From NCBI GenBank assembly GCA_963514005.1, contig OY740785.1, positions 62,744,001 through 62,808,000 of the forward strand: a DNA stretch of 64,000 nucleotides, read 5' to 3'. The notes beneath the pieces are model-generated. The model saw nothing but the letters and a program-made list of their open reading frames with translations. It was not told where the DNA came from and ran no database searches. Origin of the DNA: Raja brachyura. Its lineage: Eukaryota. Shown here piece after piece: positions 1 through 64,000 of this stretch. How positions within the stretch are numbered: the stretch's first letter is position 1; each line of letters opens with the position of its first letter. The position numbers were made by a program, and so were the translations under genes.

Positions 1-946
1 ATCCACATATGAAATGTGAGTGAGGGAGGCAAAGTCAGCAGAGCTGTTATCTTGTAGAAAAAAGGAACTGCAGATACAGATTTACCAAGGAAAGACGCAA
101 CATACTGGAGTAACCTAGCGGGCCAGACAGCATCCTGGAGAAGATGGCTAGGGTGACGTTTCGAATCGGGACCCTTCTTTAGAGCTATATCACAGCTTAA
201 TTGACCTGGGTTCAATCTTGACCTTTCTGTAGAGTTTGCATGTTTCATTCTGACCATCTGTGTGCTTCAGTTTTCCCTTAGTGCTGGACGGTAGGAAGTT
301 AGCCCCTTTAAAATGCCCTACTTGGAGAGTGATAGAATCTGGTGGGGAGTTGATGGAAATGTGATAGGAATGGGTTTGCTCTGTGAGTTAGCTCTGCTGC
401 CTACAATAGCCTCCTTTAGAACCGTTATTGAGCATAAGATCTCCTTGTTGCTAGTCAGGGAACTGAAAATGGCCTTTAACTAACCCACTACTCCATATTT
501 AAAAAAAATCAAAAGCAAACAGTCATAGAGTCAGAGAATCATATAGCATGGAAACAGACCCTTCTGTCCCCTGTGTCCCTGCTGGCTCATTATACTAATC
601 CCCATTTCCAGCACTCAGCGTATAGCCTGGTATATCAAGGCACTTCAAATGCTCCTCTAAGTTTCTTAAATGGTGGAAGAGCACTTGTCCCCACAGGCAC
701 CGTGTTCCATATTCCTGCGTGTTCCGGATTCCAGAAATGAGAAATTCTTCCTCAAATCCCATCTGAATTCTGCATCCCTTACAAAGGGGAAAGTTTCCCC
801 TTACATACTCTATCTTTGTCCCTCATAATTTTGTAAACCTCACTCAGGTCCTCTCTCTGCCTCCTTTTTTACCAGGGAAGAAAAATCAGACTGTCCAGGC
901 TCTCCTCAGAGCCGAATGATCTATCCCAGGGAACATACTGGTGAAC

Positions 947-1886
947 ACCAGGTCATCACAAATGTCCTAATTCTTCAGAGAATGTGGATTCCCCTCCCCC
1001 ACTATAGATGAGGCTCGCACCAGGGTCTCCTCCATACCCCGCAACACTGCCCTCTCTCCCCATTCCCCCACTCGCAACAAGGGCAGAGTCCCCCTAGTTC
1101 TCACCTTTCACCCCACCAGCCGACACATACAACACATAGTCCTCCGCCAGTTTCGCCACCTCCAACGTGACCCCACCACTCGCCACATCTTACCATCTCC
1201 CCCCCATCTGCCTTCCGCAAAGACCGCTCCTTCCGCAACTCCCTTGTTAATTCTACCCTTCCCTCCCGCTCCACTCCTTACCTGGGCACTTTCCCTTGCA
1301 ACCGCAAGAGATGCGACACTTGTCCCTTTACCTCCCCCCTCCACTCCTTTCAGGGACCCAAGCAGTCCTTCCTGGTCAGACAGAGGTTCACCTGCACCTC
1401 CTCCAACCTCATCTACTGCATCCGCTGCTCTAGATGCCAACTGATCTATATCGGTGAGACCAAGCGGAGGCTTGGCGATCGTTTCGCCGAACACCTCTGC
1501 TCGGTCCGCAATAACCAACCCGACCTCCCGGTGGCTCAGCGCTTCAACACCTCCTCTCATTCCGTATCTGACCTCTCTGTCCTGGGCCTCCTCCACGGCC
1601 AGAGCAAGCAAAACCGCAAATTGGAGGAACAGCACCTCATATTCCGCTTGGGGAGTCTGCATCCTCTGGGCTTAAACATTGAATTTTCTCAATTCTGTTA
1701 GCCCTTGCTGTCTCCTCCCATTTCCTCGGGCTCCTCCTCCTCCTTTTCCCTTTCTTCTCCTCCCCCCCCCCCCCCCCCCCCACCTCCCATCAGTCTGAAG
1801 AAGGGGTTTGGCCCAAAACATTGCCTTTCTCCTTTGCTCCTTAGATGCTGCTGCACCTGCTGAGTTTCTCCAGCCTTTTGTGTATC
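947..1886 (+). mobile_element. Penelope-like element 3' fragment (GIY-YIG endonuclease and terminal repeat) inserted in a CR1 relic
   Basis: Plus frame reads TCTSSNLIYCIRCSRCQLIYIGETKRRLGDRFAEH; candidate TSD ctggtgaac at 938-946 and 1887-1895. Confidence 0.88.
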
Positions 1887-1989
1887 CTGGTGAACCTCCT
1901 GTCCACCAGAACTACACTCGATACTGCAGATGTTGCCTAACTAATAAAATTGAAAAGAAAGCTAGAATTACTTGAAATTTGTTTTGCTG

Positions 1990-2270
1990 ATAGCAGACTG
2001 GGTAGCTGAGACACACGGTCCAGGAGGCCCCCTGGTTCGATTCCCAGACAGCACTGAGTTGGCTGCTTTCTGCCTCTAAAGGTCTTAGGATTACTACAAA
2101 AGGCTTCTGTGTCCCATGGCTAGAAAGGGAAACATCAGTCGGGGTCCTCTCTCCCACTGCTGAATAATCTGTCAACACTCACTGACTCGGATTACCAGTA
2201 TAAATGATCCATGGGCGATTTGTGCCCAAGGAACAGTACCTCAGAGTGGGTTGGTAACCCCAGGAAAGAA
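1990..2270 (+). mobile_element. Old tRNA-derived SINE relic
   Basis: Pol III B box GGTTCGATTCC at 2034-2044; no tRNA cloverleaf. Confidence 0.45.
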
Positions 2271-2645
2271 AAATATTTGCCAGAATACTGTGTACCTGAT
2301 GATTTTGAAATTAAAATCTCAGAATGGTCGTCAATGTTTGAACAATTTAATACTTTTTTACAAGACTCAGTTTATTATAATTAATGCAAGAGAACCAGAT
2401 GATTGAGGTGATGGATGGATTGAAATATGAATGGTAATTATATAAATTGACCATGTTCTCACTACAAAATTGACTGAGACCTGGTGTCGGGATTCTATTC
2501 GGAAATGTCTTTAAAAAAAAAGATGGTGGTTGAACTTTGGTTGAAGAATTGCAGAAGTAGGTTGCTGCACTTCTCCATGCTCTTGGAAAGAGCTATCCCA
2601 TGAGTCTTATTAGCATGTCCTTTCTGCAACTTTTTTTTCCTTCAA

Positions 2646-2962
2646 GTTTAGTTTAGTTTAGAGATACAGTGCGGAAATAGACCCGTCAGCCGACTGAGTC
2701 TGCACTGACCAGTGATCCCCGCACATTAACACTATCCTTCATACACTAGGGACAATTTACACTTATACCAAGTCAATTAAACTACAAACCTGTACGTCTT
2801 TGGAGTGGAAGAAAGCCGAAGATCTCGGAAAAAATCCACGCATGTCACGGGGAGAGCATGCAAATGCCGTACAGACAGCACTCATAGTCAGGATCGAACC
2901 CGGGTCTCTGGTGCTGCAAGCGCTGTAAGGCAGCAACTCTACCGTCGTGCCACATGCCGCCC
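2646..2962 (-). mobile_element. tRNA-derived V-SINE (HE1-like)
   Basis: Minus-strand A box (GTGGCACGACGG), B box GGTTCGATCC, V-domain-like core, (CTAAA)n tail. Confidence 0.85.
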
Positions 2963-5689
2963 TAAGTATTGTTGCAATTGTCTCCTAAGGTTATTATTGA
3001 ATCAGGTTCCACAATCCTTTCAGTACTTTCCAGATCATAACAACTTCTAAACATTAAACAAAAAAAACATATCTTACCTCTGGTTCTTTTATGCTGAATT
3101 TGTAATCTCTGGTTACTGATCCTTCTGCCCTGGAAACGATTTCTTGTTATTTACCTTAAAGATGTTTGAACAGATGTATTAGATCGCTTAATCTTCTCTC
3201 AGAAAATGTGAGCATTGTATTAGGTTTATCCGTAAAACTAAGTTTTTCATCACTGCCGCTATTTTTGTATATTAGCTGTGCACCCTCTTTAAGGCTGTGA
3301 CATCACTCCTAAGTTGTGCTACTCTGGATGAAAACAATATTCATTCAATTTCTAAAGTTTTTATTTTTGCTTTTAACTCCATTCTCTGGTTATAAAATTA
3401 TGGATTCTGTGGATATTCAACAGCTTTCTCAATTGGTACCGTGTCTTCACAAATCTGTGCAAGAACCCACCAAACATCTCAGCTCATGGAGCCCCTGTAA
3501 AATTGCAGTATTTAGTTTAAATTACTTCAGCTTTCTTCTTAAAAGATACACCACTTCACACTTAACCTACAAACAATCTCCCCCTCCCTCCCCTTTTTTA
3601 AATTTAAATTTATTTTTTTTATTTCTTGGGATAATTTGCCGATGTTTCTCTGGTAGCAAGCATGGTAATGATATACAATTATTGCCTTGCAGCTTCCATT
3701 ATGCATCACCCACATACTACTTGCACTGGGCCTCTTCTGCAACCCCGTCCCTCCCCCCCCCCCAATCTCATCTGCCCACTCCAACCTCTCATTCGGCCCC
3801 ATACTCCACCATCATATCTCAATAGATTAAATCATATGCTGCTCCTGATTATCTAGACTATCATGCCCCAGGCTCAGTTGCTATCTCACTGCCTTCTCCC
3901 CTACCTGACTCCATTAATCCATCCCTCACTTGGATTCACCTATATTGTGTGCCAACTCTTGGCCCACCCCCTCCTCTTTATACTGGTTATCTCCCCTTCA
4001 TAATGTTCAGATCAAGGGTCTTGACTCGAAATGTCAACTATCCATTTCCTTGCCTCACCCATTAAATTCTTCCAGCAGATTGTTTTATGCTCAGGATTCC
4101 AGCATCTGCAGTCTCTTGTGTAATCAATCTGCTCTTACTGTTTATAAGGTCTTCTGCTGGCTGTGAGACCTTGTAAGATTACCTTCTATGTTTTCAAGCC
4201 AGATGGTGGCAGCTTCAGCGCAGCTGTTCATATTGCCATTTTGGAGTAGAATGAGACTTTAATACAATGAAAGAGAAATATGAGAAAGAATAAAATCTTT
4301 GCTGATGCAAGGTCTCTATTTTAGCACTGGATTAATAATATTGGCTAAATACAAATCAAAAACAATCTACCATTGCAAGTCAACAATTCACAATAATATG
4401 CATTTACAGCCTCTTGAGACAAAAACCTCTAAAGCAGAATCATAAATATATACATTACATTTTTCATTCAGTAAAGAGAGAACTTTTGAAATACTTGAAG
4501 ATTAAATCCAGATGCTTCTTAAAGTTTAAGGCTATGTTCTTTTAAATCACAAGTAATTGAAAAAATGAAAAAGGAACTTCAGTTTTGTCAAATTATCCCA
4601 GCAGTACAGATTAAAAACTAGGTCAAATTTTAATTCAGAAAATATGTTTTGGAGTACAACTACATTACAAATATTCATTTCACAACATTTATCAAATACA
4701 ATCAGGCATGATGTACTTAAATTTCTGTTTTGACAATTGACTAGTTACGATAGCATATTGAAAGCATACAGTTTCTGATGTTTATTCGACAAGTTTTTAC
4801 TAGGTAGTTGACTGCTGTACTTAGACCACCCTGAAGTATGGAGTACCAAGTTTGGAAGGAAACAGAGCAATCCTTAATTGACGAGAAAACAATCCATTGT
4901 TATTTACTTGACAAACAGGGTTAGCACTACTTAAAGTCTACTGTCTAAACATTATTTATTACAATTCAAAATAGTTTGCTTGTAAAGCTAAACACATTTT
5001 CTTTATAACTATTTATATATCAGGAAGGTTCCCATGCTGTATTTTTTCTTGATTGGGAATCATTCGTGTGTAGGGTTAGTAACAGACTAAATGAAATAGT
5101 ATAGGCATTTTATCATCATTATTAGATGCAGTCTTATAACACCACTTAATATTTTATTCAACATGGAAATCTCACATACTTGAGAATTTATGAGGAAACT
5201 AACTTTCTACTGATCTAATTGATGATGTTGATTTGTGACAAGTACCAAACTAAAAACTACCAGCATCATAGGTAAGGCAGAGAATGATTCAGACACTGAT
5301 TGATTATGATTAGTCATAGATAGTGATCAGGAGAGAATAGATATTGGACATGCAAAAGGGTACACTGATGTCCAGTCTTTTATTCTGGGTATTTCACCTT
5401 CCAAATTTCACCTTCCAGTTTCCGAATGCTTGAATTTCATTAATGCATCTAGTTTGTCTTAAGTAATTGCTGAAAGCTTATTCATAATAAGCCAAGAAAG
5501 CTTGTTCACAATAAGCCAAGCACAAATTTGAATAACTTTGAGATGAGTAAACATTTTTGTTTACTTCATACTATTTTATAATCTTAGTGATAGGACTATC
5601 CTATGTTTTGTTCCTACACAATTATGGACCAAAAATTCATTTGTATATGAAAATATGCATCAAAGCCGTGAGCAATGTTGTATAAATTC

Positions 5690-5950
5690 TTGCCATAGAG
5701 GGGGTTCAGAGAAGGTTCACCAGACTGATTCCTGGGATGTCGGGACTTTCATATGAAGAAAGACTGGATAGGCTCGGCTTGTACTCACAGGAATTTAGAA
5801 GATTGAGGGGGGAACTTATAGAAACTTACAAAATTCTTAAGGGGTAGGACAAGCTAGATGCAGGAAGATTGTTCCCGATGTTGGGGAAGTCCAGAACAAG
5901 GGGTCACAGTCTAAGCATAAGGGGGAATTCCTTTAGGATCGAGATGAGAA
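5690..5950 (+). mobile_element. CR1 RT C-terminal fragment
   Basis: LAIEGVQRRFTRLIPGMSGLSYEERLDRLGLYS. Confidence 0.85.
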
Positions 5951-6079
5951 AAGAGCACAGAACATGAGAAACTTTGATTCCGCTGTGTGGGGATGTCTAT
6001 ATTAAAGACTATCATGTTCTGTGCTCTTTTTTATTCGTATGGCTATATGGTGTATATATACGTATATATGGTGACCACA

Positions 6080-6600
6080 TATATCGTCAAGTTAAGTTTA
6101 TTTGTCACATGCGCATACGTGATGTGCAGTGAAATGAAAAGTGGCAATGCTTGCGGATTGTGCAAAACCCCCCCAAAAAACTACAAAACAGAATAGGACA
6201 GAATCAGTAATTACATATTTGTGAGAAAACAAACAAAAAAAACCCCAGCTATTTTATAAAGACACAACACAACAGTAAATTGGTACAGTTAGTACATTTG
6301 GTACAGTTGGTACTGGTGAGATAAGAGTTTACAGTCCTAATGGCCTTTGGGAAACTCCTTCTCATCCTCTCTAGTATCACAGCATCAAACCGTTTGCCTG
6401 ACCGTAGCAGCTGGAACAGTCTGTTGCTGGGGTGGAAGGGGCCACTAATAATGTTGCTGGCTCTGGATCTGCACCTTCTGATGTATAGTTCCTGCAGAGG
6501 GGCGAGTGTAGTTCCCATAGTGCGTTCAGCCAAACGCACTACTCTCTGCAGAGCCTTCTTGTCCTGGGCAGAGCAGTTCCCAAAGCAATTGGTACACGTG
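6080..6600 (-). mobile_element. Rex1/Babar-type LINE 3' fragment
   Basis: HPSNRLFQLLRSGKRF C-terminal motif in ORF 6249..6539. Confidence 0.75.
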
Positions 6601-6971
6601 ACAATAAATATCTCTTATCTTGTCTCTCGTCTTGTCTTCTTTATTGCTTGTTAATAAAGCGCAAGTGAAATGAATTTGTCAGCAGCGGTACAATGAAAAA
6701 GAACACACAAAAACACAATAAATGTTTTAACACAAACATCCACCACAGCATTCATCCCTGTGGTGGAAGGCACAAAATTTGGCCAGTCCTCCTCCATTTT
6801 CCCCTGTGGTCGGAACTTCAACCCTCCGCAGCTGCCGCTGCGGGCGTCCAGTTCAGACAAGGCAAAGTCCAGGGAAGCCCTGAATCGGTGCTTCCCCACC
6901 GGAGACCGTGGTCAAAGATTTAAAGTTCCCGCCGCGCCGCAGCCAGAAGCACCGCAAAAGTCCCCAAAACA

Positions 6972-7356
6972 AGCATAAGCTAAAGATGGCCGCAATACAG
7001 GCCTGGCAGAGCATCACCAGAGAAGACACCCAGCAACTGGTGATGTCCATGAATCGTAGACTTTTAATAGTCATTGCGTGCAAAGGATATGTAACAAAAT
7101 ACTAATCATGACTACTTTCATTTACATGACATTGCTGTGTCCCAAACTTTATGGTGCCCTGAAATGGGGGGGACTATGTATAAACACTGTTGTAATTTCC
7201 ACATGAATCAAAATGCATAAAAATGGCCTTTATTAAAGTCTGACAATGTGCACTTTAACCACATGTGATTTTTTCTATTACAAATCACAAATTGTGGAGT
7301 ACAGAGGCAAATAAATAAATGATAGGTCTTTGTCCCAAATGTTATGGAAGGCACTG
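6972..7356 (+). mobile_element. Tc1 transposon 3' end (transposase C-terminus and right TIR)
   Basis: LKMAAIQAWQSITREDTQQLVMSMNRRLLIVIACKGYVTKY*; ends ggcactg|ta. Confidence 0.88.
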
Positions 7357-8604
7357 TAGTTTGAGGGCATGTAGGAATTATCACTGCACATTAGGGCAGA
7401 TGACTTGAAGATATTTCAGTGGTGCTGTCAAACATTAAGCACCTCGGATGCCCAATAGGATGTCACATCTTCAGAGGTGCATTCCCTGAACAAGGCTTGT
7501 GGAGGTTGTAACATATCTTCTCATTAAAACATTTATAACAATGTGTAAAACATGCATTGCACATCGTTTTAAAGAAGGAACTGCGGATGCTGGAGAATCG
7601 AGGGTTACACACTTCAGAAGAAGGGTCTCGACCCGAAACGTCGCCTATCTCCTTCGCTACTTAGATGCTGCTGCACCCGCTGAGTTTCTCCAGCTTTTTG
7701 TGTAACACCCATGCCTTGCACATCAACTGACATTACTGAATCTGTGTGTTTCATTACTCTACATGCACAATGAAAAATATATCTGATTGATAAGGCTAAG
7801 AGGATGCGAGAATGTAGGTTCATACTCACCTCCCACATTTTGGGTTCGACCGAAGTGCTTGGAAGTGAATGAAGAGGTGTGAATATAAGAAGTTGCTAAT
7901 AATCTCATGTAGTCATGGTGGCGAAAGACAAAGCGGTCGCCCAATCTTTAATACCTTGAATTACCTGGTCATGTAACCATCAAAAACATATTTTTCTTAA
8001 AGAGAGTAGAAGGCTAAAAGCAAAATGCATCAAAAACGTAAGTTATTAATAGGTAAAAAACAGAAAATTGAAAACCAGCGCACCAACAGTATATTACTGT
8101 TTGCAACGGAGCAAAAATAATAAGGAAGTGCAGCTCCAGGGACATTGGCCGGGAATTTGTTCGTAATTGCCACGGGTTTCACATGGAACTGTCAGCACAT
8201 CTCAGGATCAATTCTCGGTTGAACACAAAAGTACTATAACTGGTTGGCTGAGCTTCATTTGAATTTTTCTACCTGTGTTTTGACATTGGACTGCACACCA
8301 AATCCATTTATGGAGCAATTCCCGTGGAGATATGCTGGAATCATACCCCAGAATCTGCACCAGGCGAGAATTGGCTCAGGAACAGAATCCATTCATTTGA
8401 AAAAAGGAGATATGGGTAAAGAGAAAGTAAATATTTATTTATTTTATTTAGTTAATTTTATTGATTCACATAATTTGAATGCATTTAAAAATCCTTAATG
8501 TTTTAATTATTTAATTGAATCTGGATTGTTTTTAAAATGCTTCTGAACATCAGTGATACTCAAGATGTTCCTTGCACAGACAGGTTGACAGCCAGCAAAG
8601 CTTA

Positions 8605-9329
8605 AAGGGCCTGTCCCACTTAGGCGACTTTTCAGGAACTGTCTTCGACCTTCAAGCTCGAGGGCACTTGCCTGAAAAACCTCGAGCGATGAAACCGCGA
8701 GCTGGATCAACTGTCAACACACACACACACATCGCAAAGGCGGGGAGCCAGGGAAAGCGGGGGAGCGCTGTCTGAAATTCACACCCGCGATGAACAGGAA
8801 GGTAAAAGACGGCTGGCACAATGTACGGTGAGTTCTTTAGAGAGCGGTGGGGGGGGGGGGGGGGGAGAGAGAGGGGGAGAGAGGGGGAGAAAAGGGGAGA
8901 AAAGGGGCAGTGAAGGAGTGGATACAGTTTTAAGAAGCCAGACAACTTATAATAAAGTTTAGCATGCATTTAACATTATCGGTCGGTTTTCCCTGGTTCT
9001 GAAAACTGCAATGAGCCAATTAAAATGCCCGGTCAGCAAAGGAGATTGCCTACGGCTGCCCTCGACTGCCTGTAACTACATAGCAACCCCACTCCATTGC
9101 ACAACGAGTTCAAAAGAACCATGCAGACCAAGTTTTAATCGCCAAAAAATTTTCAGCATGCTGAAAATGTTTCCATGACCAAACTGAGGCCGCAAGTATG
9201 CGGGAACTTCCCTCAAGCATGAAGGAGAGTTCCAGTGACCTCCTAGGACCACGTGTCGACCATGCTGCGAGTTTGAGTCGAGCGCAAACTCTTCTAAACC
9301 CACAAATTAGGTCGCCTCAGTGGGACAGG
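8605..9329. mobile_element. MITE, TIR GGGCCTGTCCCACT (PIF/Harbinger-like, tentative)
   Basis: cctgtcccacttaggcgac ... gtcgcctcagtgggacagg. Confidence 0.8.
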
Positions 9330-9529
9330 TGAGTTTCACCAATGACAAAGTCAGCTAACCAATTGAATTCAAAAATTGGTTTGGAAGGAGTCAAAAGGTA
9401 ATTGTGCAGCAGTCAAAAGAATGGTTTCAACCCAAAACATCACCTATCCATTTTCTCCAGAGATGCTGCCTGTTCCACTGAGTTACTCCAGCAATTTGTG
9501 TATATCTTCGGAAGTTATGGAGGATTGGT

Positions 9530-10935
9530 TGTTCAGATTGGAGGCCAGTGGAGTGAAACAGGGGTTAGTGCTGGGTCCACTATTGTTTGTTGTCTTCATT
9601 AACTATTGGGATGACAATACAGTTAACATTGTTGGTAAATTTGCTGATGACAGCTAAATTAGTGGAAGAGTGGACCGTAAGTTTACAAAAGGATCTAGAT
9701 CTGTTGGGAAGATTATGGCATCATGATGCGACTATACAAGATGTTGAGGGGACCACACTGATGTAATTTCCTAGTCACTGACTTATAGGAAGTATGTCAT
9801 TAAGTTGGAAAGGGTGCAGGAAAGATACATCAGGATGTTACACAGACTTGTGATATTGGTTTATAGGCAGAAGTTGGATAGGCTGGGGCCTTTGGGTTTG
9901 GAGCATAGGAGGCCGAGGGGTGCCTTCTTAATGGGCCTGTCCCACTTAGGCGGTTTTTCAGGCGACTGCTGGCGAATGTCAAGTCGCCGGCAGTCGCATG
10001 AAAAACCGGCGACTGGAAAGGCGACTGTCAGAGTGGAACACATACCCACACATTGCTTCCTTCACCAGCCCGTTATGCAGGCAAGGGACAGGACACACAG
10101 CGGGAGCACTGTCTGAGTGAAGTTCACACGGTGCAAAGCCAATGTGATAGACACAGGAAGGTTAGCACTGTAATCAAGGGAAGGGTCACGTAAGTCCTTT
10201 AAAAGAGGGGGGGAGATGGGGGAGAAGGAGTGGAGACAACTTTTAAGAAGCCAGAGATACACGGCTGTGAAGTTCGGCGGACATTAACATTACCAGTCGG
10301 TTATGGTTCTGAAAACTACTGCTTACGTTTTTTCCCCCAATGAGCCAATGAAATTCACCGGTCAGCACCAGCTACAACCTACGAGAACCTACGACAACCT
10401 TCAGCCACCTGGCAACCCACTACCACTGCACCTACTGCACGAGAATTCTCGCTACTCTAGACGGCGGCTTCATCCTGGTCGTCATAATGAGGCCGCAACT
10501 AGTTCCCAGAATGCGGGAACTCCTCACGACCATGAAGGTGACTACCCGGCACCCACCCGCGAACACGTGGCGACCGCATCTTCTCCTGCAGTCGCCTAAA
10601 AAGTTGCCCAAGTGGGACAGGCCCATTAGGCACCTTATTAAGATGTTCAAGATCTTTGGGGCATGGATAAAGTGAACGCTTGGACTTTTCCTCAGGGTAG
10701 AGGAATTTCAAACTAGAGGGCACAGGCTTAATGAGAGGGACTTCAGGGGCACCTTTTTCCACTCAGTGGGTATGCGGTATTTGGAATGCTACCAGAGGAA
10801 GCGTTATAAGTTGATACAATATGGCTTTTAAAAAGACTTGTGGACAGATATATGAATAGGAAGGGGTTAGAAAGCTACGGGTCAAATGAAAGCAAATGGG
10901 ACTAACCCAGAATGTCAACTCAGTCGGCATGGGCT
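9530..10935 (+). mobile_element. Degraded CR1 3' fragment split by a MITE
   Basis: SGVKQGLVLGPLLF...KFADD; ERVQERYIRML; CR1 sequence resumes after 10630. Confidence 0.8.
9931..10626. mobile_element. MITE of the same TIR family, TA-flanked
   Basis: ta|atgggcctgtcccactt ... aagtgggacaggcccat|ta. Confidence 0.9.
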
Positions 10936-11264
10936 GAGATTCCTGAATGATTCAATGCACAGAGTGGTGCATTAAAGGGGGGAAAGTATATGAATGCTTC
11001 GTGCAGGAAGCCACCCTGAAATGGGCAATGGTTTCGATTTTGCCAGTGGTCAGAGTAGAAGGTAAGGAAATCTGAGATACAGCGGAACCCCAGTCTTTGA
11101 CAAATGCCAACTGATGTTAATTAATTCTAACTGCTCTTTGTGGGAGAAACAAACACTAAATGAAGGATGGGCATATGGATTTTGTATCACCAGAAGGTCA
11201 TCCACAGCAAAAGGGAGGTGAGTAGGGAAAAAAGTGATAAGAGAGCAGCACCTTGGCATTGCGG

Positions 11265-12363
11265 TAGAGTTGCTGCCTTAAAACACCAGAGAACTGGGTC
11301 TGATCCTGGCAATGGGTGCTGTCTGTACGGAGTTTGTATGTTCTCCTAGTCAGAGTATAGAAGTGAGATCAACCAAATGGTACCAGCACAACAACCTGGC
11401 TCTCAACACCAGTAAAACAAAGGAACTGATTGTGGACTTTGGAAAGGGAAGGATGAGGACCCACAATCCTGTTTATATAAATGGATCAATGGTGGAAAGG
11501 GTTAAAAAGTTCAAATTCCTGGGCGTGCATATTTCCAAAGATCTTTCCTGGACCCAGCACACTTATGCAATTATAAAGAAGGCACATCAGCGCCTCTACT
11601 TTCTGAGAAGATTACGGAGATTCGGTATGTCAAAGAGGATTCTCTTGAACTTCTACAGGTGCACAGTAGAGAGCATACTGACTGGTTGCATCGTAGCCAT
11701 CGCAACTTGAACGTCCAGGAGCGGAAAAGACTGCAAAAAGTTGTGACCACTGCCCAGTCCATCACTGGCACGACCTCCCCATCATCGAAGGGATTTATCG
11801 AAGTCGCTGCCTCAAAAAGGCAGCCAACATCATCAAAGACCCACACCATCCTGGCCACGCACTCATCTCACCATTGCCATCGGGAAGAAGGTACAGGAGC
11901 CTTAAAACTGTAATGTCCATGTTCAGGAACAGCTTCTTCCCTACAGCCATTAGGCTATTAAACACAACAACAAATAAGCTCTGAACTACAACAGAAATTA
12001 TTATTGCACTATATTTGTTTATTTATTGAGTATGCGTGCATGTGTATATATACACACTGAACTTTTTTTCTCCCAGTATGTACTATGTTTACAATATTCT
12101 GTTGTGCTGCAGCAAGCAAGAATTTCATTGTCCTACCATCTGGGACATATGACAATAAAACACTCTTGACCACGTGTATTTCCTCTGGGTGCTCCGGTTT
12201 CCTCCCACACTCTAAAGACGCACAGGTTTGTAGGTTAATTGGCTTCAGTAAAGATTGTAAATTGTCTCTAGTGTGGGGAATAGTGTTAGTGTATGGGGTG
12301 ATTGCTGGTCGGTACGGACATAATGGGCCAAAAGGCCTTCCACAATGTATCTCTAAACTAAAC
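11265..12363 (+). mobile_element. V-SINE split by a LINE insertion (11265-11347 and 12171-12363)
   Basis: Head gcggtagagttgctgcctta...gtttgtatgttctcc resumes as gggtgctccggtttcctcccacac. Confidence 0.8.
11348..12170 (+). mobile_element. Rex1/Babar-type LINE 3' fragment nested in a V-SINE
   Basis: NLALNTSKTKELIVDF...FKFLGVHIS...AHQRLYFLRRLRRFG...FYRCTVESILTGCI; aataaa then a cttgac tail. Confidence 0.85.
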
Positions 12364-12584
12364 AGTGGTGCTGGAATTATGGAAGGATGACCCAGCAAAT
12401 AAAAAACAAGATAAAGGCAGCAGAAACAAATTATCTTATTCTTGAAGCTCACGATTGAGAACATTAGACTGGTGGGTTCAAAGATTAGAAAAGGAAGTTC
12501 TGTGGTTCTTAACAATAGCATTACATATCAATCAGAAAATTAATGGAGAAAATAGCAAGGGCAATGTAATGTAATAATGTTTCC

Positions 12585-12890
12585 ACTAGTAGGAGAGTCC
12601 AGGACTAGAGGTCATAGCCTTCTATTAGGAAGGAGATGAGGAGAAATGTCTTTAGTCAGAGGGTGGTGAATCTGTGGAATTCTTTGCCACATAAGGTTGT
12701 AGAGGCCAAGTCAGTGGATATTTTTAAGGCAGATATACATAGATTTTTTGATTAGTACAGGTGTCAGGGGTTATAGGGAGAAGGCAGGAGAATGGGGTTA
12801 GGAGGGAGAGGTAGATCAGCCATGATTGAATGGCAGAATAGACTTGATGGGCCGAATGGCCTAATTCTACTCCTATCACATGACCTTATA
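12585..12890 (+). mobile_element. CR1 3' end fragment
   Basis: gggttatagggagaaggcaggagaatgggg...gatgggccgaatggcctaattctactcct tail. Confidence 0.8.
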
Positions 12891-14109
12891 ACATGACTAA
12901 TCTACATATTTCCCCCCCAAAATTGCCATAGCAAAAATAGCTGTGAAGATGACTTCATATATCACATTTGAATCAAGTTTCAAGCAAATTATGTCAAGGA
13001 ACCATCTAGGATATAATTAAACCTGTATAATTCATAATCATATAGAAACAATTTAGTGCAATTATTTCTGTAACTTTTCTTGGTATCTCTTTCTTCATTT
13101 TTTTGTGAACAAAGCAGTCAAACTTCAATTTTCTCAGTGCTGATATTTTTTAGAAAAGTATTCAATATTCTTTTGAGTATATTTATTTTAGTTTAAAACA
13201 GGTTGTAATTCGAGAATCAGGATGTTAAGTCAAGAAATAAACAAATAGTTTTCTTTAATTGACATTATATTAATGCTATTTGGATCATGTTCCTGACCAG
13301 GGGTTTCATCTTTCCTCAGTGTCATTTGGTTTCTTCCCACAGCAATATTTCACAAATTGTACCTCTGCTAAATGCTTAGTATTAACCCTCAATTTGCATT
13401 TTACACATCAAATAATCTAATCTTTTCCTGTAGTTTAAGTTTACTGTGTCATAAAATAGCAAGAATCTCTCCAAAAGTGAAACTCCGAACTCCCAGTAGG
13501 ACTAGGCCAACCCAAAATGTCACCCATTCCTTCTCTCCATTGATGCTGCCTCACCCGCTGAGTTACTCCAGCATTGTGTCCACTTTTGATTTTATCTCAC
13601 ACATCTATTTGAGAGTTCCACATTCACCCATTTGAGCCTTACACATTTAATTATATATTCAGTTCCTTACACATTAAATAAACATTAGCTTGTCTAATGA
13701 ACAGATGCTCTAATAAACTCTGACCCATTAGTACCATCCTATTTTAGGTATAGCGAGCAACAGGAAATCTGTATCCAAAAAGAGATGGAAACATCAAACA
13801 AATAATTTAGTTTGACAAAACACTATTGCTGTGAAATAAATGAATCAAGAGTGTTTACCATTTTAAGTACTGTTCTCGCTTAATTTAGTGCAAGAAATAC
13901 AGACTACAGCTGCGCAGGTTCAGCCTTCCCATTTGGTTGAGACCAATAAATGTCAAGAGTTATGTTTCTTACATGCCTTTTGTTAAAGTTTAAAAACTGA
14001 TCATCAAATCTAAACTTTCAATAATTTAATCTTTGTGTTTACTGACAAAGATTTCATTTTTTCTGCAAAAATAAAGTTGAACTATACACAGAATAAACAA
14101 ATTTCACAT

Positions 14110-14115
14110 TTTATT
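14110..14115 (-). promoter_or_regulatory. Probable CDC5L polyadenylation signal AATAAA
   Basis: tttatt on + strand, about 350 nt past the stop; T/GT-rich sequence follows on the minus strand. Confidence 0.6.
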
Positions 14116-14462
14116 AGAATTTTACTCAAATCACAGTACAAATCACTCTTTCCATCCGTTTAACATACAATTAAGAAATGGTCAGAAAATATTTGACTAC
14201 TGAAGCGATGAGAGTAGGCCAGCGTAACATTTTTTCTTCTTGCAGTACTGACAGAGGAACATGACTCCATATATTACTTAGATTCTCCATGTGGAATATA
14301 CAAAGGATCCATATATACTACAGCAAAATTAGTACAATTTGCACGGGGTGACATCTTGAAGTTTCCTTTATAACCATTATTGTCACAGAAAATACCTTTT
14401 AAAATGGAGTTCACTGTACAGCGCCATGTTAAATGCATGCAGAGCAGAGGTTGTTCCATTTA

Positions 14463-14636
<174 letters not shown>

Positions 14637-15404
14637 TCAAAGCTAATACTTTGTGGACCCGCACTTTAAAGGCAGAAAATAAAGTTTCACCTTTAAGCTA
14701 TGCAGTGAAATATAATGCTTTTTAAAAGATTCTCTAGAACCTATTTTTAAATACTTTGCAACGACACAGTATAATGGTCCCAAAACCGTGTTTTGATGAA
14801 AGGTTATCGACCCGGACATTTTTTCCATCCACAAATGCTGACCTGTGGACTACTTCCAGATATTTCAATTTTTATTACTAAGATATATCATTAGTCTTTA
14901 AAAAGTTTATCTTGCCAAATACAGAAATTGATATTTAATCTAATTGAGGTAATTCAGATTTTCCCCATAATATACCATTTGTCTGTAATATACGTTACTT
15001 CAATTCAGAATTTATTGGCCAATGATCTTCTACATGTCTGTCGAGGAAAAAGTAAATGTACAATTCTAGGAATTAATATTTTACACAAGGTTACCAACTT
15101 ACCATTTTGTTAAATAAAAATAAGGTCAAAATTTGTAATCACCCTTTCATAAAGCATATGTGTTCATCTTACTCTCCATATTAAAGATCAATCTATATGG
15201 AATTTCATTTCGGAGTCACGTGAGTGACTTCTTGAAGAACCCGCCAGCACGCATGCGCGACATATCGTCGCAACGCGTTGCTGCCGACGGCTGGCGGTGG
15301 GGCGCGCTCCCCGCCAGTCCTTCATAAGGGACCGCTAAGGTAAGTTACACTAACCTTAAGTTGGTTGGTCCTTGCTGCGAGTACTTTTGTCTTTCAGCAA
15401 AGGC

Positions 15405-16991
15405 ATGGAAGGGAGTTCCAGAGGCCGTAAGATGTCCGTCCGGAGTCGCCGGCCACCTGTCCTGGAGCCCTCATCATCGGCTGCACCTGCGAGACAGGCC
15501 GGGAAGAAGGCGGGGAAACCGGGGAGCCCTGTTGCTGCAGGGGCCGACCTGCCGATACACCGCAGCTCCGGGGAGGAGTTCGAGAAGCAGGACTGCGGTG
15601 TGCCACCGAAGCAGGCAGACCCTGCCTCCGCATTGAGGTCGCCAACGGGCCCGTTGGCTGACCTGGGCAAGGGCTCGCGTGCGGCCCTTCACCCTGAGCC
15701 CTCGGAGAAGAGGGAGGGATGGAGCCCGGAAGCCTAAACCTTTAGGGGCAAAGGCGTCACCTGCCGCTAAACAGCGGACTGGTGTCATGGCGGGACTCAA
15801 GTCCACTGCGAGGACCAGTGTTGACTCCCCAACCACCGAGGCCGGGACGGGTCACTTGGGAGGAGTCCCGCCACGGCCAAAAGACGGCGTTTGAACACAC
15901 CTCCCGCGCGGGAATCGCTCAGCTTTGCTGCGGCGGCTGGCAGCGACAACTTCTGGCACCGGGTTCACCTCGATGAGGTGCGGGCCGATGAACGGAGCCT
16001 CAGCAGTGTATCAGAGCATGAGGACTCCGACCGCCCGAGTGTTCAGGGCGAGGGGCGTATTGACCGAATGGAGCGGATGTTGGAGCTCCTCTTGCAGAAC
16101 CAACGGCAGGAGGCATCCAGCTTCAAAGGGCACAGGGAGGTTTCGTCAGTCTCAACAGCCAGCCTGAGGCAGCCAGAGGAGGAGGAATTTTTAGACCCTA
16201 CACCGGTTCCATCCGAGGAGCCGCAGGAAGAACTCCTTGATGTGGCGGCGAAATTTGCTTCTCCGGAGACAGCGGGACTTCCCCTCAACCCCAAACTGGC
16301 TGCCACCGTGGACTTCCTAACTAACCACCAGCTCCAGGAGGAAGTTCTATCACAGGCCATCAACAGGCATAAAGCCCCATCCAACTGTAACTCCCTCAAC
16401 GTGCCTGTAGTCAATACGCCAATCTGGGGCAACATAGGCACAGCCATCAGGACTCAGGAGATAAAGCTCCAACGCATCCTGAGGCTGCTTACGGCTGGGA
16501 ATACCGCGTTCGCGCGGTCGGTGGATGGAGAGGACCTCAACCTAGAGCAGGAGGATGCTCTCGCTCTGCTATGTGCTACTCAGCACGAAATACATGCCTT
16601 CCGGAAAAGCAGCATCCGCCCCACGCTCAACCCTAAATTTGCTGGGTTGTGCAAGGCGCCTCCTACACCACCGCCCAGACAGCTGTTCGGGGAAGACCTC
16701 CCAAAGAGGGTTAAGGAGCTGGATGAACACACCAAAACGGTGGGACTAATGCCATCTCAGATCGCCCCCAGGCCGGCGGCCAAGAAAGCACCATTTATTA
16801 GGCCACGAGGCCCTGTCACCAGACCGACACGGACCTACGCTCCAGCTCCACCTCAATACCAGCAGCCCCAGCAGCCGCGGCCTTTTTTAGGGCAAGGCCC
16901 GCAGCGGCCTCCGTGGAAGATGCGGACGCCGCAGCACCAGCCCAACCCAGCACCTCCACGACCCGCCAAACATGTCAGGGACCGCCGGTAA
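15405..16991 (+). pseudogene. DIRS ORF1 (gag-like), frameshifted in its N-terminal part
   Basis: ATG at 15405; pieces 15372..15737, 15679..15894 and 15891..16991; DIRS ORF1-type core PSNCNSLNVPVVNTPIW...LQRI...IRPTLNPKFAGLC...LFGEDL. Confidence 0.8.
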
Positions 16992-19078
16992 CGAGGGAGG
17001 TAAGGCGGTCTGGTTTTCATGCACCTGTGTGCTTAACTTCACATGTTGGTGGGCGCCTTCGGTTCTTCACGGAGGCATGGGAATCTATCACTTCCGATAA
17101 GTTTATTTTACAAAGTATACAAGGCCATGAGATTGCATTTATTAATGGCAACATTCCTCCATCCCAGCATATGCCCAATCGGACATTTACGCTGTCTGCC
17201 ATTGAACAGGCAGCAGGCTATGCTGAGATCTTACGATTACAAGAAAAAGGTGTGATAGAAAGGACTATACACGAACCAATTGAATTTGTATCAAACATAT
17301 TTACCAGGCCCAAGAAGGATGGAGGATGTCGGGTTATTATTGATCTGACCCATTTGAATACCTTTGTAACATATACCCATTTCAAAATGGACACTTTCGA
17401 AACAGCCAAGTCATTGATTTCTCATGGCTGCTTTATGGCATGCATTGATTTAAAAGATGCATACTATTCTGTATCCATTCGGAAACACCATAGGAAGTTC
17501 TTAAAAATTGTCTGGATGGATCAGCTCTGGCAATATAGGGCTTTGCCAAATGGGCTTACTACAGCCCCTAGATTGTTTACTAAATTACTCAAACCTATTA
17601 TGGCCAGGCTACGGAAGCAACATCATATAGTGATGGTCTATTTGGATGATATTTTGATTATTGGCAATACCCTGGAGTCGGCTGAACTGGCGGTTTCAGC
17701 CACTGTGGCACTTTTTCAGGAAATGGGGTTTATTGTCCATCCAGATAAGTCGAAGTTCTGCCCTTCACAGGTTATGGATTATCTGGGGTTCACCGTGGAT
17801 TCCAATCGCATGAGGGCCACCATACCGGCTAACAAGGTTGAGGATGTCACCCAAGTATGTCAGGATTTAGCCTGCGCCAGTATACCATCAATTAGGCAAA
17901 CTGCTAAGGTGATTGGCAAGATCGTAGCATTGTTTCCAGAAGCTCAATACGGGCCTTTGCATTATCAAAATTTGTAAAGAGCCAAGATCTCCGCGTTAAA
18001 ACAGAACGCCGGTCATTTCGACAGATCAATGCAGCTGCCTCTTAAAGCTAAGATTGAGTTACAATGGTGGGTGGACCATATTAGTGACTCATTTAAACCC
18101 ATCATTGTGCCCAATCCGATGGTATACTTGCAAACCGATGCAAGCTCCTATGGCTGGGGAGCTACGGACAACTACTCTAGTTGCGGGGGCAGATGGGACA
18201 CCCTTGAATCTACTATGTTGTTGTCACAAGGGATAAACTATTTGGAGATGCTTGCAGCATTTCACGGACTTCGAGCTTATTGTTCCAATCTTATTGACGC
18301 TCATGTCCGTATCCAAATAGACAATACCACTGCGGTGGCATATTTAAACCATATGGGCGGTACCAGGTCAATTTCATGTGATGAATTGGCTAATACAATT
18401 TGGCTCTGGTGCATTCAACGGAATATTTGGATTTCAGCTACCTATTTACCAGGTGAGCTCAATACTGTGGCGGACACCAGGTCACGCAAGTTTAATGACA
18501 ACATCGAGTGGATGTTGCATCCTCAAATCTTCACTAAAATTACAGCTAAATTTGGTAAACCGGATATCGACCTCTTTGCGTCACGGTTAAACCATCAGGT
18601 ACCAACATACGTTTCGTGGGAACCAGATCCTGGGGCAATGGCGATGGATGCATTCTCGCTGGACTGGGGGAAATGGTTTTTCTATGCATTCCCCCCATTT
18701 TGCCTCATCAGTCGGGTATTGCAGAAAATCCAGATGGATGCTGCTGAGGGCATTCTTATCATACCCGACTGGCCTACGCAGCCATGGTATCCGGTGGTCT
18801 TTGACATGATCAGTCAACCTTGGGTCCTCTTAGAGGGTTGCCCACAATTGGTCACTAACCCTGTGTCAGGGGAACCACATCCCTGCCATAGCTATCTAAA
18901 TTTGTTGGCTTGCAGATTCCGAACCGGCCATTACTGCGGTATGTCCTATCACCCAGAACAATGGATACCATTGGAGCGTCATGCCGGGAGTCCACCAGGC
19001 GGCAATACCTCTCCCACATCCGAAAATGGGAAGCTTACTGCGGCTGCTCTCAAATTACATATGACGCTGCATCCATAG
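16913..19078 (+). pseudogene. DIRS pol: reverse transcriptase - RNase H - DNA adenine methylase-like domain, one in-frame stop
   Basis: VGGRL, IDLKDAY, LPNGL, YLDD (17639-17650); RNase H TDASSYGWG, INYLEM, DNTTAV, ADTRSR; methylase-like DLFAS, AFPPF, WPTQPWYP. ORFs 16913..17977 and 18029..19078 share a frame, split by TAA at 17975. Confidence 0.93.
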
Positions 19079-19899
19079 CCGACGTATTGGAATTCCTCGC
19101 GGGGTTGCACCATGATGAACACTTGAGCTACAGTGCCATCAACAGCGCCAGGAGCGAGCTGTCATTCTACCTCAATATTGAGGTAGGATCCAACAGGCTG
19201 ATGTCCAGGCTCATGCGAGGTATATTCAATTCGAATCCGCCCAGACCACGCTATAATATCACCTGGGATGTCAGGAAAGTACTAACCCTGCTCAGGACGT
19301 GGTCGCCCATGGAGGGGCTAGAGCTGGACAAACTCACCATGGAACTGGTGATGTTACTAGCACTGACTTCAGCGCAGAGGGTACAGACACTGCATAAAAT
19401 CCGGATCGACAGGATGATCTCTACCCCTGCAGAAGTAGTCTTCTTTATCGATGAGCTACTAAAGCAGCATAGACCTGGGTGCACAGGGCTGCAGCTGAAG
19501 TTCCCGGCATACCCCGCCGATGCAAGGCTATGTTTAGCCGCCCATATCCGTCACTATGTCAAAGTGACGAGAAACATAAGGGGAATGGAGAAATACCTGC
19601 TTGTCACTCACAAGAAACCTCACCATCGAGTGTCAGTCCAGACGATATCCAGGTGGCTCAGGATCATCTTGGGTAAGTCGGGTATCGACACTAATGTCTT
19701 CAAATCCCATTCCACCAGGGCTGCATCAATGTCGGCGGCGAGGGTCATGGAGGTGCCCATGGACCATATTCTCGCTACAGCAGGATGGGCGAATGAAGCT
19801 GTCTTTCAGCGATTTTACAACAAGCCTGTTGCTGCTCCTCTACAGTTCGCGGAGGCCGTGCTGAATGCAGGTCAAGAACGTGGAGATGTCCCCGAATGA
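18910..19899 (+). CDS. DIRS tyrosine recombinase, open frame
   Basis: N-terminal core-binding region, then SAQRVQTL (R), HSTR, AGW and FQRFY (catalytic Y); AATAAA at 19922-19927. Confidence 0.92.
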   Translation: MQIPNRPLLRYVLSPRTMDTIGASCRESTRRQYLSHIRKWEAYCGCSQITYDAASIADVLEFLAGLHHDEHLSYSAINSARSELSFYLNIEVGSNRLMSRLMRGIFNSNPPRPRYNITWDVRKVLTLLRTWSPMEGLELDKLTMELVMLLALTSAQRVQTLHKIRIDRMISTPAEVVFFIDELLKQHRPGCTGLQLKFPAYPADARLCLAAHIRHYVKVTRNIRGMEKYLLVTHKKPHHRVSVQTISRWLRIILGKSGIDTNVFKSHSTRAASMSAARVMEVPMDHILATAGWANEAVFQRFYNKPVAAPLQFAEAVLNAGQERGDVPE

Positions 19900-20005
19900 G
19901 GGTTTTTTTGCTTTGTTTATTAATAAATACTATTCTTGTTTTTCAGTACAAGCAGTTTGGAAAATTGTTTACTCCCATCCATCCTTGCTAGTGGTGTGTC
20001 AGCAT

Positions 20006-20099
20006 GTGACTCCGAAATGAAATAGTAAGATTAAACGAGAACTTACCAGTTCGAAGGTTGATCTTTATTTCATGAGGAGTTGTGATGAGGGATTTCGTG
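20006..20099 (+). repeat. DIRS internal complementary region (ICR)
   Basis: 20006-20022 is the reverse complement of 15203-15219; 20020-20099 is the near-perfect reverse complement of 20237-20316. Confidence 0.95.
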
Positions 20100-20781
20100 C
20101 CCTCCGCTCCCAACCCTCGATCATAATCAACTGGTAATTAGAGTCTCTTCAATCTTACTATGCCAAGTCATTTCGGTTTCTGTGATTCCACACCGCTACT
20201 TTGAAGAATGTCGCGCATGCGTGCTGGCGGGTTCTCCACGAAATCCCTCATTGCAACTCCTCATGAAATAAAGATCAACCTTCGAACTGGTAAGTTCTCG
20301 TTTAATCTTACTATTTTATGTGTGAAGATTCCAAGTGAAAGCGGGATGTTATGTAAGATTTGTAAGAATTTGTAAGAATAATTGTTTTTACTTGTCCCAG
20401 AAAATGTTCAATACCAATGGAAGTGATTGTACAAATAATAGAAAACATCTCCCATCACTTTGGAGTTAGGTCATTTAATGTGCCTGAGATTTAAGCACGT
20501 TAATTTGTGCAAGGGTCACATTCAAATTACAAGTTGCTGCAATTATAAAGAATGACAGTCTTGCTTTCTGATAGTCAATTGCTGTGACATGAAGGCAGAG
20601 TCAGTAACTGCAAAAACTGATTCCACGATGTGATAGGCAGCAACATTCCTCAACATTTGTCACTCAATTCCAGCTTGGTCTATTTCTGTATTATCACATT
20701 TTCAGTATATTTCTTGATTTTATTTATTTTGCTCTTGACCCCAATTTTCCAAATATTCTTATGACATATTTGAATAACTTA

Positions 20782-21114
<333 letters not shown>

Positions 21115-22703
21115 CTAAACACACAAAAAAAAGTAATTTCAAGATATACTGCCACCATTTCCTAGAATTAAAATTGTTATTAGAAATTACTTACTGCATA
21201 TTTTATAACTGAATGTGATTTAAGACTTTGACCTTGTGAAAATTCAAAAATATCTGTCATGCTCAAATTTTGTCCAAATGGAATAGGAATATATCATTTT
21301 GTTCCTTGCACCCACTCTACTGCAGTCAGGTTATGTCTGATTTTTTAAATCTGTGTCACAACTTCATAACCTTAGATTTTCTTAATATCTAAAAATCTAT
21401 TAATACTTGTTTTAAATAAATCCAGTGGCTACGCCTCCACAGCCACCTTGGTAATGAATTCCAAAGACCCCCCTTATTTTGAAACTGTAACCGTTGGCTC
21501 TTGACAGCCCTGTCAATTCCCCATTTACTTTGTCAAAAACCTTAAGTTTCATACTTTTCAATTTCATGGTTCATTATTTTAAACTCAAAAGAGTGTAGGC
21601 CAAGTATGTTTAATCACTCAATGTATAACAGACTAATTATCCCTGGAATCAATTTGGTGAAACTTTATTGCTTTCCATCTTTTCCAACTGTTTCCTTCTA
21701 AGGAGCGTATAATCCAGATACCATGGTTATATACAAAAGGCGCTAGATTCTACATTCTTGTTCTTGAATACAATTGTAAGAAAGACAAATATATTGCTTG
21801 CTTTCTAAATGCATTCACTTCCAATGCTAAAAGAAACCCAGATCTTTTTGTTCACCAACACCTTTCAATCTCTTACCACTTAAAGTAAAATTCTGCTTTT
21901 CTATTTCGGCAGGTAATTGAGGCACGTATTGTCAGAACATTTAAAAGACATCTGGACAGCTACATGGATAGGAAGGGTTTAGAAGGATATGGGCCAAAAG
22001 CAGGCAGTACAGGTGTGGATGGGTACATCTTGGTTGGCATGGGCAAGTTAGACCGAAGGGACTGTATGAGTCTATGATTCTAGCCTGTAAGTTTCTGATT
22101 CTATCTAAGCACTTGAATAGCACATTCAATTTCAAAAGTGGTAGAGGGTAGGTTAAATAAGATAAAGTGATAAACTACTTGGATATAAACTGCAAGAAGG
22201 AAAATGCATAGACAGGGGGAAAAAGAGGCAAGTTTAGAAATTTGGAGCATAGTTTTGTTATAAAAAGACATTTCAGGAAGTGTGTTGACTTTATTGGCAT
22301 AGGGAGCTGTGAAGCATGATTAAACTGAAAATATTATTTTACCTTCCATTATAAAAGTTTTTTTCTGAAATAATGAACTGCATGAGGATTTTGCAAGCAT
22401 TGGATTTCTGAGTAAAACTGATACTGATTATATTAAAATAAACCAGTAAAAGTGCTCAATGCTGCAGTATAAACATCTGCTTCAATAACTCAGAATCAAC
22501 CAATGCAAAGTTCTGTGAATTAATACCAGTGAAAAGATTATAACAAGATCCAGTCTGTAGGCACGTAGTGTGAAAATGTAATCTTTTCACGGTAATAATT
22601 TAATAAAATAGTTATTTCTTTAGAATTATTTCTTAAATATCTTTATTCTGTACTTTTTTTAAAAAATCCTTATTTTTAGTCATTCCAAGTGGTAAAACGA
22701 GTA

Positions 22704-23216
22704 TAGGTTCACCACTGATTTCTTGGCATCGTTGGTTCTAGAGCCTTTCTGGATTATCTGTTTTGCCAGATCAAAAGAGGTAATTGCCTGCGAGAGGAGT
22801 CCAAAGATACTGGAACGGTCCACCCACCTGGGCAGCTGAGGAGCTGAGATATCGGCCCGCAAAGTCAGCCTCGGAAGTCGGCAATGAGAAAGGATTTGTC
22901 GGCTCCAGCCGCGCCGGAGTTCCAGAACCTTCGGCCACAGGAAGCAAATTCGACCCACCCATCGGTCAAGGACATGGCTAAGGGAACGGATCTGCTGACT
23001 TTGGCCAAGCTGAATTTCCAGAGCCCTGGCCACAGGGGGCAAATGTGACCCGCCGATCAGAAGTTCCGATGAGGTTGAGATTGGCCACCTCGCCCAGCTT
23101 AGGCGCCACATTTCCGGGGTGACTTCCCGGGGAGATTTAAAGTGTGCTCTCGTAATTTTGTTCAAATTAAAGGAGGTGCTAGGCCACCAGTTGCCGGAAA
23201 ATCAGTGGTGGACGTG
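22704..23216. mobile_element. TA-flanked MITE (Tc1/pogo-like) with GC-rich internal repeats
   Basis: ta|taggttcaccactgatttcttggca ... tgccggaaaatcagtggtggacgtg|ta. Confidence 0.7.
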
Positions 23217-24075
23217 TATTGGTAAAGTCTTTTTAATATATAAAAACAATCTATGATTACCCATTTTGCAAAATATTTTTGAGGCACATAATGAAGATAA
23301 CTGTGCATTATACCTAAACGGTAGTACAGATAATAAGGAAAATAAAAGTAAAGAAGGCCACCCAGTACATCCATTTCTAAGAAAATCCTCTGAAAGATAT
23401 TGGCAAAAAATTGTTTTACCACATTTTTACAATGCTAAATAGTGCTTTGGATCACCCCAACACCGTTTGTGATTTTCCATTGCAAGGTGCACAGAGCAAT
23501 GTTATTGGTTTACATGTGTAATGCAGTGGTATCACAGATTCAGTGCTGCCTTACTCTGTCACATTAGAAGTCCTTGCATTTGATGACATTTAGCTCAACA
23601 GCTGCAATATCAACAGCCAGCTTTTAAAAGGGCATATCAAAACATAAGTGGCAATCTTCAGCTAAAAGGGGGTATTGCTACTAAATTAATGGATACTGTG
23701 ATGATTGACGGTTAGTGGGAAGGTGCTTCCAAACGTGAAAGGGAAAAATGGGCAAGTTGATGAAGAACAGTGCACACAGGACACATGTACTTAGTATAAG
23801 CAGGGCATAGAGAATCCCCAAGGCTACTCCTGGGAGCTCCTGGCAAGTGGCTGTCAGGGAGATCTTTATGAATGCCTGCACTTCAAGAAACTGGCAATGC
23901 AGCCAAATCAACGAACCCATTCTGCATACTCTGATGGGATGAATAAATAGTTAACCCCCCCCCCCCTCACAGTAGTATACAGTACACGTGACCATCCTAT
24001 TGCAACATTGAGTATTAAACCATGAGATCATGCAGAGATAAGCAGTGGCAGCTTGGAATGATCCCGAGGTTGGGG

Positions 24076-26478
24076 ATTCTGGGGCATTCTGTAAATGGGC
24101 TGGATGGTTTGGAGTTGGTAAAATGTGTGCAGGATAGTTTTTTGCAGCAATACATAGAGGTGCCTACTAGAGGAGGGGCAGTGCTGGACCTCCTGTTAGG
24201 AAATGAGACAAGACAGGTGGCGGAGGTATGTGTTGGGGAGCACTTCGGGTCCAGTGATCACAATACCATTAGTTTCAATATAATTATGGAGAAGGACAGA
24301 ACTGGGCCTAGGGTTGAGATTTTTGATTGGAGAAAGGCTAATTTTAACGAGATGCGAGATGATTTAAAAGGAGTGAACTGGGACATTTTGTTTTATGGGA
24401 AAGATGTAGAGGAGAAATGGAGGACATTTAAAGGGGAAATTTTAAGAGTACAGAATCTTTATGTTCCTGTTCGGTTGAAAGGAACCAGTAAAAATTGGAA
24501 AGAGCCCTGGTTTTCAAGGGAAATTGGACATCTTGTTCGGAAAAAGAGGGAGATCTACAATAATTATAAGCAGCATGAAGCAAATGAGGTGCTTGAGGAG
24601 TATAAGGAATGTAAAAAGAATCTTAAGAAAGAAATTAGAAAAGCTAAAAGAAGATATGAGGTTGCTTTGGCAACTAAGGTGAAAGTAAATCCAAAGGGTT
24701 TCTACAGCTATATTAATAGCAAAAGGATAACAAGGGATAAAATTGGTCCATTGGAGAGACCGAGTGGACAGCTATCTGCAGAGCCAAAAGAGATGGGGGA
24801 GATATTGAACAATTTCTTTTCTTCGGTATTCACCAAGGAGAAGGATATTGAATTATGTGAGGTAAGGGAAACTAGTAGAGTAGCTACAGATACTATGAGT
24901 TTCAAAGTAAAAGAAGTACTGACACTTTTGAAAAATATAAAAGTGGATAAGTCTCCAGGTCCTGACAGGATATTCCCTAGGACATTGAGGGAAGTTCGTA
25001 TAGAAATAGCCGGGGCTATGAGAAAAATATTTCAAATGTCATTAGAAACGGGAATAGTCCCCGAGGATTGGCGTACTGCGCATGTTGTTCCATTGTTTAA
25101 AAAGGGTTCTAAAAGTAAACCTAGCAATTATAGACCGGTTAGTTTGACTTCAGTGGTGAGCAAATTAAGGGAAAAGATACTTAGAGATAATATATATCTG
25201 GATAAAGAGGGTCTAATTAGGAACAGTCAACATGGATTTATGCCTGGAAGGTCATGTTTGACTAATCTTCTTGAATGAGGGTAAAACAGTGGATGTTGTC
25301 TATATGGACTTCAATAAGGCCTTTGACAAGGTTCCTCATGGAAGGTTGGTTAAGAAGGTTCAACTGTTGGGTATAAATGCAGGAATAGCAAGATGGATTC
25401 AACAGTGGCTGAATGGGAGAAGCCAGACGGTAATGGTGGATGGCTGTTTGTCGGGTTGGAGGCAGGTGACTAGTGGGGTGCCTCAGGGATCTGTGTTGGG
25501 TCCTTTGTTGTTTGTCATGTACATCAATGATCTGGATGAAGGGGTGGTAAATTGGATTAGTAAGTATGCAGATGATACCAAGATTGGGGGTGTTGTGGAT
25601 AATGAAGAGGATTTCCAAAGTCTACAGAGTGATTTAGGCCAGTTGGAAAAATGGGCTGAAAGATGGCAGATGGAGTTTAATGCTGATAAATGTGAGGTGC
25701 TACACCTTGGCAGGACAAATCAAAATAGGACGTACATGGTAAACGGTAGGGAATTGAAGAATACAGTTGAACAGAGGGATCTGGGAATAACCGTGCATAG
25801 TTCCTTGAAGGTGGAATCTCATATAGATAGGGTGGTAAAGAAAGCTTTTGGTATGCTAGCCTTTGTAAATCAGAGCATTGAGTATAGAAGCTGGGATGTA
25901 ATGTTAAAATTGTACAAGGCATTGGTGAGACCAAATCTGGAGTATGGTGTACAATTTTGGTCGCCCAATTATAGGAAGGATGTCAACAAAATAGAGAGGG
26001 TACAGAGGCGATTTACTAGAATGTTGCCTGGGTTTCAACAGCTAAGTTACAGAGATAGGTTGAATAAGTTAGGTCTTTATTCTCTGGAGCGCAGAAGGTT
26101 AAGGGGGGACTTGATAGAGGTCTTTAAAATGATGAGAGGGATAGACAGAGTTGATGTGGACAGGCTTTTCCCTTTGAGAATAGGGAAGATTCAAACAAGA
26201 GGACATGACTTTAGAATTAAGGGACAGAGGTTTAGGGGTAACATGAGGGGAAACTTCTTTACTCAGAGAGTGGTAGCAGTGTGGAATGAGCTTCCAGTGG
26301 AAGTGGTGGCGGCAGGTTCATTGTTATCATTTAAAAATAAATTGGATAGGCATATGGATGAGAAGGGTATGGAGGGTTATGGTATGAGTGCAGGCAGGTG
26401 GGACTAAGGGAAAAAGTTGTTCGGACTTGAAGGGCCGAGATGGCCTGTTTCCGTGCTGTAATTGTTATATGTTATATG
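24076..26478 (+). mobile_element. Young 5'-truncated CR1 LINE (endonuclease C-terminus, RT, 3' UTR)
   Basis: ORFs 24022..25278 and 25271..26407; SDHN, NYRPVSLTS, GVPQGSVLGP, YADD (25565-25576); short deletion near 25275; (gttatat) tail. Confidence 0.95.
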
Positions 26479-29400
26479 CGAGTTGAGAATAATTGTGACC
26501 TTGACCTCTACACAAAACATCCAGGCATTAGTGAGAGGCTGTGCGGGACAGTGTATTTCATGTCGTAAGAGGTAACCTTTCTCTGTGAGGACAAGGAATG
26601 CAGTTTGAGTCTCGATGCAGGATCTTGACCTGAAACGTCAACAATTCTTTCTCGCCCATCCCAACAGATGTTGCTTGACCTGCTGAGTTTCTCCAGCAGG
26701 TCAACAAGCAGCTTGTTTTTTGAACGCAGTTTGATTGTTGGTCCCTTGAACAGCACAAGTTGAGGGAAAATTAAGGCTCATAAAATCTGGTTGTTCTGTG
26801 ATTAAATAATTTTCCATACCAGTGAATCTGGAAAATCGCACTGAGGATTCAACTTGTTGTCACCAAGCCGCAGCTAACAATGGCCCGTTTCCTTTATCAT
26901 TGTTACTTTTTTGCACATCTTTCATTCATTTGTGTATATCTCTTATATCCATCTGTATCTCCCGTTACCCCTTTCCCAGACTCTCAGACCAAGGAAGGGT
27001 CTCGACACGAAACATCACCCATTACTTTCCTCCAGATGTGCTGTCTGACCTGCTGAGTTATTCCAGCTTTTTGTTTCTATTCAACCAAACCAAACTCAGG
27101 TGTTCAATTTCTCAATGGTAAAATATTGTTCTAATCTCATTTAAGTCTAATTTCAATTGCAAGGAGCCATTTGTTTTTGGAGTTGGGTGGAGCGATCTTT
27201 AGGACTAATTTCTTTCACCATCCATAATGAACAGTCAATACAACCATCATTTAAAAGCATTTGATACATTATTTCTAATTTTCCTGTGGATAGGGGAAGA
27301 AGCAAAGGAAATAGTAATGCCTCAAAACCACCCCTAATTAACTGTATTTAATCCTTACTCATCATTTTAATGCAAAATCACAGCCTGAGCTTCGAATTTG
27401 TTACTGAAATAGTGTTTTAGAGACTGGGATGGAGTAGAAAAATTAAAACAATTGAAGTAAATCAAACATCAAGATAGACTTTGAAACAACAGTAGCTGTG
27501 GATGTGCTCGTTTATTGATTTTCTCAAAAAATATTTAAAAATTGCACCTTAAGTGACGCATGATAGTGACACATCTAGGAACATTTATTGCAGCTGTTTT
27601 CAATACCAAGAGAAGAGTGTAAATTCTTTGAATGAAACTGCCACTGCCCGATTCTTAGAACTACCCATGTGAATGATTTCCAACCTACTTCCCACTTTTC
27701 CCTGCCAAGATGTTTAAACAAATCCACCCTTTGTGAATAACTTCCTTGATTAACTGAAACTTATCCTTATGGGTATAAATATAACATGCTATCCTTGCAA
27801 TCCTGTTGTGCTTATTTTTTCAACCCAAGATGGAATTTAAAAAAAGAAACATTACTTCTATATACTTATTATGTATTAAGATTCCTGCCATTCAGTTTTT
27901 CCAGAAATTATAAATGTATGTTTGAGATTATCATAAAATAATAAAAAGCACAACTGTTAAAACAGTGGATTATATAATTTAACACTATTCTGTCAGAAAA
28001 ATGAGGCACAATATCTTGATGCACATTAAAGCAATCTTGTCTGGCCCAATTTATTTCAATGATTGGCATTAAAATACAGTCACATGCATTTTAATGTTAA
28101 AGCCAACGAGTAACAAAACAATGACTAACCAATATTCAACACTGAAACCAGAATTATCAGTGTGCAAATCAAGTTGGTAGGGCCACAATTTGCCATTTAA
28201 ATTTATGCTGAGGACGCAAGGGTCACGAAGGGTCTCAAGCCGAAATGTCACCTATAAATGTTCTCCAGGGATATTGCCTGACACACTGAGCTACTCGAGC
28301 ATTTTGGATTATTTTGTGTATTAACCAGTATCTTAACCAGCAGTCCTTTGTTCCCAGATTTACTTTGAGCTCTGTACCGAAATCAAGAAATAGGTAATCT
28401 ACATAGGTCAATGTAGAACAAATTCCTAAACTTTCAACTGCAGTTAAATCATTGCTTGCGTGCTAATCCAATTTCATTCTTTTATCAGAAGACTGATGCT
28501 GCACTCTGCTGGAAAGCTTCAAGCTTCAGTAAGTAATAATATATGCATCCAAGGCACAATTTGCAGCCCCACTCGTATGAGGGTCAGAAAAGGGAAACAG
28601 GGTGAAATAGTAAAATGTGGAAGCAAAACTCGTACAGTTGTAAGTGAATGCTTTTTTGTGTAAATGTGGTGGGGGTGGTATTATATAGATAACAATAATG
28701 AGGAGGAAAAATGTGACAATGAGAGGGAGGACATGTTTATGGTCCTAGCAGCTTTAAAAGAGGATACAATCAGAGCATTTGCTCATAAAATGAAGAGAAG
28801 CGCAAGCTGTCTACCTCTTGCGCTTTTTTCCCCATGTAGATAGCTAGACATCACTTCATATTTCCTTATGATGGTGACATTTTTGTAGAATTTTTGGGCG
28901 CACTAAAATTCTAGAACAAAAAAGCATCTCCAAATATTATGTTTTTACATTGGGTTAGGTAGGATGTCAGGTTGGATGAAAGGTTCTCGGCTTCAAGAAA
29001 CCGGCAACTTTACATTGCAATAACATTCTCAATGCCAGAGGTTGATTACCCTGCCAAATTCCTTTTTGTGGAAACTTTTTAAAAGTGCTTTAAAACTACA
29101 AAAACAGGGTATTTCACACCTTTCTTACTTTGCAAAACACCACAGATGAAATTGTTATGTTATATAATCACTTCTTCATGTAATGTGCATGATCACATTA
29201 CTCATGAACAGAGGGGAATAACATTTAAGTATTAGATGGTCTTGAAAAAAATGGTTACATAATGTTGCATAATGTTCAGACATGCCTTGCTAAAAATATA
29301 AACATACAGTACACAATAAACTAAAATATAAAATTGTAGGCATGGATTTTGTAATGAAGTTTCGATGCTATTCACCTGCAATCCATCCCATATTGTTATT

Positions 29401-29729
29401 CCTGTACCAATGCGTTCAGCCATTCTCCATTCAAAAATACCAGAAGCTATATTTGCATTTTGGGTGACAAAAACTAATATAAGCATAAACTTTCCATTTC
29501 TTTCAGCATATGGAATACACATTGTGTACAGCAATTGCCAGAGGTTCTCCGAGGGGACAAAAAATTATACATATAGATGAGATAGGTGATAGGTACCATC
29601 AATACCGATGGTAAAACACATTTACCTTATATAATCCTTTAGGGGCGTCATATATTTTCATTATTCACTGTTTTAAAACTAAAGTCTCAAATGAAGCCTC
29701 CATGTAGCTTTCAAAAATAGATAGAAAAG

Positions 29730-30250
29730 TATCTGTGTGTCTGCCTTGGTCTGTGCGATCTCCCAGATTCCAAACATTTTAACTCCCCTTCCAACTCCCA
29801 CACTGACCTTTCTGTCCTGGGCCACCTCCACTGTCAGTGTGAGGCCACACGCAAATTGTGGAAACAACACCTCATATTTCGCTTGGGTAGCTTACAACCC
29901 AGCAGCATAATATTGATTTCTCAAACTTCAAGTAACCCTTGCATTTCCTCTCTCTCTGATCCTCCCCCACCCTAGTCCTCTTGCTAATTTCATTGTTCCT
30001 ATCCCTTCATTATCACCTTGTCCCCAGCCAACAATGGACCATTGTGGGCTCCACCTTTCCTAAGTCATCGACGCAGACTCTACTTTGTTCTGTACCTTCC
30101 CATGCCTTTCGTTTCCCTTTCCCAGACTCTCATTCTGATGAAGGGTCTCGACTTGAAACATCACCTATTCCTTTTCTCCAGAGATGCTGCCTGATCTGCT
30201 GAGTTATTCCAGAGTTTTGTGTCTATTTTTAGTGTAAACCAGCATCATGA
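29730..30250 (+). mobile_element. Penelope-like element 3' fragment
   Basis: End of GIY-YIG region (EQHLIFRLG-like), then a tail with CTGATGA...GAAAC at 30135-30159. Confidence 0.8.
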
Positions 30251-30265
30251 GTTGCAAACATGTTA

Positions 30266-30541
<276 letters not shown>

Positions 30542-30910
30542 CTAACAGACATTTTTAAACTAGAAATCTTACCAACATATAGAAAATTAAAACAGTGTGC
30601 GTTTTTCTCAAAATCATTCTCAACTTTTGTTGTTTCGTGCCACTTTATTCATAATATTAGAGTAATAATTTAGAAATCCATGTTGACCAAAAAAAATGCA
30701 GACGCTGGAAATCCTAAATAAAAATAGAAAATGCAGGAAACACACAGCATCTGTGAAAAACAGTCAACGTGCTAGGTCTGGAACACAAAATCAGAACAGG
30801 TAAGGGCAGGAAACAATTGTGTTTTAGGTAGTGGAGAAGGTGGAACAGATGATAGTCGTAACAAAGAATAATTCTGATTGGTTAATACCAGACTTCTTCT
30901 GAGACAGCTA

Positions 30911-31683
30911 ATGGGCTTGTCCCACTTAGGCGATTTTTCAGCAGACTGCCGGCGACTGTCAAGTTGCCGGCAGTCGCCTGAAAACCGGAAACTGGAACGG
31001 CGAGTGTCAGAGTGGAACACGCACACACACACATAAACATATCGCAAAGGCGGGGGCCAGGGCAGCCGGGGGGGGAGCGCTGTCTGAAATTCACACGGTG
31101 TAAAGCCAAGGTGATACAGACACACACCACGTTGAACAGGAAGGTTTGTGTTGTAATTATGAAGGCTAGCACAGTGTACGGTAAGTCATTTAAAAGAAGG
31201 GGGGGGAGGAGGGAGAAGGAAGAGACAATTTTTAAGAAGCCAGACTTTTAATAAGCGAGATATACACAGCTGAGAAGTTCGGCGGACATTTAACATTACC
31301 GGCTGGTTATCCTTGGTTCTGAAAACTCCTGCTTGTTTTTTCCCCCAATGAGCCAATGAAAATGACCCGTCAACAAAGGCGATTAACTAAAACTACTTTC
31401 GACTACCTACAACCACATGGCGACCCCACTACAACAGCACCTACAACTACAGGATTATTGATTATCTCCATGGCAACCAATTTTTACACACAGAAATTTT
31501 TTCAACATGTTGAAAAATTTGCGGCAACCATACTGAGGCCGCGACTAGTTCCAAGAATTCAGGAACTCCTCCCGACCATGAAGGAGACTCACTAGAGACC
31601 ACCAGCGAACATGTGGTGAGCATGTGGGGAGTGCAGAGTCTCTTGCACTCACCTAAAAAGACGCCTAAATGGGACAGGCACAT
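30911..31683. mobile_element. MITE of the same TIR family
   Basis: atgggcttgtcccacttaggcg ... cgcctaaatgggacaggcacat; internal similarity to 9931-10626. Confidence 0.88.
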
Positions 31684-32393
31684 CAGGGAGGAGTCAAGCT
31701 AATATGACTTTTCATTGTCTGTGCAATATGTTGCTAGTAGTGAGGGTTTGGAACATGTCCAGCAGGCCAGACTAAAGAAAAAAAAAGGACTCCGAGCTAA
31801 AACGATAGCAGGCAGGAATAGCCAATTCTGACACAAGAACAGAAAGGAAGAGCAAGTTATCCAATTTAATATTGAATCCTGCAGTTTGCGATGTGCCTAG
31901 ATGGAAGATGAAACACTGTGTTCCTAAAGCAGTGTTAGGCTTTGTTGTACACCTGCAGACAGACAGCATGGGTAGAGTGGGAACAGGATGGCAAATTAAA
32001 GTGGCCAGAAACTTCGTGTCATTCCTGCTACAACAGGGCATCTGGTCTCACCCTATCCAAGATATTCCCTTTGTTCCCACAACCCCAACATTCATTATTA
32101 TAAGATAAGACTCCTCTGATGAAGGGTGTTAAACTTGCAATGTAAACTCTATTGCTCTTTCCAGAAATGCTGCTTGACCTACTGAATGTTTCGAGCATTT
32201 ATTTTATATTAGAAAGTTATTATACCATCTTCAACAATGCTTTTTCAGATTATCAACCAAAGCTGGCTTGAAGCAAGTAGATGTGAAAGGTAATGTACAT
32301 TTTTTATGGCCACAAAGCAGATCAAATTCTGACCAGCCCATTTATTCATTTAAATCTCACCAAACACAATAGCACCTTATTACAAACACATCT

Positions 32394-32407
32394 CTGCCAT
32401 CTAGTGG
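32394..32407 (-). promoter_or_regulatory. Candidate CTCF site in CDC5L intron 13
   Basis: CCACTAGATGGCAG, an exact match to the CCASYAGRKGGCRS consensus. Confidence 0.55.
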
Positions 32408-32574
32408 TACAATTGAGTATCATCATTGTAACGTTGCAATCAAGCCTGCACTTGCCAACCACAATGATCTTGAAAGCCGTACCCTTAATTACACAAAGGT
32501 TAATCAATACTGTGGATTAACCAGTAGAGCTAAAGTACACTTTATGCATTATGTTTCACACCACCATTCACCAA

Positions 32575-33175
32575 GGTTGCTGGGGTTGCAGACTGTGAGG
32601 AAGGCTGTCAAACTATACAGTGGGATATAGATCAGCTATAGAAATGGGCGGAGAAATGGTAGATGGTGTTTAATCTGACCAATCTATCCACCACCACGCA
32701 CAAGAAGCGCAAGACAGCCACCGTTGTATGCAAATGTCGAGAAGTGTGTTCAGCTCTGGCTGAACGATTTCTAATCTTGTGTGCGGACTTGATAAGAGTG
32801 TGTGGCGTTGACTTTGGGAGGCCAAATGTAAGGGGAAAATATGCAATTATATTTTATGAGCCTTCACAGCATTGATGTACAGAGGAATCCTGGCATCCAA
32901 GTCCATAACTCCTTGAAAGTGGCAACACAAGTAGATAGAGTGGTAAAGGCGGCGCATGGTATGCTTGCTTTCATAGGGCAGGGCTTTGAGTATAAGAGTC
33001 AGGAAGTCATGATGCAACTTTATAAAACTTTTGTTAGGTCGCTTTTGGAGTATTACGTGCAGTGTAAAATTTCTATAATGGGTTGCCCCATTACAGAAAG
33101 GAAATGGAGCATTTGGAAAAGGTGCAAAGGTGTCGGCCAAAGGGCCTGTTCCGTGCAGTACTGTTTTATGTTCTG
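32575..33175 (+). mobile_element. Degraded CR1 RT fragment
   Basis: SLKVATQVDRVVKAAHGMLAFIGQGFEYKSQEVMMQLYK. Confidence 0.85.
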
Positions 33176-33527
33176 TATCAGGTCAAGGTTCTCCACTAAT
33201 CAATAAATCAGTAGTCTACAGATTGGGTGACATAACACAAGTTGAAATTTAAAAAAAATAGGAGCATCTTCCACTTAAAGCATTTTCTGGAATTCTGTCA
33301 TCTTTCAAATTGTTTTTGCATTTTCTCTCTAAATTGTTCATTGTTAAGCAAGTAAACTCTGTAGTTGTTTCATTATTAAAACCTCCAGGTCTTGGAATCA
33401 CACCCCTTCCTCCACAGAAATTAGGTTTCCATTTTCTTTTGTTTCCTGTATCCTCATATTTTGGCCACTTAATGGGCAGTATCATTATTTGTGGTCTATA
33501 ATTGATTGCAACATACATGAAGAATTA

Positions 33528-33785
<258 letters not shown>

Positions 33786-34350
33786 CTAAAATTAGAAGGG
33801 AATTTGGTTTTATAAACCAATTCTATACTTTGAAATAAAATGTTTCTATTTATAACTAACCCACCAACAATGTCAGATGATTCTTAATCGACGAAGCCAT
33901 GCACGACGTAAATGTCAAGCTTACCCGTGAAACACTTTTGACGGGTGGCTAAGTGTACAGCTGCGTCGCTGACATTCACAAACATCAAAATATATTTGAA
34001 AACTATTATACATAAACTATATTACTGAACAATTGTAAAAAGAAAATCAAACTTCTAAATAATGGAAAACTGTTAGATCTCTGTAAATACTTAAATTGCA
34101 CCCGTCTCCCTTGCAATTGTCCCCCCCCTTCTTGAAATTAATCTGTGCCAGATCTAACCTGGTGCAGGTTAAGCATTCAGATTTCCCGGTGTATAGAAAG
34201 GAATATATGCTGGCACAGTCTGATTGACAGCAGTGAGTATATCAGGAAGTTGAGACTTCCTTGCTCTGTGGAGTACCTTCTTCTTGTGGTCCAGTTTATC
34301 AATCTAGCAGTCCCACAAAAGAAAGTAATGGACTCTTGTTTTATACTTAC

Positions 34351-34431
34351 CTCTGAAGGCCTTGGAAAACTCCGTTGTACTGATTGGTGTCTCTTTTTTA
34401 ATTCCCTCTCACGTTCAGCATCTTTCATTGC
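34351..34431 (-). CDS. CDC5L: CDC5L exon 12 (AMKDAERERELKKRHQSVQRSFPRPSE)
   Basis: AAG/GTAAG; 81 nt. Confidence 0.96.
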
Positions 34432-34567
34432 CTTAAAAGGAAATAATAAAAATTCTGAAAATTACTCAACAAAATTTGACTTTAAGATGCAAAACACAAA
34501 AAATATACTGACTTGATGTACTAAACCACCAGTGCAGCATGTGATCACACTTAGTATTCAAATACTA

Positions 34568-34837
<270 letters not shown>

Positions 34838-36447
34838 CTACAAGGAAAATTATGGAAGACTGTTGAGGCAACATTGGCAATTTCCGGGTGAACAGTTAGC
34901 AGTAGGCTTGATAAAAATATTGATGTAGAGTTCACAACTAGTTAATGTCATGAAACTCTATTTAAAGTAACTTGAAACTATAAGGAGTTTTAGCAACTGA
35001 ATAAATTCAGACATTTTAAATATAGATTCTAATAACCAGCTATTATTCACTTATCAAACATTTCCTTTTTAATAACTGATTGTGATTTTTGTGGAGCTAC
35101 AACATAATAGGACAGTGGGCATTTGCTAAAGCTGCAAATTAATATGTCTGACCACGCAAAATTAAAAACAGCCCCGACACACTGATACTGTGCAATTTCC
35201 ATGGTGTACAACGGCAGAGAAATTTGTCTCTTAGATCCTACACCTGGTTGAACCTTTCCAGAATCTATTGATTTTTATGGTTGAAAATTCAGGTGCTTTT
35301 TAAAATATGTATTTCTCTATGGTTTAATGCTTTTGGTTAAACATTTTTCATTAAATAAATGGTTTTAATCCATCAATGCTTTAATATAATAGTTATTAAA
35401 TGTGCTTGAGTGTCAGACAATTTTTACAGCTGGGGGCAAAGTGTGAACATAGGATGGGCAAGGATGGTTTATTCAGTGTGTTACCAGAGGTTCTTCTGGC
35501 ACTCAGTTCATGCCTTTGGTATCTGGGATGCTCTACGCCAGCAATTCACTCTCCACAAACAGACAAGATAGGGGCATGGAGAAATTGCTGGTGGCGATTC
35601 TGGGCACAGGATTTGGCTACAAAAGTACCAGCCAATTAAATATTCCAAACATTTAAGGTCCACAGGTTATAGTTATTCAGCTTCCTGATTACAAAAGTGA
35701 TTTCAAAAAGGAATTGGAGGAAACAACAGGACCCTTTAAATTAATCTACTCAAAGCATATCCTGTTCCAGGGTCTCCTTTTCAGTATTTGAACCAAAACC
35801 ACAGCAGGATTCTGATAGCCTGGTAATTTTCTGCTGCCTTTTTAATACAGAAGGAAGAAAGTTGTTTAACGTCTTCAATCCTACTTTCTCATTAGTAATT
35901 TATACTGCAAGTATTGTTCGTTTACAGTGAGCTTGGGTTAGGGAAGAGCTTTGGAGTAAAATACCACTACCGGTACTTATTTCCAAGGCTCATTCATGTG
36001 TAATCCTGATTTAACAATTAAAATCACATAAATATTAGCATGTGTATGCACATGGATATCCCAGGAATGGAGGGATATGGATCATGTGCAGGCAGTTCAG
36101 ATTAGTTTATCTTAACATCATGTTCAGCATAGCCATTATGGGCCGAAGGACTTGGTGCCCGTATTGTTCTATGATCGGTGTGCAAAATCACATGAACTTT
36201 GACTTGTGAGATCTAATTTGCCTCATGATGTCCTTGATAATATCAGAACAAAACTGTGACCGATTAAATCAAATCCATTTTCTAAAACAGGCTACACCAC
36301 ACTCTTGCTGGCATGTGGTGTGGTGTGGGATGTAAGCTTTAAGATAAATACTTACTTAAGATCTGTCACTGTATATGTCTTATTGTACCAATATAAAAGT
36401 ATTAACTTTTCTTAATAAAAACAAAATCAAAGGACAGTCCGACTTCA

Positions 36448-36645
<198 letters not shown>

Positions 36646-36911
36646 TTACCATCATTCATTCTGAAAACAGTTAAATAAACACTGAAAGACAATCTTAAAT
36701 GTAGATGCTATTTGAGTTAGGGAGAGTACTGACTGCAGGATCATTCCCATTAATCTTTACATTTTTCCCCATTCATACTTGTGTTCTTTCTCCTCCATAC
36801 CGAAATGGAGATAAATGGATTTTAAAATATTTTCCTTAAATGCAAATAATCCCACCCAATCAATAATAACTTTATGAACAGGATATGGTTGAAATCTGGT
36901 TATTAATTTGT

Positions 36912-38062
36912 AAGTCAAGTCAAGTCAAACAAACTTTATTGTAATTTAGAAATACATTGATATATGCAGTTCCAAACGAAATTACGTTGCATTTGGCTCC
37001 CTGTGCAACACGATAAATTAACAGAAGGATAGACATGGATAAAATGGATAAAAGGATAAATAGACAATGGTGGCAGCCCATTACATGGCATTCAGGAGTC
37101 TGATGGCTCGTGGGAAGAAGCTGTTGCAGAACCTTGATGTTCTGCTTCTTATGCTACGATATCTTTTGCCCGAGGGCAGCAAAGTGAACAGTCCATGATG
37201 GAGATGTGTGGGGTCTTTTATAATACTGCTGGCCTTAGACACGCAACGTTTGGTCGCAATATCCGCGATTGAGGGGAGAGAGGTCCCGATGATTTTTTCC
37301 GCTGTCCTCACTACTCTCTGCACGGACTTCCAGTCAGAGGCTTTACAGTCCCCAAACCAGACAGAGATACAGCTGGTCAAAATACTCTCTATGGTGCCCC
37401 TGTAGAAAGTGGTGAGGATGGGATGGGGGAAGGTGAGCTCTTCTCATCCGGCGCAGAAAGTGCAACCGCTGCTGCACTCTCTTAACTGTTGATGAGATGT
37501 TATTCGACCAGGTTAGACTGTTAGTGATCTGCACCCCCAGGAACTTTGTGCTACTGACCACCTCCACATCGCTGTCATTGATGTGAAGTGGTGTGGGACT
37601 GTGCCGGTTTTTCCTGAAGTCGACGATGACCTCCTTTGTTTTTTCGACATTCAGGATCAGGTTGTTCGTATTGCACCAGTCCACCAGTTGTTTCACCTCC
37701 TCCCTGTAAGCCAGCTTATTGTCGTCCGTGATGAGGCCCACCACTGTAGTGTCATCTGCGCACTTCATGATGTGGTTTGTACTAAACCTGGCACAACAGT
37801 CGTGAGTCATCAGGGTAAACAGCAGTGGACTCAGGGCACAGCCCTGAGGGGAGCCGGTGCTCAGAGAGATGGTGTTAGAGGGGTTATTTCCAACCCTCAC
37901 AGACTGGGGTCTGTCAGTGAGGAAGTCCGGTAGCCAGTTACACATGGGGGTGCCGAGGCCCAATGGAACCAGTTTGCTTATCAGGTGCTGGGGGATAATG
38001 GTGTTGAATGCTGAACTGAAATCCACGAACAGCATTCACACATAGGTGTTTTTCTCCTCTAA
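36912..38062 (-). mobile_element. Rex1/Babar-type LINE RT fragment
   Basis: [25 protein letters not shown], (C)[10 protein letters not shown]; (TTGAC)n tail. Confidence 0.9.
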
Positions 38063-38302
38063 ATGTTAAGAAATAAGAAATGATTATCAATAAGAGACGA
38101 TGCAAGATTCAACCAAGGATGCCTCATGATCTGTAAAACCGAGATGTAACCAGTCATTATGCAACATGAAAATAAAAAAACATTGAAGAATTACTCAAGG
38201 CAAATTGAGCAACATGACAGGTAACAGTTGTTTTACAGTTCCTAAAATCCAAAGTTATAGTTTCACTATAATATGACAGTTTTAAGAACAAAATATGAAC
38301 TA

Positions 38303-38524
<222 letters not shown>

Positions 38525-38589
38525 TTATCTTAAATTGATAAATTATCTAAAACCAAGGAACTTATCTCAAGCACTCCATAAAACCTACT

Positions 38590-39355
38590 TCAAGTTCAAG
38601 TGAGTTCAAGTGAGTTTATTGTCATGTGTCCCTGATAGGACAATGAAATTCTTGCTTTGCATCAGCACACAGAACATAGAAGGCATTTACTACAAAACAG
38701 ATCAGTGTGTTCATATACCATATATAAATATATACACACACATGAATAAATAAACTAATAAAGTGCAAATAACAGATAATGGGTTATTAGTTATCAGAGT
38801 TTTGTCCGATCCAGGTTTAATAGCCTGATGGCTGTGGGGAAGTAGCTATTCCTGAACCTGGTCATTGCAGTCTTCAGGCTCCTGTACCTTCTACCTGAAG
38901 GTAGCAGGGAGATGAGTGTGTGGCCAGGGTGGTGTGGGTCTTTGATGATACTGCCAGCTTTTTTGAGGCAGCGACTGCGGTAAATCCCCTCGATGGAAGG
39001 AAGGTCAGAGCCGATGATGGACTGGGCAGTGCTTACTACTTTTTGTAGTCTTTTCCTCTCCGGGGTGTTCAAGTTGCCGAACCAAGCCACGATGCAACCG
39101 GTCAGCAAGCTCTCTACTGTGCACCTGTAGAAGTTAGAGAGAGTCCTCCTTGACAAACCGACTCTCCGTATTTTTCTCAGGAAGTAGAGGCGCTGATGAG
39201 CTTTCTTGTTAATTGCATCAGTGTTCTCGGACCAGGAGAGATCTTCAGAGATGTGCATGCCCAGGAATTTGAAGCTCTTGACCCTTTCAACCATCGACCC
39301 GTTGATATAAACGGGACTGTGGGTCCCCATTCTGTTCCTTCCAAAGTCCACAATC
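38590..39355 (-). mobile_element. Rex1/Babar-type LINE 3' fragment
   Basis: ORF 38794..39351; same family as 11348-12170; cttgaa-type tail. Confidence 0.88.
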
Positions 39356-54449: not shown

Positions 54450-55880
54450 CTGCTGTTTCAAAGGGTGATAAGGGACTGCTGTTCTTTGTTTTACTGAAAC
54501 ATGGCTCATCCATGATTCTCGACCTGTTATACAACTTGAGGGTTTCTCCATTCATTTAGCGGATTGTACAGAATCCTTAAGCACAGTGGCGTTTGCTTTT
54601 TGGTTTATGCTTCATTGTGCACATGTGACTGTCTTAGCTCAATTCTGCTCTTCTGACCTGGTACACTGATCATAAAATGTTGTCCCTTTTAGCTCCAGAG
54701 AGAGTTCACCTCTACTATTTTGTTGACGGGCTACACATCACCCCAAAACAACACCAAGGTGACACTTGAAGAATTATACTCAGTCAACAACTCTCCAGAG
54801 AGCAAAGCTTAATGTCCTATTCATCATTTCCAGAGATTTAATTCGTTAACTTCAGAAACTACTCACCAAATGTCATCAACATCTCTCCTGTCCCATGGTA
54901 GTGCGTTAACACTCTAGGCCATTGCTACACCACCATGTTTGCCTATCGCTCCACACACCTTGCACTCATTTTGGCCAGTCTGATCATCCGTCAATGCTGT
55001 TCTTTGCTTAGAGAGTGAAGTGCAAGGCACCAACAAAGAGAGTAATACAGCAATGGCCTGAGGAGACTGTAAAAATCTACTTCAGAACTGCCTTAAGTGA
55101 GTGGACTGGAGCATGTCCAAGACCATTTCAGCCTGAATGAGCATATCTCAGTCCCTATCAGTTTCATCAGAAATGCGTTGGAGATTGTGTTCCAAAGATA
55201 ATTAGGGTCTATCCTAACTAGAAACCTTGAATGAACAGGGAGATACTCAGCATTTCAAATTCCTAGGTATCCATATCACCAGCAATCTACCCTGATGCCT
55301 TCCTATTGATGCAGTGATCAAGAAAGCACATCACCGTATTTACTTCCTTAGGTGCCTGAGAAGATTCGGCATGTCCACATGGATTCCCTCACACTTCTAC
55401 AGACTTGCTGCAGAAAGTATTCTGACAGGATGCATCTCAGATCGGTATGGCAACTGCAGAGAGTAGTCCAGTCCAGTCCATCACAGACTGGTCACCTCTT
55501 TCCATCCAGTCCATCTTCATGGTGCACATCAGGAAGGCTAGAAGTATATAGGAGCTTGAAAATCTGGAGGTCCAGACTTGAGAACAGATTTTTCCTCACT
55601 GTTATCATACTCCTGAGCCAATCACCTCTTTCTCACCCCTGGAATTGCCGCCACATGTTCTCACCCGTAACTCTATGTCATTCAAATATTCTGTTATTGC
55701 ACTAGAACTTTTCCAATACTTCAGAATAAACTACAATCTTTGCACCGTTCTGTTCTTTTGCATTTGTCATTGTATTTATTATTATATCTTTCACTGTCAT
55801 GTATAATGTTTACTCTCTGAGTTTCACGTGAACAAGGCAATTAATTGCATCCAGGTATATATGAGAATAAAACTAATCTG
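54450..55880 (+). mobile_element. Highly degraded Rex1/Babar-type LINE (endonuclease and C-terminal remnants)
   Basis: VLCFTETWL-like start; FKFLGIHITSNL; KKAHHRIYFLRCLRRFG. Confidence 0.7.
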
Positions 55881-56978
55881 TATCTGCTGTTAATGGTTGC
55901 AGATGTGAGGAGTAATGATGGAGCCATACTGCAGTTTGTAGATTCTACTCATTGTAGCCACAATGTGCCAGTGGTGATGGACTGGATGCTATTTCTCAAG
56001 CCTACATTATTTATCAGCCATGTAAATACTACAACTGTCAAAAGCAGATCAGTGATTGGGGACTCTCTGGTGAGAGACTCACCTCCCAACTTCCCAAAGC
56101 CTTTTCATCATCTCCAAAGTACAAATCAAAGTGTAAAAGCACAAGCCAACAGTGTGAAGACATTGCTCAGGAACATGACCGAATGTTCTCTGATGGTCTG
56201 GAGGAGTGCAGCTCCAACAATGCTCATCCATTTCAGTGACATCAGCATACTAAAGCTCACACTATCACACCACGGTTGTAATATACGCAATATGCAAAAA
56301 GAACCACAGCAACTCCCAACCTGTTTAAACCTGTTCCCAAACCAGTGATGCCATCATTTAGAAGGGCAAAGAGAGATCATGCGGGAACGCAGCCATCTCT
56401 AAGTTCTCCTCCACAAGCCCACCTCAGAAATACATCATGATCCTTCGCCGTTGCTAGTTGTAAATACTGATACTCACTACCCACCAATGCAGTAAAAATA
56501 CACTCATTGCGTGGTGGCAAGCTCACCCACACAAAATCACAAGGGCAATTGGAGAGGTTATAAATGTTGACCTTGCCGCGTACACCTAAAATAAACTTAA
56601 TATAATTTGAATGCACTGAATCTAGACCCCAGCTACTTCTTGCTTGAAAATGATTAGTCACCTCCTAATCTTTCATTGAAAGGAATCGGGTCACCCATTC
56701 CTTGATAAGCACCTTTAAAAATTATCCAAACCACTAAAAAGTTACTGATTAAATACAATTTTAGGTCTGTCTTAGGCCTCCTTCAGTCGTGACTGACCAT
56801 GGGTGTCTCCAGGGTGCTATTCCCTATATTGAGGACGCCTGTGTGTAACTTTATTTAACGTGAGGAGACTGGTGCACAGACAGCCACTCCACGTCCTTGA
56901 CAGATCTGGGTAGGATCCAGTGGCATGTGTCAGTGTACTGTTAACTCAGAAATTTATTGAGAAGTATCAAATTGAAAG

Positions 56979-59545
56979 ATAATAGGTGCAGGAGTTGGCC
57001 ATTCGGCCCTTCGAGCCAACACCGCCATTCACTGTGATCAAGGCTGATCATCCAAAATCCGTACCACGTTCCTGCCTTCTCCCCATATCTCTTGACCCTG
57101 CTATCTTTAAAAGCTCTATCAAACACGCTCTTGAAAGCATCCAGAGAATCGGCATCCACTGCCTTCCGAGGCAGAGATTTCCACAGATTCACAACTTTCT
57201 GGGTGAAAATGTTTTTCCTCATCTCCGTTCAAAATGGCCTACCCTTTATTTTTAAACTGTGGCCCCTGGTTCTGGACTTCCTCAACATCGGGAACATGTT
57301 TCCTGCCTCTAGTGTGTCGAATCCCTTAATGATCTTATATGTGTCAATAAGATCCCCTCTCATCCTTCTAAATTCCTGTGTGTACAAGCCCAGTCACTCC
57401 ATTCTTTCAACATATGACTGTCCCGCCATCCCGGGAATTAACCTCGTGAACTACTCTGCCCTCTTTCAATAGCAAGAATGTCCTTCCTCAAATTTGGAGA
57501 CCAAAACTGCACACAACACTCCAGGTGTAGTCTCACCAGGGCCCTATACAACTGCAGAAGGACCTCTTTGCTCCTATACTCAACTCCTCTCGTTATGATG
57601 GCCAACATGCCATTAGTTTTCTTCACTGCCTGCTGTACCTGCATGCTTACTTTCAGTGACTGATCTACAAGGACATCCAGATCTTGTTGTGTTTCCCCTT
57701 TTCCTAACTTGGCACCATTCAGGTAATAATCTGCCTTCCTGTTCTTGCCACCAAAGTGGATAACCTCACATTTATCCACATTAAACTACATCTGCCCGCG
57801 CACCTAACCTGTCCAAGTCACCCTGCATCTTCATATGATCCACCTCACTGTTCACATTGCCACCCAGCTTTGTGTCATCTGCAAATTTGCTAATGTTACT
57901 TTTAGTCCCTTCATCTAAATCATTAATGTATATTGTAAATATATGAATTACCTTCAGTTCCTCCGTCACCCTAGGTCCTCTGTCCACTAGTACATCTGGG
58001 AGATTGTTTGTGTCTTCCTTAGTGAAGACAGATCCAAAGTACCTGTTCAACTCACCTGCCATTTCCTTGGTCCACATAATAAATTCACCAGTTTCTGTTT
58101 TCAAGGGACACACATTTGTCTTAACTATTTTTTTCCTCCTCACATACCTGAAGAAGCTTTTACTATCATCCTTTATATTCTTGGCTAGCTTACCTTCGTA
58201 CTGACTTTTTAGTTATATTCTGTTGCTCTTTAAAAATTACCCAATCCTCTGGCCTCCCACTCATCTTTGCGATGTTATACGTCTTCTCTTTGATTTTTAT
58301 ACTGTCGTTGACTTCCCTCGTCAGCCACGGTCGCCTCTTACTCCCCTTAGAATCTTTCTTACTCTTTGGAATGAACTGATCCTGCACCTGCTTTATTGTT
58401 CCCAGAAATACCTGCCATTGTTGTTCCACTGTCATCCTTGCTAGGGTATATTTCCAGTCAACTTTGGCCAGCTCCTCCCTCATGCCTCCATAGTCCCCTT
58501 TGCTCAACTGGAATTATGACACTTCCGGTTTTACCTTCTCCCTATCAAATTGTAGAATAAAGCTCATCATATTATGGTCACTACCTCCTAATGGCTCCTT
58601 TACCTTGAATTCCCTTATAAAACTCCAGTTCATTACACAACACTAAATCCAGAATTGCCTTCTCGCTGGTATGCTCCAGTATAAGCTGCTCTAAGAATCC
58701 ATCTCGGAGGCACTCCACAAACTCCCTTTCTCCAGTAGTAACCTGATTTTCCAGTAACCAGTCTACCTGCATGTTTACATCTCCCATAACCACCATAGCA
58801 TTACCTTTGCTACATGCCAATTTTAACTCTTGATTTAACTTGCACCCTATATCCAGGCTACTGTTTGCGGGCCTGTAGATAACTCCCATTAGGGTCTTTT
58901 GACCCTTACAATTCCTCAGTTCTATCCATAATGATTCTACATCTTCCGATTCTATGTCACCCCTCGCAAGGGACTGAATTTCATTCCTTACCAAAAGAGC
59001 TACCCCACCCCCTCTGCCCACCTGTCTGTCTTTTCGATAGTTCAGTTCCCAGCCATGGTCCTCTTGCAGCCATGTCTGTAATTCCCACATCATACTTGCC
59101 AATTTCTAACTGAACCTCAGGCTCATCCACTTTATTTTTTATACTTCACACTTTCATATGCAACACTTTAACCGGTATTCACCTCCCCTCTCACAACGAT
59201 GGTCACTATTGCTCCTGACCTTACTCTCTTATCCCTTCTCGAAATTTATTTCCTTATAATTCGGGAGTCTTTTGTAACTTTTCCTGTACTCACTTCCCCT
59301 TTAACTCCATCTTTATACTCACACTTTGTCAACCCTTCCCCTCCGCTCTATTTACTCTAAACCCACACATGTAGCACTAGCAAACCTGCCTGCCAGAACG
59401 TTGGTCCCTCTCCAGTTAAGGTGTAACCTGTCCCTTTTGTACAGGTCACCCCTACCCCAGAAGAGATCCAAGTGGTCTATAAATCTAAATCCCTGCACCA
59501 GCCCCACAGCAACACGTTCAGATCCCCTATCTCCCTGTTCCTGCC
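56979..59545 (-). mobile_element. Internally deleted CR1 LINE with ORF1 esterase remnant, APE endonuclease and RT
   Basis: DLYKRDRLHLNWRGTNVLAGR (~59380-59450); RKDRQVGRGGGVALLV; VIYRP; KFADDTKLGG; typical 3' end. Confidence 0.9.
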
Positions 59546-60006
59546 CTCACCACCAACCCCAAAGGACGAATACAAATTGGGAATGACAGAGACAATGGCC
59601 CAAGAACACCAGCCAAGTACAGTAGCCTGGCCCAATATTGACTGAAGCCCCAGCTCATCAAACAATCCCTGCGCCAGCCCCAATTCATGGAGGATTGAGA
59701 ATAAATTTAATTACGCAAAGGATTGTGAGTCTTTCAAATTCAGTATCCTCAATTATTGAGTAAATTCAAGACTGGGATGCACAGCATCTTAGAGAAAGGG
59801 AATCGATGAACGTGAGGTTAGTCCAGTGAAGTGGTGCTGAGGTAGATCAGCCATGGCCTTCGACAACAGCAGAACAAGGTCGAGGGAACATTATTGTTAA
59901 TGTTGTTTTGAGACGCAGGGGCTGCAAGCTCGCCCAGCCTTAACCCTGAACACGAATCCCCAGGCCGGGATAGGCCAGGCCCGAGGAGCGTAGGCCCGCC
60001 GCTCAC

Positions 60007-60051
60007 CTCCGTGTTCCTCCAGACGCCTCCTTTGATCATTATCCGCGGCAT
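60007..60051 (-). CDS. CDC5L: CDC5L coding exon 1 (MPRIMIKGGVWRNTE)
   Basis: Matches the CDC5L N-terminus; ATG at 60051-60049; donor GTGAG after 60007; lies in a CpG-rich region. Confidence 0.97.
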
Positions 60052-60227
60052 CTTTGCGCTGGTCGAGGAGCCAGAGGAGATCCTCCGGCGTCTTGGTGAG
60101 AAGAGGGAGAGATGTTTAGCTGGCTGCCGGTGTGGACAGCAGGTTGCGGCTCGGCAACGGCAGGGTCCCCACACACACACACACAGAGCACCACCCGCTG
60201 TCCCGGCGGCAACAACACGCCCGCCCA

Positions 60228-60659
60228 CTGCTGCCGTGAGCGGCCCGGCGCCCTCTCTGCAGGCTGACCGTCACTGCAGGCAGTCTGACAGATCCGGCGC
60301 TGCTGCCGTGAGCGGCCCGGCGCCCTCTCTGCAGGCTGACCGTCACTGCAGGCACTCTGACAGATCCGGCGCTGCTGCCGTGAGCGACTCAGCGCCCTCT
60401 CTACAGGCTGACCGTCACTGCAGGCACTCTGACAGATCCGGCGCTGCTGCCGTGAGCGGCTCAGCGCCCTCTCTACAGGCTGACCGTCACTGCAGGCACT
60501 CTGACAGATCCGGCGCTGCTGCCGTGAGCGGCCCGGCGCCCTCTCTACAGGCTGACCGTCACTGCAGGCACTCTGACAGATCCGGCGCTGCTGCCGTGAG
60601 CGGCTCAGCGCCCTCTCTGCAGGCTGACCGTCACTGCAGGCACTCTGACAGATCCGGCG
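60228..60659. repeat. Minisatellite, 6 x 72 bp, near-identical
   Basis: Unit ctgctgccgtgagcggc(c/t)c(g/a)gcgccctctct(g/a)caggctgaccgtcactgcaggcactctgacagatccggcg, starting at 60228, 60300, 60372, 60444, 60516 and 60588. Confidence 0.97.
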
Positions 60660-60882
60660 GCCCAACTTGCCCACGCCGGCCTACATGGCATGGTTGCCAG
60701 CACTCCAGGGTTACCTTGCGATCTGCACGCAACAGATTGACCTCCTCGGTATATCCCTGGAATAAAAACCTATCATGGTATCAAAGTAAGAAAAGATTAG
60801 GGAAAAGGTTTAATAGGTATCTGAGGGGTAGGTTTTTCACGCAGTGTGGCAGGTGTATGGAACCAGCTGCCAGAGGAGGTAG

Positions 60883-60969
60883 ACAAAAATGCTGGAAAAA
60901 CTCAGGAGATGAGGCGGCATCTGTGCAGCGAAGGAAATAGGCAACGTTTCGGGTCGAAACCCTTCTTCA
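60883..60969 (-). mobile_element. 87-bp Penelope-derived hammerhead-motif insertion within a CR1 relic
   Basis: 15-bp direct repeat tgccagaggaggtag at 60868-60882 and 60970-60984. Confidence 0.85.
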
Positions 60970-61449
60970 TGCCAGAGGAGGTAGTTGAGGCAGGTACTAT
61001 CGCAACATTTAAGAAACATTTAGACAGTTACATGGACAGGACTGGTTTAAATAGATATGGGCCAAACGCAGGCGTGTAGGACGAGTGTAGATGGGACATG
61101 TTGGCCGGTGTGGGCAAGTTGGGCTGAAGTGTCTGTTTCTACTGTATGACGATAAGAGAAAAAGCTTGGAAAATTATAAAGCGTTCCTCGATCTCAGGAG
61201 TTTTGAAAACATTTTGACAAGTTATTTTTAGTCATAGACTCATAAAGTATGGAAACGGGCCCAGTGGCGCAACTTGCCCATGGTCACCAAAATGTCTAAG
61301 CGAGTCCCTTCATAGAACAATACAACACAGAGAAAGCCCTTCACCCAACAATCCCTGAACATCTATGATGTCAAATTAAACTCATCCCATCTGCCTACAC
61401 GTTGATGGTCTATATCTCTCCATTTCCCTATCTGTATATGTGCCTGTCA

Positions 61450-61670
61450 TGCTTTCAGCGATGGACATCAAGTGCTGCTGGAAGATGATCAACTCGGTAA
61501 AGACGCTCTTTCATCTGCTTGAAATTTGGTGGCCTACCAGCACAGAGATATCCATCAGGGAATGTCGCCTACTGGCCCATTCCAAAATGCAGGAATACAT
61601 GTTGAGAGACTCATTGAAGCTTGGTGCAGCCAATGTCAAGGCTCTGTGGAGGCGGATGACAGTCTCGGCT
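61450..61670 (+). mobile_element. Tx1/L1-clade LINE ORF2 C-terminal fragment
   Basis: CCWKMINSVK...ECRLLAHSKMQEYMLRDSLKLGAANVKALW. Confidence 0.6.
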
Positions 61671-63051
61671 CCTCCTGCTGCTGAACAATGAGGGGCAGAG
61701 TCCAGTAGAGAAACCAAGGGAAGGGATGCTCCTTAAATGTTGCTCTTGCATCTACCTCCATCACCTCACCCAGCAGTGCATTCCAGGGACCTACCATTCT
61801 CTGTGTGAAAGTTTTTGATCTTATAAATCTCCTTTAAACTTACTCAGTTGCACCTGAAAACTATGCCCATTGCTACTTGACATTTCTATCATGGGAAAAA
61901 GGCTCTGATTATCTTTACCTCTCATATACTTTTATCAGGTCACCCTCAGCCTGGATGCTCCAAATGTAGCCTAAGCAATATTTTATACAACTGCAACAAG
62001 CCATCATTCTTTTATACTCAATGCCCACCTAATGAAGACAAACATGTCAAATGATTTAATTACCACTGTGTTACCATTTTCAAGAAGCTATGGATTTGCC
62101 TGCATTTGGCCCATATCCCTCTCTATCTTTCCTATCATGTACCCTGTCTAAATATGTTTTTAAACGTTGTAATTGCCTCATCCCTTGTTAAGGGATGATC
62201 AGCCATGATCACATTGAATGGTGGTGCTGGCTCGAAGGGCCAAATGGCTTATTCCTGCACCTATTGTCTATTGTCTAACACTTCCTCTAGCAACTTGTTT
62301 CATATATCCACCAATCTCGTGTGAATGTTTTTTAATTTCATATTCCAGAACTTGGAGTTTCATTTGTTTTCCAAATATTTGCATGTTTAAATATGACCAT
62401 GCCTGTTTTGTCCAAGATTATGAATATAGACAAGACATTTAACCACGGGTGCTGGAATCTCTTATTCCCAAGTAATAATTGCCAGAGCCATAGCAATCTT
62501 TTCTTTGTTTCTCTAATTATTCTGACAAATTCTGTTTAAACCTGGGGGTTTACTTTAATTCTATTAAAGGTGCTGAAATGGAACAGTCTTGATGAATGGT
62601 AGAAAATAGACACAGAATGCTGGAGTAACAGCGGGACAGGTAGCATCTCTGGATAGAAGGAATAGGTGACGTTTCGGGTTGAGACCCTTCTCCAGAAAGA
62701 GTTGGATTAGTACAGGTGTCAGGGGTTAATGGGAGAAAGCAGGAGAATGGGGTTAGGAGGGAGAGATGGATCAGCAATGGCGGAGTAGACTTGATGGGCC
62801 AAATGGCCTAATTGTGTTCCTATCATGTATGACTGAAAACTGTAACGTCCAGGGACTAAATAACTGTAACTACTTATACTATTATTTTTATTATTGCACT
62901 ATTATTGTTTATTTTTTATGTGTACCTATGCGTGTTTATATATACACACACTGAACTTTTTTTTTCCTCATTTATTATATTGTTTACAGTGTGCTAGTTT
63001 ACATATTCTATTGTGCTGGTACATCTATCTATCTATCTATCAATCTATACA

Positions 63052-64000
63052 TCTATAAATAACTAAAACTCTGATCTTGTGCTCTTCCGGTTTGCGTGGT
63101 TTTTCTATTTACACAAAAACGGTACATGATAGTGCTACAATTTCTCGCCACGTTACTCAACATTCTCCTGTGCTGTAAGTGCAACATGTTTTGTTCCGAT
63201 CGATTGTATATTTTAAAAGTTATTAAGGTTTGAAAATCTTTAAAACCGCGCAAGCACGGATTGGTCTCTTCTCCTGTAAGTCAGCACCACGCAGATTGGT
63301 TTCCTCTTCTGTCAGTCAACGCCATGGCAAAAACGGTACATGATAGCACTATGATTTTGTTCCGATCGATGCTGTATTTTAAAAGTTATTAAGGTTTAAA
63401 AATCTTTAAAACCGCGCATGCGCGGATTGGTCTCTTCTCCTGTCAGTTAGCACCACGCAGATTGGTTTCCTCTCCTGTCAGTCAACACTACGGCAAAAAC
63501 GGTACATGATAGCGCTACGATTGTTCGCCACGTTACTCACCATTCTCCTGTGCTGCAAGTGCAACACGTTTTGTTCCGATCAATTGTATATTTTAAAAGT
63601 TATTAAGGTTTAAAAATTTTTAAAACCGCGCATGTGAAAACCGAGAAGTGACATGGTCTCTTCTCCTGTCAGTCAGCACCACGCAGGTTGGTTTCCTCTT
63701 CTGTCAGTCAATGCCACGGCCAGGACGGCGATGCCCCATCCTGCACCGCGGCCCCTTCCGCCTCACTCACAAACTTCTCTCTCCCCTCCTCACAGTACCT
63801 TGTCTACCGTCTCCCCCGCCACCTGCCGCGGTGGGGGGGGTGGTGTTCTGTGCAGGCCCTATTCCCGTCTGCCTCACTCACCCCTCTCCCTGCCCAGACT
63901 CTGCGGCAATGGCGGTCCCGTCTACGCGTCCCCCCAGGTGAATGGCTGCGACCGTCCGCCTCCGCTGCGGTAACTCAACCTCACAGCCCTCTTGGAGGAG
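63052..64000 (+). mobile_element. Helitron-like non-autonomous element, 5' part, with ~215-bp internal tandem repeats
   Basis: A|TCTATAAATAACTAAAA start; three units starting aaaacggtacatgatag at ~63116, ~63330 and ~63496; runs off the window. Confidence 0.55.

Follow-up and report, generated by a model that had tools for sequence, protein, structure and literature searches.

The window analysed here is the whole 64,000-nucleotide stretch of Raja brachyura contig OY740785.1 (assembly GCA_963514005.1, positions 62,744,001 to 62,808,000); coordinates below count from its first letter, and features lie on the + strand unless stated. It contains a decayed, ~5.1-kb copy of a DIRS1-type tyrosine-recombinase retrotransposon, family A (15202..20316, boundaries +/- 4 nt), located antisense to CDC5L in the intron following the exon at 20902..21114 (- strand; E 1.5e-33 to CDC5L chains, splice sites read). 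The empty site, 15201^20313 with four letters shared, was found in contigs of runs X1 and X2, and ATTT stands at both ends of the element, the NTT type of end without target duplication seen in DIRS1-like elements. The left terminus and left inverted repeat (15202..15263) pair with 20208-20250, and the first 21 nt pair with 20003-20023. The inverted terminal repeats (15221-15263 versus 20208-20250) are 91% complementary, with the right repeat and its extension occupying 20208..20316. An internal complementary region (ICR; 20003..20099) pairs with both termini (20003-20023 with 15202-15222, 20017-20099 with 20237-20319). The window copy is dead, its lesions being 8-nt and ~160-nt deletions in gag, a pol stop at 17975 and a 57-nt gap in the ICR at 20005. 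A homologue search listed at least 120 related proteins, and returned no match among viral contigs and one fragment among metagenome contigs.

Three overlapping frames fill the element. The putative gag ORF (15405..16991; ~585 codons from the ATG at 15405 in unbroken copies, interrupted here by the two deletions) gave no Pfam match, and comparison of copies showed that it is under purifying selection. Its look-alikes in the Atlas were unnamed eukaryotic clusters, with LAP2alpha in 21% of the members of one set. The pol frame (16802..18922), -1 to gag, encodes reverse transcriptase (RT), RNase H and a Dam-like methylase in a single ORF (RVT_1 E 9e-22; Dam E 5e-4, below the cut-off; RNase H, without a Pfam row, recognised from motifs and homologues). 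Besides the premature TAA at 17975, the window copy has lost the usual pol stop (18920-18922), so that its pol frame extends to 19078. In place of a DDE integrase there is a tyrosine recombinase (YR), whose frame runs from the site termed A3 below to its stop (18916..19899), is -1 relative to pol, and matches Phage_int_SAM_4 and Phage_integrase (E ~1e-5, both just below curated cut-offs). A predicted poly(A) signal, AATAAA (19922..19927), directly follows the YR stop and precedes the ICR. The same inverted repeats, ICR, NTT ends, ~5 kb length and three overlapping ORFs (gag, RT-RH-MT, YR) characterise the DIRS1-like superfamily (Piednoel et al. 2011, PMC3266345; Xenopus families, PMC9210276), from which family A shows no anatomical difference.

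A preliminary description of this DNA proposed that gag, pol and YR are expressed from one promoter by three-way alternative splicing between two donors and three acceptors. The sequences and distances of all five candidate sites could be confirmed. D1, AAG|GTAAGT (15340..15345), lies ~+137 from the left end; A1, a pyrimidine tract ending in TTTCAG (15384..15397), is 7 nt 5' of the gag ATG at 15405 and 58 nt from D1; A2, TTTTTTAG at 16890, is 22 nt 5' of a GTG at 16913; D2, GAG|GTAAGG at 17000, is in phase 0, 29 codons past 16913; and A3, TTGCAG at 18915, is in phase 0 of the YR frame. When + strand sites were ranked with a rough weight matrix of approximate frequencies, D1 came first and D2 third of 231 GT, and A1 fifth of 322 AG; A2 and A3 fell outside the top 20 AG sites and thus do not exceed chance by strength alone. 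Among 38 other family A copies (denominators give the copies covering each site), the dinucleotides were retained at D1 in 34/35, A1 in 31/34, A2 in 34/36, D2 in 37/38 and A3 in 33/33, counts to be read with the fact that these copies, 94-98% identical over the query, are too similar to prove selection.

Comparison across families bears out D1 as a conserved candidate donor following the left repeat: 10/11 representatives (seven families and lineage I) have it as one of their top three donors, at +127..+138, and it is weaker in the remaining one, L183. It is predicted to be the promoter-proximal donor, and in its strength and its position between the 5' repeat and gag it is similar to the major donor of retroviruses. 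The distance from D1 to the first acceptor-like AG is ~23-60 nt across families. Searches of the genome for D1^A1 (A and F types) and, with a slack pattern, for D1^A2 gave 0 matches each; this is weak evidence, since such RNAs may not be packaged. DNA searches with the D1 exon and the A3 exon found 30/30 loci unspliced at each place, and none of the best 15 of 62 joints (contigs only, four runs, none RNA on record) fell at a predicted splice site. Two X1 contigs (X1 being RNA by guess) span D1-A1 and A2-D2 unspliced and are uninformative on expression. A possible fourth acceptor at 19946, the highest-scoring one of the element, was rejected: it lies 19 nt below AATAAA, is not kept in families E and G, and more plausibly represents the U-rich stretch of a poly(A) site.

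The preliminary description overlooked that A2 doubles as a slippery heptamer. T TTT TTA (16883..16889), which overlaps A2 (AG 16889-16890), stands in the gag register as U_UUU_UUA, an X_XXY_YYZ heptamer, and the pol frame, -1 to gag, is open below it. U_UUU_UUA is the HIV shift site according to the available text of PMC5009743. Exactly one in-register XXXYYYN (Z unconstrained) was present in the gag/pol overlap of 7/7 elements counted, four of them relatives in this genome, which gives 7 in 318 overlap codons versus 7 in 2945 other gag codons. In-register heptamers were also found in 4/4 intact distant elements at 37-44% identity (U_UUU_UUG in L290 and L291, U_UUA_AAC in L292, U_UUU_UUA in L293); a fifth, L294, is a broken copy that did not fit and was excluded from this count. 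L290-L293 are contigs of prokaryote MAG records, and we infer that they are animal host DNA. L290 and L292 have a pol frame that opens 0-2 codons above the heptamer, and in L290-L292 the first pol-frame ATG occurs only well inside RT. All 3/3 distant pol proteins with at least 80 residues above the RT anchor carry FFR at the place of the heptamer. Families E and G, which have no heptamer, carry gag and pol as a single frame (~1050 codons). In 8 copies of lineage I two T of the heptamer are lost, which joins gag with the pol frame; pol in this lineage is a pseudogene common to the copies (dN/dS 0.93 for shared substitutions). An open -1 frame below the heptamer says little by itself (0.3-0.5 each by synonymous shuffles), the +1 frame being open in 4/5 too, and U_UUU_UUG, found in the older A lineage as well as L290 and L291, is an imperfect shift site. 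When nine copies were folded downstream of the heptamer, no stimulatory hairpin proved to be conserved (z +0.7 to -3.1); for structures 5-9 nt 3' of it, stable folds occurred in two A copies (z ~-3) and none in B or C. A pyrimidine run with a nearby AG is kept at A2 in most lineages, E included. These sequence patterns suggest that A2 is better read as a predicted -1 frameshift heptamer than as an acceptor, and an acceptor role may exist alongside.

The start codons of pol were compared among copies. The expectation that active copies carry ATG in place of the pol-frame GTG at 16913..16915 was not borne out: GTG is present in 35/38 copies and ATG in 3/38, scattered on the tree. An ATG start at this position in family A was rejected, as the ATG frequency is that of ordinary CpG decay (mean 5.9%, 74 CpG sites). 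Lineages B, H and I have an ATG at the equivalent position, within the Pro-Trp codons CCA TGG. Also overlooked was a conserved pol ATG at 16994, in the context TAA CC ATG GAG|GT: in the window copy the gag stop TAA is followed by CC and AGG GAG (16989..16999), and ATG GAG occurs in 9/38 copies and most sister families. This ATG has been lost repeatedly, to AGG in most of family A, TTG in 14/28 parsed C copies and ACG in 3/4 F copies. Pol is nevertheless under purifying selection despite ATG loss in several lineages. Substitutions shared by the non-ATG copies of family A numbered 45 synonymous and 25 non-synonymous (dN/dS 0.15 versus 0.73 for singletons, p 2e-8), those of a starred 8-copy clade 23/8 (0.10 versus 1.03) and those of the C copies with TTG 23/6 (0.07), all counted with codons of misaligned flanks dropped.

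The D2-A3 interval (17000..18915, GT...AG, 1916 nt) comprises nearly all of RT-RH-MT, and its conserved ends keep the frame across the join. Six families of this genome, with pol 55-78% identical to that of family A, have both D2 and A3 in phase 0. In A, B, C, E, F and I, D2 is one of the four highest-ranking donors, and it is weak in family G and L291; L290-L293 have a phase-0 GT 8-30 nt past the gag stop. In 10/14 distant pol proteins with at least 30 upstream residues, [EQKM]V[SRGC] is found at the place of D2, a motif picked post hoc with a background of 0.0009 per position. A3 is TGCAG in phase 0 in 38/42 loci of six families, and L290-L292 have a phase-0 pyrimidine-AG where the open YR frame begins, this frame extending ~55-90 codons upstream of the homologous YR start. 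Families A, B, F and G have a Met 15-17 codons below A3; the first YR Met is 104 codons below A3 in C and 87 in E, so that YR needs an upstream start there.

Genomic copies lacking exactly the D2-A3 interval and retaining gag were found at 16 loci. Their tree requires four changes, at least three of them by starred branches, so they have at least three origins. When the search pattern let the join vary by up to 15 nt in each direction, 10/10 matches had exactly the D2-A3 join. One copy, L198, has a natural 419-codon frame from above the heptamer across the join to the YR stop, and the YR of pol-less lineage-I copies is under purifying selection (27 synonymous, 20 non-synonymous, 0.24). The gag tail is kept in all pol-less copies examined, and the 3/3 read to the left end retain the D1-A1 stretch and gag. 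D2-A3 as the proposed route to the recombinase, put forward in the preliminary description, is thus backed by conserved phase-0 sites and exact pol-less copies; its added requirement for a D1-A2 splice runs counter to the gag sequence that these copies keep. The joins carry a caveat of microhomology: all pol-less copies come from lineages with GT after A3 and have 4-7 nt at the join (4 nt in stand-in parents for lineage H and an F-like copy, 7 nt in lineage I), and ordinary family A deletions have 3-5 nt in 7/11. If only joins with at least 4 nt of microhomology are counted, two independent matches to the splice join have modest odds of ~1/5 x 1/9. A pattern search found 0 pol-less copies in the abundant family C. 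The 12 loci fetched for lineage H included no unspliced parent, at least nine being another, degenerate family, and the unspliced lineage-I members have AAG (one GAG) in place of the CAG of A3 in 8/8 read.

On balance we lean towards a model, read from sequence comparison, in which family A makes pol by one -1 frameshift at U_UUU_UUA and YR by the D2-A3 splice. Slippage at the heptamer, close to the gag terminus, would move ribosomes into the pol frame, and splicing out the 1.9-kb intron would place the recombinase, instead of RT-RNase H-methylase, behind the shift point. Unspliced RNA would then serve as genome and yield Gag with a little Gag-Pol, and spliced RNA would yield Gag with a little Gag-YR. 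Copies that still have the ATG two codons 5' of D2 may in addition make free Met-Glu-Pol and Met-Glu-YR, through reinitiation past the gag stop or via A2, but this ATG is dispensable. The sequence registers, the conservation, the selection on pol in the absence of an ATG and the exact pol-less copies are observed directly; we infer the frameshift itself, the fusion proteins and splicing as the cause of the pol-less copies. Of the original three-way scheme, the D2-A3 route and the conserved D1 are supported; a D1-A2 splice for pol and expression without frameshifting are not supported.

Three other explanations were weighed against this model. One keeps D1 spliced to A2, with pol or YR starting from the first usable codon below A2 (ATG, or GUG/UUG), D2-A3 adding YR, and no frameshift. 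No non-coding signal is better conserved than D1, and A1 lies too near to be an easy partner; a U-run with AG is present at A2 in A, B, C, F, H and I, with the acceptor-like CCTTTCTCAAG in E, and the ATG of B, H and I at the 16913-equivalent would suit it. However, young A, C-TTG and F-ACG copies have no AUG at either place and their pol is still constrained, the first AUG below A2 in family A (16920) is in the gag frame, and L290-L292 have no pol AUG before RT. The older A lineage has lost the AG of A2, L292 has U_UUA_AAC without AG, and with gag kept by pol-less copies and no D1^A2 copy found, we consider this explanation unlikely. The same observations, together with 0 D1^A1 copies, leave little of a multi-acceptor programme from D1 like that of complex retroviruses. 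Termination-reinitiation at the gag stop, TAA CC ATG with non-AUG codons tolerated, could instead produce pol, and YR after the D2-A3 splice. A non-AUG codon is tolerated in LINE-1. For SART1, coupled reinitiation has been described, and for LINE-1 it has been suggested, in the available text of PMC5972666, and stop and start are 2 nt apart in the older A lineage, B, C, F, H and I and overlap (TAATG) in L293. It leaves unexplained the in-register heptamers and the opening of pol at the heptamer in L290 and L292, and L290-L292 lack any start at the gag stop; as the sole route it appears quite improbable, and it may work alongside the frameshift.

The remaining explanation dispenses with the D2-A3 splice: pol-less copies would be deletions between short direct repeats, by template switching or repair, and YR would be reached through another -1 frameshift or from an internal ATG. 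The microhomology of 4-7 nt at every observed join, and the lack of any pol-less copy in AG|AT lineages such as C, speak for it; the -1 register of YR to pol and the nearby Met below A3 in A, B, F and G also suit it. Poulter and Butler 2015, as quoted in the available part of PMC13003380, considered frameshifting probable for the YR of Ngaro. Against this, the same join recurs in at least three lineages with 0/10 off-register matches, whereas the 11 background deletions of family A all differ from one another. The short pol/YR overlap has no shared slippery run, C and E have no near Met below A3, and D2 and the phase-0 acceptors are conserved to 37-44% identity. We regard it too as improbable, if perhaps slightly less so than the alternatives above.

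To our knowledge, retroviruses have no splice below the shift site that swaps the enzyme fused to Gag, as proposed here for family A. HIV-1 and other retroviruses share with it U_UUU_UUA, the register and the gag-to-pol direction of the -1 shift (available text of PMC5009743); unlike them, family A has no protease, and no conserved stimulatory stem-loop was found in it. In the Ty1/Copia element EVD, one conserved splice with early termination balances structural against enzymatic products; that splice yields a Gag-only RNA, whereas the family A splice would cut out pol and move the recombinase forward (Oberlin et al. 2017, PMC5580714, as far as its text was available). In Ngaro elements too, YR is in the -1 frame and overlaps the pol end, and frameshifting has been proposed for the order; family A has its shift signal between gag and pol and appears to go from pol to YR by splicing, and Ngaro has split direct repeats (Poulter and Butler 2015, via the available part of PMC13003380). 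The heptamer, the D2-A3 intron and pol-less copies go unmentioned in the available text of PMC3266345 and PMC9210276, in which 'splic' and 'intron' have 0 matches, and the combination of a frameshift with an enzyme-swapping splice in DIRS1 was not found in the literature searched.

A broader proposal, which we hold tentatively and at a little short of even chances, is that in animal DIRS1 elements frameshift and intron form a switch that puts either RT or the recombinase on the end of Gag, both entering the particle as Gag fusions. The poly(A) signal above the ICR would stop most spliced RNA from being copied, and its weakening (AATAAA to AACAAA) would give rise to satellites that lack pol, carry the recombinase and move in trans.

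DIRS elements occur widely and in high numbers in fish, amphibians and invertebrates, and the available text of overviews (PMC3266345, PMC9210276) is silent on how their overlapping ORFs are translated. The scheme proposed here, if true, would answer how DIRS1 elements express three overlapping genes. It would explain families with fused gag-pol, the loss of start codons and the pol-less copies, and predicts Gag-Pol and Gag-YR fusion proteins. Its 7-nt shift site, its donor and its acceptor are precisely located, open to testing and conserved to elements less than 45% identical. The protein annotation of DIRS elements would change as well, because gene callers begin pol and YR at arbitrary internal ATGs.

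The element at 15202-20316 is an ordinary DIRS1-like retrotransposon, with inverted termini and an internal complementary region (ICR), one frame that encodes RT plus a Dam-like domain, and a second that encodes a tyrosine recombinase (YR). It is antisense in an intron of CDC5L, an exon of which lies at 20902-21114. Contigs of two sequencing runs (X1 and X2) carry the empty insertion site, so the insertion is not common to all related organisms. The window copy is dead; its pol (RT-RH-MT) contains a stop at 17975, and comparison with 38 other full-length copies (drawn from the 40 that were scored among 5893 first-look DNA-search candidates) shows gaps of 8 nt and about 160 nt in its gag and one of 57 nt in its ICR. 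Pol queries across the 2.7 Gb source genome gave 67,000-74,000 candidates at the first look, as well as stop-free copies by the dozen of two related families, C and E, which points to great abundance and recent activity of DIRS elements there.

The preliminary description had proposed that gag, pol and YR are expressed by alternative splicing between donors D1 (15340) and D2 (17000) and acceptors A1 (15397), A2 (16890) and A3 (18915), with pol starting at a codon (16913) that would plausibly be ATG in active copies. This was borne out in part. When the sequence was re-read, the five sites and every distance were exactly as described; the start was not, since just three of 38 copies have ATG at 16913 and the other 35 have GTG, a frequency that matches the CpG decay rate. 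In a rough matrix D1 ranked first and D2 third of 231 donors, while A1 was fifth of 322 acceptors and A2 and A3 fell outside the top 20. Of the 33-38 copies that cover a given site, 31-37 retain it, but their similarity is too great for this to reveal selection. Nine copies of one clade (support 99/93) read TAA CC ATG GAG/GTAAGG, which places an ATG (16994) two bases below the gag stop and two codons above D2; AGG takes its place in the window and in most of its family, A. Two further donor-like sites were observed. CTG/GTAAGT at 20287-20295, which scores second among the element's donors, sits in the right terminus, recurs as its complement in the ICR and is retained in most families read. 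CAG/GT(G/A)AGC at 18450-18458, within the RNase H/methylase region, is the second- to fourth-ranking donor in A, B, C, F and I; its phase in pol is 1, and it may be either a second donor or a side effect of the Pro-Gly codons.

Genome protein searches and 40 fetched loci defined six groups (A, B, C, E, F and G), the latter five with 55-78% pol identity to A; these were later joined by lineages H and I and by family J, which is degenerate. All seven families have a strong candidate D1 whose distance from the left end is +127 to +138; it ranks within the top three donors in 10/11 representatives and is followed by an acceptor-like AG only about 23-60 nt downstream, short for a vertebrate intron. 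At D2, a stop followed by CC ATG GAG/GT is found in A-old, B, C, F and H, with ATG AAG/GT in I, ATG CAG/GT in E and a weak GAG/GTAC in G. In 38 of 42 loci the A3 site reads TGCAG and is in phase 0. The first YR methionine below A3 comes after 104 codons in C and 87 in E, beyond the SAM-like domain, so YR must obtain its start from upstream. Around +110 to +140 from the left end in family C (L159-L165) a second GTAAGT occurs 22 nt above D1 in a perfect 7-bp hairpin (CGTAAGT/ACTTACG); an extra donor is likewise present in E and G, 16-19 nt upstream of D1. The non-coding family J (L258-L269) carries a unit of only 37 nt after the left repeat, CAG/GTAAGT...CTAAC...TTTTTCTTCCAG/G, in textbook form; it has its 5' gag part in common with H and I, which suggests that families have recombined.

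The earlier interpretation, partly supported, is reversed on one central point, the expression of pol through A2 without frameshifting. Positions 16883-16889 read T TTT TTA, where TTT and TTA are gag codons and pol is the -1 frame. This heptamer is identical to the HIV shift site, U_UUU_UUA, as given in PMC5009743. Each of the seven elements counted has one in-register heptamer in its gag/pol overlap, which makes 7 per 318 overlap codons compared with 7 per 2945 other gag codons. Families E and G, with gag and pol fused, have no heptamer. Their single gag-pol frame (L171-L173, L178-L180) spans about 1050 codons. In lineage I two T of the heptamer are gone, so that gag and the pol frame are joined in 8 copies; all 20 unspliced copies examined have a dead pol.

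Pol remains under selection in lineages without the ATG. Shared pol changes in such family A copies are 45 synonymous and 25 non-synonymous (dN/dS 0.15 vs 0.73); an 8-copy clade gives 0.10 vs 1.03, a 15-copy clade 7/2 changes, and C-TTG, with TTG for ATG in family C, 0.07. Among the loci parsed (23 left out; B and E read separately), we found no lineage with living pol that lacks the ATG as well as a U-run or fusion. A conserved stimulator was not found, and the open -1 frame by itself is slight evidence. Since a pyrimidine run and AG survive near A2 in most lineages, this region may, from its sequence, also act as an acceptor. We regard the predicted -1 frameshift as likely to be real.

The predicted D2-A3 splice draws support from genomic copies without the D2-A3 interval. 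A short motif spanning the predicted join matched three loci, and a two-anchor pattern with 15 nt slack either way, permitting about 1350 distinct joins, matched ten, all with the exact D2-A3 join. Five more from DNA search and one among the fetched loci bring these pol-less copies to 16, two identical over the aligned part. On a gag-tail tree (45 rows) the pol-less state requires four changes, at least three by starred branches. The three copies read to the left end keep both termini, the D1-A1 stretch and gag. In L198 a natural frame of 419 codons extends from a point above the heptamer, across the join, as far as the YR stop. The YR of 12 pol-less copies of lineage I shows purifying selection (27 synonymous and 20 non-synonymous shared changes, dN/dS 0.24). 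Lineage I (L210-L239) is itself non-autonomous, with dead pol and constrained gag and YR, and about a third of its sampled copies lack pol exactly.

Counting against splicing as the origin of these copies are the microhomology at the join, the 3-5 nt of microhomology in 7/11 background deletions, and the lack of any pol-less family C copy in the pattern search. The microhomology is 4 nt in stand-in parents of H and of an F-like copy; in lineage I it is 7 nt, and there the unspliced members no longer have CAG at A3. None of the background deletions recurs and, if lineage I is not counted, the odds are near 1 in 45 that the splice join would be hit twice independently from among the joins with at least 4 nt of microhomology. 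A further hint fits splicing. In 25/27 parsed A copies AATAAA stands downstream of the YR stop and upstream of the ICR, where cleavage would leave an RNA that cannot be copied; AACAAA replaces it in 10/11 parsed pol-less copies (five of the 16 left unparsed) and in 5/5 parsed unspliced I copies, which amounts to one observation, not ten, because H and I share that 3' part. On balance, the D2-A3 splice is probably real.

Five animal-type DIRS loci (L290-L294) were found in contigs of prokaryote MAG records and are likely contaminating animal host DNA. L290-L293 are intact at the gag-pol junction; L294 is broken there and was left out of counts. The heptamer is U_UUU_UUG in L290 and L291, U_UUU_UUA in L293 and U_UUA_AAC in L292, the last listed among the shiftiest sites in PMC5009743. 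L290 has a pol-frame stop immediately upstream of the slippery run, and L290-L292 have no pol ATG before the inside of RT. A phase-0 GT lies 8-30 nt past the gag stop in 4/4 (best donor in L290 and L293, fourth in L292, weak in L291). In L290-L292 a phase-0 pyrimidine-AG occurs at Pro-Phe-Ser codons, where the long open YR frame starts; this putative acceptor would be in another place than A3 with the same logic.

Splicing or a gag-pol shift site in DIRS elements was not found in the accessible text of PMC7192593, PMC5633606, PMC4157794, PMC13003380, 10.1101/2022.06.16.496473, PMC9210276, PMC3950715, PMC12477816, PMC9341512, PMC6681497, PMC3266345, PMC3783388, PMC5972666 or PMC5580714, and DIRS has no match in the first 300,000 of 449,034 characters of PMC5009743. 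PMC13003380 quotes Poulter and Butler (2015) as stating that Ngaro YR is probably produced by frameshifting. Prior mention elsewhere, as in that review itself or in older Goodwin and Poulter papers, is possible.

We propose that transcription would start from the left repeat. Unspliced RNA, also serving as genome, would give Gag and, by a -1 slip, Gag-linker-RT-RH-MT; D2-A3-spliced RNA would give Gag and, by the identical slip, Gag-linker-YR. The ATG at the gag stop, where present, may yield free enzymes. This whole scheme of frameshift and D2-A3 splice is, with moderate confidence, the most likely mode of expression.
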